Translations under genes and position numbers: made by a program
NCBI RefSeq assembly: GCF_006345805.1
Contig: NC_042999.1
Span: forward strand, 72,230,001 to 72,294,000
Length of the DNA: 64,000 nucleotides
Reading direction: 5' to 3'
DNA from: Octopus sinensis
Lineage: Eukaryota
The notes under the pieces: generated by a model
Told to the model about the DNA's origin: nothing
Seen by the model: the letters and a program-made list of their open reading frames with translations, nothing else
Database searches by the model: none
Part shown: one piece after another, positions 1 to 64,000 of the stretch
Layout: every line of letters begins with the position of its first letter
Position numbering within the stretch: position 1 is the first letter of the stretch

Positions 1-2797
1 TTACAATAATCGCCTTCCGTTGCATATATTCATTTGTACACTAAATTTTGTTTTCATATAGCTATACATATATGCACACTCGTGAGTACAGTTAGATGTA
101 CGACTACTGCTGTTGGGTTAGAACTCCAGATAGATTATCATTCATTTTCCAGACAGCTTCCAGTATTGCGGTTAGTCTACCACCCTACTAAGTAATGTTA
201 CCAGTTATGATATATAGACCATATGTAGTGAGAAAATTAAGATAAGCGTAAGTATAAATCATTAGTTACTACCTATGTTTCAACATTACAGTTGTCTGGA
301 AATCAGCATTGAATATTCCAAGAGCATCTGGATGCCTAACAGCAATGAATCATTAAGGAAACATTTTATTGCATTATGTTACAAAGATCTAGAGATTTAA
401 TTGTCCCCTATATAGATATAAAGTTTATTTTCGAATCCCGCTAACTCGTAAATGGAAAACGGCGACATGAAGATGATTAGAAGTAAAATTATTTAGTGTG
501 TGCAAGTTTCGTTAAATATTATATTAAACATTTCCACTTGCTGTGGTGATACGTCTACCTATCCATCCATCTATTACTATAAATATCTCTCAATCTATTT
601 CACAATTATGAATTCATATATTCTTTTATTCGTTTCTTTCATTAGTCAAAGTCATTGAACTACGGCCATACGTGAGTACCATCTTAAAGAGCTTGGCCGA
701 TCAAACGGATTCCAATACTTATTTAGTCGACCTGGTTTTATTTTCGAAACGCTGTGTTACAGAGAAGTAAGCAAACCATTTTATGTTGTTTTGGTTAAAC
801 GGTGTTTTGAATGCCCTTCAATGGGGAATCACTTTCTTAAAATGGTATATGCTTTTCTTTTTTCTTTTTCTTCGGTGTGCATCTTTTGTTCATTGATTAG
901 AACGGATTAGATGCTCACTTTCTTACAATAAGAAGTAGTTTTCAAATGTATTTTAGAAATGTTTTTTACTAATATTTGTGGCTATAGAATGTTTCTTCTT
1001 GCAATGGTTAAGAGATATTTTAATATATAATGTGATTTTGCTTTCTTACAATTGCGTTCAAATATTTTTGGAATCTGATTTAAATATAGTTCGCTTTTTT
1101 TATTTATTGAAACAGGCTAGAAGTTGGTATTCTTGTGAAAAATATCTGTTTATGAAAAACCTCTTGGACATTTATGTTAGGCTTAGATTTTATTGAATTA
1201 GGTAAGAGTCGTTTGAAAATAAGGTACCATGTCGTAATATGGATCTGGGTATCGATTTTTTAATGGATTTTATCAGAATAGGGATGTAAGGTCTCTTAGT
1301 GTAATGTTTACATTAAAAGCCATTTTTATACTGATCTTAAATTCATTTAAAGTGCTATCAAAAACCAAATTATTACGAGGTGATTTTAAAAATTATATCG
1401 TGGTTAAGGATAACGTTCTTTCAGATATTCTGCAAAATATTTTTCAAAGTTTTCAAAAATATTTTTCTGAAATCTTGTACAAAATTTTAAAATCTCTTTA
1501 ATATTATGTGAATTACTCATAAAATTTGCTTTGTAAAATTTATAAAGAGTGTTTTCTTAAGAATTCTTCACAAAAATTTTCATTTCAATTTTCAAATTAA
1601 AATTTAAGATTTAATAAAATTTTCTTTCAAAATATTATGCTACAGTTGGCGTTTCTTAAAAATGGTTATAAAGAAGATATAACAATAGGCCAACCGAAAA
1701 TAGTCAAAACAGAAAACATAATATGTGGTAAAATTTTTCATTCAATAGAGGATTGCAACACACAGTCAGTGTTTATCAAGACTCTATCTGAATACATCTC
1801 TCTACTCCAAAATTATAAGATTATAAATTACATTAAAAAAACAGCTATAGTGTTATGTTTTACTACCTAAAGGAAAATATTAGTGGAAGATACTAAAAAT
1901 AAAAAGGAAAAATGATAAAGAAACAATGTTAAATACAAAATATAAAAGGAAAAATACAGTATCACGAGATCTTATCTACTGAGAAGTGTGTGTTTTGTGA
2001 CAGAAATTCTTTCTGGTTGTTTATTCAGGATATGAGTTCTCGTAAACATGTCATAAGTTCGTTACCTGAGATAAAACGAACCAGATTGCTGAGAGTGTAA
2101 CACTTGATCCTTGGAATAAAAAGCCTGCAAGAACAGAATAAGCTAATTATTTATGCAGTAATTGACAAGTGAATCATCGACAAACGACAGTAGTTCTCTT
2201 TCAAAACAAATATCAGTGCAGAATCGATACTTAATTCATCGCTTGATTTAACATTTACACCAAGTGCTTGGGGACAGTTGCAAGAACTCCGATTTGAGAA
2301 TATCTCCCTCCTAGCCCTCTATCAGTGTCTGAGGCGTTGTAAAGAATCGTAGAGAATACCTTTGTTACTAAGTGATGCAAAGAAGTTAAAGATAGAAAGC
2401 AGTAAATCAGAAATGAGGACGGGTAGCAATTTACAAGAAATTGTTAAGAAAAGCTCACAGTCGACCTGCAGTCGACGGTGCTCGCCCATTTCTTTGATGC
2501 AAAAATATTAAAGTTGCATTGTACGAACTTAAACACCTTCTCTTGGTCACATGTCACAGACAAATTATAATCTGATCCTTATAGGGACACAATGATACAT
2601 TCTATTTCATTCCTTACAAAAGCATGCTATTTTCAGTAACGTCTACCACGACTGTTTGCTGCTATTCTTACCAATACAGATGACAGGATGCGAATGGATG
2701 ATATCGACATCCCGGATACAAGAATCATTGAGTGATTGTGCGAATACTAATATTAATCTAGATTTGGATGTTCTGCTCTATGAGCTTCATGTTTATA

Positions 2798-3134
2798 TGC
2801 TAGATTTTCCACTTTTGAAGTTCCCATGTCACTCGAAACATAGTGTACGACCCATTGCTTCGTCGCTGTAAACTTGGCAAAGCATGCTCAATGTCTCTGT
2901 ATCAGACATCACAAGTTTCGTGCAAAATTTCACGTTGGCTCTTTGTTCCAACTTCCTCTTCATGACAAGACCACAGACTACAGCACACATGTGATCACAA
3001 AATCACAAACTTCACAACTTGCGAAGTAAACACAGCAATGTCACTCGGCAGCTCTCACTGCGCAAGCAACCATGTGCTGTCGTCTGTCGGCGCGCTACAG
3101 AACTAGTCCGGGAACTTTTTGATACTACTTCATA
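2798..3134 (-). mobile_element. Mariner transposon 5' relic (terminal repeat plus N-terminal HTH of transposase)
   Basis: Minus strand begins TATGAAGTAGTATCAAAAAGTTCCCGGACT (mariner-type terminus). The ATG at 2963 translates MKRKLEQRANVKFCTKLVMSDTETLSMLCQVYSDEAMGRTLCFE*HGNFKSG, matching the mariner N-terminal HTH pattern, with an internal stop. Confidence 0.8.
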
Positions 3135-4455
3135 TTTGACAATTTATTTCGTTTAACAGTTAATTGTATGTCCTTGTCGAAATACGTGCTGAACAATTTG
3201 AAAAGGATCGCTCTCCGTTGTTACCCTCCGTAGATAATCAGTCAGGATCAGGATATCATAAATTAGCTGTATACAATATGCATCATAAGACAGAGTATTG
3301 TATTGCATAATGATTTAGAACTGTTCGTATTAATGTTGGTGACAATACAGTTATTATTAATGTTGTTGCTATTGTTTATTCTCAAGCCTGCTATAAACAA
3401 ACAGATCTATGATTTAGGGCTTTCCAGTTGTAACCATTACATCATTTTTGTGAGTGGGACGCTTATCTGTGTCCCATTTTGAAGACAATAAGATAGCATT
3501 TAATAGTTATTTCCATCTGTAGTGCAGATAGAATACTTATATTGAAGCTCCTCTTTACAGAGCAAGTACTTAATCCCATTGCCATGTGATAAGGCTGAGA
3601 TATTGTATCCCTTGCGCAATGCAGTGCATATTAGAAATTAAAATTTATAATCGAAAGGTCTTTCAAAGTAAAACGAAGGAAATCTAGATATATTTTAACC
3701 ATCCTGAATCATGTTAAAAGTGATCGAGGTGAGACTCCATCTTCAGAAGTGAATAAACATAAAAATAATTAACGGGAAATTCTGTCGAAAATCACAGAAT
3801 CTCATTCTCGAGAAGATACAAATTCTATTGATTGAAGAAGAAAGAGTTTAACCATGAAGTTTAACCAAGTTGCAAGTCGCCAAGTATAAATCATAAAGGC
3901 TTATTGTTTATATAAAACACACACAAATACGTACATTTTTCATTACACCATTTACCATTTTTCATTACATCCATGATTACACCGTTTACTAACAACCAAG
4001 TTAGATTAAATGTCCCATGACATTTTATCTTATGCTAAAACGATTCTTCTAGTTCACTATCTTGTACCAAACACCACAGAAAATCAACTTGTAAAAGGAA
4101 TTGTCCTGGAGATCGCAATGTAAGACATTACAGTAATATGATAATCTCCCCTGATGGAATTTATGTAAAATATAGACACATCACACCAGATATTTTGAGA
4201 TATAGAAAAATCATGTATAATAGTAACTCTCATCTGTCATGGAAATAATGACAAAAATAAAATATATATATATATGAAACTAAAAATATGTAAGACATAA
4301 TAAAAGACTCGATTTCTGTTACATACATATACACACGATTTGACATTCAACCATATGCATAACACATGTACAAGTCAAAACAAGATTCCTACAAGTAATG
4401 ACACGTGTACATGCAAATAGACATACATACGTATGCATATATTTGTCCATGCAGG

Positions 4456-4507
<52 letters not shown>

Positions 4508-4529
4508 CACACGCAGTCACACGAATATA

Positions 4530-4616
4530 CAGTAATCCCTTGCCATATCGCGGTTCACCTATCGCGGTGGGGGGAGAGGTTTGAACGTAACACTCGCAAT
4601 AGTCGAGGGATTAACG
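4530..4616. mobile_element. Small pogo/Tigger-like MITE
   Basis: TA|CAGTAATCCCTTGCCATAT ... ATAGTCGAGGGATTAACG|TA: imperfect terminal inverted repeats starting CAGT, flanked by TA. Confidence 0.6.
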
Positions 4617-4692
4617 TATACATATATACATACATATATATAAATATCATATATATATATATACATACATATATATAAATATCATATATATA

Positions 4693-4750
<58 letters not shown>

Positions 4751-5027
4751 AAGTAAATATATATATGTGTGTGTGTGTGTGGTGTGTGTGTGTGAGTAAT
4801 ATATATACATACATAATATATATATATGAGAGGTTTTGGTATCCAGACCCAAAAGGCAGGTAAGGCTCCGTAAGTGCTACGGAAGGACCACTGTTAGACT
4901 CCCGGTTCGATAATAGCATGAGTGAGTAGTCTAACGCGGGTCGTGTGTGAGCATGTATGTGTTAAATAAAATGAGACAACAAAACCAACAAAGTGTGAAA
5001 TCTCTAGGACATTTATAAAGAGAAAGT

Positions 5028-5076
5028 AGGCTTACAGCCGTTTCAGGGATATAAAGATATCCCATCACCAGAGACG
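5028..5076 (-). ncRNA. Candidate minimal type I hammerhead ribozyme motif (Penelope-like), probably degenerate
   Basis: Minus strand reads gtct-CTGGTGA-tGGGATATctttATATCCCt-GAAA-C-ggct-G-TA-agcc. The core is one base from CUGANGA, with a 7-bp stem II, a 1-bp stem III with tetraloop and a GUA triplet. Confidence 0.5.
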
Positions 5077-5566
5077 ATATGAGAGAGTTAAATAGAAGGA
5101 AGTAGTAGAGTTCAATTTAAGAAGTTATTTTGGAAAGGGAGAGATATAGGAAGTATAAAGAGAAATATGAGAATAAAAATAAACAGGGATACGCATACAT
5201 ATATATGTACCAATGCACACAATAATCAAAACGATTACCTATATATATTCGTACTCGTATGCATACATTTACTTACGCACGAACACGCGCTTCTAATGCA
5301 TTTATACCAATTCCTGCAATTAGCGTGGATATGAAGTTTATTGTGTGCAGTGCAATTGGTGCAGTGTTTAGGACCTAAATGCAGCCTTGAGACTCGGGGT
5401 ATATTCAGTCGGGCGCTTGTGATCGTGCATACAACTGGAATATAAATCCGTCTTTAGTTCGGTATGTACATATATGTTCCTCTAGTGGTGCTTTGTACAT
5501 GATAGAGATTGCATTGTGAGATTGTGAGATAGAGATTCCATGGTGCTTTACTAATTAAGTACTTTA

Positions 5567-5635
<69 letters not shown>

Positions 5636-5643
<8 letters not shown>

Positions 5644-5883
5644 CCCTTTTAAAACCTAGCCAGGCTCATGGGCCCGGTTTCCCGGTTTCAATGGCGTATG
5701 TGTTCCCCAGCTGGACAGGACGCCAGTCCATCGCAGCGTTACTCATTTTTGCCAGCTGAGTGGACTTGAGCAACGTGAAATGAAGCGTTTTACTCAAGAA
5801 CACAATACGTCGTCCGTTCCAGGAATCGAAACCACAATCTTACGATCATGATGCTGACACCCTAGCCACTAAGCCACTCGCCT
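5636..5883 (-). mobile_element. tRNA-derived SINE with V/Meta-SINE-like core
   Basis: Minus-strand head GGCGAGTGGCTTAGTGG (A box) ... GGTTTCGATTCC (B box), then the core GCGATGGACTGGCGTCCTGTCCAG...GAAACCGG. Confidence 0.75.
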
Positions 5884-5908
5884 TAACTTTTATATATGTA
5901 TATATATG

Positions 5909-5943
<35 letters not shown>

Positions 5944-5969
5944 CTCTGTATATATATAACGTCCGAAAG

Positions 5970-6400
5970 CACTGATTCTCTAACCTCTTGAACGTTGAAG
6001 AGGAAGATATACTATAATATATGTGTGGAACATCCTGAAATGATATGTTCCAAACTTCGGCATTATAGAAAATTTTAATGCACAAGTTGGTAGGTACTGT
6101 CAGCTTCCAAATATACCACCATCGAAATCACGAGCAAAAACACTCTATTGTATCGAGCTGATATTTAGAGGTCCTTATTTTTGAACTACCTCCCTAAAGA
6201 AACTAGAAATATAACAAGGACGTCTACTGAAACATTAAAAAAAAACTCCTCGTCTATTCTGAACCAGCCAGCCATTCATGGATCCACTCAGGGAAGATCA
6301 GCTGCTACAAACTCAATCATATTCCATCTTACAGCCATAAAGTGACAACAAAGCTAAAAGACAATAAATTAAGGCGGCTCTCCAACATGGCCCCAGTGTG
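5970..6400 (+). mobile_element. CR1/Jockey-group LINE ORF2 3'-end relic
   Basis: Translates PLER*RGRYTIIYVWNILK*YVPNFGI and FRGPYFLNYLPKETRNIT..LKKKL, resembling the C-terminus of CR1-type ORF2. Contains stops. Confidence 0.6.
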
Positions 6401-7319
6401 CGAATACGTATGCGTTAGTGCCTGCTATAAGAAACCTACGAAACTTTAAATCGTATGAGGCCGAATGAAACCGGATCACTAGTCTTCGAATCAGCTTTTT
6501 CCTCCCTGGTTTGTATGTATGTATGTATGTATGTATGTATTATAAACTTACAATTAATACACATTGTCAACTTAGTTATTGGGTAAATATCAATGAAGAA
6601 ACAAAAAGCTACAGACAGCTTCTTTCCATCTTGGTAAAATGTTTCTCAGATAAAACCAGAGGAACATACATATATGTGTTTTTGCGGACACATATATAAA
6701 ATATATATGTTTGTGTGTACAACTATATTTGTTTACCTGTTATATTCAATTTTGAAATATAATTAATTTTATACGATATCTAATTTATATTTATTTTGAA
6801 GCATTATTCCAGGAAAATGAATTTCTAAGCTATTTTCTGTTGTTCTTGTCTGTCTTCCTAAACGTCAGTATTTTCTTCCATCCACCATACTATATTTTAT
6901 CTTCATCTTTCAGCTGTTTTATCTACTGCTGATGGCGTGGAATTTAAAATCATATCAGTCTAATGGATTGGAGATAAGATATTGAAATCATAAATTCGCT
7001 TTCTGATGACGTTTGCCAGCAATTATTCTTCAGCATGAGAAACTAGCGGAAACATCTACGAATAGAAAAATAACGCACCAAACGAACTCACAGACAGACA
7101 CGCACGCACATACACATACACACGTACGGTGTGCGGACATGTGTGTGTATGTGTCTGTGTATGCATACATGAAAACATGTATATGTACAGACACAGACAG
7201 AAATCCATATTCACAACACATACGCAGTGAAAAATATTTGTACACATATTTTATGCATAATATATCATATAAATGTCTTTGTATGAATATTATATTGTAT
7301 ATATTATCATATCTGTATG

Positions 7320-7403
<84 letters not shown>

Positions 7404-7504
7404 ATATATATATACACGTATGTATATATATGTGAATGTATGTATATTATCACTATTTTGGGCTTTTATGCCTTTTACTTTCTCACGCAATGCATACTTA
7501 CAAA

Positions 7505-7609
<105 letters not shown>

Positions 7610-8058
7610 GGGGCTTTTTAGGGGGCAAATGTCAGTTTCTATTTTTATTAGCTTTTATATTCTGAGAATGATATCGTATGAGTAGTTTTGTGATGCCCAC
7701 GTCCATTTTAAATTTGGGAAAAATGTTTTAAGTGATCAACTTGGTACCTCTGCATGACCACATTCTAATGAGTGAATCTAGTCAAAAAGATAATTTTTAG
7801 ATCGTTAATTTTTGAAAGTGTATGGTACATGCATAGAGGGTTCGGGGGTTTTCTTTTGTGAAAATTTAGTTCAATGATAGGTACATGGCGGGGGTATTTG
7901 TGAGAGAAGAATGTGATGAAATGGCAAGATGACGAGATGTATTTATGGGATTTTATGATTTAAGTTAACAAACATATGTGCTGCATGATTGGGTGAAATA
8001 TAGGTGGTCGTTTTGGATGGTGGAAGTGAGAGTAAAGCATTTTGTTAATACGTTATCA

Positions 8059-8124
<66 letters not shown>

Positions 8125-8204
8125 TGTGTCTCTGTGTGTGTGTATAGGCAGAAATACAGTCGTCACTGAAATGGCTAAGGGTGAAAGTCAACACTAGCAT
8201 TATA

Positions 8205-8516
8205 CCGTCTATTATGCCCGCCAGAACTGCCAGATCACGTGATTTCACCCTAGTATACGTTCTTCGGTGACAGATATCCAGCAGCGACATAACAGCCGAA
8301 TATCCCATCAATGATATATAGAATCTCAGTGTCTATTCAGGCACTGGGTTCGCAAATAGCAAGTGGGCTTATTTAAAAATGTAATTAACTGCCACAGAAT
8401 ACTGCGTTGTGTACCCTGAGAGAATCTTTCACAAGGTATTGCAGTGCATAAAAGCTGAGGATCCCATAGCAGGGTAAAGTCGCGTGATCTGACAGTTACG
8501 GCGGCCGTAATGGACG
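8205..8516. mobile_element. MITE-like element with ~46-bp inverted termini
   Basis: The reverse complement of 8205-8251 (AGGGTGAAATCACGTGATCTGGCAGTTCTGGCGGGCATAATAGACG) aligns without gaps to 8471-8516 (AGGGTAAAGTCGCGTGATCTGACAGTTACGGCGGCCGTAATGGACG). Confidence 0.65.
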
Positions 8517-9299
8517 TTTCTCATCTGTCAACGATATAATGTTGAGTGCTTTTATGAATCACGAACCATGTGTCCTTATGAGTGATCCTCCCAATTTAAA
8601 TAACGCAGTGTTCTGTGTCCTTATAGGACCTCCACATTAAGTTGCATTTTGCTATTAATACTGCTTTTATTGCTATTAATTGTGTGTGAGAGAACGAAAG
8701 AGGGAGGGAACAAAAATCTAATAAGATTTATTCTTGCAAAACACTGATACTGTATTTTGCGACACAAACAAACATATCATTGCACTGTGAAGATTTAGTA
8801 CAACAAAATAATTTTTACTATGGTTATGATGGCTATTTTTAGGATTACCTAGATAGAGTCTTCTCATTCTGATAACGAATGACAATTAGAGAAATGTGAT
8901 GACTCTATCTGTGAAAAACAGAAAGAATATAAAGTTGCAAGCAGAAAGAAAAGACCGTCAAGACAAGAGACTGAATGCTTGAAGCTACATACAAAATTGT
9001 AAAATAAAAAACATTGGGAAACTAAACTCATGAAAAATTAAGAAATGTTACCTTTCATTCCAAATTCCGTTTGTTTCACGATAGAAGACTTGCTTGACTT
9101 TGTATTAGCGGAATCTGTATTACAGACATGCTTCTTTTTATTTTGGAACAGCAGAATGTCCATCGCGAATATCAGGGTTTTGATTCCTCTCGTTCAAATA
9201 AAGGCAACAGTGTTTGCCCCCCAAAAGATACGCCCCTTCAATAACATGTATTACTGACTGATGGAAAATAACATAGCTTATCCTGGAATACAGAATTTC

Positions 9300-10700
9300 T
9301 GATTCAATACGTATATTAGCCCTGGCTCTATCAAAGATAATAGATATGTGCTCATCAATTATATTTATCGTTTTTATTTATCAGCAGTAAACAACAATTC
9401 CCAATTTAGTGAATTGCCGTCAGCAAGCAATAAATGTATTTATCAATATTGTTCTTCTGGTAATTAAAAACAGCTGTCAAAAGCTATATTTTACAGTCAG
9501 TTTTACAATGGATCAAGTACTATGTCCAAAAGAAAAGTTAAGGAATTTTCTCCAGATGACTTCATTATACACTCTATACACATAATTTAAATTTGGTTGG
9601 AATTGGTGCAGCAAGTTACAATATCCAACCCAAGTTTTTAACTTCAGAAGATGTCTATAGATGTTTTCTGAGTTTGACTCGTCATTCAGTACCAAGAGAA
9701 CAACGCAATGACATGGATCTTTCTCACTGAACCTAAGGAAACTGTGACTCAAGAAGAACAATAGCAGCAGTTTTGCTGAATTTACCAACACTTGTAACTG
9801 ATTTACTTAGATTTTTGAAAGATAAGATTTTAAAAAACCTAATAAAAAAAAGTGTGCTTGTAAACAGCACACTGAAACCAAAAAGATACTGAAACTACTC
9901 CAGTACATGCGAATTTTTAATTGTTCCTATACTCTGGAATGAAGTACTAAAGAAGGGTTTCGTTTTATCCATATATTTACAGAAAATAAGTTTATTTATA
10001 TTAATGGCTTCTCATTTCATTCAATATTTCGAGGATATGAAAACATGTGAAATGAGTATGAACTCAGAAAGAATGGTACAGCCATGTCGTATAGAGAACG
10101 TAAATGGCAAACAATTCCATGGCAAAATTGAAGAAAATGAAGCAATAGAGACACCCGTAAAAAATATCACGTTAGAATCCTAATTAATGTCCCTAGATAC
10201 TATTATAAACTGAACAGAAAAAAAATTGATCATTTTAATAACGTAGTTGCCGAATGTATTTTTCTCGATGTAAAATATTTTTGACAATGCAGATAATGAG
10301 AACAAATTAGAAATTTTAACAAACAAGTATTCAGACGTCAAACTGAAATGGAGTAAGAGTTCGTTCCATTCAAATGCATGTACAAAATGTTAATGAACAC
10401 CTGCAGTCTTTGGAATTTAAGTACCGAGGGATTGGCCACAAGCAATGTAATTTTGTTCATGATCGTCAGTGACAAGTGCTCTATTTATTCTAATTTGTTC
10501 ATACTTTACCACTTTTGTTTAACCTTACCAATGATTAGTACCGTTGCAGAACTATCCTTTAGCTAGATCAAGCACGTAAAATTTAATCTTCGTTTCTACA
10601 ATGGGTGATGACAGAAATGTCTGTATTAGCAGTACTCTCTCGTGAAAGACCGTTGGCTGCGGAGGTGGATTATAATAGAAAAAAACTAGACAACTTTTCA
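9300..10700 (+). mobile_element. Decayed hAT transposase relic
   Basis: Near 10480-10600 it reads YSNLFILYHFCLTLPMISTVAELSFS*IKHVKFNLR, matching the hAT C-terminal dimerisation motif (LTLP-S-AERSFS-LK). The upstream extent is approximate. Confidence 0.6.
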
Positions 10701-12149
10701 AAATGAAGCTCAATAAAAAGAGCCTATTGTTGTCGCTGTAGAGATTTTTCATATCGTTTCGTTTTGTTTTCAATTAACTTTTAAAATGTAAAAACACTAA
10801 ATAACAGACATTTATATAATATATTTCTTTAAATACAGCCTCGTTTAATTAGCTTATTGTAAACATTTTAATTGATTAGATTTTATATACAAAATAACAA
10901 AGATATACGGCAAAAGAATCTTTTCTTTGGAATTTTAAAACAAAATAACAGTTATGTTCTTTTAAAACTGTATCTTAACTTTTTTCTGTTTTTAAAAACA
11001 AGAATTATAAATGTAGAATCGGTTCTAAAATATTGGAGTGTTTTATATATATATATATATAACACAAACATACATATGCAACATGCACAAGGCTGAATTT
11101 CACTAATTTGGATTAATGTTGTTTACAAATGATTATGTGACCCCTGTGTGTGTGTGTTTGTGTGTATAAGATGCCATGTTGAGTCTCTTATCCTTCACTA
11201 GATTCGTTAGATGCGACGTCATGACATAAGGATTTTTAGCCAGGCTGAGCACATATCTTTCCGAGTCAAACTTCAGTCAATTTCTTCCACAAGGAGAAAA
11301 ACAAGCACAAAGAAAGTTAGATAAAGAGTAAAGTCGACCCGAATACAGGGATGGTAATTTATCGACTCCAAAAGAGTGAAAGGCAAGGTTAAAACCGGTG
11401 GGAATTCAACGAATATTAAAGCACCGAAAGCAGAAGAGATTACTGTAACGCGATCTAATGCCCCTGCTAATGTGTGTATGTGTATGTGTGTGTATGTGTG
11501 TGTGTGTGCGTATGTGTGTGTGTATGTGTGTGTGTGTGTATGCGTGTGTTTGTGTGTGCGTGTGCACTTGTATGTGCGCACGCGAGTGTGTGTATATTGA
11601 TAGACAAATAGATATGCGTAAATAAATATATATATATGCACACATATATAAAAGCACAGACACACACACCAAACATGTGTAGAAACTATTCATTTTCCTA
11701 CTTTGAAAACAGAACACTTTTTTTATATTTGTAAAAGTAATATTAATTTTCAAAATTTTGCGTTTCCCTCTTCTTTTATTCTGTTTTCTTGGGGTGAGGG
11801 TTGCCATTATTTATATTTTAATGTTCTCTCTATTTTATTTTATTTGTCCTTTTCTTTTCTGGTGTCTGTTTTAACACATACACATACGCACTCTCTCTCT
11901 CTCCCTCTCTTCCTCTTTCTCCCTCTCCTTCTCTCTTTCCCTCTCTGTCTCTCATATATGTGAGTATGTGTGTGTGTGTGGGGGGTGCATTTAAAAGTGC
12001 AAACGTAATTTATTGCTGCAAATTTAATCATCTATGTAATTTCATTCTCAATTCATCACTCTGTTTCATCTTTTCACAATCAGGATACCTGATTTTAAAA
12101 TTTCCTAAGATTTTGAATTAATATATATATAATTCATATCCTCCATCTC

Positions 12150-12770
12150 CCGTGATTGGCATATATTTCTCGTCTAAAATGCATAACAATGATCTAAATA
12201 GGTAATTCTGATGGAGTAATGAGGAAAATATGAATGATGTAAGTCATTTTTCCATTCTATTGATTCCAGAACAATTTAATAAGTTGTGCAATGTGAGGTG
12301 GAGCATTATTGTGATGGAAGAGAATTCTCCTGGGATTTAGTTATTAAAGCAGTATGTTTTCTATTCAAAGTTGTCTTCAAACGATGAAATTACTGATAGA
12401 AGATTTCAGAAGTGATTATTTAATCCAGACGGAAAAGGTCATAATGAACAAGGCCTTTTGAACAAGGATTTTGATTTGGGATTATGCTAGCGTCTGCAGC
12501 GCATAATATTGCCGTAAAGAATATATTTTTTAATCCAATCATAATCCGATTTAAATATAGTGCTTGGAGTTTAAGTTTTGGAACGATTCGCAACAGTCAA
12601 ACATTTGTTGATGATTTGCTGCTGAGAGAGCTTGAGAAATCAATTTCCCCAACTTTGACCAATTTCCTAACTTATTCAAACGGTTATCTATGGTCGTAAA
12701 TCTACTGTTAAATTCATTGAAAAGCGCTCTCACTTTCGCAGTAGGATTCCTAGCTTGTCGCCTTCCAAAT
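12150..12770 (-). mobile_element. Mariner transposase relic
   Basis: Minus strand gives TTIDNRLNKLGNWSKLGKLISQALSAANHQ (WVPHEL-region pattern) and RILFHHNNAPPHIAQ (HDNA-type catalytic motif, mutated). Confidence 0.7.
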
Positions 12771-13772
12771 CGGAAGTTAATATTTATTGCAATGTACGTG
12801 TGTGTTACACACGTACGTTGCAGTTAATCATTTTTGTAAGGTGTTGAACTAGCAGAATCGTTACGACGCCGAGCAAAATGCTTATCAGCACATCGTCCGT
12901 TGTAACGTTCTAAGTTCGATTCACCTCCTCCCAAAAAGTTGCTGGTCATGTACCAAAATGTGAGACCAATATTTTCTGTCAGAAAGGAAACGTTTGTAAT
13001 TATTTACTTTGAAATATTCAATCATGTATTTTTATAATTATGTACTTTGAAACAGTCAATCATGTATCTTTAGGATTGTGTACTTTGGTTTGTTTAATAA
13101 TGAATGAAATTAATTTAATGTAAAAATGTACTTTAGAATCCGTAATCCTTAAGTGATTTTATTGCAGTAATGTATTCTGGATATGATAAGATATTTTGGA
13201 ATAAGTAATATTGTATTTTGAAGTGATTTGACGGTAATAATGTACTTTGAAATTAATTTACTGAAACGCACATTTTCTTTCTTTTATACTATTTCCATCT
13301 TTTTCGACTTACTGAGGGAGATATTTTTAATATCTACACGCACATGCACACAAACACACATACACACACACACAAATATATATATATATAATATATATAT
13401 ATATACATATATCATATAGTTAGGTAGTTAGGCACCTTTGCTATATACTGACGTATATACATTTATACGTACGGAGATTGTAATTAATACAACTCCAGAT
13501 CTCCAGAGAGGAGATGATTGAAAATGTATTAAAAAAATAGAACAGAGATACAAGATAACATCTCTTCCAATATGGAATCTTCCATGGAAGCCACTTTCGT
13601 TACACAGTACACATATTAACCAACTTAAGACCATTAAGTGCCGTTTGAGTAGAACTAACCTATCTTCCTGTTGTGACAATATAAGCTTTTCGCAATATTT
13701 TGTATACATTCATGCATGTATACATACATACATACATACATACATACATACATACATACATACATACATACA

Positions 13773-13804
<32 letters not shown>

Positions 13805-14199
13805 CACACACATACAAGCGTAATTATGTAGTAAGAAGCTTACTTTCCAGCCACATGGTTCTAGGTTCAGTTTCATTTAAACAGTATATTGTTATGAACT
13901 ACTAAAAGTTTCCTGCTTTGATGATATTATCTAGACAGGTTTTAAAACACGCTTGCTGTCTCCAAGCAATTTTCTGACTCTGAGCATATGGCCTATACAA
14001 GTACAAATCAGGACAATATAACAAGTGAAATCACGAGAAAAAAAATATATGAAGGAGGGTGGGTCAAACGTGGACGAGTGTAAAAAACGAAAAATGAATT
14101 AGCGTTATGTCTCCTTTGACCGTGAAACCATAACGCTAGATGGTATAGAACCAACGGAAGGAGTTTGTAATGCAGCTGCTCTGTCCGAAAATGTGGTGA

Positions 14200-15150
14200 T
14201 CCCCAATTCGCCGAAAGAAACTTTTCCGTGTGTTAGCATTAGCTGAAAATTTCTGATCAGGAATTCAGCAGTGCAGTAGAATTCTTACATATAAAATGGG
14301 TATGCGATCTTTCTGCTACGTACAGCTTACATTTTTTATCCATTAACATATAGCTTAGGTTTTGCTACGATTTTCCATTCGATTGTATATAATGTGGAGT
14401 TGGTCTTCAAGCACCAAATGTAGCTAGCCATTTTACTGGCTTTCTTTTTGTCGGAAAGAAGTTAGGTGGTTAATATAGCGTCTTTTGAAGTCGCTTTGGC
14501 ATAACACAATGTAATGCTTCTGTTCAGTTAGATTACCATGTATCGTTGCTGTAACTTCATCATATATGACGGAGTTTATCATGAGGCCTTTGTCGAATAG
14601 ACAAACTCGAGAATCTCGACAGTTACAACTGGGAGCAGGCTCTTAATAGTGTTAACGGGTAACAATAATTGTCATACTGAGGCACAGCTGCATAATAACT
14701 TAATTGAGCGTCTATTAAAGATATTTCTGTATTTGTGATTTTCTGGGATATGCTTATCGAAAAGAGAATTGTTTAGTTGCGTTATTTGGCGAACCAAATT
14801 ATTTTCCTTAGCCTATTTCTATTATTATTCTAAGGCCTATTTCTATTATTGTATTATTAGTCGAAGGGTTGTAATATAACTTATCTTTGAAGCTATTGCT
14901 AACCAGGGCATTATTATAGTAGAGCGCTGCCTTATCAAAAACTTCTTTAGAAGAAAATAGATTGGATATCTTATTACCAATGTTACCTATCAGGTTTTTA
15001 AGCACTATAACGGGTGGTAGCAGCATTGTATGTGTATGTAAAATGTTTCTCGGTGAGCCTATGGTACTGTTTACAAAAGTGAGAGTTTAGATCTAGAAAG
15101 ACATCGAAAGTTTTGACTTTTTGACAGAGCATAGCGACAGTAATTTTGAT
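14200..15150 (-). mobile_element. Penelope-like element relic (RT C-terminus plus GIY-YIG endonuclease)
   Basis: Minus strand gives LKNLIGNIGNKISNLFSSKEVFDKAALYYNNAL, then SCNCRDSRVCLFDKGLMINSVIY...HYIVLCQSDFKRRYINHLTSF, then ASYIWCLK..IEWKIVAK..KCKL. These are typical PLE motifs, with frameshifts. Confidence 0.85.
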
Positions 15151-15704
15151 GCATAATTGACTAAAGGTAGTGATGATTTTTATCTTAAATTTATCAAGTG
15201 TATGATCGTCACGGCCATGGAAAACTTCATATTCGTCGTCCCGGATTGTAGGGTGGGAAATTCGATCACCTTTTTCTCCGGATTGAGCAGCTGTATCGGA
15301 GACTTTAGACTCCTTCCGTTGAATCTACATCATCCAGACACAAAACTCTACGGTCAAAGGTGGCATAACTGTAATTCTTCTTTGTTCTTTTTTTTTCGTT
15401 TTTTACACCCTTCCACATTTTGAACCTACTTTCATCTCGTTTTTTACTCGTGATTTCTTAAATTGTCCTGATTTGTAACTTGTGTAAACCAAGTGGTTAG
15501 AGCCTCAAAATTACTTGGCGACGCTATATCTGTTTTAACACTTGCCTAGATAATATCTTCAATGTTTGAAACTCTCTGTAGTTCATATACTGTACAAATT
15601 AAACAATATTTATCTCTCAGCGGATAGTGTACTTTTTTGTTGATTTTACCTTAATGCAAAAGTAAACTATATATATACACGCACGCACACACACACACAT
15701 ACAT

Positions 15705-15747
<43 letters not shown>

Positions 15748-15776
15748 ATATATATATATATATATGTATGTATATA

Positions 15777-15811
<35 letters not shown>

Positions 15812-16034
15812 GATAGATATATATAGATAGATATATATATATGTATATTATATATATATATGTATATATATATAGATATATATATATATATATTATATAT
15901 ATATATATATAGTATATATATATGTATATATTTATATATATATATCGTTAATGAAATATATACTGAATTTCTAATAAGTGCTCTAGTAGGGAAATGTCTA
16001 AAATATTAAAGGTAGCGATTATATATTATATTTT

Positions 16035-16288
16035 AAAATAAGAACAGGAAAATTGCATCAAAAAATCATCACAAGATATACGTCCAATATAATATTGTAT
16101 TAATAGATAGGTGTATAAATATATAAAGTATGATTATTCAAAAAGTTTTAAAATTTAGATATTTTAAACTTTTAAACTTTTTGAATAATCATAATTTATA
16201 TATTTATACATCTATCTATTAATACAATATTATATTGGACGTATATCTTCTGTGATGATTTTTTGTGCAATTTTCCTGCTCTTATTTT
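16035..16288. repeat. Long imperfect palindrome (~120-bp arms)
   Basis: AAAATAAGAACAGGAAAATTGCA...ATTCAAAAAGTTT is mirrored by AAACTTTTTGAAT...TGCAATTTTCCTGCTCTTATTTT. Confidence 0.9.
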
Positions 16289-16297
16289 ATAATATAT

Positions 16298-16358
<61 letters not shown>

Positions 16359-16413
16359 TTACACTCAAACACTTTTCGCATCACATCTGTGCGTCTGTAT
16401 GTACACCTATATA

Positions 16414-17450
16414 GGATCTTATCGGTTTGGCTGCCAGCATCAATTCCGTTCGACTTGATATCATATTCAATATAATTATTGGCTAATTAATGACGTGAAA
16501 GTAATTTTCGCTGTAAAACAATAAATAAAGAGTCATTAGCAATTAAAGTTTGAAAATTTGGGTACTTTTAGCCAATCGTAAGCCACAGAAAAATTCATGC
16601 CTGTTTCGATAGTAAGAAGCGAATCCGAGCAGTCTTTGAAAAGCATTTTATCTGCGAGGAAGCACGTGTTGACAAATTTGACGCTTTGTTCTTTGTTCTA
16701 TGTGATTATGGCAGCAATCCCCAATAACTTTGTTTCTATCATGGAAACATTAAAATCAGAGGAGGATATTTTTAAGATTAAAACCAAAAGTTAAATGTTT
16801 GGTTTTTAAGCGTATTTTTTTCACTCTTATTTTCATATATAACATCTTTTTGAATATTGTCATTTTATAAGATTTTACTGGCAAATTTTAAAATTAACAT
16901 AAGCATTTATTTACATAAAAGAAAATTACGTGAGAACTTGCATTTAATTCTTCCAAATCTTTGTTAAAAGTCGTAATATGTTTATCGCATGTAACGTGTT
17001 GTTTATCGCATTTGCATTAAAGGCATATTGAATGCTTAAATATTCCTTCACTCGTTTCTTTTTGTCATTGAACATTGAGGTGGATGTGTTGTGTGCTAAA
17101 AATAACACCTAAATAAAATATTATGGATTAAACTTTTCAATTAACATAAACATTTACTTACATGGAAGAAAATTACATAACACGTGTTCTTTACAAATAT
17201 TGAAAAGACGTGCTATTTTCAGTATGTTGACGACAAAATGTGAAGTCACGCACAAAATGACAGCGTCCAAATCCTGGGTGGATGAAAATGATCAAATTTT
17301 AAACTTCTATAACAATTTTTAACGCATGTTTCTGGAAAAAATGTAATAACTCCTGCAATTCAGTTTGAGCAAGTGCATTACTGTGCCAAATTTTAAAATC
17401 TTCGGTAAACTTTAATGTTTGAAATGCTGACGGTCAAACCGATAAGATCC
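16414..17450. mobile_element. ~1-kb non-autonomous DNA transposon with ~27-bp terminal inverted repeats
   Basis: Left end GGATCTTATCGGTTTGGCTGCCAGCAT, right end ATGCTGACGGTCAAACCGATAAGATCC. Internal ~44-bp direct repeat near 16886 and 17133. No ORF. Confidence 0.7.
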
Positions 17451-17500
<50 letters not shown>

Positions 17501-18689
17501 TAAATAAAGCATATGCATATATATATATACATATATGTACGTATCTACCTCTACATGTATATATACACGCATATATGAGTACAGGACACCAAAAGAACGT
17601 CGAACACAATGAAAAACGAAAATATTAACACAAACCCAAGGAACTGGACATTTTTCTTAAACAACAAAGAAATAGAGTACAGGACAAATAACACAAGAAA
17701 AAAATCCTTCTTCAGTCGCCATGGTTTCATCTACTCTACGTTTCGAAGAGAGAGAGAGACAGACAGACAGATACACACGTCATGGACAAACATATTTATA
17801 TACATGCATATACATGTATATGCGTGTATAAAAATTAACATAAACAGCTAGGTGCAGTTCCATAAAAGAAAAATTTAATCAAATATGACTGAGTGTGCCC
17901 AAGAAAAAGGAGGTAGTCATTAGTCAGGTATTATATATATTGTGCGTGTGTGTGTGTGAGTCCAAGAGAGAGAGAGAGGGGGGGAGAGAGATGCTTTCAA
18001 ATACAATGACTAAATCTAAATTGACATCTCGGATTATGGATTCAATACAATTGAAAAGAAGTTGTTTTCTCTCTTTCTCTCTTTCTTTCTTTCTCTCTTT
18101 CTTTCTTTCTTTCTTTCTTTCCTTCTTTCTTCCTTTCTCGTTCCTCCATCTATCTATCTATCTATCTATGTCACTTTCTCCCTCTTTCTTTTTCTTTTCT
18201 TTCCACTTTCTTTTTTGTCTTTCTTTGTCCGTTTTATTAAAACACTAAATCTTGAAATGTCATAAAGATCAACCATTCGTAAAACTACTGACCATGAAAA
18301 TACAATAAAAGCCATCTAACGGAAAAAAAAGACCCCTTCTCTCTTTCTTCCTTTACCTTCCTTCATTTCTTTCTTTCTGCTTTCTTTTGTCTTTCTCTCT
18401 ATTCTGTCCTCTTTCCTATCTTTCTGTCTTTCTTTTTCTCTTTACCTTTTTGCTATTTTCCCTCTGCAGAGGTTCAAACACACACACATATGTACACACG
18501 CACACACACATGCTCACACACACACACACACATATATATATATTATATAAATATATATACACACACAGAGATGTATATAAAAGAGACCAAAGTGTACGTA
18601 CGCTGCTATGTATATATATATATATATATAATATATATATATATAATATATATTATATATATATTATATATATATATAATATAATACAA

Positions 18690-19230
18690 AATGGGACAAG
18701 AACTCAAAACATCCGGACAGTTTGGTGATACAAAAACGGGACAACAAAAGATCCAGATGGACGATACAAAGAAAACAATGACAGGTCATTCGAACTTTTC
18801 TTTCCTCCTGGCAACATCGATATTCCTCCCTGTGCTTGTGAAACCTTGTATCACTGCAGTAAGGCTTCATTTCCACACATGCCAGCTTAATTTAATTCGT
18901 CCTTAGTCGAAAGGCACCTGTTGTTATGTTCTATTATTATTTTGATTGTATTTGTGTAAAATCGTCCGTTCTTTTCCGTCCTTGTTTTTGTATACGTTCG
19001 CTGCTTTCTTCTAACGAGTCTAATGCTCTTAGCTTAGTTTTTCTTTGGGGCTGGCCAGATTGGAGCAATCTCAATTATAATCAGCCGAAATAGTGAAGAT
19101 AATCTGGTACTTAACCGAGGAAAGAAAACTTCGAATGACCCGTCCTTGTTTTCTTTGTATCGTCTCGATGTTTTGTTTTCCCATTTTTGTATTACCAAAC
19201 TGTCCAGATATTTTGCGTTCTTGTCCCATT
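18690..19230. mobile_element. Foldback element with ~115-bp inverted arms within (TA)n
   Basis: 18690-18807 (AATGGGACAAGAAC...TCATTCGAACTTTTCTTTCCTC) is inverted at 19117-19230 (GAGGAAAGAAAACTTCGAATGA...GTTCTTGTCCCATT). Confidence 0.75.
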
Positions 19231-19246
19231 CTCATATATACATATA

Positions 19247-19279
<33 letters not shown>

Positions 19280-19289
19280 CTCGTTTACT

Positions 19290-19691
19290 CGTTTACTTGT
19301 TTCAGTCATTTGACTGCGGCCATGCTGGAGCACCGCCTTTAGTCGAGCAAATCGACCCGGGGACTTATTCTTTGTAAGCCCAGTACTTATTCTATCGGTC
19401 TCTTTTGCCGAACCGCTAAGTGACGGGGACGTAAACACACCAGCATCGGTTGTCAAGCAATGCTAGGGGGACAAACAACAGACCCAAACATATACACACA
19501 CACTTAATATATATATATACATATATACGACAGGCTTCTTTCAGTTTTCGTCTACCAAATCCACTCACAAGGCATTGGTCAGCCCGGGGCTATAGCAGAA
19601 GACACTTGCCCAAGATGCCACGCAGTGGGACTGAACCCGGAACCATGTGGTTGGTTAGCAAGCTACTTACCACACAGCCACTCCTGCGCCT
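19290..19691 (-). mobile_element. Full-length tRNA-derived SINE (dominant family in the window)
   Basis: Minus-strand head AGGCGCAGGAGTGGCTGTGTGGTAAG...GGTTCAGTCCC (A and B boxes), internal microsatellite, and tail ending ...GCAGTCAAATGACTGAAACAAGTAAA. Homologous to the copies at 23553 and 27430. Confidence 0.85.
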
Positions 19692-19695
19692 ATAT

Positions 19696-19975
19696 ATAGG
19701 GAGAGTTTACGAAAAAAAAACAAAAGACGAAGACAGGTGGTCTACAAAACAAACAGATGTATTAGTATAACGCTCAGGAATAGGAAAAGTGTTTTACGTT
19801 TTGAGCCTATGCTCTTCTAAGGAAAGGGACACAGAATAAACAAGGAGAGAAACAAGGAGAGAATAAAAAGGAGAGAAAAAAGGAGAGAAAAAGAAAGGAG
19901 AGAAAAAAGGAGAGAAAAACAAGTGGAGAAAAAAGGAGAGAGAAAAATGCGTGTAGTGGCTAACGATCTATCATA
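19696..19975 (-). repeat. Dispersed repeat (probable Penelope-like terminal repeat) with AAGGAGAGAAA minisatellite
   Basis: Inverted homologue of 26466-26645, with related copies near 24810-24930 and 28745-28885. Shares a GAGC-N3/4-GCTC-GAAACGT-type motif (degenerate in this copy). Confidence 0.6.
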
Positions 19976-20691
19976 TCAATGATTGAACAGACAGTACACA
20001 ACAAGGAGAAAGGTTAGACAAAAGCAAAGCAAACGGGAAACAAGACGAAAACTTAACAGACGGGGAATATAGACAAGGGCACGATACACGGAATATTCGC
20101 AGCTGAATTTTCCTCGTCAGTCAATGACAAAATGCTACGAAATCACAGGTGATCTGCAGCTGAATTCTGTTTTTAAATTACTTGTTTCGAGAGTTGCATT
20201 CGGTACGATATGTTTATTTATTTTAGTAGTTTTGACTTTAAGAGTCCCTCCTAGTATGTGGAATTTATGTGTTAAAATGCCCTCTATATAATATAAATAA
20301 ATATATTTAAGTGAAAATTTGGTGGATTTTTTATCTTATGAGGTTTTTCACGCTAGCTACTTCATAAATTCTTATGAAGATTTTATCCTATTTTTAAATC
20401 ATTTATATATACACGTTTTTTTTTTTTGCCTTATAGGATTTTTTTTTCAGAAAATATGAGAGACATGTAATATATTGTTTTAACGACGAAATTCGAAGTT
20501 GATAAAGTTATAATTAATAACTGCCTGTAGGAAATTGGATCAAAAGGAAACTTGGATAAAAAAAATGCCGAAGGCTTCCCATGGGACTATGAATACAGAT
20601 ATATGTAAATATGCAAATATTCATATATGTGTGTATATATTGTGCGTGTGTATGTGTGTTTGTATATGTATATTTATGTATAGATATATAA

Positions 20692-20745
<54 letters not shown>

Positions 20746-21134
20746 GTATATTGTATATATGTATATATAAAAGTGTTTAAATGTTCCTCAGTTGGTATCG
20801 ATGACAATATATTCGAACATTCCAAGACATACTGCAAACTTACGTTCACCCGAGAATTCTTGCTGTTTATGTTGCTGAACAGTTAATACGCTAGGGGGTT
20901 CAATTAAAATATCTTTATATCTCAAAGTAATGTTCAACTGCTATTCCTTTAAAAATACTTCGGTCTTCTCAATAACATATACACTTAAAGCTAAGTATTT
21001 ATATATGTGTGTGACTGTTGTATGTAGGCGTGGTTGTCTGGAAAATAGTATGTGTTGGGTTCAGTCCCACTGCGTAGTAGCTGGGACCCAGTCCTAGCCT
21101 GACAAAAGTTTGTGAATGGATTTGGTAGACGTGT

Positions 21135-21176
<42 letters not shown>

Positions 21177-21219
21177 GACTGACAGACTAGATAGCTAGCT
21201 AGCTAGCTAGCTAGCTAGC

Positions 21220-21277
<58 letters not shown>

Positions 21278-21935
21278 TACACACATTCAAAATCTACCTT
21301 GCCCTTTTCGTTTTTTCTTGTCTATATCTTTATCTCTTTGTTTACATATATGTATGAGCGATTATATGCCTGTACGTTTGCGTGTATCTGAATTACTTAA
21401 AACTACATAGATATACAATGATATACAGATCCAATAAAATAACCTCTCTATATAAGATGATTGATAGTTAATAGTAGAATAACTTCGCCTTAATTCTTTA
21501 GCGATTTCTCGGTGTATAGAGCTTGTAATATATATTTGTTCATTCCAAAATCTTCTCTTCCTTGCTTAGTTTCAGTTTCTTCCTCCATTTCGACCATGCT
21601 GCAGCACCGACTTCAGCTGAAATAGATATTCTTGTTACATTTTTCTGGATGTATTTTTGCTTTCTTTCATTTGATAATTTTAAATCTTCCGCTTATGTAA
21701 CTAAGTTATTGTTATTGGTTTCTGAGTTATTTCTCGAAAGTACTATCATGTAATTGCCATAGAAATGTTCATTATACTGAACATATTTGTAATCAAATAA
21801 GAAAAAAATATTATCGAATTAATTCATTGCATAAAAAATTAGGACAACCTACATAGTCTAATACAAGGAAAATATATATATATATTTGTGTATGTCAGTG
21901 TATACATACTTTGATACATAAATTTATACGTGTGC

Positions 21936-21985
<50 letters not shown>

Positions 21986-22329
21986 TGTGTGTGCGTGTGT
22001 GTATGTATATATATAGATATAGATATATACACACATACATATGTATATATAAATACGTACGTACACATGCACTCATACATAGGCATACACGCATACTCAC
22101 ACACACAAATTAACATGTGTAGGTGGGTGTGTGGGTGGGTGTGGGTGGGTGTGGGTGGGTGTGGGTGTGTGAACGAACGAAAGAAAGTAGCACTGCACAT
22201 TTAGCAAGAGTTGCATTTATTATATAATGGTTCGGATCAGCTACACATAACATAAAGTTTCGTGGATACAGCACACTTCCAACGCATCAGACATACGAGG
22301 AGATTGGAGAGTATTTAAAAGCAATTTTA

Positions 22330-22630
22330 AATGATTTTTAAGTATCCATCACTCAGAACCTAAAGAAAGTTAGGAACAGAAAAGTAATGTTGTTTAATTC
22401 TCTATTCAAACTAAATGTTTCCGCTAATATAGCTAGGAGCACCTGACGCTAGTTAGAAAATATTTTCCAAAACCCCAATAGATATCATAAATTCTTTAAT
22501 TCCTATAACGTGAAGATTAATTCCTTAAGCTTAGCTATTATCGCTTCTAACATTACATGGTACAAGATAATCAAAAAATCATCCAAACAGTCTTCACCCA
22601 CCATTCCAGGCTGTAACAGACAAAATCCTA
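22330..22630 (+). mobile_element. Penelope-like element fragment (RT-endonuclease linker)
   Basis: Translates RNRKVMLFNSLFKLNVSANIAR ... YHKFFNSYNVKINS, matching the PLE linker pattern WFNPPYS-NV-TNI...KIFNRN-VK-SYS. Confidence 0.65.
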
Positions 22631-22942
22631 CCAATTGACAATCAAGACCCTGACTTAAAATAAACACAACTAGATTCGAAGTCGATGTAAATATAAACAG
22701 ATGCATTGATTTATACGCAAAAACACATTCAGACACAAATACAAGCCTAAACACCCACACACAATGACATATCAACAGACCAATAACGGCTGACGAGGTA
22801 AATACCCATTGAAACACCTACATGATCCGGGATGTGCATTGTGTCAAATATACTGTGCTCTTTTTATTGTGTGGTATATTGGGCGTCCCTTGTGATTTGT
22901 TAAATTTGCATAGCTCTAAAATTATTTGTGTGAATGTGTATG

Positions 22943-22976
<34 letters not shown>

Positions 22977-22999
22977 TGTATGTATGTATGTATGTATGT

Positions 23000-23068
<69 letters not shown>

Positions 23069-23552
23069 AGATAGATAGATAGATAGGTATTCCAACACAC
23101 TTTTAATATATATATGTGTGTATGTATGTTATGTTATGTATGTATGTATGTATGCATGTATGTATGTATGTATGTATGTATGTATGTATGTATGTATGTA
23201 TGCATGCACGTGTGTATGTAGAAAATGTTAACAGAGGATTAAACAATAATAACACAAGTGTTGCAGAACCGAACGCATAAATATTATTATAAGTGTGATG
23301 TGAACAAGTTTACCACACACGAACTACGTCTTATGAAAAATAGCTGATTAACATGTCGGACGTTTCTATACTCCAAGATTCCTAAAAAGAGTTTTATAAG
23401 ACTTCGAAAGAAAACTTCATATCTAAGACGTCAACATCCATCAACTATAATTAACGACAAGTTTGCTTTAAATCCAAAAGCTATATGACAGAGGACGGGA
23501 GTGCATCGCCGTTACGGCTGGTAATGCACCATTCAGTGATTTGAATATGTAA

Positions 23553-23925
23553 TGCAGGTGTGGCTGTGTGGTAAGAAGCTTGCTTTCCAATCACATGATT
23601 CTGGGTTCAGTCTCACTGTGTGGCAACTTGGGCAAGTGCTTTTTACTATAGCCTCGGGCCGACTAAAGCCTTGTGAATGGATTTGGTAGACGGAAACTGA
23701 AACAAGCCCGTCGTATGTATGTGTGTGTGTGTCCTCCACTACTATGTGATAACCGGTGTTGGTGTGCTTACGTCCTATTAACTTAGTGGTTCGGCAAAAT
23801 AAACTGATAGAAGAGATCAGACTTTAAAAAATTATTTCTTTTGTCGATTCATTCGACTAATAATGCTTCAAGGCAGTGCCCTAACATGGCTGCAGTCTAG
23901 TGAGTGAAACAAGTAAAAGATGAAA
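23553..23925 (+). mobile_element. tRNA-derived SINE (same family as 19290)
   Basis: GGTGTGGCTGTGTGGTAAGAAGC...GGTTCAGTCTC head, GGATTTGGTAGACGGAAACTGA body, GAAACAAGTAAAAGA tail. Confidence 0.8.
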
Positions 23926-24942
23926 GATAAAAGAATGCAAAGAAGGATTTCAGTTACAATGCCATACACACTTGAATGCAATGAGAAAGCAACTCTGTGC
24001 TAATATGAGTAGAAAAGCATGTCTCTCTTGGTATCTAATAGTGATGAGAACTAATAAGTATGAAATGCATCCATCGGTCCAACAGAGAATGCTCTGAGCT
24101 GAGTACGGTTTCTAACGCTATTTCTTTTTCTTTTGTCTCTAAAGAGAATTCTCTTTCTCCATGACAAGCAGCAGCGAAAAGCCTTTGCACGTTCAAATAT
24201 CTCTCAAACATGCTTGAACTGGGTTTTTTAAGTTTGTATTCTTTCCGTCACTCACACAATCTTTAACAGTCTCACCACACATACCACTATACGAGCAGCC
24301 ACACACTCTGTTTAACTCAGTACACACACCATACACCATCATGCACACTCCCAAACCACACCAACACGAGCACATAATACCTGAACACAGACAGTATATA
24401 CACACAAACAAGCAACAGGCATAAACACACACAACACGCAAAGATAAAGGTAATTTTCGCCTATACACACGCACACTATTTGGTCACAGACTCACACACG
24501 CAGACATACACATGTGCACACACCACCTGAACAAGCACACGTCAACTGCAACACGCAACACACACACATACACATTAGACTCACCCACCCCTATTCACAA
24601 ATACATACTCACACACCATTCTCACAAACACATACTCTGGCGCACCTTAATTCGCTGGGATCACCGTTAACTTTGCCTTTATTATTATTATCTCCCTTTC
24701 ATTCAACGTCTTTTTTCCTGTCATCTCGTCATGTTTACCCGTTGAACTCTGCACATTTTTCTCTCTCTGTTTTTTTTTTTCTCATTCTCTCTTTTTTTTC
24801 CCGCTCTTAACCCTTTCTTTCGAAGAACGTAGGCTTGAAACGTAAAGACTTTTCCATTTCCCTCGAGTGTTAAATTAATACACCTGCTTGTTATTCCTAC
24901 ACCTGTCATCGTATTTTGTTTCTGTAAATTTGAACTATATAT

Positions 24943-25048
<106 letters not shown>

Positions 25049-25109
25049 TACATACACACACATTCTTCATACACACAAAACAGACATACACACACATATG
25101 TATCTGTGT

Positions 25110-25140
<31 letters not shown>

Positions 25141-26465
25141 AGCAATATAGAGAGAGAGGGAGAGGGGACAGAAAGAGAGAAGGGCGAGAGAGAGAGAGCG
25201 AGAAAAAGAGAAAATAGGTCTTTATATGCATATATACAATATGGACTATTCATGTATGCATCTATGTATAGGTATATGTATATGTACTTATGTATATATA
25301 CATATGTATGTATGTATGTGTATGCTACGTACATATGAAGCATATTTACGTATGTGTATAAGTGTGTGTATGGTTTCATTTGTTTGGTGACTCTTTATTC
25401 GAATGTCACTTCAATAGATCCAGATATAGAAAAATGCCTTGGTTGTGTCTAATATATCGTTCATTGTTCCAGTAATGGACTAAATCTTTATATATGATGC
25501 TTGGTGAATCGAATGGCAGAAATCTTATTTTGTTTCTTAAAGAACTTTAGATCGCTTTGTGAATATTTTTTATTGTTTTTTTATATGAATAAGTAGATGT
25601 AGTTATTATTAGTTTTAACGTTATTATTTGTTACCAACTCTGCAGCTTAAGTCGAGACTTTACATTCAGCTTTCTTAAACAACCAACTTTCAGTACAATA
25701 AATGTCGGAACAATATTAGCTTTATTATGTTTTCACTTACTGCAGGGGCTTTCTTCCACAGTAGGAATGTTTTTTATTAATATCATATTATCAATATTTT
25801 CACGTTGTAATAGTTTGAATATCCCCTTTCCTTTGATTTTCCCACCTCTCTTACTTTCTCTCCCTCCCCTCCACTCTCTCTCTCTCTCTCTCTCTCCCTC
25901 TCTCTCTGTTTCTCTGTGCCTTTTGTTATTCCTACCGTATTCTAGTTCCCTGTTTTGAAATGGTATAGACATATTCATTCAAGCGTGGCCTATCGTTTAT
26001 TCACAAGCCTATAAAACATGTTTTCGCTCGTTTTGTTATCGGATGTATTTTTGTATAGATATATTTATGTATAATACCCTTTTTATAATATAGCATTTCT
26101 ATTATACATGTGTATGATACTGAATGACTCGCCGAACGTCTATGTATTTGTGGGTAGTTCTATGAGTGTGTATATGTGTGTGTGTTTCATTTTCGTAAAT
26201 ATACTACCAGAGGATTCCTTAGCAAGTGATGAAATCCCAAAGTGTGTAAACAGATCGTGTTATTTTAATATTTACAAAGTGACTACAATTTATATATGTA
26301 CACACACACAAACCGAAACATATGTGTATCTTTGCGCACATAACCGTTTGTGTATGCACGTTTTTGTAAGTACGTGTTTGTAAATATGTTTATGCATGAA
26401 GGTATGGTGTGTGTGTGTGTGTGTGTGTGTGTCTACCAAAGTCATTATTATAGTTTTAGTCACCA

Positions 26466-26645
26466 TGATAGATCCTTAGCCACTTCACACATTTTTTCTC
26501 TCCTTGCTTTTCTCTGTATCCCTTGCTATAGCAGAGCGTAGGCTCGAAACGTAAAATACTTTTTTCTATTCCTGAGCGTTATACTAATACATCTGTTTGT
26601 TTTGTAGACAACCTGTCTTCGTCTTTTTTTCGTAAACTCTCCCTT
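26466..26645 (+). repeat. Dispersed repeat (probable Penelope-like terminal repeat)
   Basis: Homologous to the reverse complement of 19696-19975. Contains GAGCGTAGGCTCGAAACGTA. Confidence 0.6.
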
Positions 26646-27297
26646 TATTGTAGTTTTATTTCTCTTACACCACACGTTTCCAAAGAAAATGAGGAACAGA
26701 GCTTATTCCACTACTAATGAGAAGCAAACCAGCGACCATTCAATGAGTAGTACCTCATCAGTTAAATTATTTTAGTAACAATAAATGCAATTTGCGAGAT
26801 TAAATTTACAAAATTTATTTTAATATTTCACATTTGAACTGTGCGCGATATGCAATAGAATTACGTTAGAAAACTGGTAGCAGTGATGCAACGAAAATTT
26901 GGACAATGAGTTAATAAGTGAAAACAGAAAATATGTTTTGTGAGTAATTAAATGTGTGAAAATATCTCTTACCCGATGTAGTTACTGTATTTTAATGTAA
27001 ATTAATTAACTTCTTTGACCCCGAAATAATTTATATGGGAAAAAAGCCCAAACTTTTTTTTCTGCAATTCCACTCTAAATGAAAATTATTCCCCGGCCAC
27101 TTGCCAATGTACAGTTTATTGTGTGCAAGAATTTAATTAATTTTCTGCCAAAGTAACATTGTTAGAAATTACATTTCTTTGACAAATTCCCAAAGACATT
27201 TATTTCTCTGTTCAATCATTAATATTCCCTTGTCTACGGTCTTAAGTATATAATTTTCTTTTCTTGATATATAATATAATATATATATATGTATATA

Positions 27298-27359
<62 letters not shown>

Positions 27360-27429
27360 AATATATCCATACATATACATACATACATACATACATATAT
27401 ATACATTTCTCTTTTTTTATCTTTTAACT

Positions 27430-27610
27430 TTTACTTGTTTCAGTCATTAGACTGCGGCCATGCGGGTCATGGCCTTGAATTTTTAGTCGGTTGAATCCCC
27501 CCCACCCAGTACTTATTTTTAAAGCTTGGTATTTATACTATCAGACACTTTTGCCGAAGTGCTAAGTTACGAGGACAGAAACACACCAACACAGAGACAC
27601 ACATAGATAT

Positions 27611-27674
<64 letters not shown>

Positions 27675-27835
27675 CGCACACACGATGTGCTTCTTTCCGT
27701 TTCCGTCTACCAGATCCACTCACAATGCTTTGGTCCGCCCGAGGCCATACTAGAAGACACCTGCCCAAGATACCACGGAGTGGAACTGAAACCGGAACCA
27801 TGTGGTTCGGGAGCAAACTTCTTACAACACAGCCT
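27430..27835 (-). mobile_element. tRNA-derived SINE (same family as 19290)
   Basis: Collinear with 19290-19691, including the internal (TA)n expansion. Confidence 0.8.
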
Positions 27836-28468
27836 ATGATCACGAGTAAGAAGTCATGTTCTTCGCAAATCCTATAAAACAAAGACCAACGTTCAAGAAA
27901 AACAAGGTTTCTCTTGAACAGCTGGAAATTAATAGTTGCAAACAAAAAATAGGAAGGGAAAAGTAATTCCAGAGTGCTAATTATTTTGTTTACTCTGTAG
28001 TGTTTCAAGGTATGCATATTTGTTTTCAACTTTTGTTGTCTGAATATGCGTATGAAAATAACTAACATTTATACACGCATGTATACAAGCGTTACGGCAC
28101 CTGCACAGACACACACGTATGTACAGATGCACACAGACGCGCACACACACGTACTTATATACATATATACACACACATATATATACTCATATGCATGTAT
28201 ATATGTATGCGTATATACATATATACATATGTACACAGATACACATACATACATCCGAACACATGCATGTCCAGATATATATATGCACGCACATATACGC
28301 GCATATGTATATATATATTCCAGCTTACATATATACACACAAGTTCCCTCGTGCACATACATTCATACGCAGGTGTACATGTATATATTCACACGTACGC
28401 CTGTTTGTAAACATTTGCTCGTATATACATACACATACATACTTATATAGCTATATATATACACACAT

Positions 28469-28517
<49 letters not shown>

Positions 28518-28606
28518 TATGTATATATATATATATATATAATATATATATAATATATATATATGTATATATTATATATGTATATATATATATATATATG
28601 TGTGTG

Positions 28607-28697
<91 letters not shown>

Positions 28698-29180
28698 GTA
28701 TATATATATATATATGTGTGTGTGTATATATATATATTCTTTCCTCTCTCTTCCTTCTTATGTTTCCGACGAAGAGCTCCGCTCGAAACGTCATACCTCC
28801 CTGCTTCCTCTCCTGAGCGCCTATTAATAATAATACTGTAATTGTTCCTGTTGTTGTGTTTTTTTGTTTCCCTTTGGATTAAAATTATATATATATATAT
28901 ATATATATATTGTGTGTGTGTGTGCGTGTGTGCGTGCGTGTGCGTGTGTGCGTGCGCGTGCGTGTGTGTGTGCGTGTGTGTGTGTGTTCAAAGGGTATTA
29001 CGATGTTATTTTCTCCCTCTGGAGATATTATGCTCAGGTCACATAAATTTAGTATTTACTGATTATTAATTGAAAGAGTTGTAAGGGATGATTAATTGGC
29101 TGTTAATAATAAATTATCATTAACTTCCCAATCTTTATATATATATTAATATATATATATAATATATAATATATAATATA

Positions 29181-29450
29181 TAGTAAAATACAGTGTGCAT
29201 TTAAACACATAAGAGATTACCATAATAGAACATCAGACTCACTAGAAAGAGCAGTTAAACTCCAAACCACCAATAGTTGTACTTCTGAAAGAGAAAGAGA
29301 AATAAAAACGTTTACCCTATCGTTTTCATTTCTCTTTCTCTTTCAGAATTACAATTGTTGGTGGTTTGGAGTTTAACTGCTCTTTCTAGTGAGTCAGATG
29401 TCCTATTATGGTCATCTCTTATGTGTTTAAATGCACACTGTATTTTTCTA
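29181..29450. repeat. Long palindrome (~130-bp arms, 10-nt loop)
   Basis: AAAATACAGTGTGCATTTAAACACATAAGAG...AAAAACG-tttaccctat-CGTTTT...CTCTTATGTGTTTAAATGCACACTGTATTTT. Confidence 0.92.
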
Positions 29451-29540
29451 TGAATAATATATAGTATTCACTATTCATCCTTCTCGCTAGACCACTGGTA
29501 GCGGAGAATTTTTCTAAAAATTTTTGCTACCTGAGATTCA

Positions 29541-29587
<47 letters not shown>

Positions 29588-29599
29588 TATTTATGGGAT

Positions 29600-29677
<78 letters not shown>

Positions 29678-29680
<3 letters not shown>

Positions 29681-30495
29681 ATAAATAATGTTTTTTTTTT
29701 TTTTTTCAGTTGCATGAACTAAAGATCGGATGGGGACGGGATAAACTAACCTGCATCAACTTGCTATAAAACAGGGAGTAATTTTATCTCTTATTCTTAT
29801 TTTCAGTGAGAGTTTTGAAGAGTGTAGTTCGATTTTTAACAGCTATTTTTTCAAAGCTATAATGGAAGTGTCAAAGTAGCATATTCGGCATATTTTGCTT
29901 TATATGTTCAATAAAGGCAACAATGCAACGAAAAGTCAAGGATTATTAATGCAGTATATACTGGATCGAACAATAAGCGTAAACCAGTGTCAACAGTGGT
30001 TCCAGAAATTTTGAGCCGGAAACTACAGCCTAGTAGACGAGCCTCCTCTTGGAAGATATGAAGAGCTCGAAGATGACGTCCTGCGAAACCTGGTGGAACA
30101 AAATCCCAATTTATCTGTTGAGGAACTAGCAGATAAGCTTGGATTTGGTCAGTCAACCATTCATCGTCACCTGCATGCCATCAAAAAAATCAATGGGATC
30201 CTCAGAAACTTTCCGAGTCTAATTGCACGCAAAGAGTAAAAGTGTGCTCTTCTTTGCTGTCACGTCTAACGAATGAGCCATTTTTGGAGCGAATAGTGGC
30301 CGGTGACGAGAAATGGGTTCCCTGTAAAAATGTCAAGCGCCGAAGACAGTGGATAGCGAAAGGAGAAACACCGGCACCCCTGACAAAAGAAGGTCTTCAC
30401 CCACGTAAAATGTTATCTGTGTGGTGGGATATGAAAGGTTTAGTCCACTTTTAACTTTTAAACCCAAACCAAACGATAACAAAGAGATCTACTAA
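29678..30495 (+). mobile_element. Mariner element, 3'-truncated, with transposase pseudogene
   Basis: The ATG at 29862 gives MEVSK*HIRHILLYMFNKGNNATKS. Downstream frames give RIVAGDEKWV (TGDEKW motif) and MLSVWWDMKG. Contains stops and frameshifts. Confidence 0.9.
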
Positions 30496-30583
30496 TAAAT
30501 TTTACCAAGTAGTTTCGGTATGTAAAGAGGGTCATTATCGGTAGGAACTTTTACAAAATGTCTTTTTATATATAAATATAATT

Positions 30584-30828
30584 AAGGGTTAAGTAACAAG
30601 TTGCTCAACCACATACCGAAAATTTAGAAATAGCAGCCAAAAACTGCTTATTCCTTTAACTACAGATATTACTCCACAGATAACAATACTTGTAACTCAC
30701 ATTTGCCTATGTGAGTTACAAGTATTGTTATCTGTGCAGTAATATCTTTAGTTAAAAGGAATAAGCTGTCTTTGGCTGCTATTTCTAAATTTTCGGTATG
30801 TAGTTAAGCAAATTGTTGCTTAACCCTT
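30584..30828. repeat. Long palindrome (~118-bp arms, short loop)
   Basis: AAGGGTTAAG...CAGATAACAATACTTGTAACTCACA-tttgccta-TGTGAGTTACAAGTATTGTTATCTG...CTTAACCCTT. Confidence 0.92.
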
Positions 30829-30841
30829 CATTATATTTATA

Positions 30842-30921
<80 letters not shown>

Positions 30922-31420
30922 GAATAAGTAAACTTGTGTATGTGAATATGCATGCGTATATGTACGTGTGTTTGTATGTATATATACATAATTAAATAGG
31001 TGTGCGTGAGTATATATAAATATATATATAGCTATGTACATATAAATGTGTGTATTATGCAACAAAATCGGTTATAGAACTAGAAATATATAATTTACGT
31101 AATTTCAGATTATTTGTTTATGATTAAGCTCGCTTTAAAAAGCCTTTTTTTTAATCCGTTAGCAGTTATGAACATTTTCAATTGCTATTTTTCGTGAAAT
31201 ACTTAAGAAGATATGTCAATCTGATGAAATCTCATTATATTTTAACGGGATTTTATTATTCTTGGAAAACTTGGTTTTATTAACGAAGTGGAAACAGCTG
31301 TAATTCATGAGATGTGTCAGTTGTTCGTATAAAATAATGAAATTGAATTGAATTTATCATTTAATGATTAATTATTTCATTGGTCAATTTATTGTTTTTG
31401 TTTCCATTTCTAATATATAC

Positions 31421-31451
<31 letters not shown>

Positions 31452-31719
31452 ATATATTATATAATATATATGCATGTATGTATGTATGTATGTATGTATG
31501 TATGTATGTGTGTGTGCGTGTGTGTGTTTATGAGCTTGAGGGGGTGGGGATGAGTCGATTACAATAAGGATGGAAGGTAAAGTCGACCTAGGCGGAATCA
31601 GAATTCAGAACGTAGCGGTAGACGAAATACTGCTAAGCATATTTCTGTATTAAATAATTTTTCGTATATTTTAGCGCTGACTGAGAATCCTTTCTATAAC
31701 TTCATGCTCACTATCAGGT

Positions 31720-32050
31720 AAAAGCCTGGTCCTCCGTCTGCTTCGACAACGAGCGTTGCAGTTCTGATCAACGGAACAGTCTGCTCATGAAGGTAACATG
31801 CATGTGACTGAGCACTCCACAGACACGCAACCTTAACGTAGTTCTCAGTGAGATTCAGTGTGACACAGAATATGACAAGGCTGTTTTTTTTTTTTTGAAT
31901 GACAGGTACAACTTATATTTGCCAGCCGAGTGAACTGCAGCAATGCCAAACAAAGTGTCTTCCTGAAGGAAACTACTCGCCACTGGCGTTTGAACTCACG
32001 ACTTTACAATCGTGAGCCGAATGCCTTAACCCCTAACCCACGCGCCTTCA
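31720..32050 (-). mobile_element. tRNA-derived SINE, second family
   Basis: Minus-strand head GGCGCGTGGGTTAGGGG...GAGTTCAAAC. The body is collinear with 56690-56960. Confidence 0.65.
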
Positions 32051-32461
32051 CTTCACTGTCATGTACGGACACACAAAAACACATGCGTGGTTGTATGTAT
32101 ACGTATATGTGTACGTGCTTGCGTATGTATGTATGTGTGTAAAGGTATATTTACGTATATACATATTCTTATTGTTTTTTAAGGAAACAAGATCAGATTA
32201 TTGTAATCAATAATACATCATATTTTTCTATAAAGTTTTGTTGTGGAAAAATGAAGCCTTATCATAGAGTCGACCTATCTTATATCAGCCCCCCAAAATT
32301 TATCGTGAGCAAACAAATTCTTTTTTTTAGATATAATAGATATAATAAAATCTTATCATTTAATCTACATTTCGACTATCGAGTTTATCTTTCAAAATGC
32401 ACGTGGGGATATATAATGCTATATATATATATATGGGTGTGTGTGTGTGTGTGCATGTATG

Positions 32462-32527
<66 letters not shown>

Positions 32528-32614
32528 GAATATATTTGTACACATTTAGTCAGTATTCCTTCGCTTTAATGTAAATTTGTATTTATCCGAACATAAACGA
32601 ACACTTATATACAT

Positions 32615-32659
<45 letters not shown>

Positions 32660-33236
32660 TATGTGACGTACCCGATAATTCCCGGGATAGCGGAGCTTAT
32701 CCCTTGGTTCTGTTCTCATAACTGTTTCGCTAATCCAATAACAACAATACTAAGTATGTAGCCCTTAAAACGATTTTTCTGCATTTACAGAGAATACCAA
32801 ACTGTTTTACACAAGATCTTGTTTTTAGGAATTCCCAATAAGTTATGAATACCCAAATTTTGAAGTCAGTTATGTAATAACATGAAATTAGTTACCCAAT
32901 AGTAATAATTCAAATAAAGTATCCCTGAAAAGGGCTTTAATGCGTTCCCTGAGTATATAGAACATATAGGCGGAAATACTAATAAGGTATGTATACTAAA
33001 ATCGTGAAGCATATTACGGAATAACAGATTAATCAGGTATGAGATAATAATTCAAAGTAAATAACTCCGAAAAGAGCATTGAGTATGTGCTATTATTTGG
33101 GCGAGTATCACCTGTATAACTCTGAGCCAACGACTAACTTATGAGAAAATTTATGGGACAGAAACTGAGTGGAACCCCATCATATGTGCTTGTGTGTGTG
33201 TCTGTATTTATATATAGTTATGTATATATGTGTGTA

Positions 33237-33320
<84 letters not shown>

Positions 33321-33518
33321 ATAAGTGTGTGCGTGTCTGAGTGTATATTTCTTCTACGCTGATTGGTTTTCTCATATCCCCTTATTCAATTAGTCGGTTA
33401 GAGATAGGCCCTGAAAGATTAAATAATAGGCTGGGATATAAGTATCGATTTGCTAAGCTAAAATTTTCAAGAAACTGCTCCAGCACGGCCACTGTCAAAT
33501 GGCTGAAACTGATAAGAG

Positions 33519-33550
<32 letters not shown>

Positions 33551-33581
33551 TGTATGTATGTATGTATGTATGTATATATAT

Positions 33582-33612
<31 letters not shown>

Positions 33613-34197
33613 GTATGTATATATATATGTATGTATATATATATATATATGTGAGTGTGTCTGTGTGTGTATATATATATATACAATCAAACTAAGCAAC
33701 AAGGATATCCAGAGGTAATGCAGTACGATCGTTTCATGCAACTCCATTTAATTGAACAATGCAATGCAATCATTGCATCAATTTAAAATGCAAAACAATC
33801 CTCAGCAGCACAAAGAGATAGAATTTAATTAAATTAGAACAGATGGACACATTAGTATAATTATACCTAAAATCTCCAAGAAGTTAAGGAGATAGACAAA
33901 GAACACATGCATATACATATATATGTATATATATATACGTGTATATACATATATGTATATATATGCCTATACATACATACATACATATGCTATAAGTGCG
34001 TTTAATGCATTTGTGTGTATATGTGTATGCATGTGCTTCTGTGCATATACTAAGAGATTCATTATATATGCACACATACTTACACGCTGATGCACTGTTA
34101 CACACAATACAACTTTTGTGACTGCAGTGTATCTCTTTGAGATCAACTGCCGTTCCCTTCTACAAAATGTCTCCTGTCTCGTCTGTCCCTCTCCTCT

Positions 34198-34249
<52 letters not shown>

Positions 34250-35091
34250 ACATCTCGTTTTTATCAATTTTGTCCCTTCCCTTCACTCGCTCTTCAATAT
34301 ATGCCTATATCTCTTTTTACCTACTTATCTATGTATCTAACATGTTACCAAAGAAGAAATAGGGCAGTTGTTCTAATAGCTGGTAAGAGCGGTCAAATGC
34401 ACATTGATTTTTAAATAGGACACATTGGACCACATATTTCCTAATATACCAAAAGACATCTTGTCACTCTTACAATAAACATTGTATATACAACAATATT
34501 TTGTAATCGTGGCTAGAATACTTTTTAGCCTTGGCCTGTCCCGGTATATGAATACGGAAATGCAGAAGCAAGAAATAACCAATTTTTTCTCCAAAAGATT
34601 ATATATATCACAATCACCAAAATCAATGCAAAAGCAATCAATCAAATCCCACAGAGTATCTTTAGATAGCGTGTGCAATGCATATTCCTAATATTTACTA
34701 ACATGCACAGTGTGCATGTTAGGACATATCTTTTGTGCTTTAACTTGTTTCAGTCATTGGACAGCATCCAGGTTGAGACATCGCCTTTACGTGTTCAATC
34801 GATCGAATCCACCCTGTTCGCTCTGCTGAACTGCTAAATTACGAGGAAGTAAACAAATCAACAACAGTCGTCAAGTGTTAAGTGATCAAACACATAATAT
34901 GCCATAGTTCTAGTTCGAAGTAAATATATTTAATTGATATATTGAGAAATTATTTCCTACTTTCCATGCGATTGCTTTATGTAGATATGAAGATAATTCT
35001 GTTGGATGAGAAGATATATGTGTATATATATATAATATATATATATATAATATATATATTATATATATATATATAACATATATATATACAC

Positions 35092-35123
<32 letters not shown>

Positions 35124-35128
35124 TATAC

Positions 35129-35172
<44 letters not shown>

Positions 35173-35225
35173 CATATATATATATAAATACATATATATA
35201 TATATATATACATATAATATATATT

Positions 35226-35287
<62 letters not shown>

Positions 35288-35460
35288 TTTTATGCATATA
35301 TATGAATGTATGCATGTATGACAGTGAGATAACAAAGGAATAAATGATTGTCATATGAACTTCATTGGCTTACAGGTGTATCTGTTATAGGACGCAGTGA
35401 ACTCATAGTGCAGTGTCTGACTAACAACATAGCTTCATCAGAACCTCAAATATATATATA

Positions 35461-35900
35461 TCTTTATATATATAAAACTGAGAATGTGTGTCTGTCTGTC
35501 TGTCTGTCTGTGTGTTTCCCTAAAACTCGAGAACTACACAACCAATTTCATTCAAATTTTACACATGTCTTACTTAGGGTCCGGGGAGTGTCATCGGCAA
35601 AACAAATTTTGAAATTTTTGCCTAGGGCGAGCCCACAGCAATATCATATCTTCTCCCCTACGATTCCCTAAAACTTGAGAACTACACAACCAATTCCATT
35701 CAAATTTTACACATGCCTTACATAGGGGCCATGTAGTTTCATGGGCAATAAAAATGTTTAACTTCTTGCCTAGAGCGAGCCCATAGCAATATCATATCTT
35801 CTCCACTATTTCAGTATTACGTGTTAAAAGTGAAACAAAAACGTTTCTCTATTTTATGTCAGATACTTTCACTTTAACAATAAAAATAATAATAACAATT
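35461..35900 (+). mobile_element. Helitron-like 5' region with (GTCT)n and a ~145-bp internal tandem duplication
   Basis: Starts A|TCTTTATATATATAAAACTGAG followed by (TCTG)n, the layout of non-autonomous invertebrate Helitrons. Direct repeats at 35518-35658 and 35666-35805. Confidence 0.65.
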
Positions 35901-36049
35901 GAATTATATGTAGTAAGTAATAATTAAAATCAAACTAAAGTATAATATAATCGTAACATAACAAAAGTAAAATAGCAAATTGGTATAAAATTGCATCAAT
36001 GACTTGAACTTGAATAAGTGGTTTCACATAATGGGAATAAATTAAAAAT

Positions 36050-36152
36050 AAAATTAGCGTGCAGAATGGAATAGTCCAATGGATAAAAAATTAAATTAAA
36101 GAAAAGACTATTGTCTATAGTATACATGTAGAGAAAAAAGAGATTTTGAACA
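36050..36152 (+). pseudogene. 5' part of an older LINE ORF1 paralogue (D), interrupted by the array
   Basis: 36104-36151 reads KTIVYSIHVEKKEILN (compare unit A KTVTYRTQDKSTKKLAR) and continues in frame at 55660 as MEKSTFEKCLG. Confidence 0.65.
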
Positions 36153-36290
36153 GCGTGTCGGAAATTTACCTCACGTGTGTTGTATCTGTGAGTAGACGTT
36201 GAAATTTCTTGTGTAAAGTGATTAATATGCGCGCAGGCATTTGCCTCCACGTTTGGAACCTTCTGAAGAAGGTGAATTGACCCTCTAGTC

Positions 36291-37670
36291 ATGGCGACTT
36301 ACGCGGGGGTCACGGGAAAGAATAATAATGATTCGGCAATAATCGTGAAGGATGTTTTCTTTGAGAAAAGTAAAATCAAAAATATGAAAAGCCTATCAAA
36401 AGGGAGGGTGATAGCGTGAAGCTAATCCCCCGCGAAGCAAAGGAGGACAAGGAAAACAAAACGTAACGTATAGAACCCAGGACAAAAGTACAAAGAAACT
36501 GGCAAGAGTGGAGATAGCAGAGATCGAAAAATGTCTGGGAGACATAATGGATAAATCGACCTACGTGAGTAGAGGAAAAAAATTTGGTACCGGTGGAGGT
36601 GAGATGTGCACGGAACAGAAATTGCAGCCTCTCACTGGCTACCACTGTTCTAAGATCGGAAAATTTATAATGTGGCCCTCATACAAGGGAAGAAGAGGGG
36701 TCCGGGTTAAAATCCCGAATATACCCCCAGAAGTAAAAACAGAATGGCTGGCAACAGCTTTCTAGGAGCAGCAGAAAAAAGAGGAGTGAGGGGAATCCTT
36801 TAAGGAGTCCAACGCAGTAAATTGGAGAGGATATGGGGTAGACTGTGTTGTTGATGGCCACAAAAGAGGACATTGAAAGGTTCCCCTATAGAATAGAAAT
36901 CGAAGACGAGAAACCCTCAGTGTAATTGTAGAGGGAAGAAAGCCAAACTGCTACTTGTGCGGGACAAGGGGCACATTAAAAAAGAGTGCCCGTTATATGA
37001 TTCATGGCGGAGTATGAGAAGGAAAATGAAGAAAAGAAGAATACGGGAAATGAAAAAGAAAACATAGAAAAGGAGACAAACCAAGAGAAGGAAATAATAG
37101 TCAACGAAGAAAGAAATAAAAGAAAAGAAAGAAATAGAACCAAAACAGAGTCAGGAAAAGAAAAAAGGAAAAAGAAACAACAGGAAAAACAAGAGAGAGA
37201 ACAGAACCAAACGAAAGAAAAGACGGCACACAAAAAGAAAAAGAAAAGAAACATAAACACAGAAGAAAGAGAAACAGACAAAGAACCAAAAGACAAGAGA
37301 AGGAAGAAGAAAGAAAAGAAGGCAAAAAGAGAGAAGAGAGAAACAAAGAGAGGAGAACAAGGAAGAAATAAGCCCAAAAGAAAAACGAGAGAAAACGTAG
37401 GACGGAACAAGATTACTACAAGTTATAACCTCCATTCCAGCCCCGAAATGAAGGAATTGACATGTAGTATGGAGGGACATGTGTGGGTCAACAGGATGAC
37501 TGATCAGTGGCAGGAGACTGCTCTGATCCCCGAAGAAAGAGTCGCTGAGTTCCTCAGAGCAGCTGGAGAGAGTGTAATTTTTTAACCCGGTTGTTCGAGT
37601 GAAAGAGGGCTGCCTGAGGGCTCAGTGATTGACTTTAGAGACTTGAAAAGTAATTATGGAATACGTGTGA
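36291..37670 (+). CDS. ORF1-like CCHC zinc-knuckle nucleic-acid-binding protein, unit A1 (frameshifted as assembled)
   Basis: ATGGCGACTTAC start. ORF 37004-37585 shows the K/E/R-rich tract and the C-terminal domain in one frame. Confidence 0.75.
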
Positions 37671-38045
37671 GATTGTGAGAGGAGAGAGAAGAAAGAAGAG
37701 AAAAAAGAAAAAAAAATTGTGAACTATAGGTGACGAAAATGTAACCTCTCGATTCCGGGGATCGAGTGGGCATTTGCATCTCATTGTAAATATTCTTTCA
37801 TTTGTCATTTTTATTTTTATTTTTTTCCTTCTTGTCATTTCGCTTTCTTATTTTAAGTTCCCCGATTGTATTGTCCCCTCTATGTTCGCCCCTTGTGGGT
37901 ATAAAAATCAGTGTCGGAATTTACCCACGTGTGTTGTTATCTGTGATTAGACGTTGAAATTTTGTTGTGTAAAGTGATTAATATCGCGCAGGCATTTGCC
38001 TCCACGTTTGGAAACCTCTGAAGAAGGTGAATTGACCCTCTAGTC

Positions 38046-39439
38046 ATGGCGACTTACGCGGGGGTCACGGGAAAGAATAATAATGATTCGGCAATAATCG
38101 TGAAGGATGTTTTCTTGAGAAAAGTAAAATCAAAGAATATGAAAAGCTATTCAAAGGGAGGGTGATAGCGTGAAGCTAATCCCCCCCGCGAAAGCAAAGG
38201 AGGACAAGGAAAACAAACTGTAACGTATAGAACCCAGGACAAAAGTACAAAGAAACTGGCAAGAGTGGAGATAGCAGAGATCGAAAAATGTCTGGGAGAC
38301 ATAATGGATAAATCGACCTACGTGAGTAGAGGAAAAAATTTGGTACGGTGGAGGTGAGATGTGGCAACGGAAGAAATTGCAGCCTCACTGGCTACCACTG
38401 TTCTAAGAGCGGAAACATTTATAATGTGGCCCTCATACAAGGGAAGAAGAGGGGTCCGGGTTAAAATCCCGAATATACCCCCAGAAGTAAAAACAGAATG
38501 GCTGGCAACAGCTATTCTAGGAGCAGCAGAAGAGGAAGTGGAGGTGGAATCCTTAAGGAGTCCAACGCAGTAAATTGGAGAGGATATGGGGTAGAACTGT
38601 GTTTGATGGCCACAAAAGAGGACATTGAAAGGTTCCCCTATAGAATAGAAATCGAAGACGAGAAAACCCTCAGTGTAATTGTAGAGGGAAGAAGAAAGCC
38701 AAACTGCTACTTGTGCGGGACAAGGGGGCACATTAAAAAAGAGTGCCCGTTATATGAATTCATGGCGGTATGAGAAGGAAAATGAAGAAAAGAAGAATAC
38801 GGGAAATGAAAAAGAAAACATAGAAAAGGAGACAAAACACAACAAGAAAGGAAATAATAAGTCAACGAAGGAAAAAGAAATAAAAGAAAAGAAAGAAATA
38901 GAACCAAAACAGAGTCAGGAAAAGAAAAAGGAAAAGAAAACAACAGGAAAAAAACAAGAGAGAGAACAGAACCAAACGAAAAGAAAAGACGGCACACAAA
39001 AAGAAAAAGAAAAGGAACATAAAACACGAGAGAAAGAGAGAACAGACAAAGAACCAAAAAGACAAGAGAAGGAAGAAGAAAGAAAAGAAGGCAAAAGAGA
39101 AAGAGAGAAACAAAGAGAGGAGAACAAGGAAGAATAAGCCCGAAAAGAAAAACGAGAGAAAACGTAGGACGGAAACAAGATTACTACAAGTTAATAACCT
39201 TCCATTCCAGCCCCGAAATGAAGGAATTGACATGTAGTATGGAGGGACATGTGTGGGTCAACAGGATGACTGATCAGTGGCAGGAGACTGCTCTGATCCC
39301 CGAAGAAAGAGTCGCTGAGTTCCTCAGAGCAGCTGGAGAGAGTGTAATTTTTTACACGGGTGTTCGAGTGAAAGAGCGGCTGCCTGAGGGCTCAGTGATT
39401 GACTTTAGAGACTTGAAAAGTATTATGGAATACGTGTGA
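38046..39439 (+). CDS. ORF1-like zinc-knuckle protein, unit A2 (frameshifted as assembled)
   Basis: Same sequence as the other A units. Contains CYLCGTRGHIKKEC and ends SIMEYV*. Confidence 0.78.
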
Positions 39440-39824
39440 GATTGTGAGAGGAGAGAGAAGAAAGAAGAGAAAAAAGAAAAAAAAAAATTGTGAACTATAG
39501 GTGACGAAAATGTAACCTCTCGATTCCGGGGATCGAGTGGGCATTTGCATCTCATTGTAAATATTCTTTCATTTGTCATTTTTATTTTTATTTTTTCCCT
39601 TCTTGTCATTTCGCTTTCTTATTTTAAGTTCCCCGATTGTATTGTCCCCTCTATGTTCGCCCCTTGTGGGTAGTAATAAAATCAGCGTGTCGGAAATTTA
39701 CCCACGTGTGTTGTTATCTGTGATTAGACGTTGAAATTTTGTTGTGTAAAGTGATTAATATCGCGCAAGGCATTTGCCTCCACGTTTGGAAACCTTCTGA
39801 AGAAGGTGAATTGACCCTCTAGTC

Positions 39825-41218
39825 ATGGCGACTTACGCGGGGGTCACGGGAAAGAATAATAATGATTCGGCAATAATCGTGAAGGATGTTTTCTTTGAGA
39901 AAAGTAAAATCAAAGAATATGAAAAGCTATTCAAAAGGGAGGGTGATAGCGTGAAGCTAATCCCCCCCGCGAAAGCAAAGGAGGACAAGGAAAACAAAAC
40001 TGTAACGTATAGAACCCAGGACAAAAGTACAAAGAAACTGGCAAGAGTGGAGATAGCAGAGATCGAAAAATGTCTGGGAGACATAATGGATAAATCGACC
40101 TACGTGAGTAGAGGAAAAAAATTTGGTACGGTGGAGGTGAGATGTGCAACGGAAGAAATTGCAGCCTCACTGGCTACCACTGTTCTAAGAGCGGAAACAT
40201 TTATAATGTGGCCCTCATACAAGGGAAGAAGAGGGGTCCGGGTTAAAATCCCGAATATACCCCCAGAAGTAAAAACAGAATGGCTGGCAACAGCTATTCT
40301 AGGAGCAGCAGAAGAGGAAGTGGAGGTGGAATCCTTTAAGGAGTCCAACGCAGTAAATTGGAGAGGATATGGGGTAGAACTGTGTTTGATGGCCACAAAA
40401 GAGGACATTGAAAGGTTCCCCTATAGAATAGAAATCGAAGACGAGAAAACCCTCAGTGTAATTGTAGAGGGAAGAAAGCCAAACTGCTACTTGTGCGGGA
40501 CAAGGGGGCACATTAAAAAAGAGTGCCCGTTATATGAATTCATGGCGGAGTATGAGAAGGAAAATGAAGAAAAGAAGAATACGGGAAATGAAAAAGAAAA
40601 CATAGAAAGGAGACAAAACAACAAGAGAAAGGAAATAATATCAACGAAGGAAAAAGAATAAAAGAAAAGAAAGAAATAGAACCAAAACAGAGTCAGGAAA
40701 AGAAAAGGAAAAGAAGACAACAGGAAAAAAACAAGAGAGAGAACAGAACCAAACGAAAAGAAAAGACGGCACACAAAAAGAAAAAGAAAAGGAACATAAA
40801 ACACGAGAGAAAGAGAGAACAGACAAAGAACCAAAAGACAAGAGAAGGAAGAAGAAAGAAAAGAAGGCAAAAAGAGAGAAAGAGAGAAACAAAGAGAGGA
40901 GAACAAGGAAGAAATAAGCCCGAAAAGAAAAACGAGAGAAAACGTAGGACGGAAACAAGATTACTACAAGTTAATAACCTTCCATTCCAGCCCCGAAATG
41001 AAGGAATTGACATGTAGTATGGAGGGACATTGTGGGTCAACAGGATGACTGATCAGTGGCAGGAGACTGCTCTGATCCCCGAAGAAAGAGTCGCTGAGTT
41101 CCTCAGAGCAGCTGGAGAGAGTGTAATTTTTTACACGGGTGTTCGAGTGAAAGAGCGGCTGCCTGAGGGCTCAGTGATTGACTTTAGAGACTTGAAAAGT
41201 ATTATGGAATACGTGTGA
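39825..41218 (+). CDS. ORF1-like zinc-knuckle protein, unit A3 (~465-aa consensus; frameshifted as assembled)
   Basis: A 278-aa open frame from MATYAGVTG through CYLCGTRGHIKKEC (CX2CX4HX4C), then a basic tract and the C-terminal domain ending SIMEYV*. Confidence 0.82.
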
Positions 41219-41599
41219 GATTGTGAGAGGAGAGAGAAGAAGAAGAGAAAAAAAAAAAAAAAAATTGTGAACTATAGGTGACGAAAATGTAACCTCTCGA
41301 TTCCGGGGATCGAGTGGGCATTTGCATCTCATTGTAAATATTCTTTCATTTGTCATTTTTATTTTTATTTTTTCCCTTCTTGTCATTTCGCTTTCTTATT
41401 TTAAGTTCCCCGATTGTATTGTCCCCTCTATGTTCGCCCCTTGTGGTAGTAATAAAATCAGCGTGTCGGAAATTACCCACGTGTGTTGTTATCTGTGATT
41501 AGACGTTGAAATTTTGTTGTGTAAAGTGATTAATATCGCGCAAGGCATTTGCCTCCACGTTTGGAAACCTTCTGAAGAAGGTGAATTGACCCTCTAGTC

Positions 41600-42997
41600 A
41601 TGGCGACTTACGCGGGGGTCACGGGAAAGAATAATAATGATTCGGCAATAATCGTGAAGGATGTTTTCTTTGAGAAAAGTAAAATCAAAGAATATGAAAA
41701 GCTATTCAAAAGGGAGGGTGATAGCGTGAAGCTAATCCCCCCCGCGAAAGCAAAGGAGGACAAGGAAAACAAAACTGTAACGTATAGAACCCAGGACAAA
41801 AGTACAAAGAAACTGGCAAGAGTGGAGATAGCAGAGATCGAAAAATGTCTGGGAGACATAATGGATAAATCGACCTACGTGAGTAGAGGAAAAAAATTTG
41901 GTACGGTGGAGGTGAGATGTGCAACGGAAGAAATTGCAGCCTCACTGGCTACCACTGTTCTAAGAGCGGAAACATTTATAATGTGGCCCTCATACAAGGG
42001 AAGAAGAGGGGTCCGGGTTAAAATCCCGAATATACCCCCAGAAGTAAAAACAGAATGGCTGGCAACAGCTATTCTAGGAGCAGCAGAAGAGGAAGTGGAG
42101 GTGGAATCCTTTAAGGAGTCCAACGCAGTAATTGGAGAGGATATGGGGTAGAACTGTGTTTGATGGCCCAAAAAGAGGACATTGAAAGGTTCCCCTATAG
42201 AATAGAAATCGAAGACGAGAAAACCCTCAGTGTAATTGTAGAGGGAAGAAAGCCAAACTGCTACTTGTGCGGGACAAGGGGGCACATTAAAAAGAGTGCC
42301 CGTTATATGAATTCATGGCGGAGTATGAGAAGGAAAATGAAGAAAAGAAGAATACGGGAAATGAAAAAGAAAACATAGAAAGGAGACAAAACAACAAGAG
42401 AAAGGAAATAATAAGTCAACGAAGGAAAAGAAATAAAAGAAAAGAAAGAAATAGAACCAAAACAGAGTCAGGAAAAGAAAAAGGAAAAGAAACAACAGGA
42501 AAAAAACAAGAGAGAACAGAACAAACAAAAGAAAAGAAAAGACGGCACACAAAAGAAAAAGAAAAGGAACATAAAACACGAGAGAAAGAGAGAACAGACA
42601 AAGAAAAAAAAGACAAGAGAAGGAAGAAGAAAGAAAAGAAGGCAAAAAGAGAGAAAGAGAGAAACAAAGAGAGGAGAACAAGGAAGAAATAAGCCCGAAA
42701 AGAAAACGAGAGAAAACGTAGGACGGAAAACAAGATTACTACACAAGTTAATAACCTTCCATTCCAGCCCCCGAAATGAAGGAATTGACATGTAGTATGG
42801 AGGGACATGTGTGGGTCAACAGGATGACTGATCAGTGGCAGGAGACTGCTCTGATCCCCGAAGAAAGAGTCGCTGAGTTCCTCAGAGCAGCTGGAGAGAG
42901 TGTAATTTTTTACACGGGTGTTCGAGTGAAAGAGCGGCTGCCTGAGGGCTCAGTGATTGACTTTAGAGACTTGAAAAGTATTATGGAATACGTGTGA
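41600..42997 (+). CDS. ORF1-like zinc-knuckle protein, unit A4 (frameshifted as assembled)
   Basis: ORF pieces 41600-42151, 42160-42378, 42315-42692 and 42776-42997 tile the consensus protein. Confidence 0.8.
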
Positions 42998-43380
42998 GAT
43001 TGTGAGAGGAGAGAGAAGAAAGAAGAGAAAAAAGAAAAAAAAATTGTGAACTATAGGTGACGAAAATGTAACCTCTCGATTCCGGGGATCGAGTGGGCAT
43101 TTGCATCTCATTGTAAATATTCTTTCATTTGTCATTTTTATTTTTATTTTTTCCCTTCTTGTCATTTCGCTTTCTTATTTTAAGTTCCCCGATTGTATTG
43201 TCCCCTCTATGTTCGCCCCTTGTGGGTAGTAATAAAATCAGCGTGTCGGAAATTTACCCACGTGTGTTGTTATCTGTGATTAGACGTTGAAATTTTGTTG
43301 TGTAAAGTGATTAATATCGCGCAAGGCATTTGCCTCCACGTTTGGAAACCTTCTGAAGAAGGTGAATTGACCCTCTAGTC

Positions 43381-44774
43381 ATGGCGACTTACGCGGGGGT
43401 CACGGGAAAGAATAATAATGATTCGGCAATAATCGTGAAGGATGTTTTCTTTGAGAAAAGTAAAATCAAAGAATATGAAAAGCTATTCAAAGGGAGGGTG
43501 ATAGCGTGAAGCTAATCCCCCCCGCGAAAGCAAAGGAGGACAAGGAAAACAAAACTGTAACGTATAGAACCCAGGACAAAAGTACAAAGAAACTGGCAAG
43601 AGTGGAGATAGCAGAGATCGAAAAATGTCTGGGAGACATAATGGATAAATCGACCTACGTGAGTAGAGGAAAAAAATTTGGTACGGTGGAGGTGAGATGT
43701 GCAACGGAAGAAATTGCAGCCTCACTGGCTACCACTGTTCTAAGAGCGGAAACATTATAATGTGGCCCTCATACAAGGGAAGAAGAGGGGTCCGGGTTAA
43801 AATCCCGAATATACCCCCAGAAGTAAAAACAGAATGGCTGGCAACAGCTATTCTAGGAGCAGCAGAAGAGGAAGTGGAGGTGGAATCCTTTAAGGAGTCC
43901 AACGCAGTAAATTGGAGAGGATATGGGGTAGAACTGTGTTTGATGGCCACAAAAGAGGACATTGAAAGGTTCCCCTATAGAATAGAAATCGAAGACGAGA
44001 AAACCCTCAGTGTAATTGTAGAGGGAAGAAAGCCAAACTGCTACTTGTGCGGGACAAGGGGCACATTAAAAAAGAGTGCCCGTTATATGAATTCATGGCG
44101 GAGTATGAAAGGAAAATGAAGAAAAGAAGAATACGGGAAATGAAAAAGAAAACATAGAAAGGAGACAAAACAACAAGAGAAAGGAATAATAAGTCAACGA
44201 AGGAAAAGAAATAAAAGAAAAGAAAGAAATAGAACCAAAACAGAGTCAGGAAAAGAAAAGGAAAAAAACAACAGGAAAAAAAAAACAAGAGAGAGAACAG
44301 AACCAAACGAAAAGAAAAGACGGCACACACAAAAAGAAAAAGAAAAGGAACATAAAACACGAGAGAAAGAGAAACAGACAAAGAACCAAAAAGACAAGAG
44401 AAGGAAGAAGAAAGAAAAGAAGGCAAAAAGAGAGAAAGAGAGAAACAAAGAGAGGAGAACAAGGAAGAAATAAGCCCGAAAAGAAAACGAGAGAAAACGT
44501 AGGACGGAAACAAGATTACTACAAGTTAATAACCTTCCATTTCAGCCCCGAAATGAAGGAATTGACATGTAGTATGGAGGGACATGTGTGGGTCAACAGG
44601 ATGACTGATCAGTGGCAGGAGACTGCTCTGATCCCCGAAGAAAGAGTCGCTGAGTTCCTCAGAGCAGCTGGAGAGAGTGTAATTTTTTACACGGGTGTTC
44701 GAGTGAAAGAGCGGCTGCCTGAGGGCTCAGTGATTGACTTTAGAGACTTGAAAAGTATTATGGAATACGTGTGA
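43381..44774 (+). CDS. ORF1-like zinc-knuckle protein, unit A5 (frameshifted as assembled)
   Basis: ATG at 43381. ORF pieces 43506-43760, 43697-44119 and 44553-44774. Confidence 0.78.
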
Positions 44775-45154
44775 GATTGTGAGAGGAGAGAGAAGAAAGA
44801 AGAGAAAAAAGAAAAAAAAAATTGTGAACTATAGGTGACGAAATGTACCTCTCGATTCCGGGGATCGAGTGGGCATTTGCATCTCATTGTAAATATTCTT
44901 TCATTTGTCATTTTTATTTTTATTTTTTCCCTTCTTGTCATTTCGCTTTCTTATTTTAAGTTCCCCGATTGTATTGTCCCCTCTATGTTCCCCTTGTGGG
45001 TAGTAATAAAATCAGCGTGTCGGAAATTTACCCACGTGTGTTGTTATCTGTGATTAGACGTTGAAATTTTGTTGTGTAAAGTGATTATATCGCGCGCAGG
45101 CATTTGCCTCCACGTTTGGAAACCTTCTGAAGAAGGTGAATTGACCCTCTAGTC

Positions 45155-46544
45155 ATGGCGACTTACGCGGGGGTCACGGGAAAGAATAATAATGCGGCAA
45201 TAATCGTGAAGGATGTTTTCTTTGAGAAAAGTAAAATCAAAGAATATGAAAAGCTATTCAAAGGGAGGGTGATAGCGTGAAGCTAATCCCCCCCGCGAAA
45301 GCAAAGGAGGACAAGGAAAACAAAACTGTAACGTATAGAACCCAGGACAAAAGTACAAAGAAACTGGCAAGAGTGGAGATAGCAGAGATCGAAAAATGTC
45401 TGGGAGACATAATGGATAAATCGACCTACGTGAGTAGAGGAAAAAAATTTGGTACGGTGGAGGTGAGATGTGCAACGGAAGAAATTGCAGCCTCACTGGC
45501 TACCACTGTTCTAAGAGCGGAAACATTTATAATGTGGCCCTCATACAAGGGAAGAAGAGGGGTCCGGGTTAAAATCCCGAATATACCCCCAGAAGTAAAA
45601 ACAGAATGGCTGGCAACAGCTATTCTAGGAGCAGCAGAAGAGGAAGTGGAGGTGGAATCCTTTAAGGAGTCCAACGCAGTAAATTGGAGAGGATATGGGG
45701 TAGAACTGTGTTTGATGGCCACAAAAGAGGACATTGAAAGGTTCCCCTATAGAATAGAAATCGAAGACGAGAAAACCCTCAGTGTAATTGTAGAGGGAAG
45801 AAAGCCAAACTGCTACTTGTGCGGGACAAGGGGGCACATTAAAAAAGAGTGCCCGTTATATGAATTCATGGCGGAGTATGAGAAGGAAAATGAAGAAAAG
45901 AAGAATACGGAAATGAAAAAGAAAACATAGAAAAGGAGACAAAACAACAAGAGAAAGGAAATAATAAGTCAACGAAGGAAAAAGAAATAAAAGAAAAGAA
46001 AGAAATAGAACCAAAACAGAGTCAGGAAAAGAAAAAGGAAAAAGAAACAACAGGAAAAAAACAAGAGAGAACAGAACCAAACGAAAAGAAAAGACGGCAC
46101 ACAAAAGAAAAAGAAGGAACATAAAACACGAGAGAAAGAGAGAACAGACAAAGAACCAAAAAGACAAGAGAAGGAAGAAGAAAGAAAAGAAGGCAAAAAG
46201 AGAGAAAGAGAGAAACAAAGAGAGGAGAACAAGGAAGAAATAAGCCCGAAAAGAAAAACGAGAGAAAACGTAGGACGGAAACAAGATTACTACAAGTTAA
46301 TAACCTTCCATTCCAGCCCCGAAATGAAGGAATTGACATGTAGTATGGAGGGACATGTGTGGGTCAACAGGATGACTGATCAGTGGCAGGAGACTGCTCT
46401 GATCCCCGAAGAAAGAGTCGCTGAGTTCCTCAGAGCAGCTGGAGAGAGTGTAATTTTTTACACGGTGTTCGAGTGAAAGAGCGGCTGCCTGAGGGCTCAG
46501 TGATTGACTTTAGAGACTTGAAAAGTATTATGGAATACGTGTGA
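45155..46544 (+). CDS. ORF1-like zinc-knuckle protein, unit A6 (frameshifted as assembled)
   Basis: ATG at 45155. The 217-aa open piece 45277-45930 includes the knuckle. Confidence 0.78.
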
Positions 46545-46925
46545 GATTGTGAGAGAGAGAGAAGAAGAAGAGAAAAAAGAAAAAAAAATTGTGAACTATA
46601 GGTGACGAAAATGTAACCTCTCGATTCCGGGGATCGAGTGGGCATTTGCATCTCATTGTAAATATTCTTTCATTTGTCATTTTTATTTTTATTTTTTTTT
46701 TTTTCTTGTCATTTCGCTTTCTTATTTTAAGTTCCCCGATTGTATTGTCCCCTCTATGTTCGCCCCTTGTGGGTAGTAATAAAATCAGCGTGTCGGAAAT
46801 TTACCACGTGTGTTGTTATCTGTGATTAGACGTTGAAATTTTGTTGTGTAAAGTGATTAATATCGCGCAGGCATTTGCCTCCACGTTTGGAAACCTTCTG
46901 AAGAAGGTGAATTGACCCTCTAGTC

Positions 46926-48306
46926 ATGGCGACTTACGCGGGGGTCACGGGAAAGAATAATAATGATTCGGCAATAATCGTGAAGGATGTTTTCTTTGAG
47001 AAAAGTAAAATCAAAGAATATGAAAAGCTATTCAAAAGGGAGGGTGATAGCGTGAAGCTAACCCCCCCCGCGAAAGCAAAGGAGGACAAGGAAAACAAAA
47101 CTGTAACGTATAGAACCCAGGACAAAAGTACAAAGAAACTGGCAAGAGTGGAGATAGCAGAGATCGAAAAATGTCTGGGAGACATAATGGATAAATCGAC
47201 CTACGTGAGTAGAGGAAAAAATTTGGTACGGTGGAGGTGAGATGTGCAACGGAAGAATTGCAGCCTCACTGGCTACCACTGTTCTAAGAGCGGAAACATT
47301 TATAATGTGGCCCTCATACAAGGGAAGAAGAGGGGTCCGGGTTAAAATCCCGATATACCCCCAGAATTAAAAACAGAATGGCTGGCAACAGCTATTCTAG
47401 GAGCAGCAAAAGAGGAAGTGGAGGTGGAATCCTTTAAGGAGTCCAACGCAGTAAATGGAGAGGATATGGGGTAGAACTGTGTTTGATGGCCACAAAAGAG
47501 GACATTGAAAGGTTCCCCTATAGAATAGAAATCGAAGACGAGAAAACCCTCAGTGTAATTGTAGAGGGAAGAAAGCCAAACTGCTACTGTGCGGGACAAG
47601 GGGGCACATTAAAAAAGGTGCCCGTTATATGAATTCATGGCGGAGTATGAGAAGGAAATGAAGAAAAGAAAATACGGGAAATGAAAAAGAAAACATAGAA
47701 AAGAGACCAAAACAACAAGAGAAAGGAAATAATAAGTCACGAAGGAAAAAGAATAAAAGAAAGAGAAATAGAACCAAAACAGAGTCAGAAAGAAAAGGAA
47801 AAAGAAACAACAGGAAAAAAACAAGAGAGAGAACAGAACCAAACGAAAAGAAAAGACGGCACACAAAAAGAAAAAGAAAAGGAACATAAAACACGAGAGA
47901 AAGAGAGAACAGAAAAGAACCAAAAACAAGAGAAGGAAGAAGAAAGAAAAGAAGCAAAAAGAAGAAAGAGAGAACCAAAGAGAGGAGAACAAGGAAGAAA
48001 TAAGCCCGAAAAGAAAACGAGAGAAAACGTAGGACGGAAACAGATTACTACAAGTTAATAACCTTCCATTCCAGCCCCGAAATGAAGGAATTGACATGTA
48101 GTATGGAGGGACATGTGTGGGTCAACAGGATGACTGATCAGTGGCAGGAGACTGCTCTGATCCCCGAAGAAGAGTCGCTGAGTTCCTCAGAGCAGCTGGA
48201 GAAGAGTGTAATTTTTTACACGGGTGTTCGAGTGAAAAGCGGCTGCCTGCCTGAGGGCTCAGTGATTGACTTTAGAGACTTGAAAAGTATTATGGAATAC
48301 GTGTGA
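46926..48306 (+). CDS. ORF1-like zinc-knuckle protein, unit A7 (frameshifted as assembled)
   Basis: ORF pieces 46926-47240 and 48082-48306 match the A consensus. Confidence 0.75.
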
Positions 48307-48547
48307 GATTGTGAGAGGAGAGAGAAAAAGAAGAGAAAAAGAAAAAAAAATTGTGAACTATAGGTGACGAAAATGTAACCTCTCGATTCCGGGGATCGAG
48401 TGGGCATTTGCATCTCATTGTAAATATTCTTTCATTTGTCATTTTTATTTTTATTTTTTCCCTTCTTGTCATTTCGCTTTCTTATTTTAAGTTCCCCGAT
48501 TGTATTGTCCCCTCTATGTTCGCCCCTTGTGGGTAGTAATAAAATCA

Positions 48548-50449
48548 GCGTGTCGGAATCTATCCACATGTGTTGTGAGTTATTTTGTATGTGAAAATTG
48601 GAAAAAAGACGGTTAAAAGTTGTCAAAAATTGAATCGCGCGAGGCGTTTTGCCGCTGCGTGTTTGAACCTTTTATAGAAGGTGTGTCGACCCTCAAGTCA
48701 TGGGACTTACGCGGGGTCGCCACAACAAAAGTGACGAGTCACTTAGAATAAAAGAAGTGTTCTTTAGAAAGAACAATTGAAAGAATACGAGAAGTTCGTC
48801 AAAAGGGAGGGTGATAGCGTGAAGCTGGTCGCCTGTGGAAACATAGAAGAGAAAAATAACATCACGATAACGTATAGAACGCAAGATAGAAACACGAGAA
48901 AACTGGTGAGAGTGACGATTGAAGAAATAGAGAAATGTCTGGGGGACATCATGAAAAAGCGACTTTTGTAGACAGAGGAAAGAAATATGGTACGGTGGAG
49001 GTGAGATTGCGCAACAAGGAAGTTGCGGCCTCATTGGCTTCCACTGTCCTGAAGCGGAAAATTTCACCATGTGGCCGACTTATAAAGGAAGACGAGGGTA
49101 CGGGTAAGATCCCAAAGGTACCCCCAAATATTAAAACAGAATGCTGTAACAGCCATTATTGGAGCAGCAAAAGAGGAAGTAGAAATAGGGTCAATTAAGG
49201 AGACGAACGTTGTAAATTGGAAGGGATTCGGAGTCGAGTTGTGGCTGATGGCCACAATGGAAGACATCGAAAGATTTCCCCTCCAAATAGAAATAGAAAA
49301 CGAGAAGACAATTATGTAATAGTGGAGGCAGAAAACCGAACTGCTACCTGTGCGGATCAAGAGGGCACATAAAAAAGGAATGTCCGCTGTATGAATTCAC
49401 AGCGGAGCAAAAAGAGACACAAAGGGAGAGAAGGAAAACGAACACGAAGGAAAGAACAGCGAAAACAAGGAAAAGGAAATAACGGAGAAACAACAAGAGA
49501 AGGGAAGTAACAGCGCACTGAAGGAAAATGAAACAAAGGGAAGAAGATAGTAGAAAAGGAGCAAAATTCACAGGGGCAGAAGTAGTGGAGAAGAGCCAAG
49601 GCAGAAGCAGAGAAAGAAAAGGAAAGTACATAAAGGAAAGAGAAAAAGCAGAAAAGAACAAGAGAAGGAACAGAACAAGAGAAAGGAAAAGATGGTATGC
49701 AAAAAGGAAAGAACAACAGAAAGGAACTTAAGGCACAGGGTAGAGAGACGGCAGACAAAGAGCCAAAAGACAAGAAGAGGAAAAAGAAAGAAGAGAAAGC
49801 AAAAAGAGAGAAAGAGAGAAACCGAGGAGGAAAAAAAGAGGAAGTAAGTCCTAAGAGAAAAACTAGAGAAAACGTAAGTACGAATAGAAAATTAAAATAC
49901 TATGGAACGTTTGATCCATCACAGCACTGTGAGGAGATGGAATATTTAATAAGCGTAACAAACGGATATACGTGGGTCAGGATGGGCACCGAATGGAAAG
50001 AAACAGGTGCACTCGTCCACGAGAACGACGCCGAGGCGTTCATCGAGGCAGCTGCAAGAACGTGTCAAAACATATGAAATGCCGACTTACAAGGTGGCCT
50101 CGAACGATGGAAGTTTACTCAGATTTGGTAGACATAATGGAGTATATATAAAGAAAGGTATTGTGAAAACTTTTAATTTGGAAATGATAAAAGAACTTTA
50201 AATTCGGAAAAAAAAAAAAAAAAAATTTTGAACTTTGTAAAACTTTTGTGAAATGTATGTTGAAAATGTATAAATGTTTTATTTGGAAAATATTGTTGAC
50301 GAATAAAAAATAAATGACGAAATGTAACCGCTCGATTTCGGGGATCGAGTGGGCATTGCACCACATTGTACAAACTTCATAATTCATTATTCATTTTCCC
50401 GATTGTATTGTCCCATCTATGTAGCCCCTAGTGGGTTATAATAAAACAA
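48548..50449 (+). mobile_element. Divergent ORF1-only non-autonomous unit B (1.9 kb)
   Basis: Starts GCGTGTCGGAATC and ends CCCGATTGTATTGTCCCATCTATGTAGCCCCTAGTGGGTTATAATAAAACAA. Collinear with, but clearly diverged from, unit A. Confidence 0.9.
48700..50201 (+). CDS. ORF1-like zinc-knuckle protein, paralogue B (frameshifted as assembled)
   Basis: KEYEKFVKREGDSVKL, EKCLGDIM, RGKKYGTVEVR, knuckle CYLCGSRGHIKKEC, basic tract, and C-terminal domain NGYTWVRMGTEWKETGALV. Confidence 0.8.
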
Positions 50450-50677
50450 GCGTGTCGGAAATCATTTTTTTTGCGTTATTAGTAAGTTGATATATTTTTG
50501 CTCTCGTACTGTTGTCTCTGTTATTATATACTGTTGGTCTACCTGTTTTGTCTATTGTTGTCTAACTGACGAAGTCAGCCTTCGCGCGAGGACTTCGCGT
50601 TGGTGTTCCCCCCTCAGTGGGGGAAAACTAAAATTAATTTTGATTTACCAAAGGCTTGTTAAAGCCATTTGTTCAAG

Positions 50678-52018
50678 ATGGAGTCCCCCATCTCTTATTC
50701 GCCCGTGACGAGCGAGGATGAATACCCGGCGTTGTCGCCAAGTAAAAAAGAGGCGTTGTCGCCAAGAAAAAAGAGGCGGCGTCGCCCAAGAAAATGGAAA
50801 ACCAGTACCAGCATCAACTCCAGCAAAAAAATTCGCTGAAGTGGCTGGGAAAAGATCAAAAAAATAAATATAGAAAATTTTAAAAAATTTGCAGACTGTG
50901 TAAAAAAAGAAGGCACAGAAGTGACTGTGGCCACAAACATACAAATACATGACGATATAGAAAAAGAATAATATATAAAACTTACGACACAACGAGAAAA
51001 TTATCAAAAAATCGAAGAAAAAAAATAGAGTTTTGTCTAAAACCTTTTATGGATAAAATAACGTATATAAACAGAGGAAAAAGATACGGCACAGTGGAGG
51101 TGCGTTTTACTACGGAGGAGATAGCGAAGAAACTATCGATGGAGCCAATCAAAGCGGAAAACATTGTCTTACTACCATTGTATAAAGGAAAAAGGACGTC
51201 GAAAATTTCAATGAACAACATACGCCAGAGGCAGATGCTGAATGTCTGGTGGCAGCAGTGATGGTAGGTCTGGAGGAAAAAATAAACATCCTCCAGGCCA
51301 CAGTGGAGGAAGAGGAGTTTTGGAAAGAGCAAAAAATAGTGATAGCCATTCAGGCGGAGGTGCAAACACTGGAAGAAATTCCAGAAACGGTAAAGATTAG
51401 TGAAGACGAGAAAATAACAGTTTTCGTGGAGGGCAGGAAGCCGAGGTGCTTCGGCTGCGGCAAGAAGGGTCATGTAAGGGCGGAATGCCAACCCCAACCC
51501 AAACCGCAGGAGGCACCTAAGCCAAAAGAAAAAGAAGATAATGTGTCAGCAAAAGCAGCGTCGGACGACCCAGAAGGGAAGACTGAAGGTGTGGAGGTGA
51601 CGGTGACAGCAGAACCAGCGGCGGAGGAAAAAAGAGCGAGAAAAGATAAATGAGGAGGGGTGAGCAAAAATTACCGGAAGAAAAAAAGAAAAACGGAAAC
51701 CCCCCTCCCAGAGTAATTTTAAAAAAGAAAAAAGAGTCAATGAACTCGTATATGGCCGTAAAGGCAGGAAATAGCAGACTCGGAAACGTGTTGGCAGCCA
51801 TGGCCAAAGTGGAGAAAGTAGTGAAAAAAAACGACTTTGTAATTTACAGAATAGGCCGGAAGGATTACGGGCGGATAAAGTCAGAATTCTTCCATGACGG
51901 AGGCCCACTTAGATTGGATGTGACATCTCCACATATATTCGAGGGCCTACGTCAGACTCCCCCACGAGGCCCAGAAAAAGAGTTAGAAGAACAAGAGAAA
52001 ACCGAACCACTGATATAA
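50678..52018 (+). CDS. LINE ORF1 (CCHC zinc knuckle; frameshifted as assembled)
   Basis: MESPISYSP start, then MDKITYINRGKRYGTVEVRF and VEGRKPRCFGCGKKGHVRAEC. The stop is at 52016-52018, just before ORF2. Confidence 0.82.
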
Positions 52019-52025
52019 GTAAGTA

Positions 52026-55000
52026 ATGGATTACATTATGTTGGTGTTTGAATGTGCGCGGCCTGGGAGCAGGCTGGAAGCAAGGTCGCTTCATGATATA
52101 TCAGGTCGCTTAATTTAGATGTTATTGTTGCTACAGAAACCCGGTTAGAGGGGCCAAGAGGTCTACTCCCGCTGTTTGACGGCTACGAGAGTTTTTTCTC
52201 TCCTGGCAGTCCTACAGGCGGGAGTGGGGTGTTGGTCCTATTAAAAAGAAACCGGGTTTCTGAGAAAAAGTTAATTTTTGCAGATCCAGAAGGTAGGCTG
52301 GTCGTCATGGATTTGACGTTCAGTAATGGTAAAGTTATCAGACTGGTTGCAATTTACACACCCAACCATACAGGGCAAAGTGATTATTTTCGTGAACTAG
52401 AAAACTTTCTTGGTACTTCGCATTCATTAGTGGTGCTAGGAGACTTTAACACAATTTGCAAAGCGGATGTAGATTATGTTGGCTCGTGTCCAGATAGAAA
52501 AGGCAACAGTGGCTTCATGGAACTGCTAAGCCGCTTTGAGCTAGCAGATCCTTATAGGCTGGAATTCCGAACGCTCCATTGTGGACATGGTCAAACAGCG
52601 ACGGATCTTCCAGGTCATATTTAGATAGAATACTAATTAGAAAAGTAGACAGTAAAAATAGCTAAGTGTCCACAGTTTTACCCGATCAGCTACAGTGATC
52701 ATAAAATGGTCACTTGTAAGCTTGACATAGATAAGGTAAAAATAGAGGATCCGGTTCTGGAAACTTAATACGTCCTTTTGGCGATTATTAGGAGTACAAA
52801 GACCGGATTAGGAATATAATTCAGAGGGCACTATCTGGTACCATCATTAATAACAAATGGTGGTACGCCCTCAAACGAGCCATCAAGTTTGAGTCTATTA
52901 GATATAGCATAGGAGTAGTGGCTAGAGAGGCTAGAAGGGAAACTACTTAGTTAAGGAATTAGAGGAAGCCATGAAAACTGGCTCTGCGGCTCAGGTGGCG
53001 TCCTAGAGACTGGTGTAAACCAGCACCTCGAGGCCAAACACATGGGCTGCATTGTCAGGGCTAGAATCCGCCATATGGGATGTGAAGGAATCAACGCCGT
53101 AAGATGGGCCCGAGTGGTGGAAGCTCAGCATGGTAACGATGCCACGATTCGATCTTTGACGAACCAACAAGGTGAGTTGATAAACGAAACCGAGGAGATG
53201 TGTGAGGCCTTTCAGGAGCACTTCGCTCAGCTTTTCGGTGAGTGCGGCGGACTGGATAGGAGAGAGGCCTTTACGGACCTACTCGACGGGCTGCCGCGCT
53301 TATCGGGGCGAGATGCGGAGGGCTGTGAAGGCCAATCACGCCTGAGGAGGTGGTTGAGGCAATGGCGGACTGCGGCGCGGGCAAGGCGCCGGGTTTGGAT
53401 GGTCTACCCTATGAGTTATATAAGAGTATGCCAGACTTGTTCGGGCACCTACTGGCGGAGGTCTATGCGAACTGGCAGCAGAACGGGCTTATACCCAGAT
53501 CTGTGCGCCGGGGAGTAGTGACTCTCGTCAGAAAGGACCCGAGCAAGGGGGAGTGCATTGATAATTTCAGGCCCATCACTCTGCTAAACACAGAGTTGAA
53601 GATTTTGGCCAAAGTGTTATCGAAAAGATTGGCGCGTGTCGCGGATGGTCTGATCGGAGAGGCACAGACATGTGCCGTTCCGGGCAGATCCATTCAGGAT
53701 AATCTCCATATAATGCGGTACACTATAGAGGGATATAATAGTGATTCTGGCAAGGGTGGGGCACTGGTCCATTTAGACCAATCTAAAGCTTTTGATAGGG
53801 TCGACCATCGTTACCTGGTATCTGCCCTGGCACAGTTCGGGCTGAGCCTTGGCTTCCTCAGGTGGATTATCCAAATTTATGATAACATCGACTCGGTAGT
53901 TCGGGTGAACGGCTTCTTGTCGAAGCCGTTCAAAATCAAACGCTCGGTTCGTCAAGGGTGTCCGCTCTCCCCGCTTTTGTACGTGATGGCTCTTCAGCCA
54001 TTATTGCGAAAACTGAGCGGCATCCCGAGACAGCCAGGTAATTGAAAATCAGTGTCAGCGTACGCGGATGACATCACCATCATCGTAACCGAAATGGACC
54101 ACCTATGTAATGTAGGCAAGGCCATAGAGGTTTACGAGACGGTGACAGGAGCAAAAGTTAATCGCGAAAAGTCAGTCGGCTTGCAACTGGGCACCTGGAG
54201 AGGCAAGTCGATGCCTCCTGACAGCGTCGTGGGACGTTGGACGGAGGGTCCGATTAAACTGCTAGGGGTCTGGTTCGGTCCAGACCTCCAAATAGAGAAG
54301 AATTGGGGCGAGGTAACGAGCAAGGTGGCTGCAGTAGCCAAGACCTGGTCTTGGCGGTGGCTATCCCTGAAAGGGGGGCGGAGGTGGCCAATGTGTTTAT
54401 CGCATCGGTTATCACCTACCGCCTTTCCGTCGTTCCTTGCCCTGATTCGTGGTTGATCAAGTTGGAAGACAGCTCTTCTACTTCTTGTGGAAGGGCGGGA
54501 AACCACTTGTGAAACGCTCTACTTGCTGTCAACAACCGTTAAAGGGTGGGCTAGGGATGCCTTGGCTGATGATGCGCAGACATGCGCTGAGGTTAAGACA
54601 TCTGTGGCTCTACCTGGATGGTGAACGGGTGTGGTCTTCGCTAGCAAAACTGATGTTTCCCAAGTTCACTAGTTTCGGTGGATGGGAAACCTGGCTGAAT
54701 CGTAGATCGAAACTTGGTACTTGGTACACGGAGTGTCGCAAGGCTCTCCTGCTATTCCGTCGCTCGGGCAACGCCTGCGGTGGGGGTTCCACCACATTCT
54801 TCTATAGAGGGTTGGTAGAGGCGGAATGTGAAGATACCTTGGGGGAAACCCTAGGTCTCGACGATAATCAGCTGGCCAGTCTGTTCCGACGTACGTTCGA
54901 GCCGAGGACACTGGACAACTTCCAGAAGTCTCTGGCATGGCAATGCTACAGAGGAGCTCTACCTGTTCGGGATAAACGCGCAAGGCACGGTGGCCAAGAC

Positions 55001-55411
55001 AGTCCGATATGTCCAAGATGCGGGCGGGATAGGGAAACCGTCCCGCACGCTATTGTTCATTGTCCGGACGTGTCTGAGGTGTGGGTTTATGCCGAACACC
55101 TGTTGTCAGGTACACGAAGAGTACAGCTGTCGACTGAGTCGATTACAAAAATTGACCCACCGGATTTCCTCGTGAATGAAGGTAAGTTTCGTTTTCTCGT
55201 TGTAGTAGCAATTGCGAAAGAGGTGATATGGAAGACGAGAATGAAAGGTGTACAGTCAGGCAAGTTCATCTCCGGCCCTGGTTTGATGAAGTATTTCATC
55301 TTTCACCTGAAAAGGAAGATAGGGCTGGAGAGAATATGCCTGACTAGGAGAGTGTATGAAGAACGATGGAAGGATGTAGCACGAAAGTTGCGAGTGAAAG
55401 ATACAACATAA
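52026..55411 (+). CDS. LINE ORF2: APE endonuclease, reverse transcriptase, C-terminal zinc finger (frameshifts and one in-frame TGA as assembled)
   Basis: APE motifs LNVRGL, AIYTPN, VLGDFN, YLDRI and SDH. RT motifs APGLDG, FRPITLLN, LDQSKAFDRV, VRQGCPLSPLLY and YADD (54061-54072). C-terminal CPRCGRDRETVPHAIVHC. Confidence 0.92.
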
Positions 55412-55656
55412 ATGTAATACCAAGCGCAACCAAAAGTATCAGTGGGGAGGCGGGGCTCGTGGGGTCCGAGCTAAAACCGCACCCACTCCACCCGTAATGT
55501 CTTCCGGTCTGTCCCATCATTCGATTTCTGTCCATTTATAGTAATTCATGAAAATTTTTAAATTCGATTTATTGTAAAAACCCATTCGTGTGTCTGACCC
55601 CATCATCAGATTGTATTGTCCCATCTATGTTCGCCCCTTGTGGGTAATAATAAAAC

Positions 55657-55960
55657 AACATGGAGAAAAGCACCTTCGAAAAGTGTCTTGGTGCGACTAT
55701 GAAAGGTATCTATCAGAGGCGGTAAATTCGCCACAAAAGAAGCAAGGTTCGAGTCAACGGAGCGTGCAAGGGAGTACTCGACTCGAACTTGCAAAGTGGA
55801 AATATTTTATTTTTACCATTATATCTGGGACGTAAGACGTCCCGGAAAAAATATTTAAATCCCCAAAGAAGTAGAGGTTGGCTGGATTGTAGCCACACTT
55901 CTATACAAAAGGGAGGACAAGATACAATTGATTGAAATTACAAGAGACGGGCCTACAATT
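55657..55960 (+). pseudogene. 3' part of the older ORF1 paralogue D (target of the array)
   Basis: With frameshifts it reads MEKSTFEKCLGATMK / IRGGKFATKEARFESTERAREYST / ILFLPLYLGRKTSR / IPKEVEVGWIVATLL. This is collinear with EKCLGDIM / RGKKFGTVEVR / LLPLYKGKRTSK / IPPEVKTEWLATAIL in units A and C. Confidence 0.8.
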
Positions 55961-56098
55961 CCAGTCTGTTATATATTTTGAGTATTGTTATCACTAGCGA
56001 TATCAAGATATAACTTTGTATTTTGTATTTTATGTGTATATGTATATATATAGATGTACATGTAATATGTACACATATATATACACATATATACATGC

Positions 56099-56140
56099 AC
56101 TAGCACTATGACCCGGCAACGACGAGTCTTTAATGCTAGT
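56099..56140 (+). mobile_element. Helitron-like 3' terminus (GC hairpin plus CTAG|T)
   Basis: GACCCGGCAACGACGAGTC imperfect hairpin followed by TTTAATGCTAG|T. Confidence 0.55.
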
Positions 56141-56308
56141 ATATATATAGATATATATATGAGGCTTTTACATACATATATACACTTACATACATATATA
56201 CATACATTCATATATTTATATATATATATGTATATATATATATATGAATGTATGTATATATGTATGTAAATGTATGTATATATATGTATGTATGTACGTA
56301 TGTGTGTG

Positions 56309-56340
<32 letters not shown>

Positions 56341-56689
56341 TGTATGTATGTATGTATGTATGTATGTATTCTATGGGCTTCCACGTAGATTCAGCGTAGC
56401 AAATTCATTCACAAATCTTTGCTCGGCTCCGTACTATAGCAGAAAACACTTAAACAAGTCGGCGTGCAGTGAAAGTAAGTGTGTGCGCATGCTCAGACTG
56501 CACATACTCTGCAAAATAGAAGAAACACTAAAATAGTAACACTAACGACAAACCAGACCTGAAAGCAATGCTACATGAATGCAGTATAGAAACACAGGTT
56601 TACAACTTCCCTAAGAGGGCAATACTACACGCATCTGAGGAGCAGTGAGGTACGGGAACCTGGTGGTGCAGAAAAATCACTTCGTCGGT

Positions 56690-56960
56690 TACGGCGTCGA
56701 GGTTTGCAGCTGATCCGTGAAATTAACGTGCAAGTTGCTGAGCACTCGACAGAAACGTGTACCCTAAACGCAGTTCTCAAGGATATTCAGTGTGACAACG
56801 CTGGTCCTTTGTCATACAGGTACTACTCATTTATTAGCCGGCTGAGTAGACGGGAGCAATGTAAGCTAAACTGTCTGGCTCAATGACACAACGTTCCACC
56901 GGGAATCAAATTCTCGACCTTATGGTCATGAGCCGAAGATTCCAGCCATTAAGGTACGCT
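56690..56960 (-). mobile_element. tRNA-derived SINE, second family
   Basis: Collinear with 31720-32050 (GCTGAGCACTC..CAGA..CG...AACG.AGTTCTCA..GA.ATTCAGTGTGAC). Confidence 0.65.
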
Positions 56961-57498
56961 CCTGATTGTGTATCAGAAACTCCTAAAGAATCTTTGAAAG
57001 ACACTTGTGTGGATATAGGTGTATGTGCGTGCGTGTGGACGTCTGTGTGCGTGTGTGCATGTGATTGGATTTACTATGCATGTACAAAATGATTAAATAC
57101 TAGTTTAATCTCAAAATCTCGGGAACGAAAACGATCAATAACATCGAATCTAATTAGAGGGATATGTATCCACTCAATCAGAAAGAGAGTGCGAATAGGC
57201 AAAAAGAAGTTTTCGGGATCAAATAGCAACATAATGCAAAAAACAGCAAATTTGAAATTGTTATTGAATACAGATTGAATAAGAAACAAGGACAAGAGTT
57301 TATAAACGCAAAAGTTGCAGATGTTTTTGTTATTGTAACTTTACATGCAGCTGTTTTGGATATTATTTCGACTCTTTAGACTGATGAGTTTCAGTGATCA
57401 AATACATACACACACTTATACCATACGAAAACAAAATAGTATTTCATAAATATATATACATGCATAAGTACATATATATACACACACATATATATATC

Positions 57499-57535
<37 letters not shown>

Positions 57536-57624
57536 GTATGTAATATATATATACATATGCATATATGTATGTATGTATATATATATATATATATATACAA
57601 TATGTATATGTATCTATACATATA

Positions 57625-57698
<74 letters not shown>

Positions 57699-57957
57699 GA
57701 GTGTATGTGAAATAATTATATATATGTGTATATATCTACAAATATATATGTATGTATGTATGTATGCATATCTATGTATACATCTACATATATTTACAAT
57801 AATACAGTATACGCATGCTCATATACGTAAATATATATTGTGTATATAATATATGTGTGTGTATGTATGTGTATTGATATTATTGCCATATTATATATAT
57901 ATATAAATGGCAATAATATCAATACATATACATACATATATATATATATATTATATA

Positions 57958-57988
<31 letters not shown>

Positions 57989-58316
57989 AAATACGTAGAT
58001 ATATAAATAGATACATAAATATGCATCTACATACATGCAAGCATGCATACATATATACACACACAAACATTTATGTGTGTGTGTATAAATAAATGTATAT
58101 ATACGTACGATGTACATAAAGAAGTTCGATAGTATGTCTGTGTATATAGGTGTGTGCTCGAAGAAAATATATATGAAGAAACAATAAAAAGTCCAGTGAA
58201 AAAATTTTCAAATACAAATAGTGGGTGAAGTATATTTAGATAAGGATTATCGATAAGGATATAATTGAGAAAATGAAAAGGAACATTGAGACGGAGAGAA
58301 AATTACACACGGTGTT

Positions 58317-58355
<39 letters not shown>

Positions 58356-58356
58356 T

Positions 58357-58413
<57 letters not shown>

Positions 58414-58464
58414 AGACAGACACGCTCATAAACACACACACATATACATACACACATATAACAA

Positions 58465-58529
<65 letters not shown>

Positions 58530-58579
58530 CATACACAGACAGAGAGAGTGACATACATACAGACTGACAGACAAGCAGA

Positions 58580-58800
58580 GGTCTTTAACTGAGCGACATC
58601 GATGGCAGGTGGGCGTCTAATACGAACACGATCTTCAAGGCTCAGGTCTTCGCTGAGAAATTGTTTAAACCACTTTCGAGCTGACCACTCACTGGACATT
58701 TCCTCACCAAACGTTTCGCTGATATCACGAACAGCTTCAGCTGTTTTACGTCCTTTTTTTGAAGTTAAATTGCTCGAATATCGCGTTTTGGCAGTTCCAT
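58580..58800 (-). mobile_element. Mariner transposase N-terminal relic
   Basis: MELPKRDIRAI/NFKKGRKTAEAVRDISETFGEEMSSEWSARKWFKQFLSEDLSLEDRVRIRRP, a Mos1-like HTH pattern. Confidence 0.85.
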
Positions 58801-59149
58801 TTCAGATGATTGTAAAAACAATCAAAAAGTATCAATGTTAATTTATTGATGCATTTAGGCAAGTCTATGTATGTGTTATGAGACAATTGCAAAAAAATGT
58901 TTTAAACAAAATTCAAAAATTCTGCAAAAATCCGGTACAAATTCTTCAAAACGTTGCTTACTTTTTACTCAACCTGATAGAAGCCGTAGGTGTATTTGGG
59001 GTGTTTTGTTTCTCTCTTTCACAAGCAGACGTGGAAGCAGTGGCTGTAGTAGTAGCAGTAGCAGCAGCAAGAGGAAGATCAGCGGAAGTAGTAGTGATAT
59101 CAGATTTAGTAGTAACAATATTTTTTCTCCTGAAGTGGTTGAAAAGTGG

Positions 59150-60150
59150 GCGGCAAATTATATGAATTTTGCTAGGGTTTTGTTTGTTTTTCTTGATGCG
59201 TTGCTGTTAAGATTTGACATCGGTAAATCTATATAAGGGGAAGACCGTTAAATTTAGTTGTTTTTCAGCAGCATAAGTATCGATGGCCTATTTCTCTCTG
59301 CTTCGGTATTCCAATTTAAGATTTATGCAGAGTTATACGCTATCTTAAGGACATCATGGGTTGCCCGATGTAGTTTTATCCACAGCCTGAACATGTTATT
59401 ATGTAAATTAGGTTTTCCGTTGAATTGATAAAATTTTATTTTTTGTTGTTTAATTTGAAAATTTGCCCGTGTTTAAAATAGATATCTGATCCTTTAGACA
59501 GTTTTAAACACATGGCGCAATTGGATCTTCCGCATCATTTTACTGTTGATTCTGTTTTGTAAAGTGTAGCTTATGTTAATAATTTTTCATTGATTTATAC
59601 AGTATTTTTCTTTTTATGGTGGTAAGTGTGAGAAGAACTTGGTTCATCTTGGAGTCCTTCTTTAGTTTGTTTTGAAATATAATGTAAACATCAACAATTT
59701 TAGAATTGTGGATGGAAGTGCAAGGTAGGACTTTTTGATTCCGAATATATTTCTTTGTTTTGTTTTTCATAATGCCTGGATATTAATATTCCTAGCTTGT
59801 TGTATTCCAACATGATTTTTGCAAAAGAGTTAATCTTTAAGAATTTGAAGTCATACATTTGAAGTTACGGACGTTTTCGCTGGATATAACTATGCAGATG
59901 TTTTTGGCTAGATTATAAGAGATATTTACTCTGTCGTGTCTCGGGTGTAACGAATTGAAAAGTAATTAATAGGCGTTTAGTGTATATATCAGACTCTTTC
60001 TGGTCGTTCGGGTTTTAAATATTGGATGTCTTAAAATAGGAGTTAATCTTGGCAACATTTCATGACGAATCATATACTTTTGTTTAATTGTATTAAGTAG
60101 TGTTTTGAAATTTTTTACTTGCTCTCTACTTTTAGAGATCTATTCCGATG
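59150..60150 (-). mobile_element. Penelope-like (Neptune-type) relic with Cys linker and GIY-YIG endonuclease
   Basis: Minus strand reads CGRSNCAMC...STENLIYIITCSGCG*NYIGQPMMSLR*RITLHKS, with stops. The upstream boundary is approximate. Confidence 0.8.
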
Positions 60151-60749
60151 TGAAACGAGTCCCAATCGAGTCTGGGGAAGCTTTCTCATGCATAGGTGCA
60201 TATATTAATGAGTAGGATGAGTATGCACGTATCTATAAAAATGTGTTTAACGATAAGAAGAAAAACAAAATAAAAGAAGGATGAGAAATCGACCAAAAAT
60301 TGTTAAATCAGATCAGAATCATACACATAAAATTCAACCGACATCAGCATATTGAAGTAAACAATTTAAAAATAAGGATTCTGATCGAAAAATAGTGATA
60401 CAATAAATAAGATAGAAAATTTGGAAATCCAAGCGAAATCTAAAGCAAGTACAGAAAGAATGATAAAGATTGTAAAATATACACAAATAACCAAGGTTTC
60501 TTTTCTATACATACTAATGAAGCAAAAGAAAAATTCAACCTCTACACATGAGCATCTGACCGAATACATATGTGTGCGTGTGTATGTAGGTGTGCGTGTT
60601 TGAGTGAGGCCGCGTTTATGAGTTTGTATTTATGTGTGCATTTTTGTGAGTATATAACTGTTCGAATGCACATTTGTGTATTAATATATCTATCTATTTA
60701 TCTAGCCCTCTATCTATCTAAATATATATATATATATATATATAAGTAA

Positions 60750-60815
<66 letters not shown>

Positions 60816-61199
60816 GGTAACACACAGACACAAACCTACTTACATACATACATACATGTATGTATGAGTGTGTACGAATGCATGCATGTATGTGTGTATG
60901 TATCTATGTATGTATAAGCACTTACTATGATCAGTTCGCCCTTCACTGTATTCTTTTATATACATGCACCCCAGGAAGACCAAGGTTCGAGGCAGAATTT
61001 TTGAGTGAAGTATTAGTTAAAAAAGAAACCTAAGAAATTACACTTGGATCCTATGTAGAAGACTACATATGAAAGTAATCAACTTCTTTTGATGAATTTC
61101 AGAGAATAGAACATACTATATAATATAATGCATATGCATGTGTGCATGTGTGTGTACCTTGTGTATGTGTATGTATATATACATATTCATATCTATCTA

Positions 61200-61249
<50 letters not shown>

Positions 61250-61885
61250 CCTGTGAGTGTGTGTGTGTGTGTGTGTGTATGTTTGTTTGTTACTCATAAC
61301 GATTTAGATATAGACACACAAACATACGCACACATTCACATACACATATATTATTGTTGAACAACAAAATACTCATATTTACTGAAGGCTGGGATTCAGT
61401 ACATTTTCTAAACTGATAGGTTACGTTTATTGCTACCAAACTACATGGCTCCGGATACTGTCCAACGGGGTGGCACTCGAGGAAGAATTTTCTACTATAG
61501 CATTTGGGTGACCAAAGCCTTGTGCGATTTGTAAAACGGAAACTGAAAGAAACCCGACGTCTGTAGGTAATGACTCGCAAAGATGTGATTAACTGCATAA
61601 TAAAACCTGGATATGCAAATCCCTAATTTATTAATTGATACGTACATACACACACACACACACACGTATCCAATATGGAGGAGTATAATGTATAATGCAG
61701 AGATCTGTGCAGCTGAAATTCAGAAGATCCATTGAATGAGATTATTTCATGAGGTGTATATAAACCATCCTAAGAACAAGTGGTTAAATATACTCACCTC
61801 TCAGACCTCCTGATCTTTTATATATATATATATATATATATAGCAATAATAATTCTCTAAAAGAGATATAGACAGTAACTGCTCG

Positions 61886-62360
61886 ATAACATGAGGGACT
61901 AAAGCCATCTGAATATGGCTAGGGACAGGGCAGGGTGGTGGGGGTGTTACTGTTGCATTTAGCCCCAGGCGAACATCGACGTCGCCAGATAGGCTTGACA
62001 CCATCACGGTGTCCTTTAACCTGCAAAGGGAGATAATTCCCCGATGAAGCGGAAACCACACACGGACCATGGTTTCAAGGTGTATTGCCTATCGTCAACG
62101 TGTGGTAGGCCTCCGCTTCCTCGACGAAATCTCACTCTGCAGGGTGGTGGGGGTGTTACTGTTTCATTAGCCCCAGGCGAACATCGACGTCGCCAGATAG
62201 GCTTGACACCATCACGGTGTCCTAGGTTAAAGGACACCGTGATGGTGTCAAGCCTATCTGGCGACGTCGATGTTCGCCTGGGGCTAAATGCAACAGTAAC
62301 ACCCCCACCACCCTGCCCTGTCCCTAGCCATATTCAGATGGCTTTAGTCCCTTATGTTAT
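61886..62360. mobile_element. Young foldback element: ~137-bp near-perfect inverted termini plus an internal partial third copy
   Basis: 61886-62022 is the near-exact reverse complement of 62224-62360. 62139-62223 directly repeats the inner part of the left arm. Confidence 0.85.
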
Positions 62361-62376
62361 ATATATATATATATAT

Positions 62377-62410
62377 ATTAGCAGAGATACCCGGCGTTAC
62401 TCGGGATTAA
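62377..62410 (-). mobile_element. Isolated Helitron-like 3' terminus
   Basis: Minus strand ATCCCGAGTAACGCCGGGTATCTCTGCTAAT: hairpin plus CTAR end, adjoining (TA)n. Confidence 0.5.
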
Positions 62411-62504
62411 AATGGCATATTTTTTATTCTTTTCCTTACTTTGGTCATATGACTGCAGCCATTCTGGTGCATCACATTTAGTCGAAGAAACTGACAACAG
62501 GATT

Positions 62505-62540
<36 letters not shown>

Positions 62541-63164
62541 ATATATATAATATATATATATAATCAAAATAAGCAACAAGTATATCCGAGATAGAGTAGT
62601 ACAATTTTTTCATGCTACTTCATTTTAGTAAACACTTTAAGTATTGCATCAGTTTTAAAATGTCGTACAATCTTCAGCCACTTATAGAATTTTCCAATCA
62701 AACGGACAATGCACATTCTTATCTCTATTTCATTCACCAACATTATAAAGAGGGTAGATATATAGACAGAGAGGTTGATTTCATTCTTAAGAACAAGATA
62801 ACAAGATAACAGTATATTTACTCTCTGACTGTAGATTTTATCATTGGGTTCATTTTGTTATTTAGATCTGTCAGTGGGGAGGGGCATTTTATTTTTGGTT
62901 AGATGGAGACAAAGAATTTTTCTATTTATAGATAAATAGAAAAACATTATTTGTCTCCATCCAACCCAAAATACAATTGTTGGTATATTTAGCTTATTAA
63001 CATCAATAGGGAAGACATTTCTGGAAAAAATTTAATAATTCAAAATGTTAGACTAAAAATTATATTTACTAATTATATTTTTTCTAAAAATATCTTCCCT
63101 ATTGATGTTAATAAGCTAAATATACCGTATCTCTGTATCGTACGATATAAAATAGACCTGTTGA

Positions 63165-63272
63165 CATATGAAAGGCAAAGTCGACCTTGGCGGAATTTGA
63201 ACTCAGAACGTAGCGACAGAGGAAATACCGCTAAATATTTCGCATGGCATGCTAACAATTTTGTCAGCTCGA
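63165..63272 (-). mobile_element. tRNA-derived SINE head, third family
   Basis: Minus strand CGAGCTGACAAAATTGTTAGC...GAGTTCAAATTCCGCCAAGGTCGACTTTGCCTTTCAT. Related copies lie near 11300-11460, 12840-12970 and 31570-31640. Confidence 0.65.
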
Positions 63273-63275
63273 TAA

Positions 63276-63312
63276 ATGATGATGAGGATGATGATGATGA
63301 TGATGATGATGA

Positions 63313-63360
<48 letters not shown>

Positions 63361-63545
63361 CAGTAGTAGTAGTAGTAGTAACAGCAGCAGCAGCAGCACC
63401 GGCTTCGGCTTCAGCGTCAGCGGTAGTTGTGGTGGTGGCATTAGTAATATTGGTAGTATTAGTATTAGCGACAGAACTTTTAGTTCTCGTGGTGATAGTA
63501 GTAAAGTAGAAGTAGTATTGGTTAGCAGTGATAGTAGTTATATAT
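63276..63545. repeat. Compound (GAT)n/(AGT)n/(AGC)n trinucleotide microsatellite
   Basis: Directly visible. Accounts for the poly-D, poly-S, poly-L and poly-V ORFs. Confidence 0.95.
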
Positions 63546-64000
63546 GAAGCAGACCTGTTGACATTGGAGAATTTTTACAGAAATGACCCTGTACGTATAA
63601 ATACACAAATTGAAAGCTAGAGAAGAATATAAAAAAATTAAATACCTTTACAAAATTTTTTATCAGAAATCGTCACAACTGTAATGATGTATACATTCGT
63701 GTGTGTCTGTAAATAACTGGTTACTAAGTTATTACGTCAGAACGCCAGACACAGGAAGTTGACATTGACAAAATGGTTTGAGGAAGTGAAACTTTATCAT
63801 ATATATAAAGTAATATTATTTATTTTTAATAGAATATTAAATCATTATTATTTCCAAGATTAAATTATTCATATACTCCAAGTATGGTACGGATTGATCT
63901 AGAGGTTTGACCATACATAGAGGACACACACACAGACTGCGTATGTTGTGTGTTTATATATATGGTATTATGAGACAGGCTGCATTGTAGTGAAGGATCG

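What the first reader, a model, noticed from the sequence alone, without database searches (positions are those of the whole stretch)
36104..55960. The whole array has one short TSD and splits an older cousin ORF1 in frame
Seen: left junction ...GAGATTTTG-AACA|GCGTGTCGG (36149-36152) and right junction ...AATAAAAC|AACA-TGGAGAAAAGC (55657-55660). Removing the array and one AACA gives ATT TTG AAC ATG GAG AAA, which reads KTIVYSIHVEKKEILNMEKSTFEKCLG and is homologous to the ORF1s inside the array. The duplication is 2-4 bp depending on where C's end is placed. Known: many Tx1-group elements are target-sequence specific. Inference: the empty site can be reconstructed, which is consistent with a single integration event. 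The family may preferentially target ORF1 of related retroelements.
Basis: partly seen in the sequence, partly recalled or inferred. Interest (0 to 1): 0.72.

Follow-up and report, generated by a model that had tools for sequence, protein, structure and literature searches.

The report
LINE stacks inside a Helitron site
In this octopus genome a family of LINE jumping genes and its enzyme-less partners land again and again at one exact base inside a small, abundant Helitron-like repeat that carries a dead scrap of a related LINE gene, and they pile up there head to tail, likely in successive rounds and possibly because that spot lends them a promoter.

Summary
The array (7 ORF1-only A units, one ORF1-only B, one full LINE C) does split a cousin ORF1 fragment. 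The 4-bp AACA duplication, the in-frame join and the single event do not hold. The flank is a ~1.2-kb non-autonomous Helitron-like repeat (D). All 43 parsed empty copies are 2 bp longer than the proposed join. Targeting is real and strong: 998 empty and 117 occupied sites by exact match, and 29 of 60 loci examined sit at this one base. True duplications are 11-23 bp. In arrays their place is taken by an 11-16-nt linker, which can be carried on the RNA. A units are nearly identical to each other; C and B are older, so the array was likely stacked at its 5' end in rounds. Some full-length copies begin 5-8 nt inside D, about 30 nt after a TATA-like motif, hinting at a borrowed promoter (untested). 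Close precedent: crocodilian Tx1-Mar/SINEU in Mariner-N4. The scan noted similar systems, and one Helitron nest, on other DNA of this genome.

The parts
35461..36152 (+). Left part of repeat D, a non-autonomous Helitron-like element: starts A|TC, (GTCT)n, two ~148-bp units, then the start of the ORF1 relic, ending GAACA at the insertion site
36100..36152 (+). Left piece of the ORF1 relic. Intact copies have TATAAA 37 nt before the site (33 of 43); this copy has indels there
   Evidence: this piece alone scores 9.6 bits, not significant
36153..36164 (+). Linker GCGTGTCGGAAA, in the place of the target duplication (8 of 11 identical to the target's downstream bases). It heads all nine units (damaged at A2, one base short at B) and was found only in three arrays of the genome
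36153..48547 (+). Seven ORF1-only A units of ~1,775 bp (starts 36153, ~37910, 39685, 41461, 43241, 45015, 46788); ORF1 with zinc knuckle, no ORF2, family 3' tail
   Evidence: interior units 0.00% private substitutions
48548..50449 (+). ORF1-only B unit; ORF1 59% identical to A and 35% to C; same 3' tail
50450..55658 (+). Full-length L1/Tx1-type LINE C: ORF1 (~50680-52018, zinc knuckle), ORF2 (~52027-55411: APE, RT, zf-RVT), no poly(A). Frameshifted in this assembly; the majority sequence of 13 copies has an open 1,132-codon ORF2 frame
55659..56139 (+). Right part of D: begins CATGG at the site, ORF1 relic to ~55955, subterminal hairpin 56110-56128, ends CTAG|T
55955..55962 (+). Second insertion site in D (TTCCAGTC), used at two other loci by an older C subfamily; empty here
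   Evidence: C2:101.79M, C2:141.91M; joints

Best explanation
This is a nest of one L1/Tx1-type LINE (C) and eight ORF1-only partners (B, A1-A7) at the single base that this family targets inside an abundant Helitron-like repeat carrying a dead ORF1 fragment, and it was likely built by repeated insertion at the 5' end. Inferred mechanism: C's ORF2 protein nicks a short YA^CRT motif and primes reverse transcription exactly at the shared 3' tail of C, A, B or E RNA. A second nick 11-17 nt further on makes the duplication. A full-length RNA begins with a near copy of the landing site, so its 5' end joins by homology and rebuilds a target in front of the new copy; the next element lands there. The linker is either the duplicated 5' end of the previous unit or a tag carried on the RNA from an earlier site. 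C and B came first and the A run later, possibly as one or more multi-unit blocks. The short motif cannot by itself explain the choice of D. The most likely added cue is that transcripts start in D's left arm and run through into the downstream target, giving RNA-target pairing at both ends (inferred, about 0.4).
For: Shown. Site specificity: 117 occupied and 998 empty sites by exact pattern, controls 0; 29 of 60 loci and 65 of the first 100 of 466 listed A/B/C 3' ends lie at this base. Hosts are independent D copies with no shared private variants except one base at -6 in two of them, so this is not hitch-hiking. Duplications of 11-17 bp in 6 of 6 short off-target copies printed, and 13-23 bp in longer ones. 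Age order: the older member is 3' in 6 of 6 arrays holding two clearly different-aged members of one family; window A 9 substitutions over ~10 kb against C 29 over ~4.3 kb, p 4e-9 with approximate site counts. Upstream units repeat the 5' 11-16 nt of the unit behind them. RNA-borne 5' leader: 4 of 4 informative full-length copies away from the canonical site start with D's last 5-8 bases plus linker. RNA intermediate: a sister C copy has 130 of 144 private changes A>G. Precedent: tandem SINEU-3 sandwiching a TSD, read as sequential insertion (PMC4494074, section 14).
Against: 28 of 60 loci are elsewhere, so this is strong preference, not exclusivity. Blocks can move or recur together: a 3.7-kb B-E block is 98.9% identical on two chromosomes, and an A-A pair has a D-private variant at both ends but not inside, so not every unit is a separate event. 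No age order among the four B units at C3:81.2M; mixed at C2:86.7M; slightly reversed at C3:148M. Variant linkers are also common in short arrays, so 'rare tags make long arrays' is not supported. The window's D copy lacks the TATA motif (many indels in this region). The assembly has many indel errors here, and collapse or polishing of the A run cannot be excluded.
Confidence: 0.78

Rival explanations
1. One integration event: the RT started on C RNA and jumped to B and then A RNAs, or copied one ~19.5-kb read-through RNA from a source array absent from this assembly.
For: C is the 3'-most unit in 16 of 16 mixed arrays on C1-C3. Three arrays share the A(6-8)-B-C layout and a linker found nowhere else (25 of 40 pattern hits; 14 of the other 15 checked and unrelated). 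Multi-unit blocks exist.
Against: The three C copies differ by 1.2-2.3% and the B copies by 1.3-1.7%, while A units differ by 0.05-0.19%. One C is hyper-edited and its upstream B is not. No near-identical source of the window's C: best other hit 1590 against 1626 bits over 901 bp, nearest fetched copy 0.60%.
Confidence: 0.12
2. C, B and one or a few A units inserted by TPRT; the run of seven A units then arose at DNA level (unequal crossover, conversion between arrays) or is partly an assembly artefact.
For: A units are identical apart from indel-type errors. Two of the three arrays lie about 100 kb apart in the same orientation.
Against: The third array is on another contig with the same A sub-lineage, and the D left arms are not shared beyond ~10 nt from the site. 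Mixed-age and mixed-family runs elsewhere need insertion. This rival changes only how the A run grew, not the targeting.
Confidence: 0.2
3. The family's ancestral target is the ORF1 gene of a related LINE (a LINE that preys on cousin LINEs); D captured that target and multiplied it.
For: The site lies inside an ORF1-homologous stretch, and a second site used by an older subfamily lies near the relic's other end.
Against: The aligned position in A ORF1 has a different DNA sequence. None of 60 loci is at that position in A, B, C or E. The relic is about equally distant from A, C and E (25-40% identity). A live parent of the relic was not searched for.
Confidence: 0.15
4. Chance nesting, or copying of one old insertion along with the Helitron.
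For: D is abundant (at least 1,115 sites).
Against: About 1,100-2,300 target bases in 2.7 Gb hold 29 of 60 loci. Occupants differ in family, subfamily and 5' truncation point, and host copies are independent.
Confidence: 0.01

Closest known systems
Crocodilian Tx1-Mar LINEs and SINEU-1/2/3 in Mariner-N4_AMi; Xenopus Tx1L in Tx1D; Tx1-9_AMi in Harbinger (Kojima 2015, PMC4494074; passages and section 14 read)
   Same: A LINE and non-autonomous partners prefer one site in an abundant non-autonomous DNA transposon; tandem copies sandwich a ~15-bp TSD and are read as sequential insertions; some copies carry 5' extensions from the target and may be transcribed from it.
   Different: The target here is Helitron-like and holds a LINE ORF1 relic ('Helitron' has 0 occurrences in that paper). 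The partners are ORF1-only elements, not snRNA-headed SINEs. Arrays reach 9-13 units and are young (0-1%). Linker variants are heritable.
HAL1 (half-L1) of mammals (PMC5753468, passages)
   Same: Non-autonomous, encodes ORF1 only.
   Different: A, B and E ORF1s are only 34-36% identical to C's, so they are long-separate lineages sharing a 3' tail. They are site-specific and stack with the partner; the passages read say nothing of that for HAL1.
Drosophila HeT-A/TART/TAHRE telomeric arrays (bioRxiv 10.1101/782904, passages)
   Same: Head-to-tail mixed arrays of an ORF1-only element with RT-coding partners; short 5' tags from upstream sequence where transcription starts; tandems of one subfamily.
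   Different: Those add to chromosome ends and use a promoter in the neighbour's 3' UTR. Here arrays are interstitial, need an endonuclease cut with a duplication, and the informative leaders come from the host repeat.
R1Bm/SART1Bm priming by RNA-target pairing (PMC7265360, passages; the R1Bm paper itself was not held)
   Same: APE-type site-specific LINEs whose RNA 3' end may anneal to the nicked target; R1Bm is stated to need downstream target sequence for accurate reverse transcription. The family here has precise ends without poly(A).
   Different: A different clade and target; pairing is inferred here, not tested.
Non-autonomous Helitrons (defining features recalled, not from a call)
   Same: 5' TC, 3' CTAG, subterminal hairpin, insertion between A and T, captured fragment.
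   Different: No RepHel-coding partner or pre-insertion site was identified.

Membership tests
L1-group non-LTR retrotransposon (C) | ORF1 plus ORF2 with APE endonuclease, RT and C-terminal zinc motif | tested here: met
   Pfam Exo_endo_phos, RVT_1, zf-RVT; open 1,132-codon frame in the majority of 13 copies
L1-group non-LTR retrotransposon (C) | RT closer to L1 than to R2 | tested here: met
   PDB search: L1 ORF2p E 5e-30, R2 8e-21; only these two kinds were matched
L1-group non-LTR retrotransposon (C) | Variable TSD, 5' truncation, fixed 3' end | tested here: met
Tx1 clade | RT phylogeny groups with Tx1L, Keno, Kibi | not testable with these tools
   No named Tx1 sequence among the 120 homologues listed; atlas search unavailable
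Tx1 clade | Target preference (more than 20% of flanks in one repeat, the criterion in PMC4494074) | tested here: met
   29 of 60 loci
Tx1 clade | CCHC knuckle in ORF1 (recalled as typical) | tested here: met
   zf-CCHC in A (E 6e-5); weak in C (E 0.02, below cut-off)
HAL1-like ORF1-only elements (A, B, E) | ORF1 only, own 5' and 3' ends, dispersed copies | tested here: met
HAL1-like ORF1-only elements (A, B, E) | Derived by deletion from the partner LINE | tested here: inconclusive
   ORF1 only 34-36% identical to C; a closer autonomous parent was not searched for
Non-autonomous Helitron (D) | 5' TC and 3' CTRR, between A and T | tested here: met
   A before and T after in 11 of 12 rows with both ends parsed, one row a duplicate; rows were selected on these termini
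Non-autonomous Helitron (D) | Subterminal hairpin near the 3' end | tested here: met
   GACCCG..CGGGTC arms 7 nt before CTAG in most copies; the window's copy has a mismatch and did not fold so
Non-autonomous Helitron (D) | No TSD | tested here: inconclusive
   Most flanks are (TA)n, so 2-14-bp apparent repeats appear; no pre-insertion site found; one copy has A|T with no TA repeat
Non-autonomous Helitron (D) | Autonomous RepHel partner with the same ends | not tested
   no search made

The most novel reading that the evidence does not exclude
The LINE family has no working promoter of its own and aims at the transcription start of a TATA-like promoter that lies inside a LINE ORF1 scrap spread by a Helitron. 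Only the front unit of each stack is transcribed from it, so every newcomer takes pole position and pushes the enzyme-coding LINE away from its promoter. Short landing-site tags on both ends of the RNA steer copies back to arrays with the same tag, a heritable RNA address.
Probability: 0.25. Interest if true: 0.75.

Novelty: new variant of a known kind. Interest (0 to 1): 0.5.

Why it matters
It gives a young, countable three-level system (Helitron host, LINE, ORF1-only hyperparasites) with about 1,000 empty and over 100 filled copies of one site in one genome. That makes it possible to test how an APE-type LINE with only a 5-base cut preference reaches single-base targeting: by protein, by RNA-target pairing or by promoter position. 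The searches made found no paper describing a Helitron as target of a site-specific LINE, or this family in cephalopods (listings, with passages read for two hits; open-access library only; Repbase reports not searchable). The principle of Tx1 elements stacking in a DNA transposon is in print, which limits the novelty.

Tried and rejected
4-bp AACA TSD and in-frame join: rejected. Helitron transposition with the array as cargo, or segmental duplication, for the three look-alike arrays: rejected, hosts and flanks differ. Recent whole-array copying among them: rejected on C and B distances. 'Rare linker gives long arrays': 7 of 8 arrays of five or more units have mostly variant linkers, but so do many short ones and a 9-unit array is mostly canonical; inconclusive. 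A broad 3'-tail pattern (8,714 hits) mostly caught a SINE-like family and was dropped for the census. Expression: no RNA holder listed; junctions inside the array were not examined in sequencing runs. Contigs of four runs laid on the right junction show both the C tail and D, with loose ends matching the empty site in two runs; one record (X15 no. 13) crosses the junction with under 31 letters on one side, so it does not count as bridging. APE domain gave no PDB hit. Atlas unavailable. Christensen 2000 and Anzai 2005 were not held. Supplements of PMC4494074 (target figures) were not read and may list further targets.

Full report
Anatomy. Bases 36153-55658 hold nine head-to-tail units: A1-A7 (~1,775 bp), B (1,902 bp) and C (5,209 bp). 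C carries ORF1 and an ORF2 with APE, RT and zf-RVT; its RT is closer to L1 than to R2 among solved structures, and the majority of 13 copies gives an open 1,132-codon frame. A and B encode ORF1 only (59% identical to each other, 35-36% to C). All share a ~50-nt 3' tail with no poly(A) and start with an 11-16-nt linker. Homologues are named from Octopus and Argonauta. The assembly has many homopolymer indels here.

The flank is a repeat, not a lone old ORF1. The right flank matched 2,280 candidates. Of the 30 best loci, 17 were empty and 13, including the window, were filled at the same base by C-type, A-type or a third ORF1-only element, E. Intact copies are 0.9-1.2 kb, start A|TC, contain (GTCT)n and a 148-bp duplication, and end with a hairpin and CTAG|T: a non-autonomous Helitron by recalled criteria. 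Inside lies about 350 bp of ORF1 homology (E 4e-8; 44.3 bits against at most 21.2 in 200 shuffles) with frameshifts shared by the copies.

The TSD claim fails. The window's left flank plus right flank equals the intact site. Real duplications are longer: 11, 14, 16, 13, 16 and 17 bp in six short off-target copies, 13-23 bp in longer ones. At D the duplicated bases form the linker. Where a D copy has a private variant the linker can repeat it (CCTGG at all three junctions at C2:153.26M). In the window the linker differs from D's own bases at 3 of 11 positions, so it did not come from this target.

Targeting. Exact patterns gave 998 empty sites, 117 filled sites and 466 A/B/C 3' ends, with reversed-pattern controls of 0-1; all are lower bounds, and the window itself is missed through one substitution. 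The first 100 listed ends (contigs C1-C3) fall into 60 loci: 29 at the canonical base (window included), 2 at a second site in D, 1 ambiguous, 28 elsewhere. Off-target sites share only YA^CRT, with exceptions, and most such copies are 5'-truncated, whereas most copies in D are full length. Some off-target loci belong to older subfamilies with other flanks.

Order of events. The window's linker occurs in three arrays only: 25 of 40 genome-wide hits; 14 of the other 15 were inspected and are unrelated. Their D hosts are independent. Their A units differ by 0.05-0.19%, their B units by 1.3-1.7% and their C units by 1.2-2.3%. In the window interior A units have no private substitution, the two outer A units 4 each, B 5 in 1,288 sites and C 19 in 4,551 (63 C, 42 A and 33 B sequences, some fetched twice). 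No close source of this C was found. In 6 of 6 arrays with clearly different-aged members of one family the older is 3'; exceptions among similar-aged units are listed under evidence against. This fits stacking at the rebuilt 5' site. C is 3'-most in 16 of 16 mixed arrays, which also fits template jumping from C RNA, but the age gap argues against that here unless the source array is missing from the assembly. Blocks do sometimes move together, so the A run may have arrived in fewer than seven steps.

How D is chosen (inferred). A 5-base motif is far too common to put half of all loci at one base. Four of four informative full-length copies away from the canonical site (C3:89.76M, C10:78.6M, C3:113.9M, one at C3:1.18M) begin with D's last 5-8 bases and a linker; four others were uninformative because of microhomology or a long duplication. 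TATAAA lies 37 nt before the site in 33 of 43 empty copies and 33-41 nt before it in 42 of 43, about 30 nt before those leader starts. This was noticed after the fact in AT-rich DNA, and the window's copy lacks it. Precise ends without poly(A) suggest priming on read-through RNA, as stated for R1Bm in PMC7265360 (passages). None of this was tested on RNA.

Comparison. Kojima 2015 (PMC4494074; passages and section 14) describes Tx1-Mar LINEs and SINEU partners preferring Mariner-N4_AMi, tandem copies sandwiching a TSD, and 5' extensions from the target. That is the same logic. New here are the Helitron-like target with a LINE ORF1 relic, HAL1-like partners (PMC5753468, passages), long young arrays and heritable linkers resembling HeT-A tags (10.1101/782904, passages). 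A recent Octopus vulgaris repeat annotation counts 13 recently active L1-Tx1 families and has no occurrence of 'nested' or 'target' (PMC13282606, passages). Tx1 clade membership is likely but no tree was possible. Earlier notes of this scan describe sister lineages targeting SINEs and ribozyme repeats, and one nest in a Helitron; they are unchecked leads.

Verdict. New variant of a known kind, interest 0.5.

Noticed in passing
G000:C3:72168215-72173430 (L093): A C copy with 130 of 144 private substitutions A>G, nearly all in its first ~2.2 kb; likely an ADAR hyper-edited RNA copied back into the genome. The B unit upstream is not edited.
   Followed up: partly
L221-L250: About 8,200 of 8,714 hits of the family's 3' tail motif appear to belong to a SINE-like repeat (30 inspected, one of them a related LINE); several sit in front of the same downstream repeat sequence.
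   Followed up: partly
L148-L152, L157, L281, L283, L285, L292: Element E (1.68 kb, ORF1-only) joins D's left arm 9-12 bp upstream of the site in every such copy seen, removing the front target; later elements then insert 13-16 nt inside E.
   Followed up: partly
window 55955; L307, L309: A second site in D, near the end of the ORF1 relic, is used by an older C subfamily.
   Followed up: no
L319-L320, L333, L317: A C subfamily (~91% identical) has a different recurring 3' flank starting ACTGAATACT, suggesting another target repeat.
   Followed up: no
window 61886-62360: A near-perfect 137-bp inverted repeat with an 86-bp internal direct repeat, possibly a small TIR element.
   Followed up: no

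What the first reader, a model, noticed from the sequence alone, without database searches (positions are those of the whole stretch)
48490..48562. Conserved non-poly(A) terminal signal shared by autonomous and ORF1-only units
Seen: A ends GATTGTATTGTCCCCTCTATGTTCGCCCCTTGTGGGTAGTAATAAAATCA, B ends GATTGTATTGTCCCATCTATGTAGCCCCTAGTGGGTTATAATAAAACAA (to 50449), and C ends GATTGTATTGTCCCATCTATGTTCGCCCCTTGTGGGTAATAATAAAAC(AA) (to ~55656). The upstream 3' UTR of C shows no evident similarity to those of A and B. The motif holds a small GCCC-N5-GGGT hairpin, and GATTGTATTG can pair with TAATAAAATC. At junctions, upstream CCGA can also pair with TCGG of the next unit's 5' end. Inference: this is a stringent 3' recognition element for the RT, unusual for L1-clade elements, which typically use poly(A). 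It may also be a junction-spanning structure for processing or for template jumping.
Basis: partly seen in the sequence, partly recalled or inferred. Interest (0 to 1): 0.75.

Follow-up and report, generated by a model that had tools for sequence, protein, structure and literature searches.

The report
Shared poly(A)-free retrotransposon tail
In this animal genome (likely an octopus), a LINE jumping gene, several shorter relatives that lack the copying enzyme and a very abundant short repeat all end in the same roughly 50-base tail at one exact base, with no poly(A); the tail is likely the handle by which the LINE's enzyme recognises and copies them.

Summary
The tail is real. It occurs 9 times in the window (seven A units, B, C) and 457 times in the genome (control 0). 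Elements end exactly 2 nt after AATAAAA or AAAGAAA, where 12-19-nt target-site duplications begin. Only 1 of 529 tails carries an A12 run, and that copy is a SINE. The same core ends further ORF1-only families and about 79,000 SINE-type matches, which supports stringent 3' recognition. The structural claims are weaker: the GCCC/GGGY hairpin is conserved but shows no significant covariation, and the CCGA/TCGG junction pairing is not conserved. The linker between units is a target-derived tag. The train sits at one site inside a non-autonomous Helitron-like element; 30 of 40 independently sampled C copies abut that site. The tail also holds UGUA and AAUAAA, so the RNA may still be polyadenylated downstream. 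The scan had already noted the shared tail several times on other DNA of this genome. Verdict: new variant of a known kind.

The parts
48498..48546 (+). 3' tail of ORF1-only unit A7 (the finding); element ends at 48546
   Evidence: end fixed by TSD starts in other copies
48522..48534 (+). Conserved small hairpin core GCCC-N5-GGGT (alternative register CCC-N4-GGG); middle loop base differs between families
   Evidence: no significant covariation
48538..48543 (+). AATAAA hexamer, 3 nt before the element end; TGTA lies at 48501-48504
   Evidence: sequence; counts
48547..48559 (+). Linker (tag) between A7 and B; same tag at 36152, at the A/A junctions and at 50449; a diverged copy of the target site
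50401..50448 (+). 3' tail of ORF1-only unit B
55609..55657 (+). 3' tail of unit C (45 of 49 nt identical to the A tail)
37864..37909 (+). tail of A1 (indels)
39635..39683 (+). tail of A2
41412..41459 (+). tail of A3
43191..43239 (+). tail of A4
44967..45013 (+). tail of A5
46738..46786 (+). tail of A6
36152..48546 (+). Seven head-to-tail ORF1-only A units of about 1.77 kb (CCHC zinc knuckle, no RT)
48547..50448 (+). ORF1-only unit B (about 72% DNA identity to A over ORF1)
50449..55657 (+). Unit C: ORF1 (zinc knuckle) plus ORF2 (APE endonuclease 52097-52624, RT 53329-54456, zf-RVT to 55411); frameshifts and a stop in this copy
35461..36151 (+). Left part of the host non-autonomous Helitron-like element (5' TC after A; internal 148-bp duplication)
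55658..56139 (+). Right part of the host element: target site ACATGG..., subterminal hairpin 56110-56128, CTAG end before T
48382..48400 (+). Second UTR hairpin shared by A and B, absent from C

Best explanation
The 49-nt motif is the exact, poly(A)-free 3' end shared by an L1/Tx1-like LINE (unit C), several ORF1-only families and a very abundant SINE, and it likely acts as the RNA handle that the LINE's ORF2 protein binds to start reverse transcription at one fixed base. Shown: shared tail, exact end, no A tail in DNA, 12-19-nt TSDs starting at that base, preferred insertion at one site of a non-autonomous Helitron-like element, tandem trains separated by target-like linkers. Inferred: ORF2p recognises the GCCC/GGGY core and the A-rich end; the RNA runs past the end into the duplicated target bases (the tail's own UGUA and AAUAAA would place cleavage 10-30 nt further on), and these bases likely pair with the nicked target strand as in R1Bm, so no A is copied. 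Passengers likely acquired the tail by template switching; repeated insertion at the regenerated site likely built the train.
For: Exact end: 13 of 25 held train ends outside the Helitron have a 12-19-nt TSD, all 13 starting at or within 1 nt before the base 2 nt past AATAAAA/AAAGAAA; 4 of 6 SINE TSDs of 9 nt or more start there too. No A tail: 87 of 93 anchored contexts have no extra A, 5 have 1-3 and 1 has 9; 1 of 529 genome-wide has A12, a SINE copy. Unbiased sampling by upstream markers: 59 of 60 copies carry the tail, and 38 of 40 in a second set. Insertions of only about 100 nt with TSD keep the whole tail (L031, L058). Sharing: A and C tails are 45 of 49 identical although their ORF1 proteins are 30-45% identical and their UTRs unrelated; F/G ORF1-only units (26-36% to A ORF1) carry the core; 79,090 matches of a SINE-type tail pattern against 2 control matches, SINE head with A/B-box-like motifs in most of 30 loci read. 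Targeting: 19 of 30 host copies are empty at the site; 30 of 40 C copies abut the host's right part; near-identical C copies sit in unlike host copies. R1Bm needs downstream target sequence (PMC7265360, passage).
Against: No covariation above shuffles for either extended structure (85 and 56 of 500 shuffles reach the score); RNAalifold finds 2 pairs, none compensatory; the hairpin register is ambiguous. No protein-RNA or retrotransposition experiment exists. A TSD of 12 nt or more was not found for 12 of 25 off-Helitron ends. Two of 40 and 1 of 60 marker-selected copies lack an intact tail. TGTA and AATAAA are nearly universal in A/B/C (88 and 90 of 91) but not in the SINE (3 and 30 of 64), so part of the conservation may serve RNA processing. 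The SINE prefers a different target (GGTAT), so its partner is probably a sister LINE, not C. Weak C-versus-host correlation (rho 0.27, p 0.015) leaves room for some co-movement with the Helitron.
Confidence: 0.7

Rival explanations
1. The tail is mainly a Pol II 3'-processing signal (UGUA plus AAUAAA); the exact DNA end comes only from pairing of read-through target bases with the nicked strand, with little recognition of the tail by the RT.
For: TGTA in 88 of 91 and AATAAA in 90 of 91 A/B/C contexts, against 3 and 30 of 64 in the SINE; off-target sites resemble the target start (AC.TG or ATT classes); no covariation.
Against: The GCCC/GTGGG core is kept in the SINE, which has a Pol III-type head and half the time AGTAAA (34 of 64); SINE copies in unrelated flanks still end at the same base; a poly(A) signal needs no such core.
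Confidence: 0.2
2. The near-identity of tails reflects recent, neutral tail exchange (template switching or gene conversion inside trains), not selection for recognition.
For: Tail variants are shared across families: an identical tail ends A in L087/L088 and C in L062/L088; units lie adjacent in trains.
Against: The core persists in ORF1-only families with 26-36% protein identity, in a distant family that keeps a hairpin in a shifted register, and in about 79,000 SINE-type matches; the homology boundary is sharp and at the same base in contigs from runs under two species labels.
Confidence: 0.07
3. The motif forms a junction-spanning RNA structure (self-cleaving or template-jump signal) that builds the arrays by end-to-end jumping.
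For: CCGA/TCGG pairs in the predicted folds of the A7|B and B|C junctions (z 0.4 and -2.3); window units are all full length; RNAs that carry their own 5' tag could be joined tail to tag.
Against: Pairing absent at C|host and in most other trains; linkers vary by train and match the empty target in the simplest trains; no Rfam ribozyme; solo insertions end at the same base without any downstream unit.
Confidence: 0.05

Closest known systems
Stringent SINE/LINE pairs with a shared 3' tail, including the rare L1-clade cases (maize/sorghum L1 lineage with ZmSINE2/3; Chlamydomonas L1-1_CR with SINEX-3_CR) (PMC3747384, passages)
   Same: Short conserved 3' end (about 45-80 nt) with a small hairpin, shared by LINE and SINE while upstream sequence diverges.
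   Different: Animal L1/Tx1-like lineage; no poly(A) at all (the algal pair ends in poly(A)); shared also by several ORF1-only families; no compensatory changes found here, whereas the plant hairpin has them.
Target-specific Tx1 LINEs and SINEU of crocodilians (Tx1-Mar in Mariner-N4, Tx1-9_AMi in Harbinger; Xenopus Tx1 in Tx1D) (PMC4494074, passages and parts 3-4 of 5)
   Same: Insertion at fixed sites in non-autonomous DNA transposons; tandem insertions sandwiching a TSD; 5' extensions taken from the host element.
   Different: SINEU ends in poly(A) and no LINE sharing the SINEU-1 terminus was found; the host here is Helitron-like; trains are long and mixed; linkers diverge from the empty target.
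HAL1, HeT-A, Ag-Sponge (ORF1-only non-autonomous LINEs) (PMC5786205, passage; the HAL1 paper was not held)
   Same: Encode ORF1p only and depend on an autonomous partner.
   Different: Here they carry a captured sequence tail instead of poly(A); their ORF1 is only 30-45% identical to the partner's.
R1Bm (APE-type, 28S rDNA-specific) (PMC7265360, passage; the primary paper was not held)
   Same: Accurate initiation that needs downstream target sequence; proposed here by analogy. Absence of poly(A) in R1Bm is recalled, not from a call.
   Different: R1 clade, rDNA target; the read-through pairing is untested for this family.

Membership tests
L1-superfamily LINE (unit C) | ORF2 with N-terminal APE endonuclease, RT and C-terminal zinc domain | tested here: met
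   Pfam Exo_endo_phos 2e-10, RVT_1 8e-23, zf-RVT 1e-7 in that order
L1-superfamily LINE (unit C) | RT closer to L1 than to other clades | tested here: inconclusive
   Best solved-structure match is human L1 ORF2p (5e-30) over R2 (8e-21), but only these two clades appeared; no tree
L1-superfamily LINE (unit C) | TSDs and 5' truncation | tested here: met
L1-superfamily LINE (unit C) | 3' poly(A) tail (typical) | tested here: not met
Tx1 clade | RT groups with Tx1 references in a tree | not testable with these tools
   No named Tx1 reference among homologues; Atlas gave nothing. Filed as Tx1-like only.
Tx1 clade | Target preference for a repeat | tested here: met
   30 of 40 C copies at one host site; empty sites 19 of 30
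Tx1 clade | ORF1 with CCHC zinc knuckle (recalled as typical) | tested here: met
   zf-CCHC 6e-5 in A, 0.02 in C
Stringent SINE/LINE tail pair | Shared 3' sequence between LINE and SINE | tested here: met
Stringent SINE/LINE tail pair | Stem-loop supported by compensatory changes | tested here: inconclusive
   Inner helix 96% paired, no two-sided change; scores not above shuffles
Stringent SINE/LINE tail pair | Tail required for retrotransposition | not testable with these tools
   needs a reporter assay
HAL1-like ORF1-only elements (A, B, F/G) | ORF1 present, ORF2 absent, own insertions with TSD | tested here: met
Non-autonomous Helitron (host) | 5' TC, 3' CTRR with subterminal hairpin, inserted between A and T | tested here: met
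   Hairpin and CTAG-type end before T in most of the 26 of 30 loci where the end was found; 5' TC seen in most empty copies
Non-autonomous Helitron (host) | Matching autonomous Rep-Hel element | not tested
   not searched
Self-cleaving ribozyme at the junction | Match to a known ribozyme fold conserved across junctions | tested here: not met
   Rfam none; junction not conserved

The most novel reading that the evidence does not exclude
The tail is a ruler that makes ORF2p start internally on a read-through RNA, and that RNA carries a copy of its landing site at both ends: downstream to pair with the primer strand, upstream as a heritable 5' tag that overwrites the duplicated target. Target choice would then be partly RNA-guided and heritable, drifting from lineage to lineage (ACATGG, ATTCC, AACTGA and GGTAT classes), and any element that captures the tail joins the system.
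Probability: 0.25. Interest if true: 0.75.

Novelty: new variant of a known kind. Interest (0 to 1): 0.5.

Why it matters
[quoted passage not shown] An animal L1/Tx1-like lineage with an exact, poly(A)-free tail, used by ORF1-only passengers and a SINE with tens of thousands of copies, offers a direct test of whether stringent recognition is ancestral in the clade. It names a candidate partner group for a major octopus-type SINE, and it supplies a 50-nt module plus a site-specific LINE of possible use for precise insertion. The components are all known separately.

Tried and rejected
Covariation: two structures on 24 tail variants were not above shuffles. One apparent compensatory hairpin variant (L170) proved to be a single copy in the genome and was dropped. 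Rfam: nothing in the window at gathering scores, only chance hits in 55400-56050. snRNA-type promoter in the host (lead from earlier notes): a motif shared by 15 of 15 U2 upstream regions at about -55 was absent from the 6 host left ends printed, read by eye. Whole train copied with the Helitron: the similar train about 100 kb away (L178/L179) has unrelated flanks, and its B, 3' C and host parts are not nearest to the window's. Co-movement of B and C on one RNA: rho 0.35 was inflated by two overlapping L179 rows; without L179, rho 0.15, p 0.07, 13 loci: open. RNA 3' end: no RNA holder on record; contigs from guessed-RNA runs showed no poly(A) loose end among those shown (24 of 67, 24 of 34), which is no evidence either way. 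ARAGORN found no tRNA gene in 5 SINE loci, so 'tRNA-like head' rests on box-like motifs read by eye. Tx1 naming by homologue names or Atlas failed. Papers not held: Tx1L endonuclease, R1Bm 3' end, HAL1, and an id tried for the original Tx1 paper, so the 3' end of Xenopus Tx1L could not be checked. No supplements were read; Repbase entries could not be searched.

Full report
Observation. The motif is present where stated and ends nine units in the window: seven A units of about 1.77 kb, B (1.9 kb) and C (5.2 kb). A and B encode only an ORF1 with a CCHC knuckle; C adds APE endonuclease, RT and zf-RVT. All ORFs here have frameshifts, many at homopolymers, so I cannot tell whether C is intact. Named relatives of the RT are from Argonauta (64%) and Acanthosepion (51%), so the genome is likely an octopus's. 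A 21-nt pattern matches 457 times in the genome, control 0. The UTR of C upstream of the motif is unrelated to those of A and B.

The end is exact and has no poly(A). I read the surroundings of the first 100 listed matches, as far as held loci cover them (95 distinct contexts; tandem neighbours are not independent). Of 93 with a readable end, 87 have no extra A after AATAAAA/AAAGAAA, 5 have 1-3 and one has 9. Of 27 ends classed as 'other', 2 were in fact followed by another unit and were dropped. Of the remaining 25, 13 have a TSD of 12-19 nt; 10 start exactly 2 nt after the A run and 3 start 1 nt earlier. Three of these TSDs lie in repetitive flanks; 12 ends gave no long TSD. Genome-wide, 529 tails match through the A run and one has A12; that copy is a SINE. 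To avoid selecting on the tail, I picked copies by upstream markers: 30 of 30 C and 29 of 30 A/B loci have the tail, none with poly(A). A further 40 of the 94 C hits gave 38 with an intact tail, one with an internal deletion and one without.

Who shares it. A and C tails are 45 of 49 identical while their ORF1 proteins are 30-45% identical. Additional 1.7-kb ORF1-only families (F/G, 26-36% to A) end in the same core. A related pattern matches 79,090 times (control 2). In the 30 loci read it mostly ends a 230-nt SINE-type element, whose long TSDs start at the same base in 4 of 6 cases and which inserts into its own copies. Sharing of this kind is the classic sign of stringent recognition (PMC3747384 passages; PMC4824008 passages and section 9).

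Structure. GCCC-N5-GGGY occurs in 83 of 91 A/B/C, 44 of 64 SINE and 14 of 16 F/G contexts, and the middle loop base differs by family. Single 49-mers have z -0.5 to -1.3. The core is conserved as sequence; its fold is plausible but unproven. CCGA/TCGG is not conserved. TGTA and AATAAA are nearly fixed in the protein-coding units but not in the SINE, so the tail may also be a Pol II processing signal. From general knowledge, cleavage would fall 10-30 nt downstream, inside the duplicated target.

Context. The train interrupts a 1.0-1.2-kb repeat with Helitron-type ends (35461-36151 and 55658-56139). A 23-nt marker of it matches 532 times, and 19 of 30 loci read are empty at the site. Thirty of 40 independently sampled C copies abut the right part, and near-identical C copies lie in unlike host copies, so this is targeting rather than hitchhiking, though a weak C-host correlation remains (p 0.015). 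In simple trains each junction repeats the empty target (ACATGGAGGAAA), as in tandem SINEU-3 (PMC4494074). In others, including this window, the linker is a diverged version shared across a train and between distant loci, sometimes a chimera of target prefix and element suffix, and some copies carry 7-10 nt of the host's upstream sequence at their 5' end. I infer that the RNA starts just upstream of the target and carries the tag; this is untested.

Mechanism. Most likely (0.7) ORF2p binds the tail core and starts reverse transcription at a fixed base, with read-through target bases pairing to the nicked strand as reported for R1Bm (PMC7265360 passage). Shown: sharing, exact end, TSDs, targeting. 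Inferred: binding, read-through, pairing, tail capture by template switching, sequential build-up of trains. Rivals: processing signal plus pairing alone (0.2), neutral exchange (0.07), junction ribozyme or jump signal (0.05).

Known and new. Stringent tails, Tx1 targeting of DNA transposons, tandem insertion and ORF1-only LINEs are all described. L1-Tx1 families are listed as recently active in Octopus vulgaris without mention of tails (PMC13282606 passages; PMC8967140 passages). Nine library searches (listings, with passages of the papers cited) found no description of this tail or of a Helitron target; Repbase and subscription papers were not searchable. Membership in the Tx1 clade was not tested by a tree. 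Earlier scan notes on other DNA of this genome report the SINE/Tx1 tail repeatedly and one Helitron nest; these are unchecked AI notes, not support. This report adds the end-precision and poly(A) counts, the negative covariation result and multi-locus evidence for Helitron targeting. Verdict: new variant of a known kind, interest 0.5.

Noticed in passing
window 36152-36165, 48547-48559, 50449-50462 versus 55658-55669; L049, L067/L068, L070, L189: Linkers between units are train-specific, diverged copies of the target site, often chimeric, and shared between distant loci; they suggest that the RNA carries the landing site at its 5' end.
   Followed up: partly
L251-L290: The autonomous unit C is usually the 3'-most unit of a train, with passengers upstream; co-movement of B and C was inconclusive.
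   Followed up: partly
host element; window 55955-55965: Two host variants exist (with and without about 300 bp); insertion sites in both lie 7 nt past the shared left end despite different sequence, and an ATT-preferring subfamily uses the second.
   Followed up: partly
window 48382-48400 and 50330-50348: A second perfect UTR hairpin is shared by A and B (295 genome matches) but absent from C.
   Followed up: no
L178/L179 (G000:C3:72.15-72.17 Mb): A second train of the same layout and tag lies about 100 kb from the window in unrelated flanks, with a B/C chimera.
   Followed up: partly
L082, L087/L088, L262: Another repeat serves as a shared target (AACTGA/ACTTGG class) for A, B and C variants.
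   Followed up: no
L170-L177, L080, L077: A distant family with the hairpin in a shifted register ends next to TATC microsatellites.
   Followed up: no
L185 (G000:C1:69.55 Mb): The host left part plus one A unit is itself tandemly repeated, so arrays also grow by DNA-level duplication or misassembly.
   Followed up: no
window 35516-35808: 148-bp tandem duplication inside the host's left part, shared with some empty copies.
   Followed up: no
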